NCBI RefSeq assembly: GCF_964213995.1 | Contig: NC_135806.1 | Span: 108,252,001-108,316,000 of the forward strand | DNA from: Mustelus asterias | Taxonomy: Eukaryota | Direction: 5' to 3' | DNA: 64,000 nucleotides | Shown here: one piece after another, positions 1 to 64,000 of the stretch | Layout of the letters: every line of letters starts with the position of its first letter | How positions within the stretch are numbered: position 1 is the first letter of the stretch | Program-made: the position numbers and the translations under genes | Notes under the pieces: generated by a model | Database searches by the model: none | Seen by the model: the letters and a program-made list of their open reading frames with translations, nothing else | Told to the model about the DNA's origin: nothing

Positions 1-45
1 AGGAATAAAGGCAGAACTGTAAGTTTAAATGAGAATTTAAATTTA

Positions 46-390
46 GGGGCGGCACGGTAGCACGGTAGCACAGTGGTTAGCCCTGCTGCTTCACAGCTCC
101 AGGGTCCCGGGTTCGATTCCCGGCTCGGGTCACTGTCTGTGTGGAGTTTGCACATTCTCCTTGTGTCTGCGTGGGTTTCCTCCGGGTGCTCCGGTTTCCT
201 CCCACAGTCCAAAGATGTGCGGGTTAGGTTGATTGGCCAGGTTAAAAATTGCCCCTTCGAGTCCTGGGATGCGTAGGTTAGAGGGATTAGCGGGTAAATA
301 TGTGGGGATAGGGCCTGGGTGGGATTGTGGTCGGTGCAGACTCGATGGGCCGAATGGCCTCCTTCTGCACTGTAGGGTTTCTATGATTTC
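46..390 (+). mobile_element. tRNA-derived SINE, HE1/V-SINE-like, subfamily A (CR1-type 3' tail)
   Basis: Head with A-box (GGTAGCACAGTGG) and B-box (GGTTCGATTCC), central GTCTGTGTGGAGTTTGCACATTCTCC...TTCCTCCCACAGTCCAAAGA domain, tail GGGCCGAATGGCCTCCTTCTGCACTGTAGG...TTCTATG; many near-identical copies in the window. Confidence 0.9.
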
Positions 391-793
391 TAATACTTTA
401 AATACATTGTGATTTGTTTAGTGTCAACGGATCTTCCTTCAAGAGCAATTTAACAGATAGCAAACCAGAGATTGATATAAGAGGCGAATCAGTGGGATAA
501 AACGAGTGGGAAATAAGCGATGAGGGAACAAAAACTCAAATGTTGAGAGAATGAAAAGATAACAATTGGAGTCAAAAAGAATTAGAGCAGCTGATATGTG
601 AAGATAAGACTTTAAAAAAATAATTAGGTTAAACTGACTGTAATATGGTTCATCTGTTCTTACAGCTCTGTATGTGGATGGAATATCATTTGAATTAGAT
701 AATCCGCCTGCCTGTGGTGTTTAAATTTAAATTGTCTGGAAGATAACAGACAACTCTCATTTCCCTCAGTACGAGGTATGATTAGCCCTGGTG

Positions 794-1019
794 CAAGTGG
801 ATTTTCCACCCCCCCCCCCACCACGCGGCGGCATGTTTTCTGGTGGTGAGGTGGCTCACCATTAGCCTTCAGCGGGACTGGAAGGCTCTTCTGGTCCCAC
901 CGAAGTCCATGGTGTTTTGTGTGGCTCGCCCATTCCACCCGCTGGGGAACCTGTGGCAGGGGTCACCTTCGGCGGGGCTGGCAATTCCCGCTGGCAGGAA
1001 AGGCTGGAAAATCCCGTGC
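794..1019. mobile_element. MITE / non-autonomous PIF-Harbinger-like element
   Basis: GC-rich body bounded by imperfect TIRs GGATTTTCCA...TGGAAAATCC, same terminal motif as other copies in the window. Confidence 0.6.
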
Positions 1020-1536
1020 TAGGAATCTATTTGTAATGGTGTGATCAGTTTTACTTTACAATGAAAGTGTTTTAAATTGGTGATTCTGTTTTTGGCTGGC
1101 TTTGAATAATGTGATCTGATTTACTGACTGACTCTTGCTGTCCCCACTCGGGAATACTCGTCAGTTCATCTGCAGTTGGTAGAAAATGTCTGGCGTTGAT
1201 GTCAGCCATTGGAAAAAGAATGAGAGCAGCTTCGCTGCTTAAAAGCGGTTTTAAAATATCTGTTCTTCCATTTTGTGTTGTAAAACTAATGTGCCTCATC
1301 TTCTCACCATGACTGTAATCTTAATTTTTTTATCATTCTGCCACCTGGTGGTGCTGGTGAACTTCCTCTCAAATAGTGAATATGATCGTCTGACTGACCC
1401 AGGAACCGCGAATCTACTGCCTGCGAATGTTTGACTTCTTAATAATGAATGTTCTCCTTGCACAGTCTTTGCAGAATATCCAATGTAGTTTCTTGCAATG
1501 TGAACACTAACCAAAGCCCAACTGGTCATTTTTCAG

Positions 1537-1697
1537 AATTTGGACTGAAAAAGATGTGGAAAAGCCCAAATGGAACGATCCGAAATATTTTAGGTGGCAC
1601 CGTTTTTCGAGATCCAATTATTTGCAAAAACATCCCACGGCTTGTTCCCGGTTGGGTGAAACCTATCACAATAGGACGACATGCGTATGGAGATCAG
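1537..1697 (+). CDS. IDH2: IDH2-like isocitrate dehydrogenase [NADP], exon equivalent to human exon 4 (161 bp)
   Basis: tttcag|AATTT...GATCAG|gtaag; encodes (E)[53 protein letters not shown], with the R140- and R172-equivalent arginines. Confidence 0.96.
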
Positions 1698-1821
1698 GTA
1701 AGACTGTTGTTTGATGAGATTTATTGCCCTATTGTGAAGAAATTGCTTCATCCCTGCCGGAGATCAGTTCAAGTGTTCTGCATATGGTTGAACCTGCTTG
1801 TGGCATTCAGTATTTGTCTTC

Positions 1822-2137
1822 AAACCCAAAGGTGCGAGAGTCTAAAACTAGAGGGCATAGGTTTAAGGTGAGAGGGGAGAGATGCAAAAGGGTCCAGAGG
1901 GGCAATTTTTTCACACAGAGGGTGGTGAGTGTCTGGAACAAGCTGCCAGAGTGTAGTAGTAGAGGCGGGTACAATTTTGTCTTTTAAAAAGCATTTAGAC
2001 AGTTACGTGGGTAAGATGGGTATAGAGGGATATGGGCCAAATGTGGGCAATTGGGACTAGTTTAGTGGTTTAAAAAAAAGGGCGGCATGGACAGGTTGGG
2101 CTGAAGGGCCTGTTTCCATGCTGTAAACCTCTATGAC
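1822..2137 (+). mobile_element. CR1 LINE 3' fragment
   Basis: [11 protein letters not shown]...FFTQRVVSVWNKLP C-terminal ORF2 motif plus CR1 tail GGGCTGAAGGGCCTGTTTCCATGCTGT...CTATGACT. Confidence 0.9.
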
Positions 2138-2585
2138 TATTACTCTGAGTATAGCCACCGTGATTTATAATACAGAGCAGCTTCATAGCGAGAGGGTAAA
2201 ATAGGTTGATACTTGTAAGAGCATTGTATTGTTGGAGTTGTTCCCTTTTGAATAAGATATTAAATAGCTGCATATCCAGGAGAGGTCTCTGGTGATCTAG
2301 TCAATATCTATCCCTCAACTAGCTCCACCCAGAGAGATTAACTGTTAATTCATCTCATTTGCTATTTGTGGGATCGTAAATGTGTGCAAATTGGCAGCTA
2401 TATTTACTACAGAACAACACTTCACATTTAATAAAGCTTTGAAGAGCTTTGAAATGTGCTGGGGTTGCTACATATGTTCTAGAGATGCAACAGCTGTCAC
2501 CATGACGATTGAGGATTTGAATTCAGTTTATAATAAATACAGTTGGAATTAAGACCTGGTGTAATTAAAAGGGGCCATGAGGATA

Positions 2586-2945
2586 AAAGCAAAATACTGC
2601 AGATGCTGGAATCTGAAACAAAAACAGAAAATGCTGGAAAATCTCGGCAGATCTCACAGCGTCTGTGGACAAAGGATCATCTAGACTCGAAACATTGGCT
2701 CTAATCTCTCTCCACAGATGCTGTCAGACTTGCTGGGACTCTGAGGATGTTGGATTGCCGTAAAAAAACCCCAACTATTTCATGAGTGAGCTTTAGGGAA
2801 GGAAACCAGTCATTCTTAATAACAACACAAAAGCAGAATGCTGGATTTCTGAAATTAAAACAGAAAATGCTGGAAATAATCTCTAGGTCAGGCAGCACCT
2901 GTAGAGAGGGGAACAGAGTGAACGTTTTTGGTCAGTGATCTTTGG
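2586..2945. mobile_element. Penelope-like terminal-repeat fragments (family B), inverted arrangement
   Basis: AAAACAGAAAATGCTGGAAAATCTC...TCTGTGG followed by its inverted copy CCACAGATGCTGTCAGAC; degenerate hammerhead core GACTCGAAAC; the same repeat occurs at 25487, 56657, 60033 and 62762. Confidence 0.6.
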
Positions 2946-3297
2946 GGCAAGAGCTCGAGAACGTAATGGTCATGATACAACTGGGCCGACGTCCCAGTCA
3001 ACAGAGGCGGGCCTTCCTCACCTGCTGACCTCACCACACTCCACCTCCATCGCCAATGCATGCCTGCCTCCATCCCGCCTCCCCGACACAAAACTAGGGC
3101 AGCAGGGCATCCTTAACGGAGATGTGTTTGTGGGGTCGGGAACTGGTCTCCTTATGAACATCCAGCCAAAGCCAACAAAGATTGATGTGGGGTGGGATCG
3201 GATCTGAGTAGCTGAAATTTGATGCACTGGAAATTGCAGAGGGTTCAGGGCGGGGAATAATGAAATAATTGTGTCTGATAATGAAAAAGCAAGGACA

Positions 3298-3795
3298 GAT
3301 TTGATTTGATTTATTATTGTCAGATGTATCAGCATACAGTGAAAAGTATTGTTTCTTGCGCGTTGTATAGACAAAGCATACCATTCATAGAGAAGGAAAG
3401 GCGAGAGTGCAGAATGTAGTGTTACAGTCATAGCTAGGGTGCAGAGAAAGATCAACTTAATGCAGGGTAGCTCCTTTTAAAAGTCTGATGGCCAGCAGGG
3501 AAGAAGCTGTTCTTGTGTCGGTTGGTACGTGTCCTCAGACCTTTGTATCTTTTTCCCGATGGAAGAAGGTGGAAGAGAGAATGTCTGGGGTGCGTGGGGT
3601 CCTTAATTATGCTGGCTGTTTTTCTGAGGCAGCGGGAAGTGTAGACAGAGTCAATGGATGGAAGGCTGGTTTGTGTGATGGACGGAGCTTCGTTCACGAC
3701 CCTTTGTAGTTTCTTGTGGTCTTGGACAGAGCAGGAGCCATACCAAGCTGTGATACAACCAGAAAGAATGTTTTCTATGGTGCATCTGTAAAAGA
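3298..3795 (-). mobile_element. Rex1/Babar-like non-LTR retrotransposon 3' end
   Basis: Minus-strand ORF ending LPSIDSVYTSRCLRKTASIIKDPTHPRHSLFHLLPSGKRY...KNSFFP; tail AATAAATCAAATCAAATC. Confidence 0.8.
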
Positions 3796-4203
3796 TGGTT
3801 TCAGAAGCAGGTGCTTTCAGCTCAGAGAGAGGTAGAGATGGGCAGAGAGGTAAGAGGTCTGAATAAAAAGTCTTTGTGACAGAAAGAAAATGGAATTAGA
3901 AGCTTTCAGCAAAAATGATTGGTTTCTGAAAGGACATGAAAGAACCTGAAAGTTGGCTCCCACTTTTCACTATAAACAGAAAGTTAGATGTTTTAACACA
4001 AGGTAATTGCTTAATTTCACACCATGGGCTAAATTTCCATCATTGAGGTGGGTAGCAGGAGTTGAAAATTTCTGGTTCAGCCTGCCCACCTTGGAAGGAG
4101 AGCCAGGAAAGATGGAATTTTCACTGTCTGTGTGTGTCTGTGTGTTGCCCTTATAAGTATCAGTAGCTGAAACTACAAGCACTAGACACCTCTGTATCTT
4201 GTC

Positions 4204-4501
4204 GGGCGGCATGGTGGCACAGTGGTTAGCACTGCTGCCTCACAGTGCCAGGGGCCCGGGTTCGATTCCCGGCTTGGGTCACTGTGTAGGTTTCCTCCGA
4301 GTGTTCTCGTTTCCCCTGGTATCCTCCCACAGTCCAATGATGTGTGGGTTAGGTGGATTGGCCATGCTAAGTTGCCCCTTAGTGTCAGGAGTACCAGCAG
4401 GGTAAATACATGGGGCTACGGGGACAGGGATGGGTGGGATTGTGGTCAGTGCAGACTCGATTGTCCGTATGGCCTCCTTCTGCACTGTAGGATTCTATGA
4501 T
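4204..4501 (+). mobile_element. SINE subfamily A
   Basis: Same head, central domain and tail as 46-390, with an internal deletion. Confidence 0.88.
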
Positions 4502-5344
4502 TGTATAAATAAATGTTGGGCAATTGACTGAAGAGGTCAGACAGCCAGAGCTGTTAAGCAATGTTTTCCCTTGGGTTCAAGTGTTCCAACACTCTATTGG
4601 ATTTCTGGGGTATCAGCCAAGAATACATAATTTGTCTTGGCTGAGAGCCCAGAGATCCATTGGAATTAAAGGGTCTGGATGGTTGACACTTGGTCTGTAA
4701 TAAAAATTGAGTTTTTTTTAAAGAAAACAGAAAATTATCAATATTTTAAAGCTATTTTTCCTATTGCCATGAAAGGGTTCATTGGTTCTATACAGTGTAT
4801 AGAGGGTGAATGAGCATGGAAATGCCATAGCTTGGCATAGGAGGCAGGAGGGGTCATAGAGGGTAGGAAGGTGTATATCTTGGCATGGGGGAGAGAGAAT
4901 CAGGAGGACCTTGCGAACTTACCTCATGTAGACCATGGTTCACAACACTTCTCTGAGGTACGGTGAAACACGATTCGCTGAAAAACTGGCCTGACACCAT
5001 GAAAACTGCAGAGGACCAGGCTGTGTCAGACCCTGCAATGGAGCAGGCCAGGCCAGGAATGCAGAGAGCGTGCTGGCGACCTGAACCAGCCTGCTGGCTT
5101 AAAAGGCATTCCTGAAAATTGGAAACCCTGGGAATGGGGTAGGGAATACTGGAATCGGGTCCCGGCCATCACTTTCACCCCTCCACAGAATCTCCCAGAC
5201 ACCCTTGAAAATCTAGCCCGTGTGTTACTCCATATGAGATTAATTCAAGGGATCTTGTTGTCTCCAAAGAACACTTGAGTTTTATATTAAAATGACCTAT
5301 TTTAGTCTTATTTTAAAAACATAACACACAAGATGTTACACTGA

Positions 5345-5679
5345 AACATAGAAACCCCACAGTGCAGAAGGAGGCCATTCGGCCCATCGAGTCTGCACCG
5401 ACCACAATCCCACCCAGGCCCTCCCCCCACATATTTTACCCGCTAATCCCTCTAACCTACGCATCCCAGGACTCTAAGGGACAATTTTTAACCTGGCCAA
5501 TCAACCTAACCCGCACATTTTTGGACTGTGGGAGGAAACCGGAGCGCCCGGAGGAAACCCACGCAGACACGAGGAGAATGTGCAAACTCCACACAGACAG
5601 TGACCCGAGCCGGGAATCAAACCCGGGACCCTGGAGCTGTGAAGCAGCAGTGCGAACCACTGTGCTACCGTGCCGCCCC
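5345..5679 (-). mobile_element. SINE subfamily A
   Basis: Reverse complement of the 46-390 family, near identical. Confidence 0.9.
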
Positions 5680-5965
5680 TAATTTGTATTTCCCCATAAG
5701 TGTGGAATTTTCTCTTCAGATACAAAACGATAGCTTATAAGTAACACCAGATAGTGGAAGAGAACTGAAGCAAGTAGGCACAACAGCAATGAATAACTGA
5801 TGAAGCCAAGGGCTTGTATAAGTGATTAAAACATAGAAAAATTAAACAAAACGACACTGCAGACTTGGGTTTCAAGTGTCAAACATTAAACTGAAATGTC
5901 TTCTTACTCTTTGTGGTTTATGTTTTTATGTGAGTCTCTAAATGTAACAATTGCTTGCATTCCAG

Positions 5966-6109
5966 TATCGAGCCATAGATTTTGTCATGGACCAACCAGG
6001 AAATTTTAAACTTGTCTTCATACCCAAGGATGGGAGTAAATCCCTGGAATGGAATGTGTTTGACTTCCCTGGTGGAGGGGTAGGAATGGGAATGTTCAAT
6101 ACAGATGAG
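5966..6109 (+). CDS. IDH2: IDH2-like exon (human exon 5 equivalent, 144 bp)
   Basis: ttccag|TATCGA...GATGAG|gtaag; [48 protein letters not shown], starts with the catalytic Tyr. Confidence 0.95.
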
Positions 6110-6781
6110 GTAAGGCACTTGCGACTGTCAGAATTTAGTGTGGCTTAAGTTTATCCATCCATCCTGTACTTAACAGTAACCTTTTGTTGAGTATTTATTA
6201 ATATTTGTGCATATTTCCCAACTTGCACATTATAATTTCTATATTTAATCCTTCATATTTAAAGTATTTTCCTTTGGTTTGTGTTGTATAATATATATGG
6301 CCTGTAACTTCCTTGCTCTGAGGTATCATAACCCTAACTCAAAGCTACTTGGGTGGCCAGTGTCCATTGGAGATACCTGCCAATGGCAATGCCACACAGG
6401 CTTGAAGATACTCCTTGCCCTTTAAGCCAAACCCCTCCCCATCGTGGATGGGTGTCCTTGACGGGAACTACGATCCCACATCTCCTACCTTCACTCCAGG
6501 CTCTGGTGCCAATCCTGCAACCTGGGGGTCCTGCAATACTGGCAGTGACACTCTTCCCACGAGAAAGCTGGCTGCTAGCCTCTGATTGAGACATTAGATA
6601 TCTGCCCTGAGCACAACAAAGACCCTGATGCTAACCAGTTAAGTGCCTGATAAGCACCACATCCGGTCGGGATGGCAGGAGGAATGGTCTGGAATGGCCA
6701 CGGTGGAGTTGCCACCAGTTCTCTCGCCGGTGGACAGGCCCACTCCTGCGGCCATTGAATTTCACCTCCAGTATTAGTGTG

Positions 6782-7024
6782 TGTGGTGGACTTCAGTTGT
6801 GCCTTTGTCCTGCCTGGACCACCATTGTGTGTTTGTTATGCCTGGACACATCCCTTGCCGGCTCGGCTCCTCCCCTTGTCACCTAGTATAAAGGTGGCTG
6901 TCTCCTCCCCCTTGTTCAGTTCGGGTCAGTTACCTGTTGGGATGTGCTCCTGATTCTGTTATGAATAAAAGCCTACAGTTGTATTGGCACACAAGTAGTC
7001 TTTTGCCTAATTGATAGCGCATCA
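6782..7024 (+). mobile_element. Solo LTR (probably Gypsy-type)
   Basis: TG...CA termini, GTGTG direct repeat on both sides (5-bp TSD; left edge 6782 or 6784), TATAAA 6887-6892, AATAAA 6964-6969. Confidence 0.7.
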
Positions 7025-7145
7025 GTGTGAAGCCCTTGGGAGACTGAATATAGAACATTGGACTAATATTTCTGATCTTGTATATCTTTTTTAACAAATC
7101 TTATGTAGTGAATAGTCTTTAACCTACTTTTTTTTAAATGTATAG

Positions 7146-7282
7146 TCTATTACAGGATTTGCACACAGCTGCTTCCAGTATGCCCTAACGAAGAAATGGC
7201 CCCTTTATATGAGTACAAAAAACACCATTATGAAGGCTTATGATGGACGGTTTAAGGATATATTCCAGGATATTTTTGAGCT
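7146..7282 (+). CDS. IDH2: IDH2-like exon (human exon 6 equivalent, 137 bp); not in the ORF track
   Basis: tatag|TCTATT...GAGCT|gtgagt; [45 protein letters not shown](L), includes the catalytic Lys of STKNT. Confidence 0.95.
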
Positions 7283-8045
7283 GTGAGTTTTCCTCTTTTA
7301 TCCTTCAGAATTGAATCTTATGCTGCAATCTAGCTAGCTAAATGCTGATTCTAGTTGAGATGAGCTATGGAAAAAAGACGAAGAGCAATCCAGAGTCAGG
7401 TTTGAATTTGAACAAAAAGCTTGGCATTTAACAATATCAGCATTCCCCATGGCAACGCCTCCACCAACCAGAGTCCACTTTCCAACCAGTCAGCACTCTC
7501 TTCTCATTGCTCCCTTTACTGATGGTCTTTTCTTGAGAGCTGTCCTAATGAAATCATTAGTGCGAGATGAAACACTTAGTTGCCAGAACTCTTATCACCT
7601 CGCCCGCCACGGAATCGGAGCGGGTGAGGGTCCAACAACAGAAATCTTTGTTGATCTCGAGCGGGAATTTCCGGTTTCGCTGGAGTGAGGCCCTAAAATC
7701 CCACCCAGTATGTCTCTTTTTTCAGCTATACTCCAGGTCTGTCCTACCAAATTGCTGGATGTGGATTAATTAAAGAAAAGCGGCATGGATTTGTTTAACT
7801 AAATCACCTTTAACTAACTTGATTGAGATTTTGATGAGGTGACAGTGAGGGTTGATGAGGGTAATGCAGTTGATGTGGTGTACCTGAACTTTCAAAAAGC
7901 ATTTGATGAATTACCACATAATAGGCTTGCCACCTGAAGCCCATGGAATAAAAAGAGAAGCAGTAGCAAGGATGTAAAGTTGGCTGAGTAGCAAAAAACA
8001 AGGGGCAGCAGTGAACAATTGTTTTTTTAGATTGGAGGAAGACTA

Positions 8046-9165
8046 TAAAACCATAAGAAGTAGGAACAGGAGTAGGCCATTCAGCCCTTCGCACCTGCTC
8101 CACCATTTAATGAGATCATGGCTAAACACTCACTAAATCCATTTTCCTGCCTTAACTCCGTAATCCTTAATTCACATACTGATTAGAAACCTATCGATCT
8201 CGGCCTTGAAAATGTTCAAGGACTCGCCTCCACAGTTTCCTGGAGTAAAGAATTCCAAAGATTCACCACTCTTTGAGAGAAGAAATTCTTCCTTAAATCC
8301 ATCTTAAACGAGCATCCCCTTATTCTGCAATATGCCTTCAGGTCCTACACTCTGCCATGAGTGGAAACATCCTCCCAGCATTTAATTTGTCTAACCCCCT
8401 AAGAATCTTATATGTTTCATATCACCTCCCATTCTTCTGAACTCCATGCTGTTTAATCTTTCCTCATATGGCAAACCCTCCATACCCGGGATCATCCTAG
8501 TAAACCTCTACTGTACTGCCTCCAGTGATATATCTTTCCTTAAATAAGGGAACCAAAACTGTACACAATATTCTGAATGTGACCTCCCTAGTACCTTGTC
8601 CAGTTGCAGAAACACCTCTTTGCTTTTATACCCTAAACCCCCTGAAATAAAAGCCAGCATTCCATTTTCCTTCCTTATTACCTTCTGCACTGTATGCTAG
8701 CATTCTGGGTTTCATGAACAAGTACCCCCAAGCCCCTTTGCGCTACTGTTTTCTGCAGTCTCTCTCCATTTAAATAATAACCCGCCTTTCCATTCCTTCT
8801 TCCAAAATTAACAGTCTCACATTTTCCCACATTAAATTCCATTTGCCAATTCTCTGCCCACTCACTGAACCTGTCATTATCTCTCTGTAAACTATTTATA
8901 TCCTCCTTACAACCTACCTTACCTCCCATCTTTGTATCTTCCGCAAATTTGGCCACAGTGCACTTTGTTCCTTCCTCCATATCATTAATATATATTGTGA
9001 AGAGCTGTTTTCCCAGCACTGATCCCTGTGGCACTCCATTGGTTACTGCCCTCCAACCTGAGTAAGACCCCCTTATTGCTACTTGCTGTTTCCAGTTAGT
9101 TAGCCAATCCTCTATCCATGACAGGATATGGTTAGCCAAGTTAGCCAATCGTCTATCCATGCTGG
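8046..9165 (-). mobile_element. CR1 LINE 3' portion (RT)
   Basis: GVPQGSVLG...KFAEDTK RT motifs on the minus strand; tail TCTTATGGT at the left end. Confidence 0.9.
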
Positions 9166-9171
9166 TGTACA

Positions 9172-9460
9172 GTGGGGTAAACACAGTAAGAAGTTTAACA
9201 ACACCAGGTTAAAGTCCAACAGGTTTATTTGGTAGCAAAAGCCACACAAGCTTTCGGAGCTCTTAGCCCCTTCCTCAGGTGAGTGGGAATTCTGTTCACA
9301 AACAGAGCTTATAAAGACACAGACTCAATTTACATGAATAATGGTTGGAATGCGAATACTTACAACTAATCAAGTCTTTAAGAAACAAAACAATGGGAGT
9401 GGAGAGAGCATCAAGACAGGCTAAAAAGATGTGTATTGTCTCCAGACAAGACAGCCAGTG
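9172..9460 (-). mobile_element. Penelope-like element 3' pLTR fragment (family A)
   Basis: Near-identical to the arms of the 49500-50191 element, which carries a GIY-YIG C-terminus. Confidence 0.8.
9242..9286 (-). ncRNA. Minimal type I hammerhead ribozyme motif in Penelope pLTR
   Basis: Minus strand CCACTCAC-CTGAGGA-A-GGGGCT AAG AGCTCC-GAAA-GCT-T-GTGTGG: CUGANGA and GAAA cores, stem II, palindromic AGCU stem III, stem I CAC/GUG. Confidence 0.72.
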
Positions 9461-9600
9461 GGGTTCAGAGAGAACCACTGTTTTTCATGATCTTTATTAA
9501 TGACCTAGACTTTGGCACAGGGCATAAATTCAAAATTTGGGAATGGTACAGATCTGGGAAATATTGTAAACTTTGAGGAGGATAGTGAAAGATTTCAAGT

Positions 9601-10497
9601 AAAGAAAGTTATCTCCAATTGCAACGGGATCTTGATCAATTGGGCCAGTGGGCCGACGAATGGGAGATGGAGTTTAATCTAGATAAATGCGAGGTGATGC
9701 ATTTTGGTAGATTGAACCAGGGCAGGACTTACTCAGTTAATGGTAGGGCGTTAGGGAGAGTTACAGAACAAAGAGATCTAGGGGTACATGTTCATAGCTC
9801 CTTGAAAGTGGAGTCACAGGTAAACAGAGTGGTGAAGAAGGCGAAGACATTCGGCATGCTTGGTTTCATCGGTCAGAACAGTGTATACAGGAGTTGGGAC
9901 ATCTTGTTGAAGTTGTACAAGACATTAGTAAGGCCACACTTAGAATACTGTGTGCAATTCTGGTCACCCTATTATAGAAAGGATATTATTAAACTAGAAA
10001 GAGTGCAGAAAAGATTTACTAGGATGCTACCGGGACTTGATGGATTGAGTTATAAGGAGAGGCTGGATAGACTGGGATGTTTTTCTTTGGAGCGTAGGAG
10101 GCTGAGGGGTGATCTTATAGAGGTCTATAAAATAATGAGGGGCACAGATCAGCTAGATAGTCAATGTCTTTTCCCAAAGGAGGAGAGTCTAAAACTAGAG
10201 GACATAGGTTTAAGGAGAGAGGAGAGAGATACAAAAGTGTCCAGAGGGGCAATTTATTTCACACAGAGAGTGGTGAGTGTCTGGAACAAGCTGCCAGAGG
10301 TAGGAGTAGAGGCGGGTACAATTTTGTCTTTTAAAAAGCATTTAGATAGTTACATGGGTACGATGGGTATAGAGGGATATGGGCCATGTGCGGGCAATTG
10401 GGATTAGCTAAGGGGTTTTAAAAAAGAAAGGGTGGCATGGACAAGTTGGGCCGAAGGGCCTGTTTCCATGCTGTAAACCTCTTTGACTATGACTCTA
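9601..10497 (+). mobile_element. Young CR1 3' portion
   Basis: 262-aa ORF with WEMEFNLDKCEVMHFG...LVRPHLEYCVQFWSP; tail (CTATGACT)n. Confidence 0.92.
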
Positions 10498-11012
10498 TAA
10501 GTGGACGTAGGCAGGCTGGTGATATGGGCTCACAAGCGGTACATTAAACTCACTCATGTGAAGTGATACATTTTGGTAGGAAGAACCAGGAAGGGTAAGA
10601 TAAAATGCAGGATATGATTCTAAATTTCGTGCCGGAGTAGTGGGACCTGGGATCATATTTGCACAGATCACTGAAGGTGGCGGGGCAGGCTGAGAAAGTG
10701 GTAAATAAGGTACACAGAATCGTAGGCTTTATAACAGAGGCATAGAATACAAAGGCAAGGTGGTTATGGTGAACCTTTATAAATCACTGGTTCAGCATCA
10801 ACCGGAGTATTGTGTGCAATTTTAGACAACGCTTTAGGAAGGATATGAAGGCATTTAAGCAGATGCAGGAAACATTTATGGGAATGGTTCCAGAGATGAG
10901 GGATTTAAGTTAGGTGGATGGACTGGGAAAGCTGGAAATCTTCTCCTTGGAGGAGGGGAGGTTGAGGGGAGATCAAAAATCATGAGTGCTTTGGACTGGG
11001 TAGATAGAAAGA

Positions 11013-11168
11013 CAGTAAGGAGTCTAACAACACCAGGTTAAAGTCCAACAGGTTCATTTGGTAGCAAACGCCACTGTGGCGCCACAAATGAACCTGTTGG
11101 ACTTTAATCTGGTGCTGTTAGACTCCTTACTGTGTTTACCCCTGTCCAACGCCGGCATCTCCACATCA
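11013..11168. mobile_element. Short Penelope-derived palindrome with one-sided tail
   Basis: About 48-bp inverted arms plus tail GTTTACCCCTGTCCAACGCCGGCATCTCCACATCA; 12-bp TSD TAGATAGAAAGA (11001-11012 / 11169-11180). Confidence 0.78.
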
Positions 11169-11659
11169 TAGATAGAAAGAAGCAGTCCTTGTTGGCAAAA
11201 GGGTGAAACACCAGAGGTCATCGATTTCAGAATCAAAGGAAAGGTTTTGGACCCAGTGTGAAGTTGGGGGTCTGGTAAACTCTGGCTGCCAGTGTTAAAA
11301 GAAAATTCAATCAGGGTTTTCAAAAAGGAAATTTGATAATTAACTGAAGACAAAAGAAATGTCGGTGTCTGGGGAAAGGATGAGGGAATGGGACTAGGGT
11401 GAGTTGCTCTTGCAGGGAACCAGCATGGACACAACGACTGAATGGCCTCCTGATTGCTGTAACTATGATTCTATTATAGCCAGAGTAGATCTGAAGGACT
11501 GGGTTCCTTTCTCCATGGACATATTTGAACAAGGTGGATTATAAGGAAAGTCCAGCAGCTTCATGGTTACTTTTACTGAGAACAATTTTTATTTTGAGAT
11601 TCCTTTTGTTCAAAAATGAAGTCAAATTCGCAGAATACTCTGATTTGAAGTTTTTAAAA

Positions 11660-14030
11660 AATTATTTCACAAGATGTGGGCCTCGCTGGCTTGGCCAGCA
11701 TTTATTGCCCATCCCCAATTTCCCTTGAATAAGTGACGGTGAACTGCCTTCTTGAAATGCTGAAGTCCACCAGCTGTAGGTACACCACAGTGCTGTTAGG
11801 GAGGGAGTTCCAGATTTTGACCCAGTGACAGTGAAGAAATAGCGATATATTCCCAAGTCAGGATGATATGTGGCTTGCAGGGGAATGAGCAGGTGGTGGT
11901 GTATCTGCTGCCCTTGTTCTTTTAGACAGCAGAGGTCACAGGTTTGGAAGGAGTTGTCAAAGGAGCCTTGGTGAATTGCTGCACTGCATCTTGTAAATGG
12001 TGCACATTGCTGTGCGTCAGTAGTGGAAGGATTGAATGATTGTGGATGGGGCACCAATGAAGCCTGCTAATTTTCCCTGGAGGATGTCAAGCTTCTTGAG
12101 TGTTGTTGGAGCTGTACACATCTAGACTTGTGCCTTGTTGATGGTGGACAGGCTTTGTGGATTCAGGAGATGAGTTATTCTGCAGAATTCCCAGTCTCTG
12201 ACCTGCTCTTGTTGTCATAGTCTGTGGCTAGTCCCGTTAAATTTTTGGTTGATGGTAATCTGCAAGATGTTGATGGTGAGGATTCTGTAATGGTAATACC
12301 ATTTAATGTCATGGAGGGATATTGTCCAGGTCTTGCTGCATTTGGGCATGGACCGCTTCAGTATCTGAAGTCATGACTGTTACTGAATACTGTGTAATTA
12401 TCAGTGAACATCACCACTCCTGACCTTATGATGGAGGGAAGGTCATTGATGTTGCAGCTGAAGATGGTTGGGCCTCGGACACTACCCTGAGGAACTACTG
12501 CAGTGATGTCTTGGAGCTGAGATGATTTACCTCAAACCACCCCACCGTCTGTGTGCTAGGAATGACTCCAGCCAGTGGAGAGTTTTCCCCTGATTCCCAT
12601 TAACTTTAGTTTTGCTGGGGCTCCTTGATGCCACACTCAGTCAAATGCTGTTGCGATGTTAAGGGCGGTCGATCTCACCTCGCCCTGGAGTTCAGGGCCA
12701 GGATTCTCCCAAAAAAATTCTAAGTTCTCAAAGTGTGGGAAAATGGGATTAAATCCCTCTGGTGTTTTTAGTGTGATTTTCAGAATGAATTTCCGGCACT
12801 TTGCGCATCATAGAGTGTTCTAGCATGGGTGGGGCCTATTCCTGCCTGAGAGGCCAGCAGCAGAGCGTGTGCCGAATTGTCAGCGCAGTGGCCCCTCATT
12901 GCCGGCCTTCCGATTGCCGGCCAACCTCGCAACCCTCCATCGCTGGCCTTCCGATCCTCCCCACCCCCCATTCACTGGCCAACCCCAATCACCCCGAACA
13001 CACACACCCCCCCCCCCCCCCCCCCCCCCACCACACGTAACGGACAGTCCACGCCTAACCACCCCCAATGACCAGTCCTGATCCCCCCCAACCCAGATGG
13101 CCAGCCCCCAATTGGCCTCATTCCCTCCCTCTCCCAGTCATCCCAAGCGCAGAGTGTCAGAGAGTTGCCCTCCCCACCGATCGGGACCCCAATAGGCCCC
13201 ACCCCTTGGCACAGTCCTATGCCTGGTAGGCAGTGCCAAGGTGCCCCTTGGGCATTGCCAGTTTGCCCCTTGGGCAGTGCCAGGGTGCCAGGCTGATAAT
13301 GCCAGGCTGGCACTGCCCAAGGGGCTCCTCCGCTTACCCCCGACCTCCCAGCGGGCCTCAATGGCTTCTTCCCTTCAGTGGGGTCAGGCCGCCTGTTCCC
13401 CGTTAGTAGGGAGCAGGAGTAAATCCCTCTGGAGTGAGCCACTCCCGGCAGCGGGGGACACGCTAGCGGGCTCGGAGAATTCGGTCCTTGGCCTGCTAAT
13501 CGTATGGAAATGAAGATTCCCATATTGTAATCAGTTCCGTGCTGATTTCCGGTGTGGAGCTTATTACACGAAAAAACTCCGTGACGTCCGACGGTTGCCG
13601 CTGATGTCTCCTGGCCTGCTGTGCTACTCAAGCAGCACAGCCGGCTGGGAGAATCCCCCCCCCCCCCCCCGTTCTTTTGTCCATGTTTGGAACAAGGCTG
13701 TAATGAAGTCAGGAGCTGAATGGCCCCGGCGGAACACAAACTGAGCATCAGTGAGCAGGTTTTATAAGTGCTGCTTGATTGCACTGTCATCAACACCTTC
13801 CATCGCTTTGCTGATGATTGAGAGTGGACTGCTGGGGCAGTAATTGGCCAGGTTGGATTTGTCCTGCTTTTTGTGCACAAGACAAACCTGGGAATGTTTC
13901 CATATTGTTGGGTAAGTGCCAGTGTTGCAGCTGTACTGGAACAGCTTGGATAGGGGCACGGCTAGTTTTAGAGCACATTTTCAGTTTTAGTGCTGGAATG
14001 TTGTTGGGGCCCATAGCCTTTGCTGTATTT
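11660..14030 (-). mobile_element. Non-LTR retrotransposon remnant (clade uncertain), split by the 12696-13670 element
   Basis: RT remnants YPTIWK..VCLVHKKQDKSNLANYCP.S.LSIISKAMEG on minus; its 3' end matches the plus-strand copies at 56030 and 57745. Confidence 0.7.
12696..13670. mobile_element. Non-autonomous PIF/Harbinger-like DNA element (about 1 kb)
   Basis: TIR-like ends GGATTCTCCC / GGGAGAATCC; GC-rich body with repeated GGCAGTGCCA motifs; inverted homologue at 39790-40530. Confidence 0.65.
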
Positions 14031-15788
14031 GCATTCTTATGGATCATTAATCCAGTAACAAAAATGCCAAAGCTACCATGTCCTTATCCTGGCAAAAGTG
14101 GCACCACAGCCAAAGGCTGTCAGTCAGTACATGGATTTTTATCTGTTTTCCAAATGTATTCATTCCTCCCTCCCCTGTATTTACTTTTACAGCCAGTTCA
14201 GGTGATGCATTGAACATTGTTCCAGATTGTATTATTAGACTTTGATCATTGTCTCCAAATTATTGAGGTCATCCCTGTTACCTAAGCTTTAATAAACGTG
14301 CAGAGATTATTTTGAAATTCTTCCTTCAGTGTCCCTAGACAGTGTCTTGGTCCTCTACACAGGAGTGACTTCCAGTCACATCTCAACTGTTCTGACTGCA
14401 GTTCTGAATTGCTCAAGTTTCATTAGTTGCTGGCTGGCAGTCACCTCTACTTATCTGTTCTCTACTAATACTTCGTCTCCCTTTATTTCTTTCTCTTTTC
14501 CTCTCTTTTTTCTTTCTTGTACAGTCTTGATCTCCTCTCACTGCTTCCTGCCTCACCAGCGTCTTTCATGGAGACCCAATTACCGTCAGGATTTGTCACT
14601 GTCAAGGCTCCTGATTCCAAACTGACCGCGGTTTACTCAGCTGACTTTGGGAAAACAACATGATCCCAGAAAAACAAAACAGAGTGGAGGATTTGGGCAG
14701 ATGAATCGTAAACGGCATTTGATGTTGATCGGAAGGTATATGTTATTAAAATTGATAAATATGATTGCACAATGAAGAGGCGTTAGACGCATTGCCAAAA
14801 AGCAAAGGTGAATATGAATGTGGAAATCAAGACAGAAAATGCTTGGAAATGCTTAGCAGGTCTTCTGGAGAGAGAAACAAAGGAGCACAATCCCATTGGG
14901 ATTAGGAACCTGGAAGTGGCTGTGGCAGATTACTATTGGAAGTCGTCCCGAAGGCCGCCAATTCAAAAGCCACCTCTGGGACCCCCGTTCAATTAAACAT
15001 GGTGGGCAGACCAGAGAGGTTGGAAGCCTTATCAGAGACCCAACAATTATGTCAGGCTGGGAGAGCTGGGTGCTGCTTGGCGAGGGAGGAGACCATGAGG
15101 GCAACTCAAAATGGAGTTACCTGCCAGCCTCCAACCTCAGCAAGGGGCCCATCCATTGTCAGGAAGATGCTGGCAGTGCTAGCACCTTTCCTCCACTTAC
15201 CTCATTTATGGGCTTTGTTGGCTATCCGTTACTGCTGACTGGATGGCCTTTGCCACATTGACCCTGCATCCGGCAAGGCAAACCAAGTTGTTTGGGGCAA
15301 GACTTATCTGGAATTGGTAAAAATGTTTTAGTCTGCAGGAGTTACATACAAAACTATGTTTACAACCAGATTTATTTTGTTCAATTGATACATCTTATCT
15401 CTATATGATATTAAAAGGATGAAGATGCTACGCTACTCCATTTCAGTATTATTGATTGAGAATCATACAGCTCAGAAAGGGACCATTCAGCCCTTTATAC
15501 CTGTGCTGACTCTTTGAATGGACTATCTGTTCCCTTGCTCTTTCCAAAGGCAGTTTTTCATTTCAAGTATATAACTTTTTGAAATCTATTGAATTTGCTT
15601 CCGCCACCCACATGCATTCCAGATTATAACAACTCTTTGCTTAAAAAAATTCTCATCTACCTTCTGGATTTTTTGTCAAATTTCTTAAGTCACTACCTTC
15701 GAGTTACCAACTCTCTGCCCATGGGAATAGTTTCTCCCCTTATACTATTTCACACACCTTCATTAGCCTTTCCCTTACTTCCCTTACA

Positions 15789-16481
15789 CAGAGGGACCTA
15801 GGTGTGCAAGTCCACAAATCCTTGAAGGTGGCAACACAGGTGGAGAAGGTGGTGAAGAAGGCATATGGTATGCTTGCCTTTATAGGACGGGGTATAGAGT
15901 ATAAAAGCTGGAGTCTGATGATGCAGCTGTATAGAACGCTGGTTAGGCCACATTTGGAGTACTGCGTCCAGTTCTGGTCGCCGCACTACCAGAAGGACGT
16001 GGAGGCATTGGAGAGAGTGCAGAGAAGGTTTACCAGGATGTTGCCTGGTATGGAGGGTCTTAGCTATGAGGAGAGATTGGGTAGACTGGGGTTGTTCTCC
16101 TTGGAAAGACGGAGAATGAGGGGAGATCTAATAGAGGTATACAAGATTATGAAGGGTATAGATAGGGTGAACAGTGGGAAGCTTTTTCCCAGGTCAGAGG
16201 TGACGATCACGAGGGGTCACGGGCTCAAGCTGAGAGGGGCGAAGTATAACTCAGACATCAGAGGGACGTTTTTTACACAGAGGGTGGTGGGGGCCTGGAA
16301 TGCGCTGCCAAGTAGTGTGGTGGAGGCAGGCACGCTGACATCGTTTAAGACTTACCTGGATAGTCACATGAGCAGCCTGGGAATGGAGGGATACAAACGA
16401 TTGGTTTAGTTGGACCAAGGAGCGGCACAGGCTTGGAGGGCCGAAGGGCCTGTTTCCTGTGCTGTACTGTTCTTTGTTCTC
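15789..16481 (+). mobile_element. Young CR1 3' portion with short 3' UTR, inserted in an older minus-strand CR1 tail (15460-16520)
   Basis: 201-aa ORF closely similar to the C-terminus of the 960-aa ORF2; tail TGTTCTTTGTTCT. Confidence 0.92.
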
Positions 16482-16539
16482 TAAGGAGAATAATCCCAGC
16501 CTCTGTAACTCTTCCAGATCCATCCCATCAAAAGCACAC

Positions 16540-17120
16540 TTTCAAAATTTTCAGATGACACCAAATTGTGCAGGGGCTAGTCGATACTGAGGAGAATAAG
16601 AGCAAATTGCAAGAATATATCACCAATCTTGCAGAGTAGACATACAGAATTGGCAAATGAACTTCAACCCAAGTGAATATGAGTTTTTACGTTTTGGTAC
16701 AAAAACTAAGAAGGGTATGTATTATTTGGGAAATAAAATTCTAATTGGGGTATTGGTGCAAATTGTGCAATCACAGAAATCACTAAAAGTAGCAATGGGG
16801 ATTAATAAGGTCCTTTAAAAAGGATACCAAGCACTCGATTTTATTTTGAGGGGGATTGAATTGAAAGGTAGAGAGGTCATGCTAAACCTGTATCGAACCA
16901 TAGTTAGACACATTTGAGGTATGGTGCACAGTACTGATGGCCAAATTGTAAACAGAACATAGAGGCACTGGAGAGGGTGCAAAATGTTTGCCAGGTTGAT
17001 ACAAGAGCTGTGAGCTTATACCCAGGAAAGGATGAACAAACTAGTCCCTTCTCTTGAAAAATGAAGTTGGATGGGTAACCTAATAGAGTTCTTAACTTGA
17101 TGAAAGATTTTAATGGACAC
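16540..17120 (+). mobile_element. Ancient CR1 RT remnant
   Basis: KFSDDTKL...WQMNFNP remnants with many frameshifts. Confidence 0.65.
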
Positions 17121-18789
17121 AGAATGGGTGGGATTTGAACCCGGGTCCCCTGAGCAATACCATGCGTCTCTGGATTACTAGTGTACGTGTAATCACTGCC
17201 TGGTCACTCTCCCAGCCCTGTTCTTCCATGATGGTCACACCACTTCTGGCTGAATATATCTTTCTCCCTGCCCAGGGAATCCTTTTCCATGTTTTCTTTT
17301 CACTGTAAAGTCTATGGAGACCGATTTAACCCAATCATTACCTTGCTATTAATTGAACGGCACAATTTCAAAAGATGTAATTGAACCATCTGCCCATCCA
17401 AGCCAAGTCAAAACACTCGGGATCTTGTGCTATCCGTGTTCTTGACACCTATCAGGTCATAAACATTCCAATGCTAATGCCTGGCCTAATTGTCGCTTTG
17501 GCACACTCGGTTCAAGCTGTATCTGGGCCCCTGGGAACGTCTGTCTTTTATTTTCCACACAGCAGGCCTTTTGTTTTCACACTCTAGTAGCTTTCTGCTG
17601 AAGTTTGCCTTTTCACCGTTTGTCCCCCTTTTTACCTTTCGGATCAATGGGCAGTTGGCAATGAAGACCGAAATCACCACCTCCAGATTGCTTTTACACC
17701 GAGCGTATCATAAGCAGGATTAACAATATAGTTCAGTATAAGGTTTAGAATGACCATGTCAATCAGTTATAATATTCATGTTAGTTTTCAAAAGCAAGAA
17801 AACCTGATGTTGTGATTTCCCAACATTCCTGCATTCAGTCCTTTGACATCATGATGGTGTCCGAGGAGGACTGACCAGCGCCTGCATTATTTCTACCCCT
17901 AACTTCACTCAATCCATGCTGCATCCTTTCCACACCTGGTGACTTTTCCATTTTGTGCATCCTTTTAAACCCTTTATCCTATCCAATTTCTCTACTCTCT
18001 TCCCCTTTGCTCTGACATTCGCAGAATTATTTTTTGTACAAACAGATGAAAAGTGGTAATTTAGTACCTTGGCCAAGACAAGATTTCCGTTTCAGCCCCT
18101 AATCGACCTCGCCCTTCCTTTTGACTATTATTTTGACTTTTACTCTTTACATGTTTCTAGAGTTCTTTTTTCGCATTTCCTTTTTCCATTCTCTGTACAT
18201 TCTGCCTGACTTGAACAAGTTAACATCTCAATATTCTGATTCTTTTGAGCTTTCCTTTTCTTCAGATTTTTGCCCCCGCAAATCCTCTCTTGCAAAAGCT
18301 ACACTGCTTTTTAGGGGTCTGATACTCTGCTTCATTCCTGACTGTTCACTCAGAAATGAAACCTTACAACACAATGTGCGCGAAAAGTTTATCAGCTACT
18401 GGGGCAAGCTACTAAATTACTCTCCAATCACCGCGCAAAAATATTGAAGCTAGATCCTAAGCATCCTAAATCCCTACCATCTTATTCAACTCAAACAAAC
18501 AAGTGAAAGTGGTAACGAAAGCTTAACGATTGAGGAGATACACTGAAAATAAAAGCATCAGTTTAATTTTTTTCACTGCTTTCTTCCCTGATCCCATTGA
18601 CATGTGATTTCAAGAATAAATTAGATATCGCTTTTGGGACTAAAGGGATCAAGGGATATGAGGGGAAGGCAGGGTCAGGATATTGAATTTGATGATCAGC
18701 CAAGATCAACATGAATGGCAGAGCAGGCTTGAATGGCTGACTCCTTCTAATTTCTGTTTCTTCGACTTATTGGAGTCTGGTACCACAAC

Positions 18790-19810
18790 TACGAGTAGGC
18801 AAATGATATGTTGGCTTTCATTGCGCGAGGTTTCGAGTACAGGAGCGGGGATGTGTTGCTGCAATTATACAGCGCCTTGGTGAAGCCACACCTGGAATAC
18901 TGTGTGCAGTTTCGGTCTCCTTTTCTGAGGAAAGATGTCCTTGCTCTCGAGGGAGTGAAGTGAAGGTTCACCAGACTGATTCCGAGGATGGCGGGACTGA
19001 TGTATGAGGAGAGGTTGAGTAGGTTAGGATTGTTTTCGCTGGAGTTCAGACAAATGAGGGGGGATCTCATAGAGACTTACAAAATTCTAACAGGATTAGA
19101 CAGGGTAGATGCAGGAAAGCTATTCCCAAGGGTGGGGTGTCCCGAACCAGGGGGTGCAGTATGAAGATGTAGGGTAGACCATTTAGGACAGAGGTGAGGA
19201 GACATTTCTTCAGGGAGTGGTGAGCCTGTGGAATTCATTACCACAGGAAGTTCATTACCACAAGGGCGGCACGGTAGCACAGTGGTTAGCACTGCTGCTT
19301 CACAGCTCCAGGGTCCTGGGTTCGATTCCCGGCTCGGGTCACTGTCTGTGTGGAGTTTGCACATTCTCCTCGTGTCTGCGTGGGTTTCCTCCGGGTGCTC
19401 CGGTTTCCTCCCACAGTCCAAAGATGTGCGGGTTAGGTTGATTGGCCAGGTTAAAAATTGCCCCTTAGAATCCTGAGATGTGTAGGTTAGAGGGATTAGC
19501 GGGTAAAATATGTGGGGGTAGGGCCTGGGTGGGATTGTGGTCGGTGCAGACTCGATGGGCCGAATGGCCTCCTGCACTGTAGGGTTTCTATGATTTCTAT
19601 GAAGTAGTTGATGCCAAAACATTGAATGTATTCAAGAGGCAGCTAGATATAGCACTTGGAGAAAATGGGATTAAAGGTTATGGGGAAAAAGCAGGATTAG
19701 GTTATTGAGTTGGATGATCAGCCATGATAATGAATGGTGGAGCTGGCTCGAAGGGCCAAATAGCCTCCCCCTGCTCCTATCTTCTATGTTACTATGTTTG
19801 CTATGTTTCA
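18790..19810 (+). mobile_element. CR1 3' portion interrupted by a SINE
   Basis: LVKPHLEYCVQF motif; tail (CTATGTT)n near 19785-19808. Confidence 0.85.
19263..19600 (+). mobile_element. SINE subfamily A
   Basis: Full-length copy; GAAGT repeated on both sides. Confidence 0.9.
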
Positions 19811-19924
19811 ATCAGTTGTAGCATTCATTCATGTGAAGTTTGAGTGGACTATCATCACGAAAAGGATAATTAAAGTTCTGAACTCTCTTATTTAACCGGT
19901 AGTTGCTGCTGGATCAGTTGTTAA

Positions 19925-20770
19925 TTTGGAAGCAGTTTAGGGAAGGTTACCATACTAATAGCTGGAGTGGGTGGGTTGTCTTATGAGGAAAGGTTAGACA
20001 GGCTAGGCTTGTATCCGCTGGAGTTTAGCAGAGTAAGAGGCAACTTGATTGAAGGATATAAGATCCTGAGGGTTCTCCACAGAGTGGATGTGGAGATGAT
20101 GTTTCCTCATGCGGGGACTCGAGAACTACAGGTCACTGTTCCAAAATAAGGGATCACCCATTTACATGGAGATGAGATGAATTTTTTCTGAGAGTCAAAG
20201 TTTTTGGAACTCTCCACCTGAAAAGGTTGTGGAAGCAGAATCTTAGAATATTTTTAAGACAGAGGTGGATAGCTTCTTGGTAAGCAAGGACTGAAAGGTT
20301 AATGAGGGGCACAGATCAGCTAGATAGTCAATATATTTTCCCAAAGGTAGCGAGTCTAAAACTAGAGGGCATATGTTTAAGGTGAGAGGGGGGAGATACA
20401 AAAGTGTCCAGGGGGGCAATTTTTTCACACAGAGGGTGGTGAGTGTCTGGAACAAGCTGCCAGAGGTAGTAGTAGAGGCGGGTACAATTTTGTCTTTTAA
20501 AAAGCGTTTAGACAGTTACATGGGTAAGATGGGTATAGAGGGATATGGGCCAAATGCGGGCAATTGGGACTAGCTTAAGGGTTTAAAAAAAAGGCAGCAT
20601 GGACAAGTTGGGCCGAAGAACCTGTTTCCATGCTGTAAACCTCTATGACTCTATTGGGGGTTGTCATGATGTAGGTTTGAGGATACTGTCACAGCAGCCA
20701 TGATCCTATTAAATAGAGGAGCAGGCTTGATGGGCCGAATGGCCCCCACCTGCTCCTTGCTCATATGTTT
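19925..20770 (+). mobile_element. CR1 3' portion containing a younger CR1 3' fragment (20301-20653)
   Basis: LSYEERLDRLGL motif; the nested piece matches the 1822/9601 subfamily. Confidence 0.82.
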
Positions 20771-21752
20771 AATTGGAGATTGATAAAGGTATTCAGGGAT
20801 GTGGGGTTAAGTCACACATGAGCTATGATCTCACTGACTGATGAACCATGCTTCATGGGGTAAATGGCCTACCTCTTAAATTATAATGGAGATGTTTGAG
20901 TTTAATCAACCCAAAGATCCTGAGGACAATGCATGGTCCCTTTTATCACAAGCCAAATAACTCTCAGTTTCCAAATGGTGAAGTTGATAGCAGCTTATAA
21001 ACAAGGAACCATTCCTCAGGTTGACCAGAAGAAATGAGACTGAAAGCTGCCATTTTGCTTTGTGTTTAACCCATTTGAGAAATTGATAGTGGCTTATAAA
21101 GGAGGAAACATAATTAATTATGAAAGGTCTGTTTTATGATTCTATTCTTTATCTCTTACTTTCAGCGATGGTTATTTTATAGTGCTTCTCCCCCTCGCAA
21201 TCTGATGAATATTTGTACCATGATGACAGCTTGGTTGTGCAGGCACAAGGTCTCCAGCAGGGGTCGTGCTAGGCACATCCTCCCTGTTCCTGAAGCCAAT
21301 AATTTAACACTAGCTGTCTGGAGCTTTTGCCATTGAATAAAACATGCACATTTTATTTTCAGCTGGGTATATGTTGTAATCAGATCCTGTGATTTAACTA
21401 CAGAAACCCCTTTGTTAAAGTGCTTAAGTGATACATAGACACGGCTCCCACAGTCCAGAGAAGCCATATTGAAAAAAAATTAGCAGAACTGTCTTCAGTA
21501 TGGGTCCCAAAGGTAGGTATTAAATTGAATCAGTTTTAATTTGCCAGGTCACTGCGATGCAAATTCTGTTCTTATCTCAGCGTAGACTGATGCAATAGCA
21601 TTTTCACTGAACCAAACTGACTTTTTCTATAAACAAGATCTAACTAGAATTGGGCTGTCATTTGTTACATGGTGAAATATCTGCAGTTAATAATGATTAA
21701 TACCTGACTCTCATTGTTCACTGGCTTTTGCCTGGCCTTTATGCTCCAACAG

Positions 21753-21904
21753 AAATTACAAAGCAGCGTTTGACAAGCTGGGCATTTGGTATGAGCATCG
21801 GTTAATCGATGATATGGTGGCTCAGATGTTGAAATCCTCGGGAGGTTTTGTTTGGGCGTGCAAGAACTACGACGGAGATGTTCAATCTGACATCCTGGCG
21901 CAAG
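21753..21904 (+). CDS. IDH2: IDH2-like exon (human exon 7 equivalent, 152 bp); not in the ORF track
   Basis: ccaacag|AAATTAC...GCGCAAG|gtaat; [50 protein letters not shown](G), metal-binding aspartates present. Confidence 0.96.
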
Positions 21905-22361
21905 GTAATTCTCATTTAAGGAGAGACAACCGATACTTGCCTTCGCTTCCGAAAGCACTTGCTGAGTAGCTGATCAGTGTACACCTTATTCAGAAAGATT
22001 TTGCCAAAATACTTCAATGTGTAACTGGCCGCTGTGTACATAAAAACATCTGCAGAAAAGTGCAATCATTTATCTTAAAATAAAGGTTTAGCGTAAATGC
22101 ATTGTGAATAGTATGCTGATAAGTAGATAGCATGTGTGGTTAACTTTATAAAATGAAATGAAGGTTGAAGATACATTCTTGGTTCTAGTGACATCAATTG
22201 TTGCTGTAAATGGTCTAAATACCTTATTACTTCTGTGTGAGTTGTTTCATGCTATCTCTCTCCTTTAAAACATTTCTTAAACTCCCCTAATATCTCCTTT
22301 GTTACTCGGTGTCAGATTTTGTTTGGTACACTCTTGTAAAGTGACATGGTAAGCTTTGCTC

Positions 22362-22674
22362 CATAGAATCCCTACAGTGCAGAAGGAGGGCATTCGGCCC
22401 ATCGAGTCTACACTGACCACAATCCCACCCAGGCCCTATTCCCCACACCCCACATATTCACCCTGCTAATCCCCATGATACTAGAGTCAATTTAGCATGG
22501 CCAATCAACCTAACCCACACATCTTTGAACTGTGGGAGGAAACTGGAGCACCCGGAGGAAACCCATGCAGACATGGGGAGAACATGCAGACTCCACACAG
22601 ACAGTGACCCGAGGCTGGAGTTGAACCCGGGTCCCTGGCGCTATGAGGCAGCAGTGCTAACCACTGTGCCACCC
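22362..22674 (-). mobile_element. SINE subfamily A
   Basis: Reverse complement of the SINE consensus. Confidence 0.88.
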
Positions 22675-22751
22675 AAAGATGTTATTTAAATGCAAGTTGT
22701 TGTTGTAAGGGCAGACTATCTGGTGTTTAACAGAAGTTCCCCCTCATAACC

Positions 22752-23942
22752 TCAGGGCAGTTGATGTCATATACATGGATTTTAGTAAGGCGTTTGATAA
22801 GGTCCCCCATGGTCGGCTTATGATGAAAGTGAGGAGGTGTGGGATAGAGGGAAAGTTGGCCGATTGGATAGGTAACTGGCTGTCTGACCGAAGACAGAGG
22901 GTGGTGGTCGATGGAAAATTTTCGGATTGGAGGCAGGTTGCTAGCGGTGTGCCGCAGGGATCAGTGCTTGGTCCTCTGCTCTTTGTGATTTTTATTAATG
23001 ACTTAGAGGAGGGGGCTGAAGGGTGGATCAGTAAATTTACTGATGACACCAAGATTGGTGGAGTAGTGGATGAGGTGGAGGGCTGTTGTAGGCTGCAAAG
23101 AGACATAGATAGGATGCAAAGCTGGGCTGAAAAATGGCAAATGGAGTTTAACCCTGATAAATGTGAGGTGATTCGTTTTGGTTGGACAAATTTAAATGTG
23201 GATTACAGGGTCAAAGGTAGGGTTCTGAAGACTGTGGAGGAACAGAGAGATCTTGGGGTCCATATCCACAGATCTCTAAAGGTTGCCAGTCAAGTGGATA
23301 GAGCTGTGAAGAAGGCCTATAGTGTGTTAGCTTTTATTAACAGGGGGTTGGAGTTTAAGAGCCGTGGGGTTATGCTGCAACTGTACAGGACCTTGGTGAG
23401 ACCACATTTGGAATATTGTGTGCAGTTCTGGTCACCTCACTATAAGAAGGATGTGGAAGCGCTGGAAAGAGTGCAGAGGAGATTTACCAGGATGCTGCCT
23501 GGTTTGGAGGGTAGGTCATATGAGGAAAGGTTGAGGGAGCTAGGGCTGTTCTCTCTGGAGCGGAGGAGGCTGAGGGGAGACTTAATAGAGGTGTATAAAA
23601 TGATGAAGGGGATAGATAGAGTGAACGTTCAAAGACTATTTCCTCGGGTGGATGGAGCTATTACAAGGGGGCATAACTATAGGGTTCGTGGTGGGAGATA
23701 CAGGACGGATATCAGAGGTAGGTTCTTTACGCAGAGAGTGGTTGGGGTGTGGAATGGACTGCCTGCAGTGATAGTGGAGTCAGACACTTTAGAAACATTT
23801 AAGCGGTTATTGGATAGGCACATGGAGCACACCAGGATGATAGGGAGTGGGATAGCTTGATCTTGGTTTCAGATAAAGCTCGGCACAACATCGTGGGCCG
23901 AAGGGCCTGTTCTGTGCTGTACTGTTCTATGTTCTATGTTCT
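22752..23942 (+). mobile_element. Young 5'-truncated CR1 (361-aa RT C-half intact)
   Basis: MDFSKAFDKVPH...GVPQGSVLGP...KFTDDTK; tail (GTTCTAT)n; TSD ATAACC at 22746-22751 / 23943-23948. Confidence 0.93.
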
Positions 23943-24959
23943 ATAACCCAAATTAGATTTTTGCTTTTCTGCGCAGGAGCCAAGCACTTGGTGAGAAAAT
24001 GCTTCCGTGACTTATTTAGCACCATATCAACACACAAAGTCTAAAATCATTCATTCCTTTCACCTTCACCTTGTTTCTTGCAGATAAAGAAAATAATGAA
24101 CTTGACACACTAATTCTCATATGATTACTTGTATTTTCAGAGTTACCTTATTTCTGTACAGCTAACGTCTATAAGGAACTGAGCTGAGCATTTTTGCCCT
24201 AGACCCTGGGTAGAATCTTCTCTCCCTGTATTGTCTGCTGTTATTTTTCCAGTTTACCTCCCTCCCATATCATATTTCAGTCGAATGGTTTGTCTCCCCC
24301 TCTATAGCCAAGAGCAACACTCACCAATCTAACCTGGCAGTGACTCCTTCTGAGTTCAACTATAAATAGAATTTGAGTTTATACAGCTGCAATAATTATG
24401 AATGGGCAATCACATGTTCAACTTTATTTAGTTCTCTGCAACACATTTGTTCCTGCAGGCAACCTGCCACCTCAATGTACCTGGTGGTCTTCCCGTATGG
24501 TGGGAGTCCGTCCTGTTGCTGGTATAATGATGGTGGGGTCGTAAGATGGCCATCAGTTGGCCTGTTAATTGAATAGTGTGGCTGCCCATTTCAGTCAGGG
24601 GCTGGTCAAGCCAGAACAGTGAGCTTCCCTTCCCACACCTTCCCGCTACCATTTTACCAGCCTGCCCACATCTTCAGTGGACGAGTAAAATCCCAGCCAA
24701 TGTTTCAATCCTCCACCGCAACTTCTGACCCAAGATTTCCACTTGAAGTATTAACTTGTCGTTACATTTGTTACAGCCCCTGGCTTCTGTTATCGGTGTT
24801 TTGTGTTGTTTGGCAGCTTTCTGCATTATATTATTATTAAATTTAGTTAATGATCATATTGATTTGTACCAAATATTATTGTCCCATTTTATCAGAATTG
24901 TCCAACTTAAAGTGATCTATGATTTTGTTCTATATTTTACCCGTTAGCCTCTCTCTTCC

Positions 24960-26020
24960 CACAGTGTTTGATATGGCGACCCACGCTGTTCACCTCAAAG
25001 GCCTCTCATCATTTTGTTTAACTTCATGGCACTGCCCTGGCAGGATTTGATTCCTATCTGCCCAAAAACAACCATTGTATCCACAGCAATGGTCTTTAAT
25101 CTCTTCTCCACTTTCTGAGATGTTGAGAGACCCACTGTGTCCTCCACTTTATCAATGTGCGGTTCCACTGTTGACAACATCCTTTGGAACAAGAGGGCTG
25201 ATGGAACTTAACTGTAGCTCTCTATCATTTCTCTCAAACATTCAATTGCTCCCATGTGGTCTGACTACTTTTTTGACATCAAGTCCTGGCAGAATCACAT
25301 CTTCCTCCAGCGCATCATCAGGGAAGCCAAATTCATCGCCTTCACCCTCTGCCACCAACTCCAGTCCATTGGCACTAATGCCATCTCTTTGTCTAACCAC
25401 ATTCTCGGGCCGAACCAGATTGTTTGCAATCGTGGCATCCTGTTTGAATGTGAAATTAACTTTAAATTACACATCTTATCCATCACCAAAACAGAAAATA
25501 CTGGAAAAACTCGGCAGCTCTGGCAGCATCTGTCGAGAGAGGAACAGTTAACGTTTCGAGTCTGTGTGACTCTTCTTCAGAGCTCTTCTCTCCACAGATG
25601 CTGTCAAACCTGGTGTTTTGTATCCAGATATCCAGCACCTGCTGTATTTTGCTTTTATACATCATCAAGCTTGCTTTATATAAACCTCTGCAACATTGCC
25701 CACCTCCGCCCCTTATCTCAGTCCCTTTGCAGCTGAAACTCTTATGTATGTCGTTATAGCCACCAGACATGAAGTTTTGTCCTCTTCTTTACCCTATAAG
25801 TTACAACCTGTCTAAAACTTTGCACGTTCCTTATCAAATTCCACTTGTTGCCCTGTCATTTCTTCACATCTCAACCCCAGTGCATTCAATTTGAAAATCC
25901 TTACCCTTCATCAGTCTGAATGGCCTAACCCCAAGCTATGTCTACAATCTTCCCCAGCCTTGTAACCACTCCTAAACACACCGGCATTCTGGGTATCATT
26001 CCAACCCTTCAGAGGCAGAG
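24960..26020 (+). mobile_element. L2 LINE RT remnant, interrupted by a Penelope family B palindrome (25487-25656)
   Basis: DIKSWQNHIFLQ...NQIVCNRGILFE...HILSITKT, then LCNIAHLRP..S..AAETL: typical L2 C-terminal RT motifs. Confidence 0.7.
25546..25584 (-). ncRNA. Minimal hammerhead ribozyme motif (Penelope family B)
   Basis: Minus strand AGCT-CTGAAGA-A-GAGTC ACACA GACTC-GAAA-CGT-T-AACT: intact cores, perfect 5-bp stem II, palindromic ACGU stem III. Confidence 0.68.
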
Positions 26021-27289
26021 TCTGTTATATTCATTCATGGGACATAGGTGTCACTGGCTGGCCTGCATTTATTGCCCATCCCTAATTGCCCTTGGAGGGC
26101 AGTTGAGAGTCAACCACATTGCTGTGGCTCTGGAGTCACATGTAGGCCAGACCAGGTAAGGGCGGCAGATTTCCTTCTCTAAAGGACATTAGTGAACCAG
26201 GTGCATTTTTCCGACAATCGACAATGGTTTCATGGTCATCAGTGGATTCTTAATTCCAGATTTTTAAAAATTGAATTCAGTTCCATCATCTGCCATGGTG
26301 GGATTCGAACCTGGGTCCCCAGAACATTAGCTGAGTTTCTGGATTAATAGTTTGGTGATGATACCACTGGGCCATCACCTCTCCCTCTTCAGTCAATTCA
26401 ATTTCAATCTTGAAATGTTAAAGTTGATTCCTAAATCTCTTTACACTCCTCACTGTATCTTTCAAAGCTCATTACTTTGATTTATCTTCGCTCCCGAATC
26501 GCTTATGGCTCAGTGTCTGTTTCCATGTGCCATGAAATTTTTGTTTATATTAAAGGGCCTTCTGTAAATGCAAGTTGTTCAGATTAATGCTGCCTTCATC
26601 TTTCAATGGGTTTTAAAACCTCATGTGGCTCTCGACGTTCTCTGTAAACCTACTTGTTATTCATCTACAGGGATGAGCTCGAGGGCAAGGCCATCTCACG
26701 TGAAAGGAAGTTACTTTCATGAAGAAGAAGTGAAAATATTATAAAGATCCCTTAAACTAAAATAGTGTTACTTCTGTGCGTGTGGATACCAACAGGAAAC
26801 TTAGTTCTGAGAAGCTGTTGACACCAAATGCAGTTGTTTGTGATAAGGAATTAGACCAAACTGATTATCTTCCCACTACTCACAACTGTTGCTTGTGGAG
26901 CTATGTGTGGCCTGCCTTTTCTGCTTTATTATAGGCTTACAAGTTTATGGCCTTAGCTACTATTCTCAGCAAATGGCACAAATATCTACGCAATCAAGTT
27001 TATCAGTTGGCCAAGTCAAAGCTCTTGCCATAGGTAGAAACTTAGGCTTTGAAGAGGATGTGTATGAGATTGGCAGTTAGTTACTTGTTGTCAAGCAGGC
27101 TTTCCGAACAGTTATTGAAGGGAGCGGGGGGGGGGGGGGGGGGGGGTGGTGCAGGGTGGGGAGTGGAAATTTAATTTTTAGCAGTTATAAGGACAAACAA
27201 AAGCTGTCAGAACCCAATAAATAAGTATGTTATTGTGGAAAACATGGAGATTTTTCTTTCATTCATAGTAAAGACAGTTTCGGTAATCC

Positions 27290-30200
27290 TAATACTAGAC
27301 AGGTCAGGCAAGAGCAGGACAGAGAGCAAGGGAAGTCTAGATTAAACTGCGTTTATTTCAATGCAAGAGGCCTCACGAGCAAGGCAGATGAACTCAGGGC
27401 ATGGATGTGTATATGGGACTGGGATATTATAGCTATTACTGAAACATGGCTAAGGAGCGACAGGACTGACAGCTTAATGTTCCAGGATACAGATGCTATA
27501 CGAAGGAAAGAACAGGAGGTAAGAGAGGAGGGAGAGTTGTGTTTTTGATTAGAGAGAACCTCACGGCAGTACTGAGAGGGGATATTTCTGAGGGTTCGCC
27601 CACTGTGTCTATATGGGTAGAACTGAGAAATAAGAAGGGGAGGGAGCACTTTGATAGGGTTGTACTATAGGCCACCAAATAGTCAGCGGGAAATTGAGGA
27701 GCAAATCTGTAAGGAGATTACAGATAGCTCCAAGAAAAATAGGATGATAGGGGATTTTAACTTTCCCAAAATTGACTGGGACAGCCATAGTATTAGGGGC
27801 TTGGATGGAGAGAAATTTGTTGAGTGTATTCAGGAGGAATTTCTCATTCAGTATGTGGATGGCTCGACTAGAGAGGGGGCAAAACTTGACCTCCTCGTGG
27901 GAAATAAGGAAGGGCAGGTGACAGAAATGTTAGTGAGGGATCACTTTGGGACCAGTGACCCTAATTCCATTAATTTTAAGATAGCTATGGAGAATGATAG
28001 GTCTGGCCCAAAAGTTAAAATTCTAAATTGGGGCAAGGCCAATTTTGATGGTATCAGGCAGGAACTTTTAAAAGTTGATTGGGGGAGTCTGTTGGCAGGC
28101 AAAGGGACATCTAGTAAGAGGGAGGCTTTCAAAAGTGTGTTAACCAGTGTTCAGGGTAAGCACGTTCCTTTTAGAATGAAGGGCAAGGCTGGTGGAAGTA
28201 GGGAACCCTGGATGACTCGGGATATTGAGGCCCTGGTCAAGAAGAAGAAGGAGGCATATGATATGCATAGGCAGCTGGGATCAAGTGGATCCCTTAAAGA
28301 GTATAGAGGGTAAAGGAATAGAGTTAAGAGAGAAATCAGGAGGGCAAAAAGGGGACATGAGATTGCTTTGGCAGATAAAGCAAAGGAGAATCCAAAGAGA
28401 TTCTACAAATATATAAAAGGGAAAAGAGTAACTAGGGAGAGAGTAGGGCCTCTTAAGGATCAACAACGTCATCAACGTGTGGAGCCACAAGAGATGGGTG
28501 AGATCCTAAATGAATATTTCTCATCAGTATTTACTGTTGAGAAAGGCATGGATGTTAGGGAACTTAGGGAAATAAATAGTGATGTCTTGAGGTGTGTACA
28601 TATTACAGAGAAGGTGGTACTGGAAATCTTAAAGTGCATTAAGGTAGATAAATCCCCGGGACCTGCTGAAATGTATCCCAGGACGTTGTGGGAAGCTAGG
28701 GAGGAAATTGCGGGTTCTCTAGCAGAGATATTAGAATCATCGACAGCCACAGGTGAGGTGCCTGAAGATTAGAGGGTGACAAATGTTGTGCCTTTGTTTA
28801 AGAAGGGCTGCAGGGAAAAGCCTGGGAACTACAGGCCGGTGAGCCTAACGTCTGTGGTGGGTAAGTTGTAAGAAGGTATTCTGAGACTCAGGATCTACAG
28901 TCACGTAGAGAGGCAAGGACTAATTAGGGACAGTCAGCATGGTTTTGTGAGTGAGAAATCATGTTTCACGAATTTGAGATTTTTGAAGAGGTAACCAAGA
29001 AGGTAGATGAGGGCAGTGTAGTTGATGTTGTCTACATGGACTTTAGCAAGGCCTTTGACAAGGTACCGCATGGTAGGTTGTTGCATAAGGTTAAATCTCA
29101 CAGGATCCAGGGTGAGGTAGCCAAATCGATACAAAATTGGCTTGACGACAGAACACAGAGGGTGGTTGTCGAGGGTTGTTTTTCAAACTGGAGGCCTGTG
29201 ACCAGTGGTGTGCCTCAGGGATCGGTACTGGGTCCACTGTTATTTGTCATTTATATTAATGATTTGGATGGGAATTTAAGAGACATGGTTAGTAAGTTTG
29301 CAGATGACACCAAGATTGGTGGCATAATGGACAGTGAAGAAAGTTATCTCCGATTGCAACGGAATCTTGATCAATTGGGCCAGTGGGCTGACGAATGGCA
29401 GATGGAGTTTAATTTAGACAAATGCGAGGTGATGCATTTTGGTAGATTGAACCAGGGCAGGACTTACTCAGTTAATGGTAGGGCGTTGAGGAGAGTTACA
29501 GAACAAAGAGATCATGGGGTACAGGTTCATAGCTCCTTGAAAGTGGTGTCACAGGTGGACAGAGTGGTGAAGAAGGCATTCGGCATGCTTGGTTTTATTG
29601 GTCAGAACATTGAATACAGGAGTTGGGACGTCTTGTTGAAGTTGTACAAGACATTGGTAAGGCCACACTTGGAATACTGTGTACAGTTCTGGTCACCCTG
29701 CTATAGAAAGTATATTATTAAACTCGAAAGAATGCAGAAAAGATTTACTGGGATGTTACCGGGACTTGGTGGTTTGAGTTATAAGGAGAGGCTGGACAGA
29801 CTGGGACTTTTTTGCCTGGAGCATAGGAGGCATAGGGATGATCTTATAGCGGTCTATAAAATAATGAGGTGCATAGATCAAGTAGTTAGTTAACATCTTT
29901 TCCCAAAGGTAGGGGAGTCTAAAACTAGAGGGCATAGGTTTAAGGTGAGAGTAGAGAGATACAAAAGGGTCCAGGGGCAATTTTTTCACACACAGGGTGG
30001 TGAGTGTCTGGAACGAGTTTCCAGAGGTAGTAGTAGGGTACGATTTTGTCTTTTAAAAAGCATTTAGACAGTTACATGGGTAAGATTGGTAAAGAGGGAT
30101 ATGGGCCAAATGCGGGCAATTGGGACTAGCTTAATGGTAAAAACTGGGTGGCATGGATAAGTTGGGCGAAGGGCCTGTTTCCATGCTGTAAACCTCTAGG
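27290..30200 (+). mobile_element. CR1 ORF2 (APE endonuclease + RT) with stops and frameshifts
   Basis: CVYFNARG, GLYYRPP, GDFNFP, KSPGP, GVPQGSVLGP and FADD motifs across ORFs 27651, 28368 and 28961. Confidence 0.93.
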
Positions 30201-30478
30201 GCTCAGAGTAGATCAACAGGTAGCAAGAGTATCTGGCCACTGTGCACCTTTGGATTAGGCATTCAGCTGGTTTGAGACCGATTCAAATCTCGCTTTGAAT
30301 GGTTTTGGATGGTGCATAATGTGCCCTGTCTCAATCTGACTCACTGGTTAGTGAAGGAACGTGCAAAATGCACCCCAATTCTGCATTAATTATCTCCTGA
30401 AAGCCACAGGATGATTGATAAGGGAGGTGGAAAAGTCTGATGTGGGTCTAATATGAACTGCTCTTCTTGAGCCAGGGA

Positions 30479-31333
30479 ATGATGGCAGGTTCCCAACCCT
30501 AATCGCACACCTATCCCGCATCCCCATGTCCATTCAAATTCCCCCTTGTGTGTGTGCAACAGCTGAAGCTTTAGTCACTCAGGAGATTCAGTCCAGGACC
30601 CAGCTTTAATAACTAGCTGACCACTGTGCAGAGAGCGTATTGCAGTAGAGAGTATTGCATTGTATTCATAACATCATAGGGCTGGACTTGCTGGGGGAAA
30701 TGATGGGCACAGGGCAAAGGAGATATCCCCCTTCCTGTGTGACAGCAAGCCACACAGTGAAAGCTGTCTGCCTTGCCTCCACCTTCTCCCACCACACGTA
30801 ATACAACGGCAGAGATGGAATGAGGCCCCGACCATTGATTGGCCACTTAAGGGCCTCAATAGGCCAAGGGTGAGCAGGACATCTATTTTATTTTAGGAGG
30901 CTCCCCTTCAAATATGCCAGCATAAGATCCAACCTCTCGAATCAGTAAGGTATAAAAGGAGACCATTTAGCCCATCTAGTGCATGCTAGACCCAAATAAT
31001 ATTAGACCAAGAAGTGCTTAATGCCGAGATTGAAGATTATGCTGCCCCACTGGTTATGAGAGGTTTTTGCTGGTGTTGAATGTGAGGCATAAAATTGGGT
31101 ATGTGGCTGGTTAACCACACTGCGCCCAGCACTGCACAAGCTTGGGGGCTGGAGAGGCAGCACTGAAAACTTGCATGCTTGAGTCTGCGTCAGCTAGTTA
31201 TTAAAGCTGGGTCCTGGACTGAATCTCCTGAGTGACTAAAGCTTCAGCTGTTGCACACACACAAGGGGGAATTTGAATGGGACATGGGGATGCGGGCATA
31301 GGTGTGGGATTAGGGTTGGGAACCTGCCATCAT
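30479..31333. repeat. Inverted repeat, arms 30479-30621 and 31189-31333
   Basis: About 143-bp arms, reverse complementary with about 3 differences, about 570-bp spacer. Confidence 0.9.
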
Positions 31334-31744
31334 CCCGCCCACTCCCGGATTTCAGCTGGCCAGCTTCGGGGATGGGCAGGGAATTCCTACCCAGCTCTCA
31401 GGAAATGAATATGATGAACTATATAATACAAACTAAGTCCCAATTAACTGAGACTTTAACCCTTTGCTCTGGCTTTAACAGCCCGCACACAGGTTCCATT
31501 ATCTCTTGGAATCCCACCATGGATTGAGAGGGTGATGGAGGGTGATTGCCTACAGATTTGGATATGTCGGGAAGGCTTCAAATACTGCAAAATGGCAGCT
31601 AGTATTGAGCCGCAGCGAAATCCTGGTGCTGACCAGTGTCTGCCTGAAATCACTACTTCGAAAGTAAAGTACAACATTTTAGAGTTACCTTCAAGTGACT
31701 TGGAGTTCACTCATGTGCGTCTCAACCTTTGTTGTCAGCCTTCA

Positions 31745-31870
31745 CTGGCTAAAGAGCCTGGGCCTCTGAGGAGGAGGAGGAATCGGATGTTCCCATGGCT
31801 CCTGCAGCCACACACTGGGCTGCCAGAGACACACAATAGACTCATCCATGCACGCTTCACTTTGCATCTG
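31745..31870 (+). pseudogene. Probable Harbinger transposase C-terminal remnant
   Basis: Acidic run EEEEESD followed by ...HNRLIHARF, resembling HARBI1-type transposase C-termini; a TIR-like end TTAAAATTCCAGCC lies at 32713-32726. Confidence 0.4.
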
Positions 31871-32733
31871 AGCATTCAGTCGGAAACACTGTGCCCTCGT
31901 TCCCACCTCTGAAGTCCCCCTCACCGCATCTCATTCCATCAGACAACCATCACACTTGTATTCCGTCCTTCTGTGAAAGGCTGATCAGACCATTCACCTG
32001 AAGGCGACAGTCCAGGGTGAAAGTGGATTCAACAAAGTACAAGTCAGGGGAGAAGTTCACACAAAATTATCCATTCATTGAAATAAAGATCATTGTTACT
32101 CCATTACCATTGTTATAAACACCCAAGCAAATCCCCTTGTTTTTTTCTCCCACTTTCTATCACTACCCCTGTGGTTTTAGCTAAGGTGGATGCAGGTTAC
32201 TCATTCCCCTGTTCTATATGGGGTGTAGTGTGAGGGGTTTTGGCTAGCTTTAAATTGCAGATTGTTAATTGACTTCAGTTTCCACCAGCTGCCATGTGGT
32301 ATTTGAACTCATGTCCCCAGAACATTGGCCTGAGCCTCTGGATTACCGGTCAGGTGACATTACCCAACACCACCTTCTCCCCATCATGGTTTCCTGGGAA
32401 GTGACTGAGAACCAGTGGGCGGTGGTGGTGGGGGGAGGGAGCTAGGGGAGGGACAACCTACCCTATGTTCCATTGGGCATCTTTTTGATTCCTTCCTCGC
32501 CCCCCCCCCCCCCCCCCCCCCCCACACAAAACATCCTGCAGCCATTCAGAGCCCTGACAGGATCCCTTTAATAAAGAGCCTTCATTCCACCAGACCTGTC
32601 TGATAGGCCTGGAAACCTGTAACTCAATGAAACAGCCACAGAAAGCTTACTCCTGCAGCAGTGAGGCTCTAGACCTGCTATAGGTCCCACTTTTTGACCG
32701 GTCACTAACAGGTTAAAATTCCAGCCATAGTAT

Positions 32734-32854
32734 TGCCGGAATTCTACCGCCCCGCCCGCCATGGAATCAGAGCGGGGGAGGAGCGGACAATGGACATGTT
32801 CGTTGACCTCGGGTGGGATTTTCTGGTCTCAAGCGAGGCCGTAATATCCCACCT
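32734..32854. mobile_element. About 125-bp Harbinger-type MITE
   Basis: TIRs GCCGGAATTCTAC / GTAATATCCCACC; homologous to 42888 and 48248. Confidence 0.7.
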
Positions 32855-32876
32855 GTAGAGTCCGCAGACCTTAAAT

Positions 32877-33198
32877 GGGCAACACAGTGGCATAGTGGTT
32901 AGCACTGCTTCCTCACAGCGCCAGGGACCCGGGTTCAATTCTGGCCTCGGGTCACTGTCGGTGTGGAGTTTGTATGTTTTCCCCGTGTCTGTGTGGGTTT
33001 CCTCCGGATGCTGCGGTTTCCTCCCACAATCCAAAGATGTGCGGGTTAGTTTGATTGGCCATGCTAAATTAACCCTCGTGTCAGGGGGATTAACAGGGTA
33101 AATCTAAGGGGTGACGGGAATAGGGCCTGGGTGAGATTGTGGTCGGTGCAGACGCGATGGGCCTCCTTCTGCACTGTAGGGATTCTACAATTCTATGA
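32877..33198 (+). mobile_element. SINE subfamily A
   Basis: Head, central domain and CR1-type tail. Confidence 0.88.
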
Positions 33199-33755
33199 CT
33201 TAAAGGGAGATTATAGTTTGAGATGCTGATAGAAGTGTTTGGATGTGTTGAATTCTGACTTGCATTTAGTTGCAGTTTTGCGCAACACATTACCTACTGG
33301 GTAACATATCATTTTAGCACATTTTTCAGCCGTTGCTCCCTTTATTCTTGGTTCTTGCTGTCAGTTAAATAGCATCATTAAAAAGGTGGTGAGGATTTGA
33401 ATTCCTTGGGCTTCCTGAGAACACTCCATAGTTTAAATACGGAGTTCACAAGGGGCTAACTAATTGCAGGTGCATGAACCACCGTCTCCAGTGCCTGAAA
33501 TGGCATGTTTCCTTTCTGCAGTGGTAACATTCATTGTTGAACGTGAAAGTGCCCAAAAGTAAATTAATAGGAACAGAATGAACACAAATTCTTTGAGCTG
33601 GTAAGATGTTTTTCTGAAGCAAGTGTTTGGCTGAGTGTATGAAAATACTTGAGTTTATGTTACGTTGACAGTAATTTATTTTGAGGTTGCTTTGGGGAGA
33701 ATCCCGCTCCTACTTGGCTCTGCAGACTAATACTGTGTCTCGTTTGTCACACTGA

Positions 33756-33959
<204 letters not shown>

Positions 33960-34170
33960 TAAAGCTAGACACCTGAGTTAGAGATACTGTAAAGGACAAC
34001 CTGACTGTAGCATCAACACCCCATGGTGTTGGATGTTTGTTTTAACTTCTAAATTCTATTCTTTTTAAAGCACTCATAATGTAAATTGAGACTCAACGAT
34101 AAGAACTCATGCTGGTTGATTTTTTTTTAACTGGAGCTAATTGTAATTAAAATTAAAAGGATTGTCAGTG

Positions 34171-34885
34171 AGTGGCACGGTGGCACAACGGTTAGCACTG
34201 CTACCTCACAGCGCCAGGGACCCGGGTTCAATTCCAGCCTCGGGTCACTGTCTGTGTGGAGTTTGCACATTCTCCCCCTGTCTGCGTGGATTTCCTCCGG
34301 GTGTTCCGGTTTCCTCCCACAGTCCAAAGATGTGCAGATTAGGTTGATTGGCCATGCTTAATTGCCCCTAGTGTCATGGGGATTAGCACAAACATTTGGT
34401 GCATCACGGTTTATTTCTGAATTACCACCTCTCAGCACTCCACACAGTGACCTTATGCTGTTGTTTTTTTTATCTTGTTCTACCACGATGTTGTGCCGAG
34501 CTTTATCTGAAACCAAGATCAAGCTATCACACTCCCTATCATCCTGGTGTGCTCCATGTGCCTATCCAATAACCGCTTAAATGTGCCTAAAGTGTCTGAC
34601 TCCACTATCACTGCAGGCAGTCCATTCCACACCCCAACCACTCTCTGCGTAAAGAACCTACCTCTGATATCCTTCCTATATCTCCCACCACGAACCCTAT
34701 AGTTATGCCCCTAATATCTTCATGCTTTCATCTATTTAGAAACCTTGGTCCCTGTATTGGAGGAAAGATGCAGTGGCATTGGAGGCAATATATGTGGGGT
34801 TACGGGAATAGAGCCTGGGTGGGATTGTGGTCGCTGCAGACTCGATGGGCTGAATAGCCTCCTTCTGCACTGTAGGGATTGTATC
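34171..34885 (+). mobile_element. SINE subfamily A split by a 402-bp templated insertion (34386-34787)
   Basis: 5' half ends GGGATTAGCA, 3' half resumes ATATATGTGGGGTTACGGG. Confidence 0.88.
34386..34787 (+). repeat. Bipartite local duplication: copy of 37184-37284 joined to copy of 38190-38490
   Basis: Both parts identical to their donors by eye (101 bp and 301 bp), joined at a shared CCAC. Confidence 0.95.
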
Positions 34886-35059
34886 AACCCATATTCCTTC
34901 TAACTTCTGTTTGCTGTGAGCTGCAGATTTGTTGCACCGTACAGTTGCTTAATGTGTGGCAGCACATGTCCACATCTTAACAGGAACATCGCTTGTGAAG
35001 GGCTTGTTCCCTGTGCAGGCTAGAGGGAACCTCAATATACACTATGTCATAAGTTACTA

Positions 35060-35913
35060 TATAAGACCATAAGACCATAAGACATAGGAGCGGAAGTAAG
35101 GCCATTCGGCCCATCGAGTCCACTCCACCATTCAATCATGGTTGATTTCAACTCCATTTACCCGCTCTCTCCCCATAGCCCTTAATTCCTCGAGAAATCA
35201 AGAATTTATCAATTTCTGTCTTGAAGACGCTCAACGTCTCGGCCTCCACAGCCCTCTGTGGCAATGAATTCCACAGACCCACCACTCTCTGGCTGAAGAA
35301 ATTTCTCCTCATCTCTGTTCTAAAGTGACTCCCTTTTATTCTAAGGCTGTGCCCCCGCGTCCTAGTCTCCCCTGTTAATGGAAACAACTTCCCTACGTCC
35401 ATCCTATCTAAGCCGTTCATTATCTTGTAAGTTTCTATCAGATCTCCCCTCAACCTCCTAAACTCCAATGAATATAATCCCACGATCCTCAGACGTTCAT
35501 CGTATGTCAGGCCTACCATTCCTGGGATCATCCGTGTGAATCTCCGCTGGACCCGCTCCAGTGCCAGTATGTCCTTCCTGAGGTGTGGGGCCCAAAATTG
35601 CTCACAGTACTCCAAATGGGGCCTAACCAGTGCTTTATAAAGCCTCAGAAGTACATCCCTGCTTTTGTATTCCAAGCCTCTTGAGATAAATGACAACATT
35701 ACATTTGCTTTCTTAATTACGGACTCAACCTGCAAGTTTACCTTTAGAGAATCCTGGACTAGGACTCCCAAGTCCCTTTGCACTTTAGCATTATGAATTT
35801 TGTCACCGTTTAGAAAATAGTCCATGCCTCTATTCTTTTTTCCAAAGTGTACGACCTCGCACTTGCCCACGTTGAATTTCATCAGCCACTTCTTGGACCA
35901 CTCTCCTAAACTG
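35060..35913 (-). mobile_element. Young CR1 3' portion
   Basis: 244-aa ORF MKFNVGKCEVVHFG...; tail (TCTTATGG)n. Confidence 0.92.
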
Positions 35914-36863
35914 TTCTGTTCTGTTGCATAATATAAAGCTCTGAGATATAGACAAAGCCATTGAAATCACTTCTGTTTGATTACTTACTTATGTTTTTGT
36001 CCTGGAAGTTCCCACTGTAAATTTCCCATCTGATGTGACACTTCTGAATTTGAGAAAGCAGGTACACCCCCCACTTCCAGAGCACTGCTGCTACTCCCAA
36101 AAGTGGCCATTTCCTGAGATTCACAGCATTTCATCACTAGATGTGTGTCAGATTGGGAGCTAAGATGAGCAGGGCTGAACTCTATCTCTACCTATTCTGC
36201 CGCTATACCATTGTCCTGCTCATTTGTACTTTGTATAGGAGACTGTAACACGTGTGTGTATAAGAAACTGTAACACGTGTGTGAAGGATAGTCCTGTCCA
36301 CAGTACCTGGAATGCCAGAATGTGTTTATTATTCTCCAGAATTTTACTTAAACAGGACTTTCATATCACCTTGAACATAGTAATTTGTCTCCAGGAGTGT
36401 TGCCAAACAATATTTTAACCCAGCCACAAATTCCAATGGACATACAATGGGAACTTGTCAGCCTGTAATTTTACTCTGCTTCCAGTAGGGGTGCTACTGC
36501 ACCACCATTGGCTGGTGGGTATAGTTACAGCAGGAAAAGTTTACATAGGCAGCATTCATTATCGGTGCAGATGTGGGCATTTATAGTGGAGTGTATAAAA
36601 ATAAAGGTAGAATGTGTGACTGTAAAATGGGACTTGAATTATATCTGTTTTCCCTATTATAATATAATATTGTGTTATCCCTGCCTTCCAGTCATGCTTT
36701 ACTTTGGTCTTGACCCTCTGTGCAGTACCACAGGTGACTGAGAAAACATGTAGGCCAATGCTTCCCAAACTTTTACTCACTTCACCCAATATGAGGTTTG
36801 AAAATTGCCAAGACCCAAGTGATCCCAGAGTGAGAGCCAGGTTAGGGTGTGTTGGGATAGTAT

Positions 36864-37087
36864 CCATAGAATCATAGAATCCCTGCAGTACAGATGAAAG
36901 CCATTCAGCCCATCGAGTCTGCACCGACTCTCTGACAGAGCATCTTGCCCAGGTCCCATTCCCATAACCCACATATTTACCCCGCAAATCTGCCTAATAC
37001 ATCTTGGCTCATTAAGAGGCAACTTAGCATGGCAAATCTACCGAACCAGCACATCTTTGGACTGTGAAAGGAAACAAGCACCCAGCA
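36864..37087 (-). mobile_element. SINE subfamily A, 5'-truncated
   Basis: Tail and 3' part of the central domain. Confidence 0.8.
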
Positions 37088-37287
37088 GCCATTTCTGCTT
37101 TGGGGCTCGCAGCCCCAGAACATCATCGTGTGACCCCATTTGCAACCCAGAGTTTGGGAAGCCCTGATATATGTGTGAATTTGGCACAAACATTTGGTGC
37201 ATCACGGTTTATTTCTGAATTACCACCTCTCAGCACTCCACACAGTGACCTTATGCTGTTGTTTTTTTTATCTTGTTCTACCACCAG

Positions 37288-37385
37288 GGCAGAGCCACAA
37301 GCACAAACCCCATCGCCAGTATCTTTGCCTGGACTCGAGGGCTAGAGCACAGAGCAAAACTCGATGGCAGTCAGCAACTCAAACA
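37288..37385 (+). CDS. IDH2: IDH2-like exon (human exon 9 equivalent, 98 bp)
   Basis: ccaccag|GGCAGA...AAACA|gtgagt; [32 protein letters not shown](Q). Confidence 0.96.
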
Positions 37386-37717
37386 GTGAGTCTTTTCTGA
37401 TTTTGAAAGCAATGTACTGAGAATGCCCAGAAGTTTATGGATTGACCATGACTACACAGAATATTATACTGACAAGACTCTGAGTGTTTCACGCAGTGAG
37501 CACTAATGGTTAAATCCTCAGTGTTCAACACTGAAGCAGAAAACTCCATTCAGCATTAAATTTCAAAAATGTGGATTTTATGCTTCTGGTAGTTCCAAGT
37601 GCTTGTTCCAGTTTTCTAAATGGATGAAAGTAGAACCTCTGGGGTCGGAACTTTATCATTTGGGGCTATGGTTATGGTATCTGGTCTTTCCAGGGACCCA
37701 TTCTGGAAATTGCATGT

Positions 37718-38020
37718 AAAGTTTATTTATTTATTAGTCACAAGTTTACATTAACACTGCAATGAAGTTGCTGTGAAAATCCCCCAGTCGCCACACTCCG
37801 GCGCCTGTTTGGGTACACTGAGGGAGAATTTAGAATGGCCAATGCACCTAACCAGCATGTCTTTTGGACTGTGGGAGGAAACTGGAGCACCTGGAGGAAA
37901 CCCACACAGACACAGGGAGAACGTGCAGTCTCTGCACAGACAGTGACCCAAGCTGGGAATCGAACCCATGTCCCTGGCGCTGTGAGGCAGCAGTGCTAAC
38001 CACTGCCACCGTGCCGTCCC
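37718..38020 (-). mobile_element. SINE subfamily B (same head/body, different 3' tail)
   Basis: Tail (minus) ...TTTTCACAGCAACTTCATTGCAGTGTTAATGTAAACTTGTGACTAATAAATAAATAAACTTT; ATGTA repeated at both flanks. Confidence 0.85.
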
Positions 38021-38144
38021 ATGTATATGGACATCATGTCACTCAGCTGTGATGTATCCCCAGCTTTGTCAAACCTCCTGCTGAGTTTCACAGCTGTATC
38101 GGATGCCCACTGCAAGTGGAGCTCCTTTCTCTTCAAATATCAAT

Positions 38145-38414
38145 ATAGAACATAGAACAGTACAGCACAGAACAGGCCCTTTGGCCCACGATGTTGTGCC
38201 GAGCTTTATCTGAAACCAAGATCAAGCTATCACACTCCCTATCATCCTGGTGTGCTCCATGTGCCTATCCAATAACCGCTTAAATGTGCCTAAAGTGTCT
38301 GACTCCACTATCACTGCAGGCAGTCCATTCCACACCCCAACCACTCTCTGCGTAAAGAACCTACCTCTGATATCCTTCCTATATCTCCCACCACGAACCC
38401 TATAGTTATGCCCC
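38145..38414 (-). mobile_element. CR1 3' end (same subfamily as 22752-23942)
   Basis: Reverse complement of 23670-23942. Confidence 0.9.
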
Positions 38415-38439
38415 TAATATCTTCATGCTTTCATCTATT

Positions 38440-38975
38440 TAGAAACCTTGGTCCCTGTATTGGAGGAAAGATGCAGTGGCATTGGAGGCAGTTCAGAGGA
38501 GGTTCACTAGATTGATTCCAGAGATGAGGGGTTTGTCGTATGAAGAGAGATTGAACAGTTTAAGCCCATACTCTCTGGAATTTAGAAGAATGAGGGTAGA
38601 TCAAATTGAGATATTCAAGATGATAAAAGATATGGATACAATAGATGTGGAGCGGATGCTTCCACTGGTGGGGCATTCTAGGACGAGAGGTCATAGTCTT
38701 AGGATAAGGGGTAGCAAATTTAAAACAGAGTTGAGGAGAAACTACTTCTCCCAAAGGGTTGTGAATCTGTGGAATTCACCACCCCAAAGTGCGGTGGATG
38801 CTGGGACAGTGAGTAAATTTAAGGAGGAGTTAGACAGATTTTTAATTGGTAATGGGTTGAAGGGTTATGGGGGGGAAGGCAGGAAAATGGGGATGAGGAG
38901 CATATTGGGCACGATCGAATGGCGGAGTGGACTTGATGGGCCAAATGGCCTAATTCTGCTCCTATATCTTATGAA
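38440..38975 (+). mobile_element. CR1 3' portion
   Basis: ALEAVQRRFTRLIP...FSQRVVNLWNS. Confidence 0.88.
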
Positions 38976-39378
38976 CTCGCTATCAGAATACAATTTTTCT
39001 TTGTCCAATCTCAATCCTTCCTCTTTACACCGTTAAGCGCCTCCCTTCACTATTTATGGGGATTTTGTATTTCATTAAGCTGCAAGAGGTCACTTCAAAC
39101 CCAGTAACAAGTTCTGTCCAAGATAGGAAGGCCTTTGCTGCAGCAGCAACCTAGAGGAAGTGTCCAGTGTGATTGCCTCACCATTCGCTCTTCCCTCTAT
39201 GTAAGAAAGCACGTGGTCTGCTTCAGTATATTTTCCCGAGTCTACTGCAGGGACTGGATTTCCTATCAGAGAGCTACAGCCACAAACCCGTTTGTTCCCA
39301 CTCTCTGACGTGGCACATTAAAGAATTCTGTTGTTTTTCCATTGTGATACAACTTTCTGTTATTGATATTTCTCCAAG

Positions 39379-39471
39379 GTTTGCTGATATCTTGGAGATG
39401 GTGTGTGTAGAAACCGTGGAGAGTGGTACCATGACAAAGGACTTGGCAGCTTGTATTCATGGGCTGCAGAA
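39379..39471 (+). CDS. IDH2: IDH2-like exon (human exon 10 equivalent, 93 bp)
   Basis: ccaag|GTTTGCT...GCAGAA|gtaagt; [30 protein letters not shown](N). Confidence 0.96.
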
Positions 39472-39789
39472 GTAAGTGAGCATGTTTTTTATATCATAAA
39501 ATTGCAGTTAATCCTGAATCCACAAATCAGTTTAAAAAGCCTCTATGTAAACTAACAGCAGAGGAATCAAGAGCAAGGTATGAAACTTGGTCAGGGATTT
39601 GTTTAGAACAGGAATGAGGGAAGATCCATGAGAAGTTTATTCGTGCCCGTAAGATCGTTACTTCTAATCAGGGAATGACTATGGGTATTTTTTAATATAG
39701 ATTCCAGAAGGCATTTGATAATGCCCCAGCTAAAAGACAGTTAACTGGGGTTAATGCCCAGAAAAGGCACGAGGCTGATTATAATGTTT

Positions 39790-40530
39790 AAATTCTATGA
39801 TAAATAGAACTTAAATATTACAAGCAAGCCCGGAACGCAATCGTCTGGACTAATTTGCCTTAGCAGCCTTTCCGGTGAAGGTCTCCACTGGCGAGGATCA
39901 CGTATGGTCCCCATTAACGGGGACCTGCCGTGATGGTCTTGCCGGTAGAACCGGAGATCATTGAGACCCCCCAGGAGGTTGGGGGGGGCGGGGAGGGTAG
40001 TGCCACTTGGGCAGTGCCAGCCTGGCACCCTGGCACTGTCCACCAAATACCCTGGCATATCAGCCTGGCACACTGGCAGTGTCCACTGAGAACTGGGCAG
40101 TGCCAAGGGCCAAGGGGGTTGGGTCGTAGGGGAGGCAGGTGGGGGGATGCTGCGTATTCTGCAACTGGGATTGGGGGAGTTGCAGAGTGGGCAATGTTCT
40201 ACCCTCCCAATCCCAGTTGCAGAGTGCGCAGTCCCCCCGCTGCCTCCCCTTAGGCACCAACCCTTTGGCACTGCCTGGTGCCCAGTGACACTGCCAGTGT
40301 GCAACAGCACAGAACAGAGAAATATGCGCAATGGCGCCCTCTGCTGTAAGCCGCTGGCTTTTGGGCCAGTTTAGAACCTGCTCCCTCCCCCTATTGGCAG
40401 GAAACAGATCTTGCTTCATTTTTCCTTAGAGCGTGGTAAGATTCGATTTTTAACTCGCCCAAAAGATCTGCGCGATTCTCTTCCATTTTCACACTCGTTC
40501 GGCACTTAGGATTTTTTGGTAAGATTGCCC
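39790..40530 (-). mobile_element. Harbinger-like non-autonomous element, inverted relative of 12696-13670
   Basis: Right end (reverse complement GGGCAATCTTACCAAAAAATCCTAAGT) matches the left end of 12696; shared GGCAGTGCCA repeats. Confidence 0.6.
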
Positions 40531-40605
40531 ATAGTTGTTTCATATCTAGCTGGTGAGCCAAAGTTATTACAAGTAGGTACTTCAATTGTCAGGATGTGAC
40601 TCATG

Positions 40606-41449
40606 GGGCCTTATTTTATCATTTTGATTCTAAGTGCTATGTGGACTTGAAACTGGGAGTGTTTCAGATCCGGCTTTTAGACCCATTCTCAGGCGTCCCT
40701 ATAAGCACTTTGCCTGAAAAAATAGCAGCGATTCTGAATTGCGCTGCACAAGCCTTTGGGCGGGGCTTGACACATCCGAAACACTGCAGCTCCGATCGGA
40801 GCCTTCAACTATGCATGCGCAGTAAAAAAATAGAAAAACACTCCCCTGCCACTTTGCTCCCAGGCCGGATAATGCCTCCCCCGGCCCCCACAGACATTGC
40901 CCCACCCCCACAACACAACTGATCCCCTTCTATCCCACCCCCCTGCTACCCGGACCGATCGCGGCCTTCTGCCTCCCTTTCCCCCCACCAATCGCACACA
41001 GAGTGGCAGCGGACCCCTCCTTTCCCCCCACCAATCGCACGCAGAGTGGCAGCGGACCCCCCATGCGCCCCTTGCCCCCACACCAGAGAGTCATGTGACC
41101 CTCTCCCCCCTCCCTCCCCCCTCACCAGAGAGCCATCTGACCTGCCTCCCTCCCCACCTCACCAGAAACCACCCCCCCCCCCCCCCCCCCCCCCCGATCT
41201 GAGTCAGAGAGCCGCCGGAAGCTCTGACCTTACCTCTTCAGAAGCTGGAGCGTCTGAATCAGACCTTTGCGGACCATATCTGTTTTGTGCCGAATCTGGA
41301 CAGGCGAATGCGGTGGTAAAGGGGGAAATGCTGGTAAGTTTGGGTGTGCAACCCGTTAAGTCAATTTAAATGCGCTATTCACCTCACGCCCGACTTTACC
41401 GAATTTTCACACCCGAAAACGGGCGCAACGTGATGGTAAAATCGGGTCA
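40606..41449. mobile_element. Harbinger-like non-autonomous element
   Basis: Imperfect TIRs GGGCCTTATTTTATCA / TGGTAAAATCGGGTCA, ATG on both sides (possible 3-bp TSD). Confidence 0.6.
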
Positions 41450-42887
41450 ATGGTCTCCACAAAGGCCTTTGTGAGGGCCTCAAAAATTCACTCTATTCAG
41501 TAACATTTAAGTGCTGTGATAGAATGCCATAAATCTAAATTTGTTGTTGACGCACAGATTGGCAGATTCAGCAGTGCAAGTTTTCCTCACCCCATGTTTT
41601 GGCGCTACTGCGTACACCTGAGCTTGGTGTCAGGAACTGATGACAGATCTGCGGAAAAGAATGAATGGGACTGGAGCGTAATGAGAGCAATATCATTTTC
41701 AACTCTGGGAACAATGCAACAAAACCATTTTATAAAAATGAATAGATTACTTGGCAATTTAGCTTAAAAGTAAAATTTAAGACTGTGATGTTTTACAGTG
41801 CATTGGTCAGACAACAATTTAATTAATGCCATTTTGGCACTGCACTACAAACGTGGCATTAGAAAGAGTTCAGGAAAAGAAAGAACTATGAGAAAAATAA
41901 AGAATCTTGAGCCTTCTAGATAAGAAAGGGAATACATAGGGGAATATATCAAAATAGCTTAAACTCTAAAATGGTATATCGATATAGAAAACAGATTATT
42001 ATCTCAACGTATACCAAGCTTCAGGATTGGGAACACAAATGGATATTGTTGAAATGTAAATTTAAATGTGCTATCAGGAAAAGCTTCTTTTGATTGTTAA
42101 ACATGTGGGGTAATCTGCTAAGTACAGTAAAGCACTGGGGTTGTTTAAAGTACAATCTGATGTCATGCTGAGAGATTCAATATACCAGAGAGTTAACCTT
42201 AATTGATTTGGACGACCTCTTCCCATTTTCTTTTTGTGGGTGTACCATTGTTACAAAGTTCATGAGGACTTTGTGCCACATATTGACCTTCCTAAATATG
42301 TTACATTATGGAGAGTATTATGAGTATTGCTCTGAAACTGAAGGCTGATGGACTATATTACACTACTGTATTAATAGATGTTGGGCAGTGTGGGCATTCT
42401 CCTAACTGCAAGGTGCCGAGACTATTTACAGAAGTAACTAGCACCACTGTACCCACAGATGTGTTGACTTCCAAATCTGTAGCTCCTCCATTTCTGTACT
42501 AATTTTCTCATATCTTCTGCTGCTTACTCACTTAAGGAAAAACCTATATAATTAAATGTTTTGCATGCAGTACAGATCCATAGTTCTCTACCTTTCAAAG
42601 GTATCACACCTTGCTTCCCAAGTGGTGCGCTGCAAAACATCACATATAGGTGGGGCAAAAAATCTTAATTAGCTAATAGTTCCTATCAATAATCAATATC
42701 AGTTGTCGAAAATGTAGGCAAATGAGGAATAGCAAAAAGTAGCAATGAAGAACTGATAGTGAGCAGAGCAATGAAGAAAGTTAGTTACAAAATTTGTCTG
42801 CATCCACAGTGCCAAAGAAACCAGGCATAAATAATAAAGGAGTCTGAAACAAATAAGCAAAAATGAGGTATTTTTAAAAAACACTTA

Positions 42888-43014
42888 GGCTGGAATTTTA
42901 CCGCCCTGCCCGCCATGGGAACTGGAGCGGGCGAGTGGTGGACCACTGTAAGGTTCGTTGATTTCGGGCGGGATTTTATGGTTTTGGAATGAACAAGGCC
43001 TTAAAATCCCACCC
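42888..43014. mobile_element. 127-bp Harbinger-type MITE
   Basis: TIRs GGCTGGAATTTTAC / TTAAAATCCCACCC, TTA target-site duplication. Confidence 0.78.
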
Positions 43015-43358
43015 TTATACTGGTAAACAGTGCTCAAAAATAATGTAACACATGTAAGGTAGTGACATGCCAGAATTTTGTGTTGATTTTTCCTCTGGGG
43101 GGGGAATTACCTAAATTAGGCCCAAATGCAATGTGCCGCACCCCTTAGTTTTGATCTCTTGCTTTAAAATTGCTTGAGTTATTGATGCCGACTGCAGGGA
43201 CTGGTTAGTTGCAATAGTTATGCTACAGAGCAGTAGGCACCAGTTCAAACTGGGTATGGTTGCAAAGGTCAAATTCTGTTGTTTGTGCCTGAATTGAAAA
43301 GGAACTGAATGCTCAAAAGCTGTTTCCACTAACATTCTGTCATTTCCTCCATTGCTAG

Positions 43359-43443
43359 TGTAAAACCAGGGCAGCACTATGTGTACACTGAAGAATTTCT
43401 CGATGCCATCAAGGAAAACTTGGACAAGAAGTTGAGTCATTGA
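43359..43443 (+). CDS. IDH2: IDH2-like terminal coding exon (human exon 11 equivalent)
   Basis: ttgctag|TGTAAAA...CAT TGA; (N)VKPGQHYVYTEEFLDAIKENLDKKLSH*; phase matches the previous exon. Confidence 0.93.
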
Positions 43444-44739
43444 AAAGGGCCGAGAACAATGAAGAACCTTCAGGATTCATTCCCGGATGCTTGTTAGCCG
43501 ACGTTATTTTCTGATGCAGATTTAAGGCACTTAGACGTTAGTTTACTCGGGCGATTGGATTTGCTTTGATTTGAGATGAACTCTTGTTCATCGTCGCTGT
43601 TATATGTTTATTTGAACATGGGCTTTATTTTAAATTGGAAACAAATGATTATTTTCGACTGCCTGTAATCCCTTCCTTTGCGGCAGCAGTTTTGATGCAA
43701 AAACAACTCTTGGTTTCATGTGGTCTCGGGCCTGTTACCTGTAACGCAGAAGTGAGCCAATTGTAACTTCTCTTTATGCCAATAGAAACTGCTCAGTAAC
43801 CATTGAAACTTTGTACTTTGCGCCTTTTAATTTAAAAAAAATGTTTTTAAAATGAAAGTTTTTTTTTGGAAACTGTGCTGCTCTATAATACCATTTTAAC
43901 CCTTCTCGTTCAGATAAGCTGGAGTTACGCACTGGGATATCTGTGAAAGAGGTGTGAAAGGCTGCTCTCTAACTTGCCCACCGAGATTTAAAACGGAAGC
44001 TTTCATATTAAGATTTCTAAAATGCTGCCAATTCATTTTAAATATCATATTGACTCTTTGTGTGAGGAGATTAGAATGAAATAGACTTGCAGTAATTATG
44101 CTAAAATCTCCAGCCCCTTTGTAATGAATGATGATATCGATACTAGAGTGAAAGTTAAAATTTAACTACTAACAGGTTATTGTGGTTATAGAAAAGAATG
44201 GATGCAGGATAAAGATATCCCCCGTCAAAACACTAGGATGAGGGCTGGGTTGGGAACCTGTTGAATCTCCGGTTGGTGTGACTAGGGATCGCGACACATG
44301 TTTTAAAGGCTCAACTGCAACTGGATTGTTGAGGCTTCAGCACAGGTACAGAGAAGGATGACCTCGCCAACTAAGCGGGCATGGGGAAAGTCAGCAGCCA
44401 GAGTGTGGACCCTCTATCCTGGAGACTAAGTGCCAGGAGGATCCAGGTCCTTGGGGAGATAGGGAAGCTGAGTGGAGAGATAATTTCAGATGCCAAACCC
44501 CACACTCTGACTTTTCCAGCATTCTCCAGTGTCGATCACCTCCGAACAGCATGGGGGCGATTCTCCCAGCCCACTGTGCCGTTTCGCGGGCTTCCCGCTG
44601 GGTGCCACAGCCTCCGCGAGCCTCCCAGCCTAGTCTCCATCAGCCAATTCCATCTGAGCAGCTAATACTCACTCTCACCCTCAGCCTATTGCCCTTGCGC
44701 ACCCATGATTCACAACCACCCTTGACAAATGGTGTCCTT

Positions 44740-44870
44740 CTCTGCTATCCATACTAGCCTCCCGAGGCATAGGTGCTCAAAGATGTTGAGAGAGAGAACT
44801 GATCCTCTGTGTGTTGGAGATGTTGCCTCCTTCCACTGGATCTTGGGGTCCATCCCCTTTGACCTGTGGA
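44740..44870 (-). pseudogene. Probable Harbinger transposase N-terminal remnant
   Basis: Minus-strand RISS / LNIFEHLCLGRL resembles the N-terminal 'R.SFL.MSE..CLRRLR' of HARBI1-type transposases; frameshifted. Confidence 0.4.
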
Positions 44871-46605
44871 GCGACATGGGGGCCGAGGAGAAGGTGGCTG
44901 TCACTGTTGTTGCTCCCTCTGCTTCTGGTCCAGTTGTTGTTGGTGCTGTTACCCCTTTTGCTCTTCATCAGAGATGAAAAGTAAAGATATATAAACTGCT
45001 CCCATGCCGTGGCAAAGATTGGCAACAGAGAGCTACAGCTAAAGGTGAGTGAAATGCAGGACAGGTGAAGTGCCTTGCAAGAAGTTGGCAATCACCCCTT
45101 AAGCACTGAAAACACTCTCTGAGAAGGGGCCTGTGAGCAGTAACCTCTCACCTGACCATGTTTGGAGCTCTTCACTTTCGCTGATTAGAGGCTCCCCAGG
45201 TCAGGAGTATTTCTCACTATGCACTTGCCTGGGAGACGCTGGAGAGTTGCCGACAGTTCAGGAAACCCGTCTGCTGCCTGATGAAGACAGGACCCTTGGT
45301 TAAAACAGAGTTGAATGACCTATTTGAATATTTAAGTACCATACCTGACAGCTGCTTGGAAGTTCCCCACTTGTCTACAAAACCACTGGGGTGAAAACCC
45401 AAAAGATAACAGGATGATGTCTAGATTCTCTCCAGATGTCACTTTTTAAAAACTTAACCCCCCGAATGCATCCAAATCTGCCTCCCCTTGCTTGCTTGTG
45501 AAAATACCCTCCCATCAAGGTTGTTAACTTAATTACTGCTACTCTGTTCTTCATCAGTACAATCGATCCTCTAGTCATACCTATCTCTATAGATGTCAGG
45601 GCAGTTCTGCTCTCAATCAGGGAAAGTTGCTGGGTTTAACCTCCCCTACTTTACAGTGACTAATTAGTCCATTCTATGTAACAGGGATAGACTGATTTTA
45701 CATTGCAGGCGAGTTTGGGATAACAGTTCCTCCCACTGACTCCAGCTATGATCAAGAACAAGGACTAAAGAAACTTTACAAAGGCTCGGCAGAAATGACA
45801 AATAGGCATATCGGGTCGGGAGAATGTGCAAACAGATTGCACCAGCTGTTGAAATAGCAGAGGGCCAAGCAGACATGGGAACTTGCATGTATTGAACAAG
45901 AAAGAGGAAGTTAAATGTAGATAAACTGAGCCAAGTGGAATTATCTCCAGTCGAGGCAGTGAGAAGATGTCAAAGTGAAGGGCTAAGGGTTAGATGCACA
46001 AAGGGCAAAAGAGAGCAATAGAAGAAACAAACCAGAATAAAATAATGAATGGATAATAATGGGAAATGACAAGGTTTGGGAATGGTGAGCAAGTAGGGAG
46101 TTAATAAGTTCTAGGGATTGTGGCATAGTAATAAAAAAACCCAGCTGACAATTCATTAGCCCAACTTAATAAGATTCTTGTTTTGTACATGTGCTGACTT
46201 TTCTCACTAATGTTGTCAATCTGAGGAACTTCACACACCATGAAAGCTGTGGAAACACCTTTTCCCCCTGTTTTTTGGCATTCTGACAATTGAGAAAATA
46301 GAAAATGATGAAAATTGAAAGGTGTGACCGAATCAAGATAATGAACCGTTTGCTCGGATTGTGTACATTATCCATATGGCTTCCTATTGATTCTTATTCC
46401 ATTCGTCTTTAAAGATCAATTGTGGTAGAATCACTACTTTCTACGTTGTCAATACCACTAACTAAAGGATCTAGAGTAAACAGTTTTTGCTATTTTATTA
46501 TTATTTTGAGACGGAGAATAGAATCAGGTCAGATATAAAACAGGTGACCTAGTGGAATCTATCAATTTCTTGCTGAACATTGTAGGTTTATATGAAACTA
46601 GTTCT

Positions 46606-46870
46606 TCACTGTGCGGCGTTTGCACATTCTCCCTGTGTCTGCGTGGGTTTCCTCCAGGTGCTCCGGTTTCCTCCCACAGTCCAAAGATGTGCAAGTTAGG
46701 TCGATTTTCCATGCTAAATTGTCCCTTAGTGTCCAAAGATGTGTAGATTAGGGGGATTAGCCATGGGAAATGCGCAGGATTATGGGGATAGCACAGAGGG
46801 GAGGACTGGGATATTCTTTTGAGATTCGGTGCTGACTCGATGGGGTAAATGTCCTCTTCCTGCACTGTAT
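46606..46870 (+). mobile_element. SINE subfamily A, 5'-truncated
   Basis: Central domain and tail. Confidence 0.8.
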
Positions 46871-47727
46871 GGTTCATTAACCTCAAACCATATATCAATA
46901 CAGCAATATGTAGGCATGATTTCAAGAAGAAATTAAGTATAGCTTTTGGGGCTAAAGGGAGCAAGGGATATGGGGAAAAGGGGGGAATCAGGATATTCAA
47001 ATTGATGATCAGCCATGATCATAATGAGTGGTTGAGCAAGCTTGAAGACCCGAATGGCCTACACATGCTTCTAGTTTCAATGTTTCTATGTTAGACTGGT
47101 GGGCAAGCAAAAGCAGGCTATGCCTGTAACAGTATCAAGGCAGTTGCTGGCTATACAATAGCCCTGGGTGTGTTCCCCACAATAGTCATTCAGGAGAATA
47201 TCTCCATCCACTCTCCCACTTGCAGAAAAACAATTGTAAAAGCAGCTAGTAAGGAAAGATCACAGTTAGGTGAACTTTGAGTCTTTCTAACGTATTGTTG
47301 AACAACAGGACAAAGAAACTTCTATTTTCCACAAATGACTCCCAATCGTGCAATTTTTCCTCAAATTTAATTAAGAATATCAGAGGAAAGGCAGAATTCA
47401 CATTATGGATGTGGCTATGACTCATTGATGCAGGAGTCTCTCCATCCAGACCTGCTACTTCCAACCAATTTGCAGTGGTAACATATCATTGCAAGCACCC
47501 AGCCAGAAGCAGCATGTAGAACCAAACCTAATTAAATCTCTGATTAATCTTTACCTTGCTTTGTCTTTCCTCCTTACAACTTTCAGATTTTTAACTCCAA
47601 AGCCAGGAGTTATATCATCATTATTTGATATGCAACAATTATTTTTTGATGCTTTACTCAACGGTTTTTTACTTTGCTCTCTCAAAGTAAGAAAGTCCTG
47701 TGCGTTATTGAGAGAGAGAGGGACATT

Positions 47728-48190
47728 GGCTGGAATTTTCTGATTTTTTTTTTAAGTGTCTCAAGCGGGAAAGGCAGAGGGAAGCCCCCCCCCCCCCCAG
47801 TGGAACTCACTGCCTCCCCCACTTTGGCTCTGTCCAGGTACAGCTGGGGCATGACCCTCTCTGCCCCTGTGCTCTACCTGTACACCTCCGGTGGGCTCTA
47901 TTACTCAGGTGCCCGCATTGGGGACCTGTTGTGATTCACATTGGGGGTGTGCCGTCACCCCGATATAAATGGACAATGTAACGTAGGGAGACTAATGCAA
48001 ATGAAGATCACGGCTATAAAGTAGAGATTCCCGTAACATCATTGGCAGGGGTGGGGACAAGTGAGCAGGGAAATCCCACTGGCTTGAAAATCATTTTGGG
48101 TCTCCTGCTCAATTCTCCACCCATTTTGTACTTCCCACCACACCCCCCCCCCCCCCCCCCCTAAATGGGAGTGGAAAATACCCCCCCCCC
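47728..48190. mobile_element. Harbinger-like non-autonomous element
   Basis: Ends GGCTGGAATTTTCTG / GGAAAATACCCCC, GC-rich body. Confidence 0.5.
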
Positions 48191-48247
48191 CTTCCCCATT
48201 GCATGCAGTGCTTTGCCTCCTGTTAATCTGACCACATGAAACTCATT

Positions 48248-48374
48248 TGCCAGAATTTTACCACCCTGTCCGCCACGGGAATTGGAGCGTGCGAGGCACA
48301 GACACTGGGAAGGTCCATAGACCTTGAGTGGGATTTTACGGTTTTGCAGCGAGCGACGCTGTAAAATCCTGCCC
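48248..48374. mobile_element. 127-bp Harbinger-type MITE
   Basis: TIRs TGCCAGAATTTTAC / GTAAAATCCTGCCC, ATT duplicated at the flanks. Confidence 0.75.
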
Positions 48375-48871
48375 ATTGGGTAAGGCTGCATGGAAGAGTT
48401 GTTTGGGAAATGTTCCTTTTGTTCATTGGTCGAATCATTTTTCTTTTGTTCGGTAATGGCAGCCAAGTTTAATGGAAAATACCAAAAATGTGGCCTGTCC
48501 AGGTCTCCGTGCACTGGTGGACCAGGTCATTAATAGGAACAGTATGCCGTTCAGCCATTCCAACCTGTTCTGACATTCAATAATATCTGTACCTCAACTG
48601 TATCTACTTACCTTTGATCCACTTTGACACCCTTACCAAAAATCAATCAATCCAAGTCTTGAAAATCACCAACTGACCCAGCATCTACAGCCTTTTGTGG
48701 AGAGAGTTCTAACTTTCTATTACCTTGTGTGTGGAAAAAGTGCTTCCAGATTTCACTCATATTTAGCCTTTCTCAAATTTTAAGGTTGTGTTACCATGTT
48801 CTGGTTTGCAGGTTTATGCAGCGTGTCCACGTACCTACTTTTTTAAGCCTACTCTACTGAAGCGGTGTTAC

Positions 48872-49156
48872 AAAAATAAACTTTATTAGTGTCACAAGTA
48901 AGCTTACATTAACACTATAATGAAGTTACCCCTAGTCGCCACACTCTGGTACCTGTTCGGGTACACTGAGGGAGAATTTAGCATGGCCAATGCACCTCAC
49001 CAGCACGTCTTTCGGGCTGTGGGAGGAAACCGGAGCACCCAGAGGCAACTCACGCAGACACAGGGAGAATGTGATGACTCCACACAGACAGTGATCGAAC
49101 CCGGGTTCCTGGCACTGTGAGGCAGCAGTGCTAACCATTGTGCCACCATGCTGCCC
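48872..49156 (-). mobile_element. SINE subfamily B, within an old minus-strand CR1 (about 48535-50560)
   Basis: Matches 37718-38020. Confidence 0.85.
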
Positions 49157-49499
49157 CTCCAAGATAAAAAGTTCCTTTCTGAAGTGCACTCACCATATTC
49201 CAGATGGGATCTGTCAAAGTTCTGTGCAACTGAAGTCTAACTTCTCCTTTTGTATTCCAAGTCCCCTCGAGGTAAAGGCTAATATTCCATGAGCATTTTT
49301 GATTTTTTTATACCTGTGCTCTGTTTTCTGTACTTGGACATGCAAATCTCCTTACGGCTGCGTGGTTCTTAGTCTCTTAATAAGAAAATAATTCGACTTG
49401 TCATTCTTGGATTCTAAATGGATGACCTCAGTCTTTCCTACATTAAGCTCCAGCTGGCACCGTTTTGCCCACTCGCTTAGTCTGACTGTCTTTGTAATT

Positions 49500-50191
49500 A
49501 CAGTAAGAAGTTTAACAACACCAGGTTAAAGTCCAACAGGTTTATTTGGTAGCAAAAGCCACACAAGCTTTCGGAGCCCCAAACCCCTTCTTCAGGTGAG
49601 TGGGAATTCTGTTCACAAACAGGGCATATAAAGACACAAACTCAATTTACATGAATAATGGTTGGAATGCGAATACTTACAGCTAATCAAGTCTTTAAGA
49701 TACAAACAATGTGAGTGGAGAGAGCATCAAGACAGGCTAAAGAGATGTGTATTGTCTCCAGACAGGACAGCCAGTGAAACTCTGCAGGTCCAGGCAGGCT
49801 GTGGGGATTACAAATAGTGTGACATGAACCCAATATCCCGGTTGAGGCCGTTCTCATGTGTGCGGAACTTGGCTATCAGTTCCTGCTCAGCGACTCTGCG
49901 CCATCGTGTGTCGTGAAGGCCTGTCTTGATGCTCTCTCCACTCACATTGTTTGTATCTTAAAGACTTGATTAGCTGTAAGTATTCGCATTCCAACCATTA
50001 TTCATGTAAATTGAGTCTGTGTCTTTATATGCCCTGTTTGTGAACAGAATTCCCACTCACCTGAAGAAGGGGCTTGAAGCTCCAAAAGCTTGTTGTGGCT
50101 TTTGCTACCTAATAAACCTGTTGGACTTTAACCTGGTGTTGTTAAACTTCTTACTGTGTTTACCCCAGTCCAACGCTGGCATCTACACATC
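49500..50191. mobile_element. Penelope-like element: 3' fragment plus inverted pLTR
   Basis: About 235-bp inverted arms (49500-49737 / 49919-50157); minus-strand peptide LHDTRWRRVAEQELIAKFRTHENGLNRDIGFMSHYL* (GIY-YIG C-terminus); one-sided tail of about 34 nt; 13-bp TSD TGTCTTTGTAATT. Confidence 0.88.
49559..49603 (-). ncRNA. Minimal hammerhead ribozyme motif in Penelope pLTR
   Basis: Minus CCACTCAC-CTGAAGA-AGGGGTTTGGGGCTCC-GAAA-GCT-T-GTGTGG; the plus-strand partner at 50053-50098 has GAAA mutated to AAAA. Confidence 0.7.
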
Positions 50192-51418
50192 GTGTCTTTG
50201 TAATTGCCAGTTTTCATCTACACAACTTCTAATTTCGCAAACTTAGATATACAGCTCCTTATTCTTTAATCCAAATCTTTGATATAAATGTTGAATAACT
50301 GAAGCTTCTGGACAGATCCATGAGGAACGCCAATTGCCCCATCCCGCCAACTCGAGTAAATTTCCTTTATCCCTCCTCCATGTCTCCAACTCCCAATCAA
50401 TCCCCAATCCATGTCAAATGATTACTTCCAATTCTTTTATTTTTGCTCATCTTCTCTTCAGTGGAAGCTTATTGTGTCTTCTGGAAGTTGATACAGACAA
50501 TCAAGACACTTCTCTATCAACAATGTCGGTGACCATCTCAAACAATTCTAGCTGCATTATTTGGACAATGTTGGTGTAAGACCACTATGCTTTAGCTGAT
50601 TGTTAAACTGCCAAAGCAAAGCAAATTGTAAAGGGGCATAATGTTTGTGATATTATATGTCAGCTTTGCAGCAAGCGAAAGGCAAGGTAGGATGAGATCT
50701 GAACAGTGGGTTGTAACAAACAATAAAGTACGAGATGGAATGCATGTTTCCTATTAGGACAAAAAAAATGTGATATTAACTTTTATTTCAATGGAAAAAT
50801 GTGCAGGAAAAGAAACATGGAAAAAATTAAGGTATGTTTTTAAAAAAATGAACAAACACATTGTTCTTTGCAAAATACTGCTACGAGAGAAAATTGGCTA
50901 GGGTTCATATTCCTGATTGCTATCCAGTGTCCTGTTTGAGGAATATACATGTGTGAGAGAGGACAATGGGTGAGTGTAAGTTCATTTCCAACTAATACTG
51001 TTAGCACTCGCTGTTTAAATGTAGAAACAAAAATGATTATTCAGGTAAGATATCCATTGTTAAAACTGAATCCCATTGTGAAGTCAACAGGAGAGAAAGA
51101 GGAAAGGAGAAAATAAATGATTTCAGTAAAGTGCATAGGACGCTCATAGGAGTTCATAGGACGCTCAAAGCAGCTGTGCAGGTTGAGGCTGTGGTTAAGA
51201 AGGCGTATGGTGTACTGGCCTTCATCAATCGAGGAACTGAGTTTAGGAGTTGTGAGATAATGTTGCAGTTATATAAGACCCTGGTCAGACCACACTTGGA
51301 GTACTGTGCTCAGTTCTGGTCGCCTCATTACAGGAAGGATGTGAAAGCCATAGAAAGGGTGCAGAGGAGATTTACAAGGATGTTGCCTGGGTTGGGGAGC
51401 ATGCCTTATGAGGATAGG

Positions 51419-54400
51419 GAGGGCTTTATTTTCATAGACCAATGGGAGGTTTTCAGGAGAGGATGGCACCTGTACAAGAGGGAGGGGTCACAACTAAGTT
51501 GGAAGGGTACAAATATCCTGGCTGGGAGCTTTGCTAATGCAGTTCGGGGGGGTTTAAACTAGTATGGCAGGGGGGTGGGGATCAAACTATTAGGTCTATA
51601 AGTGTGGTGGCTGGGGACGAGCTTGGGGCTGGGACAAGGCTGGCAAAGAAGAAGAGCACTCTGGGGGAGGACGACCTCACTGAGCCTGGGGGTCTGGAGT
51701 GCTTATACTTCAATGCAAGGAGCGTAGCAGGTAAAACAGACGAACTTGGGGCCTTAATGCGCACGAGGAATTTGGATGTGGTTGCGGTGACGGAGACTTG
51801 GTTGAAAGAGGGACAGGACTGGCAGCTGAATATTCCAGGGTACAAGTGTTTTAGGCGAGACAGAGGAGGGGCCAAAAGAGGTGGGGGAGTAGCGGTATTG
51901 GTTGGAGAGCATATTACAGCGGTGCAGAGGGAGGACAATTCGGAGGAGTCGTGTAGCGAGTCACTCTGGGTGGAGCTTAGAAACAGGAAAGGCGCAGTCA
52001 CTATGTTGGGGGTGTACTACAGGCCCCCCAACAGCCCAAGGGAAGTGGAAGAATGGATATGTCAGGAGATACTGGATAGGTGCAGGAAATATAGGGTTGT
52101 TGTAGTGGGAGACTTCAATTTCCCTGGTATAGACTGGAAATCGCTGAGGGCAGGGACTCTGGATGGTGAGGCATTTGTAAAATGTGTACAGGAGGGTTCG
52201 TTGGAACAATATGTGGACAGCCCAACTAGAGAGGGGGCTATACTGGACCTGGTGCTGGGGAATGAGCCCGGTCAGGTCTTCAAAGTTTTGGTCGGGGAAC
52301 ATGTGGCAAATAGTGACCACAATTCTGTTAGCTTTAGGATAGTGATGGAAAAGGATGAGTGGTGTCCCAAGGGTAAGGTGTTGGATTGGGGGAAGGCTAA
52401 CTTTATTGGGATCAGGCAGAAATTGGCAGCTCTTGATTGGGAGAGGCTGTTTGAGGGTAAATCCACATCTGGTATGTGGCAGTCTTTTAAGGAACGGTTG
52501 TTAGGGCTACAGGACAAGCATGTGCCTGTAAAAAAGAAGGATAGGAAGGGTAGGATTAGAGAACCGTGGATAACCAGGGAAATTGAGGGACTGGTCAAAA
52601 GGAAAAGAGAGGCGTATGTTAGGTCCAAGCAGCTAAAAACGGAGGGAGCTCTGGAGGAGTATAATGAAAGTAGGAAAATACTCAAACGGGGAATTAGAAG
52701 AGCAAAAAGGGGTCACGAAATGTTCTTGGCAGACAGGATTAAGGAGAATCCCAAGGCATTTTATTCATACGTTAGGAACAAAAGGGTTGTAAGGGAAAAA
52801 ATCGGACCTCTCAGGGACAAAAGTGGGGACTTATGCTTGGAGCCCAAAGAGGTAGGGGAGATCCTAAATGAATACTTTGCGTCGGTATTCACTAAGGAGA
52901 GGGATGTGTTGACTGGGAGTGTCTCGGAGGGGAGTGTTGAACCGTTGGAGAAAATCTCCATTACAAAGGAGGAAGTGTTAGGTTTGTTAGAGAATATAAA
53001 GACTGACAAATCCCCAGGGCCTGATGGAATCTATCCAAGGCTGCTCAGGGAGACGAGAGGTGAAATAGTTGGGCCTCTGACGCAAATCTTTGTCTCGTCA
53101 CTGGACACAGGTGAGGTCCCAGAGGATTGGAGGATAGCCAATGTGGTCCCGTTATTTAAGAAGGGTAGGAAGGATAACCCGGGTAATTATAGGCCGGTGA
53201 GCTTGACGTCCGTGGTGGGGAAGTTGTTGGAGAAGATTCTTAAAGATAGGATGTATGCGCATTTAGAAAGGAATAAACTCATTAACGATAGTCAACATGG
53301 TTTTGTGAGAGGGAGGTCATGCCTCACGAACCTGGTGGTGTTTTTTGAAGAAGTGACCAAAATGGTTGACGAAGGAAGGGCCGTGGATGTTGTCTATATG
53401 GACTTTAGTAAAGCATTTGACAAAGTCCCTCATGGTAGGCTAGTGAAAAAGGTTGGATCCCATGGGATAAAGGGGGAGCTGGCTAGATGGGTGGAGAACT
53501 GGCTTGGTCATAGAAGACAGAGGGTGGTAGTGGAAGGGTCTTTTTCCGGCTGGAGGCCTGTGACTAGTGGTGTACCGCAGGGCTCTGTATTGGGACCTCT
53601 GCTGTTTGTGATTTATATAAATGATCTGGAAGAAGGAGTAACTGGGGTGATCAGTAAGTTTGCGGACGACACAAAACTGGCAGGACTTGCAGATAGTGAG
53701 GAACATTGTCAAAGGCTACAGAAGGATATAGATAGGCTGGAAATTTGGGCAAGGAAATGGCAGATGGAGTTCAATCCTGATAAATGCGAAGTGATGCATT
53801 TTGGTGGGAATAATGTAGGGAGGAGCTACACGATAAATGGAAGAACCATAAAGGGTGTAGAGACGCAGAGGGACCTGGGTGTGCAAGTCCACAGATCTTT
53901 GAAGGTGACGTCACAGGTGGAGAAGGTGGTGAAGAAGGCATATGGCATGCTTGCCTTTATAGGACGGGGCATAGAGTATAAGAGTTGGGGTCTGATGTTG
54001 CAGATGTATAGAACGTTGGTTCGGCCGCATTTGGAATACTGCGTCCAGTTCTGGTCGCCACACTACCAGAAGGACGTGGAGGCTTTGGAGAGAGTACAGA
54101 GGAGGTTTACCAGGATGTTGCCTGGTATGGAGGGGCTTGGTTATGAGGAGAGATTGGGGAAACTGGGGTTGTTCTCCTTGGAACGACGGAGGATGAGGGG
54201 AGACTTAATAGAGGTGTATAAAATTATGAAAGGCATAGATAGGGTGAACGGTGGGAAGCTTTTCCCCGGGTCGGTGGTGACGTTCACGAGGGGTCATAGG
54301 TTCAAGGTGAAGGGGGGGAGGTTTAACACAGATATCAGAAGGACATATTTCACACAGAGGGTCGTGGGGGCCTGGAATGTGTTGCCGGGCAAGGTGGTGG

Positions 54401-55032
54401 AGGCGGACACACTGGGAACGTTTAAGACTTATCTAGACAGCTATATGAACGGAGTGGGAATGGAGGGATACAAAAGAGTGGTCTAGTTTGGACCAGGGAG
54501 CGGCGCGGGCTAATTGTTCCTTGTTTCTCGTTTCAAGGCTTCATTCTACGATCATCTTGCTGGTGCCAGTACAGAGTGAGACTGCGGATAGTTGGGAACC
54601 TGTCTCGGGGGCAGGGAATTCATATGGTGTTCGTGGAAGTGGAAATGACTAGGGTTGGGAAGCATTTTCCGATCGGGGCCATTGTGATCTCCTGGACTCG
54701 TTTCGATCGCCTCAGGGGGTCGGAGAGGAATTTCCCAGATTTTTTTTTCCCCATATTGGCCCTGGGGTTTTTCACTCTGGGTTTTCGCCTCTCCCTGGAG
54801 ATCACATGGTCTGGAATGGGGGGGTGGGGGTAAGTTAATAGGTTGTAATGAACAAAGCATCGTAGCTGTGAGGGACAGCTCGGTGGATAGGATATTGGTA
54901 TGTAGATAGGCTGGAAAATTGGGCGGGGATCCTGGATTCAGGATTCAATCCTGGACCGGGGAGCGGCGCGGGCTTGGAGGGCCGAAGGGCCTGTTCCTGT
55001 GCTGTATTGTTCTTTGTTCTTTGTTGTTCTTT
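51419..55032 (+). mobile_element. Young CR1 LINE, 5'-truncated within ORF1, ORF2 intact
   Basis: ORF1 tail (SGNH esterase-like ...LYKREGSQLSWKGTNILAGSFANAVRGGLN*), ORF2, long 3' UTR, (TGTTCTT)n tail, 6-bp TSD. Confidence 0.95.
51604..54486 (+). CDS. CR1 ORF2: APE endonuclease + reverse transcriptase (frame open from 51538; true start undetermined)
   Basis: CLYFNARS, VTETW, YYRPP, GDFNFP, LDLVL, SDH (APE); KSPGPDG, NYRPVSL, QHGF, DFSKAFD, GVPQGSVLGP, FADD (RT); no stops over 960 codons. Confidence 0.95.
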   Translation: MVAGDELGAGTRLAKKKSTLGEDDLTEPGGLECLYFNARSVAGKTDELGALMRTRNLDVVAVTETWLKEGQDWQLNIPGYKCFRRDRGGAKRGGGVAVLVGEHITAVQREDNSEESCSESLWVELRNRKGAVTMLGVYYRPPNSPREVEEWICQEILDRCRKYRVVVVGDFNFPGIDWKSLRAGTLDGEAFVKCVQEGSLEQYVDSPTREGAILDLVLGNEPGQVFKVLVGEHVANSDHNSVSFRIVMEKDEWCPKGKVLDWGKANFIGIRQKLAALDWERLFEGKSTSGMWQSFKERLLGLQDKHVPVKKKDRKGRIREPWITREIEGLVKRKREAYVRSKQLKTEGALEEYNESRKILKRGIRRAKRGHEMFLADRIKENPKAFYSYVRNKRVVREKIGPLRDKSGDLCLEPKEVGEILNEYFASVFTKERDVLTGSVSEGSVEPLEKISITKEEVLGLLENIKTDKSPGPDGIYPRLLRETRGEIVGPLTQIFVSSLDTGEVPEDWRIANVVPLFKKGRKDNPGNYRPVSLTSVVGKLLEKILKDRMYAHLERNKLINDSQHGFVRGRSCLTNLVVFFEEVTKMVDEGRAVDVVYMDFSKAFDKVPHGRLVKKVGSHGIKGELARWVENWLGHRRQRVVVEGSFSGWRPVTSGVPQGSVLGPLLFVIYINDLEEGVTGVISKFADDTKLAGLADSEEHCQRLQKDIDRLEIWARKWQMEFNPDKCEVMHFGGNNVGRSYTINGRTIKGVETQRDLGVQVHRSLKVTSQVEKVVKKAYGMLAFIGRGIEYKSWGLMLQMYRTLVRPHLEYCVQFWSPHYQKDVEALERVQRRFTRMLPGMEGLGYEERLGKLGLFSLERRRMRGDLIEVYKIMKGIDRVNGGKLFPGSVVTFTRGHRFKVKGGRFNTDIRRTYFTQRVVGAWNVLPGKVVEADTLGTFKTYLDSYMNGVGMEGYKRVV

Positions 55033-56029
55033 GATAGGTTGAGTGAGCTCGGCCTTTTCTCCTTGGAGAGACGAAGGATGAGGGGTGACCTGATAGAGGT
55101 GTATAAGATGTTGAGAGGTATTGATCGAGTGGATAGTCAGAGGCTTTTTCCCAGGGCTGAAATGGTTGCCACAAGAGGACACAGGTTTTAGGTGCTGGGG
55201 AGTAGGTACAGAGGAGATGTCAGGGATAAGTTTTTCACTCAGAGGGTCGTGGGTGCGTGGAATGGGCTGCCAGCAACGGTGGTGGAGGTGGACTCTTAAA
55301 AGACTTTTAGATAAGTACATGGAACTTAGTAAGATAGAGGTTATAGGTAAGCCTAGTAATCGCTAAGGTAGGGACATGTTCGGCACAACTTTGTGGGCTG
55401 AAGGGCCTGTATTGTGCTGTAGTTTTTCTATGTTTCTAAGTTTCTAAGTGCGCTGGTAAATGTTTCCTTTTAATCCTTATAGCTTATCAACTATATCAAT
55501 AAGTGCAGTTGAATTTGCCACTGTGTAATAGTAGTTGAAATGTTTGCTGTATAAAAATAGACGTAAAAAATTAAAAATGAAGTTTAATCCATTTCATTTT
55601 CAGACCACATAGGAACAAGCACTTCAAATGAATGTGAAAGGGGATGTGCTCCCTGAAACAACTGAGTAAGAGTACATGCCTTTAAAACGGAACTGTACGC
55701 AACCCAGAAAAGTTGAGGTGAAACTTTCTATATGATTAAGAGAGCACCTAATTCCATGTTCCAAGGAGACCACTCATTTAACAATTGTTTTATGTGCTGA
55801 GTTTAGTTTGCTGGCAGTGTTAGTTCTGTGCCCCCCTGAATAGAGTGAAACAGCATTTCTTATTTCCCTTATGTCCCCTGAACACTCTGGGCACACTCAT
55901 CCTCTGGAATTTAAAGTACCACAAAACATAAAGGCAAGTATCTGCTGCAGTCAAAAGGGCATGTGTCACCATATTCTAAAGCCTATAATCCAAACTGATT
56001 TGAGTGTAGCACCTAGGCAATGGTACATA

Positions 56030-56465
56030 GTCAGGACAAAGCAGCCCACTTGATTGGCACCACATTTACAAACATCTACTCCCTCCACCACCAATGCTCA
56101 GTAGCAGCAGTGTGTACTATCTACAAGATGCACTGCAGCAATTCACCGAAGATCCTTCGCACCTTCCAGACCCACGACCACTTCCATCTAGAAGGACAAG
56201 GGCAGCAGATACATGGGAACACCACCACCTGCAAGTTCCCCTCCAAGCCACTCACCAGCCTGACCTAGAAAAATACCGCCGTTCCTTCACGGTCGCTGGG
56301 TCAAAACCCTGGAATTTCCTCCCTAACAGCATTTGGGTCAACCCACAGCACATGGATTGCAGCAATTCAAGAAGACAGCTCACCACCACTTTCTCAAGGG
56401 CAACTAGAGAAGGGCAATAAATGCTGGCCAGCCAGTGGCGCACATGTCCCATGAATGAATAAAAA
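56030..56465 (+). mobile_element. Non-LTR retrotransposon 3' end (same family as 11660-14030)
   Basis: VQDKAAHLIG...SLHHQCSVAAVCTIYKMHCSNSP; tail ATGAATGAATAAAAAA. Confidence 0.75.
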
Positions 56466-57361
56466 ACACTTCCGCCAGAAACCTCCAACCTTGCCAGTGG
56501 CTGAGATTCTCCAGTGCCGCTGCAGTGAATGGAGTTTTGGCTGAGCGCCATATTCTCCATTCTCATTGGCTGCAGGGACTGGATGGATGAGATTGGAGAA
56601 TCCCACCCATCATCTTTCAAATAAGTGAGTAAACCAAGTGAACATAAACACGACACTAAAATAGTAGCAAATTACTGCGGAATGCAGAGCTCCGCCAAAG
56701 AGCATCCAGACTTGAAACGTTGGCTCTGTTCCCCCTCCACAGATCCTGTCTGACCGGCTGAGATTTTCCAGCATTTTCTGTTTTTGTGCGTGATAGATAT
56801 GAGATTATACAAAGCCGAATGTGGATTTCACTTCTAGCCAACATTCCTCCCTTAACCAATGTCATTGAAACAGAGCAACATGTTATTTGTTTGTTGTTTG
56901 TAGGCCTTGCTGTGTACAAACTAACTGCTGGTATCTAACAACAATGATTGTGCTTCCAAGGTAACCATCTGATGGTTGTAAAATATTTTGGACCAACTGG
57001 CAACTTTGATAAGACACTTCATAAATGCAAGAACATTGATTTTCTTTAAATGAAGAGGTTCTCCACCTTTTCTATGTTCAGAAATCAGCACACACAAGGA
57101 CCTCCTGCAAACATCAGACTCCAAGGGACTTCCTGAATATGCTGAAACATTTCTAGGGTCCCCCAAGCAAAACCATCAATAGATGATAATCTGTGGTTAC
57201 TATGAGGTTTCTGATGACACAGCTTTAGCAGCAGATTGGTAAATCCCACCATAAAGTCACAAGTCTAAATTATTACAGAAACATTTTCCAATTAGTATAA
57301 AGCAGCAAACAAGTCAATAATGTAGAAATGTATAGCAATCTGATATGATGCATGATAACTG

Positions 57362-57597
57362 ACTCGGGAACAGCTTCTTCCCTGCTGCCATCAGACTTTT
57401 GAATAGACCTACCATATATTCACCTGATCGTTCTCTGCACCCTAGCTATGACTGTAACACTCTGTGACTGCACCATCTGTTTTCCCTCTCCCCTATGTAC
57501 TCTATGAATGGTATGCTTTGTCTGAATAGCACGCAAGAAAGATACGATTCAACATATCCCAATACATGTGACAATAATAAATCAAATCAAATCAAAA
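57362..57597 (+). mobile_element. Rex1/Babar-like 3' tail
   Basis: NSFFPAAIRLLN followed by ...TGTGACAATAATAAATCAAATCAAATC. Confidence 0.75.
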
Positions 57598-57744
57598 TAA
57601 CCAACAAGCACAATAAGTTAAAGAAAGATATGAAGGGGTAAAGAGCTAAAACAGGTAAATGAAGTAAGATATAGTAAAACGATGATCTAACTGAATGATA
57701 GAACAGAGCTGTTTTTATTCGTTCATGAGATATGGCATCTCTCC

Positions 57745-58440
57745 TTGAAATTCAAAGGTATTACCATCACTGAATCCCTCACTATGAACATCCTGGAGGA
57801 TGCCAATAACCAGTAACTGAACTGGACTAGCTATATAAATACTATGGCTACTGTGGTCAGAGGCTTGGAATTCTGCAGCGAGTAACTCACCTCCTGACTC
57901 CCAAAGCCTGCCCACCATCTACAAGGCACAAGTCAGATATAATACTCCCCCCTTGCCTGGATGAATGCAGCTCCAACAACACTCAAGAAGCTTGACACCA
58001 GGACAAGGCAATCCACTTGATTAGGACCCCATCCACCCCCTTAAACATTCAGTCCCTCCACCATCGATGCACAGTTACAGCAGTGTGTATCATCTACAAG
58101 GTGCAATGAAACCAATTCATCAAGCTTCCTTCGACAACACCTTCCAAATCCATGACCACTACCATCTAGCAAGACAAGGGCAGTAGATGCATTGGAACAC
58201 TACCACCTGGAAGTCCCCCTCCAATCCACACACCATCCAGATGTGAAACTATATCGCCACCGTTCCTTCACCGTCGCTGGGTCAAAAATTTGGAACTCCC
58301 ACTGTAACAGCACTGTGGGTGTACCTACAGCACATGGACTGCAGCAGTTCAAAAAGATGGCTCACCATCACTTTCCCAAGGGAAATTGGGGATGTGGAAT
58401 AAATTCTGTCCAGCCAACAATGTCCACATCCCATGAAATT
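57745..58440 (+). mobile_element. Non-LTR retrotransposon 3' portion (family of 56030)
   Basis: TIYKAQVR...SPLAWMNAAPTTLKKLD motifs. Confidence 0.72.
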
Positions 58441-58958
58441 TTAAAAAGTCCTTGCAGAAAGTTTTGTTTGTGCTGTAGGGAAGAGTTTAAACTAGCCTGG
58501 CGGAGGTTGGAATCCTGAAAATACATTCAGAAAGGAGAGAAGAGTTGGAATGGAAGGCAGAAAATTAGTAAATGTTTTTGGAAGGCAGAGGGAACAGGTT
58601 AGAAAATAAACAAGTCAGTTTGGCAGTGCTAAATAGTGTCCTTCATTACAAGAAATCTACAGAATAAGGCGAATAAACAGAGAGCACAGATTGCCACATG
58701 AGTAAAAAATACCTAGAACAGAGACACAGCGAGACAGAAAATTTGATGGACTATTTAAAGGTCTGCTGACCTCGCGGGGGGGAGGGATTTCCAGTCTCAG
58801 GGTGGGCATGACTGGAAAATCCCACTCATAGTTGAAAGAAGAGAAGGAATGGCAGCTCAACATTCCTGGTTATTGATTTTCAGGTGACATAGGGAGGGAG
58901 TTAGGTTGCAATATCGATTGAAAAAGCAATTATAGCTGTGAAGAAGGCTAGTATGGTA

Positions 58959-59051
58959 GAAGGATCATTAAATGAAGCATTATGGGTTGAAGGATCATCA
59001 AATGAAGGATTATGGGTTGAAGGATCATTAAATGAAGCATTATGAGTTGAA
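58959..59051 (+). repeat. 30-bp tandem repeat x3
   Basis: GAAGGATCATTAAATGAAGCATTATGGGTT repeated three times inside the old CR1. Confidence 0.9.
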
Positions 59052-59286
59052 CAGAAGAACAAAAAAAGAAGCAATCATACCGCTGGGAATATATGTCCTG
59101 CCAATGTCAGAGTGAGATAACGGAACAAATCTGCAGACAAATCTCAGAACTGTAAAACAATAGGGCTGTGGTGGTGACAGACTTCAACCACCCTAACATT
59201 GACTCGAATAGGATTAGGCAAAGGGGGAGCAGAATTCTTAAAATTCATTCAGGAGAACTTTTGTTTACCCATGATGTAGTAAACCC

Positions 59287-59423
59287 TGATGTGGAGATGC
59301 CGGCGTTGGACTGGGGTAAACACAGTAAGAAGTTTAACAACACCAGGTTAAAGTCCAACAGGTTTATTTGCTACCAAATAAACCTGTTGGACTTTAACCT
59401 GGTGTTGTTAAACTTCTTACTGT
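59287..59423. mobile_element. Short Penelope-derived palindrome with one-sided tail
   Basis: Perfect arms of about 48 bp; TGTAGTAAACCC duplicated at 59275-59286 / 59421-59432. Confidence 0.8.
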
Positions 59424-62400
59424 AGTAAACCCAACAGGAGAGGGAACGATTTTGGACTGTTTTCAGGATCACAAATGGATCAGTGGAATGGAGTGGCAGG
59501 TTGAACGGTTAAAGAAAAAGGGTGAGACTGACAAATACATAAATAATGTCAAGCATTTTAAAGGGGAGGATTCAGCAAAGAAGGGGAACTTAGGACAGAG
59601 ATAGAGGTCTAGAAAACCTATAGGTGTATATAAAGTATAGGGGGGAAAATTAGAAAGGAAAGCAAAGAGAGGAGATGAAAATACATTGGCAAGGAAAATC
59701 CCATAGGGAATTTTTTTTAAATATGGAAAGAAGAGGATAACTACAGTAAGAGTCAGGACTATTGGGAACATAAGGGTGTGTGGAGATGGGTTATAAATGG
59801 TATGGTTCTAAATGAATACAGTGTATCTGTTCTCACAAAAGAGAGGGATGATATAAACAGGGGATAGGAGTTTGATGAGATTAACATTGTGAGGGAGGAA
59901 CTGTGAAAGGGTTTAACATCTTTGAAAGTGAATGCTCCCAAGCCAGGACAAAATTCATCCTCGCCTGTTAAGGGAAGAAAAAGAAGAAATAATAAGGCTC
60001 TGGTATTCATTTCCAATCTTCCATCATGTTCCAAGTCAGACGAAGGGTCATCCAGACTCGAGACATTCGCTCTATTCTCTCTCCACAGATGCTGTTAGAT
60101 GTGCTGGGTTTCACCAGCATTTTCTGTTTTTGTTTCAGATTCCAGCATCCGCAGTATTTTGCCTTTATGATGTTCCAATCTTCTCTGGCTATAGGTGTGC
60201 TACCAGAGGTCTGGAGGACAGCTAATGTTGTACCATTGTTTAAAAAGGTCAAAATGAGTAGACTGAGAATTACAGGTCAGTCAGCCCAATCTTGATGATG
60301 GGAAAATTATTGAAAATTTATAGAGATGAGATGAGATAAATCTTCATTTAAAAGGACACAGATTTATCAAAGTCAGCCAGCACGGTTTAAGGGAAGGTCA
60401 TTGCTGCCTGAATGATTGAGTATTTTGAGGACAGAACAAGTAGGTTCAATGAGGATAATGCATTTGATGTCGTCTATATAAATTTTAGCAAGGCTTTTGA
60501 TGAGGTTGCAAATGACATGAAAGTAAAATTCCATGGCATGTAAGGCAAAATGGCAAATTGGATCCAAATCTGGCTCAGATGCAGGAAGAAAAAGGTCATT
60601 GTGAATGGGTGTTTCAGTGACTGTTTTCAGGACTTTGGACTTGAATGTAGGTGGTATGATTAAGCAGTTTGTAGACCATAGAAACACTAACTGTGTGGCT
60701 GATAATGAAGAAGGAAACTTTAAATTGGAAGAAGATATTAATGGACTAGTCAGGTGGGGCGAAGAGTGGCAAATGAGCTCGATTTGGAGGCGTGTGAGGG
60801 AATGCATTAGGGGAAGACTAACAAGGCAAGTGAATGCACAATAAGTTGTAGGCTACTGAGAAACATAGAGGAATGGAAGGATCTTGGTGTCAATGCCCCT
60901 GAGTTCTGAAGGTAGTTGGACAGATAGATAAGGTGGCCAAGAAGGCCTTTATTAGCTGAGGCATAGAGTATAAGAACTGGGAGATTCTCCAACTGTAAAA
61001 CACTAGTTAGGTCACAGCTGGAGTACTACGTGCAGTTCTGGTCACCACACGATAGGAAAGATGTGATTGTACTCGGAAGGGTACGAAGGAGATTTATGAA
61101 GATGTTACCTAGATTGGAGAATTTCAGTTATGAGAAAAGATTGGATAGGCTAGGATTGTTCTCTCTGGGACAGAGAAGACTGACAGGAGACCTAATTGAA
61201 GCGCATAAAATGATGAGAGCTATAGATAGCATGGATTAGAATGCCCCATTCCCCTTGATTGAGGGAATCGAAGGGTGTAGATTTAGGATAGGAAGTAAGA
61301 GTTGAGAGGGGATTGGGGGGAAATCTTTTCACCCAGGGGAAGTTGCTGCCTGAAAGAGCTGGAGAGGCAGAAACCATCAGAAAAGTACATGGGTATGCAC
61401 TTGAAGTTGTCTAATTTATATGACTACAGACCAAGTGCTGGGTGGCTACCTGTCAGCCAGTGCAAACATGATGGGCCAAATGCCTCCTTTTGTGCTAGAG
61501 ATTTCTATGTTTCCTATGACAACCCAAACTCAATCCTGTCCTCACCGAATAACCACTGGATCGTGACCAAGAACAGAAGTCACGGCAGACTTTTCTTTTC
61601 CTTGAATTCAAGACTGCCAGGGCCGAAAGTAAAATTCTTACTCTCATCCCAGCTGAGATCAGCCAATTCAGCACAGGAATGACACATGGTCTCTTTCTGC
61701 TCAATGTGGTTCACTTACTCCCTGACTAAAATCACCAAGCCATCAAAAGAATTGCCATATTTTGTGTGTACTACTAAAAACATGTTCTAAAGTGAATATA
61801 TATGCATGTTCTCCGCTAGTGAAGCAACGTTAATTGTCTGTAGTTTATTAGAGAGCCTGATAAAAATGGACAATGCTGGAATAATAGGCATCATTTTTCT
61901 TTGTTGGAGAATAATGATGATTACTTATTCTTGAATAATATGTAACAGAATGAAGCACAGATAATTTTCACACACAGGAACTTGTGAAGAGGATGTGAGT
62001 ACCTCACATTTTTCTGGTTTCAGTCTCATGTCTCTATCCACACAAAGTGGGAGAAACAGAAAGAAGTTGTGGGAATTCAGACAACATTTTTGACTAGATT
62101 TACAGTAGTATTGCAAACAATCTGAGAGCGTTCACACGAGAAACAGCTAACCATATGCTTAAGGAATAGAAATTAATCATTTCAAAGTGGCGTGTGGTTT
62201 GATGCTTCCAAGTTTGCACAGTAAATATTCCCAAATGACAACATTTTTGAAGAAAAAATAACCATTTTATTTATTGGAATCATTATTTACTAAATGAATT
62301 GCGGTCCATACTTTAAAGACTCAATGGCAATTATCAAAAACGATTTGGCAAATATTTCTGTATTCGGAGATTGAGGATATTTATGAGTGCTATGGAACAA

Positions 62401-63130
62401 CTTTGACTCAATGCCATTGAATAGTGATTGAATCACAGCGATTGATGAGGTGTATTTTATATCATGTGGTTCCAATAACTGATAAGAACTTTTAGCACGA
62501 TTAGTGAAGGCAGTTCCCATGTAATGTTTCCTCCACTTGTGGTAATCACTGTTAGAGCCCTAATTGTAATTTCTTGCAGAGGGGACTGCAGAATGCTGTA
62601 TTTAGAACTATGGAAATGTTGCGATACAGAAAGAGGCCATTCAGTTCATCATGTCTTCACCGGCCGAAAGAAAAGAAACTGGCTGCCCATTTTAATCCCA
62701 TTTTGCAGCACCTGGTTTGTAGCATTGCAGGTTACAGCACTTAAGATGCAGATCCAGGTCCCAAAAGAGAAAATGCTGGAAAATCTCAGCAGATCTGGCA
62801 GCATCTGTAAGGAGAGAAAAGAGTTGACGTTTCGAGTCCAGATGACCCTTTGTTAAAGTTAAAAGGCCTTTTAGCTTTGACAAAGCAGCAGCAAGCCCAG
62901 GACAGGATTGAAAAGTTAACTAAAAAGTTTTTTTTGGTGAAGTTTCTTTGTGGCCAGGTGAAGCGGAAGTGAGGCTTCCATCCCCACTGTTGCTACACCC
63001 CAACTGCTGGGGATCATGTTGTGAGTTTCCAGAGACAGCCTCTTGCCCCATTCACCTGCTCCCACCCACTGACTATACTCCTCGAACCGGCTTCAGATGG
63101 AAATCCGGGTTAACTTTTCATATAATTATC

Positions 63131-63778
63131 CCTGCAGTGCAGAAGGAGAAGGAAGCCATTCGGCCCATCGAGTCTCCACCGGCTCTCTGACAGAGCATCT
63201 TACTCAGGCTAACCCTCCCCTCGCCCTATCCCCATAGACCCACATACTTAAAGTTTAAAGTTTATTTATTAGTCTCAAGTAAGGCTTACATTAACACTAC
63301 AATGAAGTTACTGTGGAATTTCTCTAGTCGTCACACTCTCAGATTGTTTGCAATACTACTGTAAATCTAGTCAAAAATGTTGTCTGAATTCCCACAACTT
63401 CTCTCTGTTTCTCCCACTTTGTTCGGGTCAATGCACCTAACCAGCACATCTTTCAGACTGTGGGAGGAAACCGGAACACCTGGAGGAAACCCACGCAGGC
63501 ACGGGGAGAACATGCAAACTCCCCACAGACAGTGAGTGACCCAAGCCAGGAATCGAACCCGGGTCCCTGGCGCAGTGAAGCAGCAGTGCCAACCACTGTG
63601 CTACTGTGCCACCCCTACTGTGCTACTGTGCCGCCCCTATGGTGCTACCGTGCCACTCCCGTGCTACCTGTGCTGCCATGTCACCCTTGTGCTGCCGTGC
63701 CGCCCCTCATTAATCCCCCTAACCTTTACATCTTGGGACACTAAGGGGCAATTTAGCATGGCCTATCCATCTACCCTG
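63131..63778 (-). mobile_element. Nested SINEs: subfamily B (63250-63705) inside a subfamily A remnant; amplified head repeats at 63590-63705
   Basis: A-type tail 63131-63249 resumes at 63706; the B copy has tandem CTGTGC(C/T)AC repeats at its 5' end. Confidence 0.8.
63336..63422 (-). repeat. 87-bp inverted copy of unique sequence 62042-62128 inserted in a SINE
   Basis: 86/87 identical to the reverse complement of 62042-62128. Confidence 0.93.
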
Positions 63779-64000
63779 GACAACTTTTGCAAATCAAACC
63801 TCACCAACTCCATATCTATAGCACCTGCCTGACAATTACACTTTCCTCTCATTTCAATTCAGAAATTAGAAGCTTTCAAGAAGATATTTACAGGTGTTAC
63901 TTCATGTATGTTTCAAATACATCCAAACATGATTGTTAAAAGTTTCTTTATTTATAATATCTGGAAGAACAGTCATGAAATTTGCAGTTTTCCTTTCCCT

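Follow-up and report, generated by a model that had tools for sequence, protein, structure and literature searches.

The window analysed here, 64 kb of Mustelus asterias DNA without any N, carries the 3' part of the shark gene for mitochondrial NADP-isocitrate dehydrogenase (IDH2). For one exon the top matches among solved structures were mitochondrial IDH chains, and another exon was, over 48 residues, 98% identical to the IDH2 of zebra shark and cloudy catshark and 90% identical to that of a devil ray (identities from 5 hits among 9 candidates). With the zebra shark (Stegostoma) protein as query, tblastn placed 8 exons in the window, covering residues 117-443, each of them present once. The exons at 33772..33884 and 37288..37385 we take to be exons 8 and 9, counting back from the last coding exon on the human total of 11. 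About 39% of the window matched other parts of the window, chiefly as copies of a ~300-nt SINE and as LINE fragments, a LINE sequence that we assume to be CR1. An Rfam scan of the whole window gave 0 matches at gathering score. The features central to this study are collected in Table 1.

Table 1. Positions in the window of the split SINE, its inserted tracts, their donors, a second patch and the neighbouring IDH2 exons.
Feature	Positions	Strand	Evidence
IDH2 coding exon 5' of the host intron	33772..33884	+	Pfam Iso_dh, E 1e-6; tblastn to Stegostoma IDH2 residues 312-352; AG/GT edges
Host SINE left arm	34172..34388	+	90% identity without gaps to copy 22673-22464; 12-copy alignment; last 3 nt, GCA, also the start of donor 1
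Inserted tract 1, intron 3' end (pyrimidine tract without the final CAG)	34386..34486	+	101-nt exact match to 37184-37284
Inserted tract 2, sequence of the next intron (antisense LINE end, spacer, sense LINE fragment), 3' end GCA	34483..34787	+	305-nt exact match to 38186-38490
Candidate third tract or right-end microhomology, 9 nt	34788..34796	+	Identical to 37167-37175; last 7 nt also normal SINE
Host SINE right arm	34790..34884	+	88% identity without gaps to 22457-22363
Nine-nt site identical to the insert's right flank, ending 8 nt 5' of donor 1	37167..37175	+	
Donor 1, intron sequence running into the exon's acceptor	37184..37284	+	Sole other match in the window is the insert; 0 spanning hits once removed
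Uncopied 905 nt	37285..38189	+	Contains the acceptor CAG, exon 37288-37385 and antisense SINE 37717-38024
IDH2 coding exon, single copy, open frame	37288..37385	+	tblastn residues 350-385, one hit; AG/GT edges
Donor 2	38186..38490	+	LINE end natively extends upstream (38142), LINE reading frame downstream (to 39036)
Donor of the second patch, single-copy in the window, 1.2 kb off	62042..62131	+	Rejoined donor flanks span none
Second, older patch inside another SINE, inverted	63333..63422	-	88/90 identical to 62042-62131; rejoined flanks span 2 kin SINEs

Other repeats of the window deserve mention. An unbroken LINE frame of 982 residues with endonuclease and reverse transcriptase domains lies at 51538-54486 and is possibly a young element. 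The sequences at 49494-50191, 9173-9460 and 59287-59424 belong to one family that has the look of a non-autonomous DNA transposon: its inverted arms are long (245 nt at 96% identity in 49494-50163), and 59322-59423 is nearly palindromic. Short tandem duplications, 25, 43 and 30 nt in period and with 91-97% matches, were seen at 36232-36283, 40976-41060 and 58955-59051, respectively.

An intronic SINE split by two exact copies of nearby sequence

One SINE in the intron between these exons of IDH2 is interrupted by 402 nt, which consist of two exact tracts copied from the 3' side and fused at a 4-nt overlap. The 101-nt and 305-nt matches that relate these tracts to their donors are the two longest exact repeats of the 64-kb window. 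With the insert excised and its flanks rejoined, 8 alignments crossed the join to other SINE copies, and the same rejoining at donor 1 and at donor 2 gave 0 spanning hits each; because 8 kin copies match the rejoined flanks, the direction of copying is secure. Compared with its two nearest kin among the 12 copies that were aligned from the window, the host SINE is a net 4 nt shorter at the insert site. The alignment of its arms to the nearest kin is gapless over 210 and 95 nt, which locates the 4-nt loss exactly at the insert. There was no poly(A) or poly(T) tail at either end of the insert.

Within the window, tract 1 is single-copy apart from the insert, and tract 2 consists mostly of a LINE end, of which a paralogue lies at 23668-23896. 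Tract 2 runs from the antisense LINE end through a spacer of ~33 nt into the sense LINE fragment. At all five substitutions that separate donor 2 from the paralogue, the insert carries the donor 2 base, and it continues through the spacer into the second LINE fragment; tract 2 was therefore copied from this locus. A separate LINE insertion as its source is ruled out by the same five diagnostic bases and by a match that spans two boundaries. The LINE label of 38443-39033 is based on DNA matches of 65-75% to other fragments, and a Pfam search of this fragment found no domain. Part of the spacer (38428-38448) agrees at 19 of 21 positions with an inverted sequence ~800 nt upstream (37610-37630), which may be a short templated filler of older date or a chance match.

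The structure thus agrees in most respects with the initial annotation, which had described a SINE split by 402 nt made of two exact copies (confirmed here by maximal matches), a few lost SINE bases (the net 4 nt relative to the two nearest kin), a missing 905 nt that include the exon (the uncopied 37285-38189), and a second segment that crosses a repeat boundary and was copied from the locus rather than transposed (as the diagnostic bases indicate). Its source for the second segment, 38190-38490, is copied exactly, but the match extends back to 38186. The donors are local, as it had proposed, and the 3-4 kb that it gave can be made more exact: start to start, donor 1 lies 2798 nt and donor 2 lies 3703 nt from its copy. 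Of its claim that neither tail nor target site duplication is present, the first part stands and the second stands only in part, for the insert begins and ends with GCA. Together, these data support a local templated insertion, apparently made by microhomology-primed template switching or break repair and not by transposition.

Pairing between inverted SINEs was considered as a guide to the donor and rejected: the start of donor 1 is 82-99 nt away from one in antisense, yet the copy is direct. Of the positions within 5 kb, 10% are equally near to an antisense SINE or inside one (4.3% counting outside only).

Junctions and a candidate third tract

The entry junction has a 3-nt overlap (GCA) and the junction between tract 1 and tract 2 a 4-nt overlap (CCAC), the two microhomologies that had been noted in the initial annotation. 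In 200,000 random joins, chance overlaps of at least 3 nt occurred in 5.6% and of at least 4 nt in 1.8%. The insert starts and finishes with GCA, and donor 2 ends with GCAG, which is also the sequence of the nearest kin SINE at the break.

The 9 nt that follow the insert (34788-34796) are identical to 37167-37175, a site that ends 8 nt before donor 1, and the join of 38490 to 37167 has a 0-nt overlap. This 9-mer was found exactly twice in the window when both strands were searched, at these two places. With the 9-mer taken as copied, the order at the recipient is 37184 onward, 38190 onward and 37167-37175, which would be a circular permutation of the donor with a permuted piece of 9 nt. For 61,461 random window positions, a match of 9 nt or more near the four donor ends was found in 0.3%, 0.7%, 1.2% and 2.5% of cases at radii of 25, 50, 100 and 250 nt, and for 2,902 SINE positions in 0.03%, 1.1%, 1.5% and 10.5% at the same radii, in a test that was devised after the match had been noticed. 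Only one base sets the 9-mer apart from ordinary SINE sequence: in the alignment, host and donor have a T that is an A in each of the 7 SINE copies comparable here.

These observations suggest that a third templated tract is probably present at the exit of the insert, so that the event previously called two-step probably included a third, short copy. They also suggest that both break ends probably engaged one donor site, producing the circularly permuted order, because the 9-mer adjoins donor 1 upstream and is found nowhere else in the window. The case for the 9-mer as a templated piece is good but not closed, and the 9-mer and the GCA echo cannot both be causal in one simple path. On the left flank, a search for a templated piece found nothing, the longest backward match being 3-4 nt.

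In the two nearest kin (22441-22474 and 33084-33118; host 34379-34823), the position equivalent to the break lies inside a relaxed G-quadruplex motif, with loops up to 12 nt. Such relaxed motifs cover 2.2% of the window. A motif with loops up to 7 nt was not found at the break position, and no G-quadruplex motif was found at the second patch (63333-63422). G4 motifs are described as enriched at structural-variant breakpoints of cartilaginous fishes in a preprint (10.64898/2026.06.26.733778). A G-quadruplex is thus a possible cause of the SINE break, which we offer as a lead only.

Consequences for IDH2

Tract 1 stops 3 nt before exon 37288-37385, and this exon is intact. The copy had been said to skip the exon, but we found no sign of splicing: the stretch that was passed over has no GT-AG in any of 5 registers on either strand, and a splice-derived junction was rejected on this ground. 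A jump across the 905 nt guided by structure was likewise rejected, as the end-to-end graph distances in four folds were 304, 194, 251 and 97 against null medians of 200, 149, 175 and 113. By chance, one of the four donor ends would lie as close as ~3 nt to an exon edge in 2.3% of cases. Selection might have removed copies in which the AG was included.

The first AG after the copied pyrimidine tract is at 34499-34500, in GAG context. The five best GT sites up to 35070 agree with 6 of 9 consensus positions, compared with 8 and 7 for the two real exons, where scoring was a crude consensus count. On paper, four cryptic exons are possible; one (57 nt, to 34557) is in frame without a stop, and the other three shift the frame. 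The pyrimidine tract was copied without an AG of its own, GAG is the context of the first AG beyond it, and strong donor sites are missing downstream; judging from these sequence features, the patch is probably neutral or silent for IDH2 splicing.

A second patch and the density of such events

Another SINE in the window is interrupted in a similar manner by an older, inverted patch (Table 1). Its junctions have a 3-nt overlap at entry and a 3-6 nt overlap at exit, and ~7 SINE bases were lost. That a second SINE patch is built alike speaks against an assembly artefact and for the reality of such events in this genome. Around it, pieces of two SINE types occur together at 63128-63787, consistent with nesting, along with a 22-nt tandem repeat (63595-63656).

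Six pairs of sequences are present only twice in the window. Three of these are at least 97% identical, and all three lie less than 3 kb apart: the tract 1 pair, 62042-62131/63333-63422 and 30476-30621/31189-31336. The other three are a near-tandem pair of 37 nt and two pairs that lie far apart and are 67-78% identical. The pair 30476-30621/31189-31336 is inverted, with 144 of 148 positions identical and 568 nt between its members. Neither member gave spanning hits (0 each), and no target duplication was apparent by eye; the pair could represent one more local patch, the third, or else mark both ends of one 860-nt transposon.

Published densities of such patches in vertebrates other than sharks are 0.08-0.65 per Mb of repeat. 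At the top of this range, 0.016 patches are expected in the 25,120 self-matching bases of the window, or 0.04 with all of the window taken as repeat, and one unselected SINE patch was observed; in this comparison 25,120 is too low for the repeat content, the published counts are given as minimums, and the sample is one window.

Age of the insert

The insert differs from its donors at 0 of 402 nt, which bounds its divergence at 0.74% (95% upper bound). A mutation rate of 7e-10 per bp per generation has been reported for the epaulette shark (PMC10587355). At that rate, which may not be the host's, 0.74% corresponds to up to ~5.3 million generations, and the earlier description of the event as very recent is not upheld. 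The youngest repeat pairs in the window are 95.5-96.4% identical, and the chance of 0 differences in the insert at 3.6% divergence is 4e-7. By these counts, the insert is shown to be younger than the youngest repeat pairs of the window.

Discussion

The insert fits the chimeric repair-mediated duplication as Pace, Sen, Batzer and Feschotte defined it in 2009 (PMC2671141). These authors described 824 human repeats interrupted by copies from within 5 kb; the empty site was inferred from the repeat family, as paralogous SINE copies stood in for it here, and detection was by a genome-wide search for interrupted repeats, the same search that the initial annotation had proposed as a check. Their repair-mediated duplications had inserts of 50-619 nt, microhomology of 2-9 nt, deletions of 1-15 nt, filler and no poly(A). 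Chimeras of two donors made up 20 of 1,136 and were fused at a short overlap, with the second donor at most 3.5 kb from the first in 5 of them. A proximal duplication in this scheme interrupts a transposable element by at least 50 bp, with halves that rejoin within 30 bp of the consensus, and its donor is less than 5 kb and more than 50 bp away; here 402 nt interrupt a SINE whose rejoined arms span 8 kin and are a net 4 nt short, and both donors (2798 and 3703 nt) are within that range. Microhomology, small deletion or filler at the junctions is represented by 3 nt, 4 nt, an exit of 7 nt or GCA, and the net 4-nt loss, and the absence of a poly(A) or poly(T) tail also corresponds. There are differences. 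The ten species of their Table 3 include no sharks, whereas the host here is a shark. The filler appears to be templated beside donor 1 and in permuted order, and the word 'circular' does not occur in the main text of that paper. Finally, tract 2 is mostly LINE, which their single-copy filter excluded.

Several other systems resemble the insert in part. Osia et al. 2021 (PMC8421209) counted 33 and 26 complex germline events in two people, with up to five templates, and the MMBIR-type insertions they describe share with ours several template switches at microhomology and a return to the original site; however, their search covered templates within ~100 bp, and here tracts of 101 and 301 nt come from donors ~3-4 kb off. 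Insertions made by polymerase theta are 3-30 bp long, with first-round tracts rarely above 10 bp (Carvajal-Garcia et al. 2020, PMC7165422). They are like ours in priming at short microhomology, in aborted rounds and in a last short round that leaves longer microhomology, and the final step of 2+7 nt could work like a polymerase-theta insertion. The short tracts and break-flanking source of that pathway are not what we see for the bulk of the insert, with 101 and 301 nt from ~3-4 kb. Thus, of the FoSTeS/MMBIR or polymerase-theta origin suggested in the initial annotation, template switching or break repair holds, but polymerase theta as the main copier does not, given tracts of this length against 3-30 bp.

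Class 2 TSIPs (Onozawa and Aplan 2016, PMC5110952) also lack a tail, show microdeletion and microhomology and leave the donor intact; their donors are distant and argued to be RNA-derived, whereas here they are local and multiple. Features of retrotransposition (class 1 TSIP, transduction, retrocopy), namely a target duplication of at least 5 bp, a poly(A) tail and a splice-type junction, were absent, with a target echo of at most 3 nt, no tail and no GT-AG. Circle-mediated duplications (PMC7188851, PMC7450558) have a circularly permuted order of the donor at the recipient, as the insert would have if the 9-mer was copied, but are described as segmental, above 1 kb and with long permuted blocks, compared with a 9-nt block here. 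Template switching is reported to occur at meiotic breaks (PMC7615360).

We consider it reasonably probable that the SINE was split when a DNA break, presumably in the germline, was repaired through ends that primed on the nearby sister or homologous duplex, giving a chimeric repair-mediated duplication by the following path. A break within the SINE would have been accompanied by the loss of ~6 nt. The left end would then pair by GCA at 37184 and be extended by ~100 nt, after which the new strand would slip forward 905 nt at CCAC and be extended by ~300 nt further. The right end would pair through 7-8 bases at 37169-37175, 8 nt from where the left end landed, and gain ~2 nt, and no microhomology would be involved in joining both extended ends. 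Alternatively, the same strand may have made a third hop as the last step, with an identical product. What we observe are the copies and the direction in which they were made, the overlaps at the junctions, a net loss of 4 nt, the missing tail and the intact exon; from these we infer the break, its germline origin, the enzymes and the order of steps, and sequence alone does not separate fork restart (MMBIR/FoSTeS) from two-ended break repair. Two observations count against this path: the GCA at the 3' end of the insert is left as a coincidence, and a donor end within ~3 nt of an exon edge, a 2.3% chance, is left unexplained.

The GCA echo favours instead a strand annealing between two donors, a mechanism of the same class. 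Here, a staggered break across GCA would let the left end copy donor 1 and the right end copy donor 2 backwards from GCA, the two strands would anneal at CCAC, and the 9-mer would be due to chance or have been there before. This accounts for GCA at both ends of the insert and for a donor 2 that ends with GCAG like the nearest kin SINE, and it is the model proposed for chimeric acceptors in PMC2671141, where microhomology with a short target duplication was seen in 5 of 39 proximal cases. It needs, however, a separate 4-nt deletion and a substitution exactly at the site, in a SINE otherwise gapless against its nearest kin over 305 nt, and it does not explain why the 9-mer is unique; we regard it as unlikely. 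Somewhat less likely again is the reintegration of a 419-nt circle (37167-37284 plus 38190-38490, closed to 37167), which would have been cut open at 37176-37183 and inserted at the SINE break with microhomology at either end. A circularly permuted recipient is the signature of circle-mediated duplication (PMC7188851, PMC7450558), but the permuted piece is only 9 nt, 2 of them beyond the SINE match, a random cut would seldom fall so near the circle's own closing junction (by our estimate ~1 in 6 to 1 in 12), nothing obliges a free circle to integrate as close as 3 kb to where it came from, and two junctions would be required before integration. A patch templated by RNA, in which the reverse transcriptase of a LINE would have filled the break from nascent IDH2 pre-mRNA and jumped the exon region, would suit two tracts that are both sense and in transcript order, the end of tract 1 at 3-7 nt before an acceptor (chance ~2.3%), the long LINE frame with endonuclease and reverse transcriptase domains in the window, and the RNA origin argued for class 2 templated insertions (PMC5110952). 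We think it highly improbable, since the skipped stretch has no GT-AG in 5 registers on either strand, its ends are not joined in the folds (the graph distance exceeds the null median in 3 of 4 and is near it in the fourth), no tail is present, and the second patch is inverted and lies ~19 kb past the last coding exon found.

Two further readings would do without a patch of this kind. The 0 differences in 402 nt could also reflect a chimera of assembly or library. Assemblers normally join sequences on overlaps far longer than 0-7 nt, and the junction overlaps here are only 0-7 nt; moreover, the path comes back within a few bases of its departure point, the window contains no N, and the second patch has the same anatomy and differs from its donor at 2 of 90 positions. 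An artefact therefore seems to us very improbable. In its layout the locus is also formally equal to a 4.1-kb tandem duplication (34389-38490) whose first copy was trimmed by two deletions, which would have occurred at the 3- and 4-nt microhomologies, and selection could favour the loss of the extra exon. Three events without a substitution in 402 nt, together with an unexplained 9-mer match, leave this the least credible account of all, with hardly any weight.

The class of repair-mediated duplications was already described in 2009, and the shark case is an added example. Among the papers listed by our literature search there was no report of such patches in sharks, which is weak evidence of absence, and the main text of a vertebrate structural-variant preprint has 0 occurrences of 'templated'. 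As a single allele, the insert is of minor importance, because its class is known and the gene is apparently unharmed. It is, however, an unusually clean record in which every junction can be read, since the insert landed in a repeat that has close kin and the copies have not decayed, and it could serve as a ready presence/absence marker if the empty allele survives.

The locus raises the question of whether slowly evolving shark genomes hold far more patches than those of mammals, birds and zebrafish, and whether junction 'filler' is often a third templated piece, with both break ends on one donor site. A bolder reading combines two claims: that local repair patches are densely archived in shark genomes, at tens of times the 0.08-0.65 per Mb of repeat, and that this patch records either two ends of one break that primed back to back within a single 20-nt donor bubble or a 419-nt circle reinserted beside its source. 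The dense archive is suggested by two patched SINEs and a third near-identical inverted pair in 64 kb; that both claims hold we consider doubtful and put forward as speculation. If such patches proved general, the lengths of the permuted pieces over thousands of them in sharks would directly test circle reintegration against two-ended copying.

Follow-up and report, generated by a model that had tools for sequence, protein, structure and literature searches.

The window analyzed here is a stretch of 64,000 nucleotides from Mustelus asterias (contig NC_135806.1, positions 108,252,001 to 108,316,000 of the forward strand), in which we observe a 5′-truncated, young CR1 inserted between GATAGG duplications in an older CR1 (Table 1). 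The younger element displays the marks of a vertebrate esterase-CR1, including APE followed by RT in ORF2, an esterase tail, a tandem-repeat 3′ end, a target-site duplication, and truncation, and the named proteins nearest to it come from Scyliorhinus, Xenopus, Anas, and Pelodiscus. We take it to be a CR1 from its by-eye likeness to CR1 alignments in part of the PMC4316615 supplement. The tree of the APE domain used in this analysis is a quick tree with no named reference elements and serves for grouping only.

Table 1. Features of the nested CR1 elements, in window coordinates.
Feature	Positions	Strand	Basis or remark
C-terminal RT fragment of the older CR1, host part of the apparent 185-codon "ORF1"	51146..51418	+	tblastn with ORF2
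Left target-site duplication, GATAGG	51413..51418	+	same hexamer at 55033-55038
CR1 ORF1 tail: last 47 codons and stop, SGNH/GDSL esterase C-terminus, ends ...GGLN*	51419..51562	+	homology
ORF2 stop-to-stop frame, 982 codons, -1	51538..54486	+	APE from 51700, RT residues 545-773
Second overlapping canonical heptamer, G_GGU_UUA (GGGTTTA)	51550..51556	+	sequence; family-specific
Slippery heptamer U_UUA_AAC (TTTAAAC) in ORF1 register, predicted -1 site	51553..51559	+	sequence
AUG-less 47-codon linker in the -1 frame, shift site to endonuclease	51559..51699	+	open frame
ORF1 stop TAG, immediately after the heptamer; slow termination here is a candidate stimulator	51560..51562	+	stop kept
G-rich tract 6 nt past the heptamer; candidate stimulator; codes W-Q-G-G-G-D in -1	51566..51580	+	G-run score
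3′ UTR	54487..55032	+	ends in short GTTCTTT-type tandem repeats, without poly(A)
Right target-site duplication (55033-55038) and rest of the older host CR1	55033..55311	+	tblastn, ORF2 residues 867-963
ORF1/ORF2 junction in the second, heavily decayed CR1, with the identical heptamer and its stop	58486..58495	+	-1 frame reads FKLAW

The young CR1 is truncated at 51419. Immediately upstream, the sequence at 51146-51424 matches ORF2 residues 782-874 with 70% identity (tblastn), and when the insertion is removed, the older CR1 reads without interruption from ...PYEDR into DRLSELGLF.... Loose ends at 51418 run on into this host RT sequence in all runs (4/4), and those found before 51416 in runs X1 and X5 carry upstream ORF1 sequence. 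The 185-codon frame ending at 51562, whose end a sequence-only reading of this DNA had taken as the end of ORF1, is therefore rejected as an ORF1: it is a chimera of the RT fragment and the 47-codon tail, and it appears as a single frame because the fragment happens to lie in frame with the tail. The tail itself (51419-51559) shares 53% identity across 45 aa with the C-terminus of a stingray SGNH/GDSL protein that carries PF13472 (P0224, E 3e-16) and 33% identity with the bird-type ORF1 of locus L014, while the 47 residues alone give no Pfam match. As a result of the 5′ truncation, the window copy has neither an ORF1 start nor an intact esterase and is therefore unable to make a fusion; it is a fossil of the signal only. 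Elsewhere in the window, TTTAAACTAG recurs exactly only once, at the junction of the second CR1, the ORF2 remnants of which reach to about 61290.

The ORF1/ORF2 junction of the window copy

Most of what had been read from the sequence at this junction stands. T_TTA_AAC lies in the ORF1 register directly before the stop, and the -1 frame is ORF2, which is open from 51538 and encodes APE and RT domains by Pfam (PF03372 from residue 57, PF14529, and PF00078). It had also been noted that the first in-frame ATG of ORF2 would truncate the endonuclease. We observe this ATG inside the endonuclease, at 51757 (residue 74), beyond the CLYFNARS motif (51700-51723); the match of ORF2 to human L1 endonuclease structures starts 17 residues upstream of this ATG, and a product from this ATG would miss the stretch that aligns to L1 endonuclease chain residues 14-30. 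No in-frame ATG upstream of the APE domain is seen in the window's family. The ATG at 51564 lies in the third frame, as previously described, where it opens a 9-codon ORF, and it reads GTG in 9-23% of depth (3/4 runs). Being out of frame and polymorphic, it is rejected as a reinitiation start. There is no in-frame canonical heptamer anywhere within the 982 codons of the window ORF2, which, together with the recurrence of the site at the second CR1 junction, speaks against a chance occurrence.

Within the window's young family, the stop at 51560-51562 varies only from stop to stop, with TAG>TAA in 20-48% of contig depth (four runs), although metagenome contigs of repeats may be mosaics of several copies. 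None of the nine variants listed at 51562-51690 creates a stop in the -1 frame. The heptamer is invariant in this family, which is weak evidence because few synonymous sites vary and the variant listing is partial (40 of 59 rows).

Conservation of the predicted slip site across CR1-like loci

For comparison, we used a junction-blind sample comprising the best 80 of 248 confirmed CR1-like loci, fetched via the endonuclease alone. Because these loci come solely from an alignment-based scan and are the best 80 of 248, vertebrates are sparsely represented, with six amniote-like loci. Within this sample, ORF2 is found in the -1 frame at the majority of assignable loci (54/61). A +1 arrangement is found at 6/61, of which four form one heptamer-less family (L049, L050, L064, and L067) and two look broken. 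A canonical in-frame heptamer occurs in the overlap at 36 of the 54 -1 loci versus 3.2 expected, and with relaxed first triplets the count becomes 43/54 versus 7.1 expected; when counted by clusters at 60% identity, it is 26/33. These matches are concentrated in the correct register (37, compared to 8 in each of the other two). Of the 11 -1 loci in the best 80 of 248 that have neither a canonical nor a relaxed heptamer, 10 have G_GGG_GA(C/A) at the homologous column. An upstream ORF2 ATG is absent from 34 of the 54 loci and present in 19, with the motif not located in the remaining one. The U_UUA_AAC site of the window copy recurs in 12 of these best 80 loci, representing 8 clusters at 70% identity.

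The sequence-only reading had proposed that ORF1/ORF2 junctions be aligned and examined for conservation beyond the amino acids. In all aligned vertebrate-type junctions (8/8), TTTAAACT, in which the heptamer keeps its frame and is followed by the stop, is invariant, and the flanks diverge (mean column identity 65%). For reference, codon use in esterase-type ORF1s is such that TTA accounts for 24% of Leu, AAC for 35% of Asn, and T for 28% of third positions. In other loci, the ORF1 stop at the junction is TAG or TGA. In the -1 frame, FKL is also encoded by stingray, stork, and crane gene models. The overlapping heptamer G_GGU_UUA, which is indeed present at 51550-51556 as had been described, does not occur in the second window copy or in the six amniote-like loci, and it is rejected as a conserved site.

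The PHD-type group provides a codon-level comparison at a conserved K-N column. Where the -1 frame is open at this column, 19/20 loci read NNA AAA AAC, versus 0/19 where it is closed, with one closed-frame locus coding the same K-N-L with non-slippery codons. In the one open-frame locus that departs from this, a new A_AAA_AAC is present a few codons further upstream, such that the site relocates when lost. Among 15 PHD-type lineages at <70% identity, all three codon positions of the slip site are invariant (15/15), while the other 36 conserved columns all use at least two codons. A short distance before the site, the -1 frame becomes open, and it continues without a stop for 22-117 codons to APE; in the homologous untranslated -1 frame, stops occur at 9.7% per codon (86/885). 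Constraint on the slip heptamer beyond the amino acids is strongly supported in CR1-like loci.

Other sources added little to this sample. Genome contigs gave three loci, one without a junction, one decayed (L082), and one a short match, and viral contigs gave no usable CR1 locus. The junction motif is absent from six supplement files of PMC7140322, and in the searchable files of the PMC4316615 supplement, motif matches come only from the RT C-terminal region. A search for natural single-ORF esterase-APE-RT fusions gave only frame-joining gene models, which may reflect predicted introns or broken copies and were excluded from support.

Probable translation of ORF2 by frameshifting and its alternatives

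How ORF2 of LINEs is translated is described as an open question in the relevant sections of two reviews, which give reinitiation (SART1, L1) and 2A skipping as worked examples (PMC3708506, PMC3894237). In CR1-like loci, a -1 slip is likely because ORF2 usually has no start codon and lies one base back, behind a conserved heptamer. From the observed anatomy, conservation, and codon-level constraint, we infer that full-length members of the family very probably make ORF2 as an ORF1-ORF2 fusion through programmed -1 frameshifting at this heptamer. The original suggestion of an esterase-APE-RT fusion is thus retained for the family but not for the window copy, which is 5′-truncated and has 47 ORF1 codons. 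To the extent that sequence comparison can address them, the refuting conditions set out with that suggestion did not overturn it. Most ribosomes would terminate ORF1 at UAG, while in a minority, tRNA-Leu on UUA and tRNA-Asn on AAC would shift back by one base to pair with UUU AAA, after which reading would continue with CUA GUA UGG to give ...GGLN/LVWQGGGD.... If the slip instead preceded AAC decoding, the junction would read ...GGL/KLVWQ.... The G-F-K junction peptide that had also been suggested is unlikely under tandem slippage because UUA is decoded as Leu first. After the shift, a 47-residue linker would be followed by the endonuclease and then RT. Such frameshifting would set a high ratio of ORF1p to fusion protein, and the fusion would tether the enzyme to the ORF1p coat in a gag-pol-like manner.

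The most likely candidate stimulator is the adjacent stop, possibly aided by the G-rich tract. This tract, which had been reported to start 6 nt past the heptamer, does start there (51566), and its G-run score is unusual, falling within the top 0.1% of ORF2 windows. In the six amniote-like loci, the corresponding scores are in the top 0-2.5%, and enrichment is seen at 7/7 intact vertebrate-type junctions scored. A 2016 review describes natural stimulators of the G-quadruplex type as anticipated, with none known. In pseudoknot-free folding against shuffles, no stable fold is predicted 3′ of the window site, where a stimulatory stem-loop would be expected 5-9 nt downstream (z of -0.24 to -0.80), and the downstream and upstream stretches of the window copy as well as the second copy do not fold above shuffles. 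Consensus folding of the 8 vertebrate-type junctions gives no pairs, and mean z values of -0.33 for 14 U_UUA_AAC sites and -0.37 for 21 A_AAA_AAC sites likewise indicate no stable structure. Hairpins do follow some esterase-type sites: z < -2 is observed in 4/7 U_UUU_UUA loci versus 0/7 upstream and distant controls, with no consensus fold for the four loci from an ungapped alignment in which the hairpins are out of register.

Among the alternatives, the best supported is termination-reinitiation of the silkworm SART1 type, also proposed for mammalian L1, in which ribosomes would restart near the ORF1 UAG at an AUG or non-AUG codon to make a separate ORF2p. We consider this unlikely as the general route, although both mechanisms may operate side by side in some amniote lineages, since three of the six amniote-like loci (L005, L006, and L068) have an in-frame ATG 2 nt past the stop. 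The ORF1 stop does sit at the junction, and near-cognate codons are found in the linker of the window copy (ATT 51589, ATA 51598, GTG 51604/51607, and CTG 51640). However, there is no conserved start codon at the junction, where CTA or CTG is followed by W, S, M, or D, and the window copy has no in-frame start beside its ORF1 stop. Reinitiation also leaves unexplained the fixed slippery codons, the relocation of the site, and the -1 frame of the long-overlap group, which is open for at least 45 codons upstream of the ORF1 stop. A UGGGA upstream of the stop, which we take to be a calicivirus-like reinitiation motif, is present here and at only 2/7 other junctions and was rejected as a candidate. 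CR1 shares with L1 and SART1 a bicistronic LINE RNA and small amounts of an APE- and RT-containing ORF2. In the portions of the literature consulted, L1 ORF2 initiation is described as AUG-independent and follows a spacer, and SART1 uses a UAAUG stop-start (PMC5009743, PMC3708506, PMC3894237), whereas CR1 displays a -1 overlap, mostly without an AUG, and a conserved heptamer.

It is very improbable that the heptamer is a by-product of protein constraint, with ORF1p required to end in Leu-Asn, the overlap incidental, and ORF2 reached via an internal promoter, ribosome entry, or splicing. LN does end 73/120 ORF1 homologues (sequences of birds, turtles, one snake, and one stingray), and gene predictors join ORF1 to ORF2 at the junction, possibly via an intron. 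This explanation is already contradicted by the codon controls: the amino acids permit many codons, yet 8/8 aligned vertebrate-type junctions read T TTA AAC, and the slip-site amino acids differ by lineage (F-L, K-N, E-N, and G-N), yet all spell slippery heptamers. As for splicing, a junction skip is seen in one contig only, and its ends (GG..GG) are not splice signals. Least probable of all is transcriptional slippage, in which RNA polymerase would add one base in a T/A run to join ORF1 and ORF2 in frame in some mRNAs: two site types do have runs of six T or six A, but U_UUA_AAC, G_GAA_AAC, and G_GGA_AAC have no long run, and slipped RNAs would re-enter the genome as +1 insertions, whereas no indel is found at ≥3% of contigs at the junction (four runs).

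Beyond the preferred reading of -1 frameshifting in the window's family, we hold a broader proposal tentatively and with some doubt. Frameshifting may be the ancestral, clade-wide means by which CR1 obtains its enzyme, from invertebrate-type elements to those of sharks, turtles, and birds, having persisted across swaps between esterase and PHD ORF1s as the site moved along ORF1. ORF2p might then be mainly an uncleaved fusion, with the vertebrate shift driven by the adjacent stop and a G-rich, G-quadruplex-type element. In bird genomes, CR1 is the dominant repeat, and it makes up 11.8% of the chicken model chromosomes, according to the section consulted of PMC11835228. If frameshifting is indeed used, a major LINE clade would follow a gag-pol strategy in which the ORF2 enzyme is fused to the ORF1 protein, annotations placing the start of ORF2 at its first ATG would be truncated or mis-started, and mobilizing an intact CR1 in culture would require a junction kept nucleotide-exact. 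It would also provide dozens of natural eukaryotic -1 sites open to standard reporters, some of them hairpin-less and including the non-canonical G_GGG_GA(C/A).

Relation to known recoding systems and CR1 subgroups

Our literature search found no report of CR1 frameshifting; the precedent is provided by TRE5-A and TRE3-A of Dictyostelium, APE-type non-LTR elements of the L1 clade that likewise have overlapping ORFs with APE and RT in ORF2. A figure legend in a review states that their ORF2 translation needs a -1 frameshift (PMC5911963). They differ in clade and host from the CR1s described here, animal elements whose ORF1 is of the esterase or PHD type and whose defined heptamers are conserved at the codon level in many lineages. 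Like the gag-pol of retroviruses and LTR retrotransposons and like coronavirus 1a/1b, CR1 has an X_XXY_YYZ heptamer where the first ORF ends and a polymerase ORF in the -1 frame; U_UUA_AAC itself is the site used by coronaviruses, with a 0-frame stop close by, in the part of PMC8168617 consulted. Unlike gag-pol elements, CR1 is non-LTR, and no protease family that would cut a fusion is found among its three ORF2 Pfam matches. Unlike coronaviruses, which use a three-stem pseudoknot, the CR1 stop directly follows the heptamer, and no hairpin is predicted at the vertebrate-type site.

Within CR1 itself, frameshifting has no mention in the main text of PMC4120745 or in the esterase structure paper. 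From the part of PMC4120745 consulted, the closest match is CR1 subgroup 7 with ORF1 type IVB (Metcalfe and Casane 2014), which shares an esterase-ended ORF1, an ORF2 with APE and RT, tandem 3′ repeats, and 5′ truncation; what is new for esterase-ORF1 CR1 is the predicted recoding signal.

The junction in the window

The CR1 junction in the window has most of the layout that the sequence-only reading had described. The two overlapping heptamers lie in the ORF1 register, and the long open frame at -1 (see the table) matches Pfam families PF03372 (from residue 57) and PF14529, both of the APE endonuclease, and PF00078 of the RT. The first ATG of ORF2 (51757) is at residue 74, and since its alignment with human L1 endonuclease structures begins 17 residues before that ATG, initiation there would indeed truncate the endonuclease, with loss of its first conserved motif, which presumably contains the active-site Asn. 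The ATG at 51564 is in the third frame, where it opens nine codons, and thus out of the ORF2 frame as stated.

Features of the CR1 copies in the window
Feature	Position	Strand	Remark
Heptamer TTTAAAC	51553-51559	+	in register with the frame ending at TAG
ORF1 stop TAG	51560-51562	+	directly 3' of TTTAAAC
Second canonical heptamer GGGTTTA	51550-51556	+	overlaps TTTAAAC
ORF2, -1 open frame	51538-54486	+	982 codons
5'-truncated insertion	51419-55032		retains 47 ORF1 codons
GATAGG, two copies	51413-51418; 55033-55038		host reading uninterrupted across the gap
Part of an older CR1	51146-51424		70% match to ORF2 residues 782-874
3' UTR	54487-55032		long
Second CR1 junction, in a heavily decayed copy	58486-58495		exact match to TTTAAACTAG
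Long decayed CR1 copy	27342-30102		cut off just 5' of the APE motif
At least 15 more CR1 ORF2 fragments, the 27342-30102 copy among them	7830-61290	both	
Nested short repeats	around 49500-50190; 59290-59425		

The exception is ORF1 itself. The 185 codons open up to 51562 were rejected as the ORF1 of this copy, being a chimera with the older CR1 fragment. Loose contig ends past 51418 continue into host RT in all four runs, and those before 51416 continue into upstream ORF1 sequence in two runs. Together with the RT match of the flank and the GATAGG duplication, these ends establish the element as a 5'-truncated insertion. The esterase-APE-RT fusion by frameshifting that had been proposed is therefore impossible from the window copy, and the question becomes one about the CR1 family, where, as described below, the proposal is supported. 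The 3' UTR carries two nearly alike copies of a 22-nt GC-rich stretch, one at ~54491 and one at ~54954. The sequence that separates them is unrelated, and an internal insertion or template jump is a possible origin.

Over 45 residues, the 47-codon ORF1 tail matches the C-terminal end of an SGNH/GDSL protein from a stingray at 53% identity. The named proteins that lie closest come from a catshark, rays, Xenopus, ducks, and a turtle, which marks the DNA as cartilaginous-fish in type. The closest ORF2 homologue (P0001, 65% identity) is annotated as Carnobacterium maltaromaticum on a 3-kb contig and is most likely host contamination in a bacterial assembly. At 51482-51496, the tail has E/D-G-S-Q-L in place of the D-G-L-H-L of relatives. 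The His, presumably catalytic in the esterase, is absent from the window's CR1 family and from three bird-like loci, and esterase activity may have been lost in several vertebrate lineages.

The sequence TTTAAACTAG has a single exact match elsewhere in the window, at the junction of the second CR1, whose -1 frame reads FKLAW versus FKLVW at the 51553 junction. For variation within the family, contigs from 4 of 24 listed runs (n = 1589, 625, 13, and 1174) were aligned to 51380-51800. Among the variants listed (40 of 59), none falls at 51550-51561 in the four runs, and the ORF1 stop varies only to TAA, at 20-48% of depth. The out-of-frame ATG at 51564 becomes GTG at 9-23% in three runs, no indel in 51380-51800 reaches 3% in the four runs, and none of nine listed variants at 51562-51690 creates a stop in the ORF2 frame. 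Judged by the tallies of change type, AAAC is free of variants in run X12 and AAA in run X1, and three T changes in each run have no assigned position. As the upstream ORF1 tail has few synonymous variants (five among those listed), invariance of the heptamer within the family is weak evidence. The loose ends also reveal diverged subfamilies that are alignable only over ~51543-51579, which comprises the heptamer, stop, and G-tract.

Junctions across CR1-like loci

An alignment of 18 ORF2 proteins yielded one APE pattern with which metagenome contigs were scanned, and of the 248 loci confirmed, the best 80 were retained, a selection made through APE and blind to the junction. These are host-derived CR1-like elements with 27-41% identity, and repeat contigs among them may be mosaics. 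Within these best 80 of 248, an upstream ORF of at least 100 codons could be placed in 61 loci (19 unplaced), and ORF2 lies in the -1 frame relative to ORF1 in 54 of the 61, in +1 in six, and in the same frame in one. In L006, the one with both ORFs in the same frame, there is a premature stop, and TTTAAAC-TAG stands in the -1 register, as it does in the unplaced L005, L008, L032, L045, L047, and L068; unplaced L021 and L074 have G_GAA_AAC in that register.

A canonical in-frame heptamer is found in the overlap of 36/54 -1 loci (best 80 of 248), whereas 3.2 are expected from the heptamer rate upstream in the same ORF1s (21 per 13,945 codons). Admitting GGA, GGU, and GUU as first triplets raises this to 43/54 versus 7.1 expected, and 37 heptamers are in register versus 8 in each of the two wrong registers. 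Relatedness does not account for the enrichment, as a canonical site is present in 26 of the 33 clusters formed at 60% APE identity, again from the best 80 of 248. Ahead of the APE motif, 34/54 loci have no in-frame ATG and 19/54 have one, the motif not being located in one (best 80 of 248).

A domain scan covering 40 of the 61 ORF1s assigned 15 to GDSL esterase families and 13 to PHD. Esterase-type ORF1s mostly end in U_UUA_AAC and a stop, or in U_UUU_UUA, one codon, and a stop. In the PHD type, ORF1 and ORF2 overlap by 58-283 nt with sites A_AAA_AAC, G_GAA_AAC, G_GGA_AAC, and G_GGG_GA(C/A). In the APE tree, which left out loci with fewer than 150 APE residues (e.g., L068 and L069), five loci fall together with proteins of duck and turtle (support 95); L068 joins this group via its ORF1 tail, and the L014 ORF1 shares 98% identity with a protein from a penguin. 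The sequence-only reading had proposed aligning CR1 junctions for TTTAAAC, and TTTAAACT proves common to all eight vertebrate-type junctions, namely six amniote-like loci and the two window copies. A C-terminal LN occurs in 73/120 ORF1 homologues, and stingray, stork, and crane gene models have FKL in the -1 frame; jointly, L-N-stop and F-K-L specify T TTA AA(C/T) T. Esterase-type ORF1s also occur in CR1-like elements that the APE tree places apart from its vertebrate groups (L001, L003, L004, L013, L016, L022, L024, L026, L029, L046, and L069); PMC4120745 found this type in vertebrate subgroups only.

Codon constraint and competing mechanisms

The alignable ORF1 C-termini of the PHD group allow a codon-level control at a conserved K-N column. 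Where the -1 frame is open, the column is coded NNA AAA AAC in 19/20 loci, and where it is closed, in 0/19, among them L009, which codes the same K-N-L as CTA AAG AAC. In L077 the site is gone from this column and a new A_AAA_AAC lies a short way upstream, in L036 and L035 new sites stand at other places, and the remaining PHD loci use a second column closer to the stop, with the -1 frame opening 0-14 codons before it. Across 15 lineages with <70% identity, the three slip-site positions are fixed in 15/15, and all 36 other conserved columns have two or more codons each. The untranslated -1 frame of the homologous stretch has 86 stops in 885 codons, a rate at which 45 open codons would arise by chance ~1% of the time, the open group having no stops by definition. 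The fixed codons and the open frame show selection acting on the nucleotides of the heptamer and on the downstream -1 frame, and we know of no mechanism besides -1 frameshifting that predicts both constraints.

Ten PHD loci (L011, L012, L015, L017, L018, L020, L023, L025, L027, and L031) have the non-canonical G_GGG_GA(C/A) in a column that is G_GAA_AAC or G_GGA_AAC in relatives. The preceding codon always ends in G (TCG in 8/10), and the -1 frame opens 2-14 codons upstream. This is possibly a new type of -1 shift site.

With conserved in-frame heptamers and this codon control, we consider it highly probable that the CR1 family uses programmed -1 frameshifting, which supports the sequence-only reading at the family level. 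Termination-reinitiation, which would require a start near the ORF1 stop, is unlikely as the general explanation, although in three of the six amniote-like loci, where an in-frame ATG stands 2 nt past the stop, it may act alone or additionally. Other mechanisms are less likely still. Among the best 80 of 248, some loci do count against frameshifting: L043, which has no site, the ten non-canonical loci, and a +1 PHD family (L049, L050, L064, and L067) consisting of two near-identical pairs on a long branch with no slippery heptamer, which may use another mechanism. L002 and L079 look broken.

Programmed frameshifting would be an established form of recoding, here in a clade of LINEs for which we found no report of it. 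No open-access full text was found to report CR1 frameshifting, while subscription papers, pre-2005 CR1 papers, and Repbase reports lie outside this search and may raise the idea. CR1 is not mentioned in the first two thirds of the Atkins 2016 review (PMC5009743), which places L1 under unconventional initiation, and 'frameshift' is absent from the main text of papers on LINE ORF1, esterase, and translation (PMC3708506, PMC4120745, PMC3894237, and the esterase structure paper). Elsewhere among LINEs, Dictyostelium TRE5-A and TRE3-A require a -1 frameshift according to a review legend (PMC5911963), and a passage on Paramecium LINEs suggests +1 shifting, reinitiation, or readthrough (PMC5405496).

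Candidate stimulators

No stable fold was found 3' of the window site (z -0.24 to -0.80), and the eight vertebrate-type junctions share no base pairs. We put the adjacent stop first as the likeliest stimulator, ahead of the G-tract. This stop is kept as a stop, and sections of two papers describe a stop 3 nt past the shift site as needed by pea enation mosaic virus (PMC5009743) and SARS-CoV-2 frameshifting as tuned by stop distance (PMC8168617). A stimulatory role for the G-tract is possible but rather doubtful. By G-run score it ranks among the top 0.1% of ORF2 windows at the window site and the top 0-2.5% in the six amniote-like loci, but it has two long runs only and doubles as code for conserved glycines. 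In synthetic constructs, G-quadruplexes do act as stimulators; a 2016 review section calls their natural use 'not currently known but anticipated' (PMC5009743).

Hairpins are not enriched at A_AAA_AAC (4/21 downstream vs 3/21 upstream), and three related U_UUA_AAC loci have a short stem 6 nt past the site with no two-sided changes. At U_UUU_UUA, again an esterase-type site, 4/7 loci have a downstream hairpin with z < -2, compared to 0 in controls. L003, L004, L046, and L069 have in common a GC-rich hairpin with a variable loop, 11-40 nt past U_UUU_UUA (z -2.0 to -4.4), which is a candidate for a classical stimulator.
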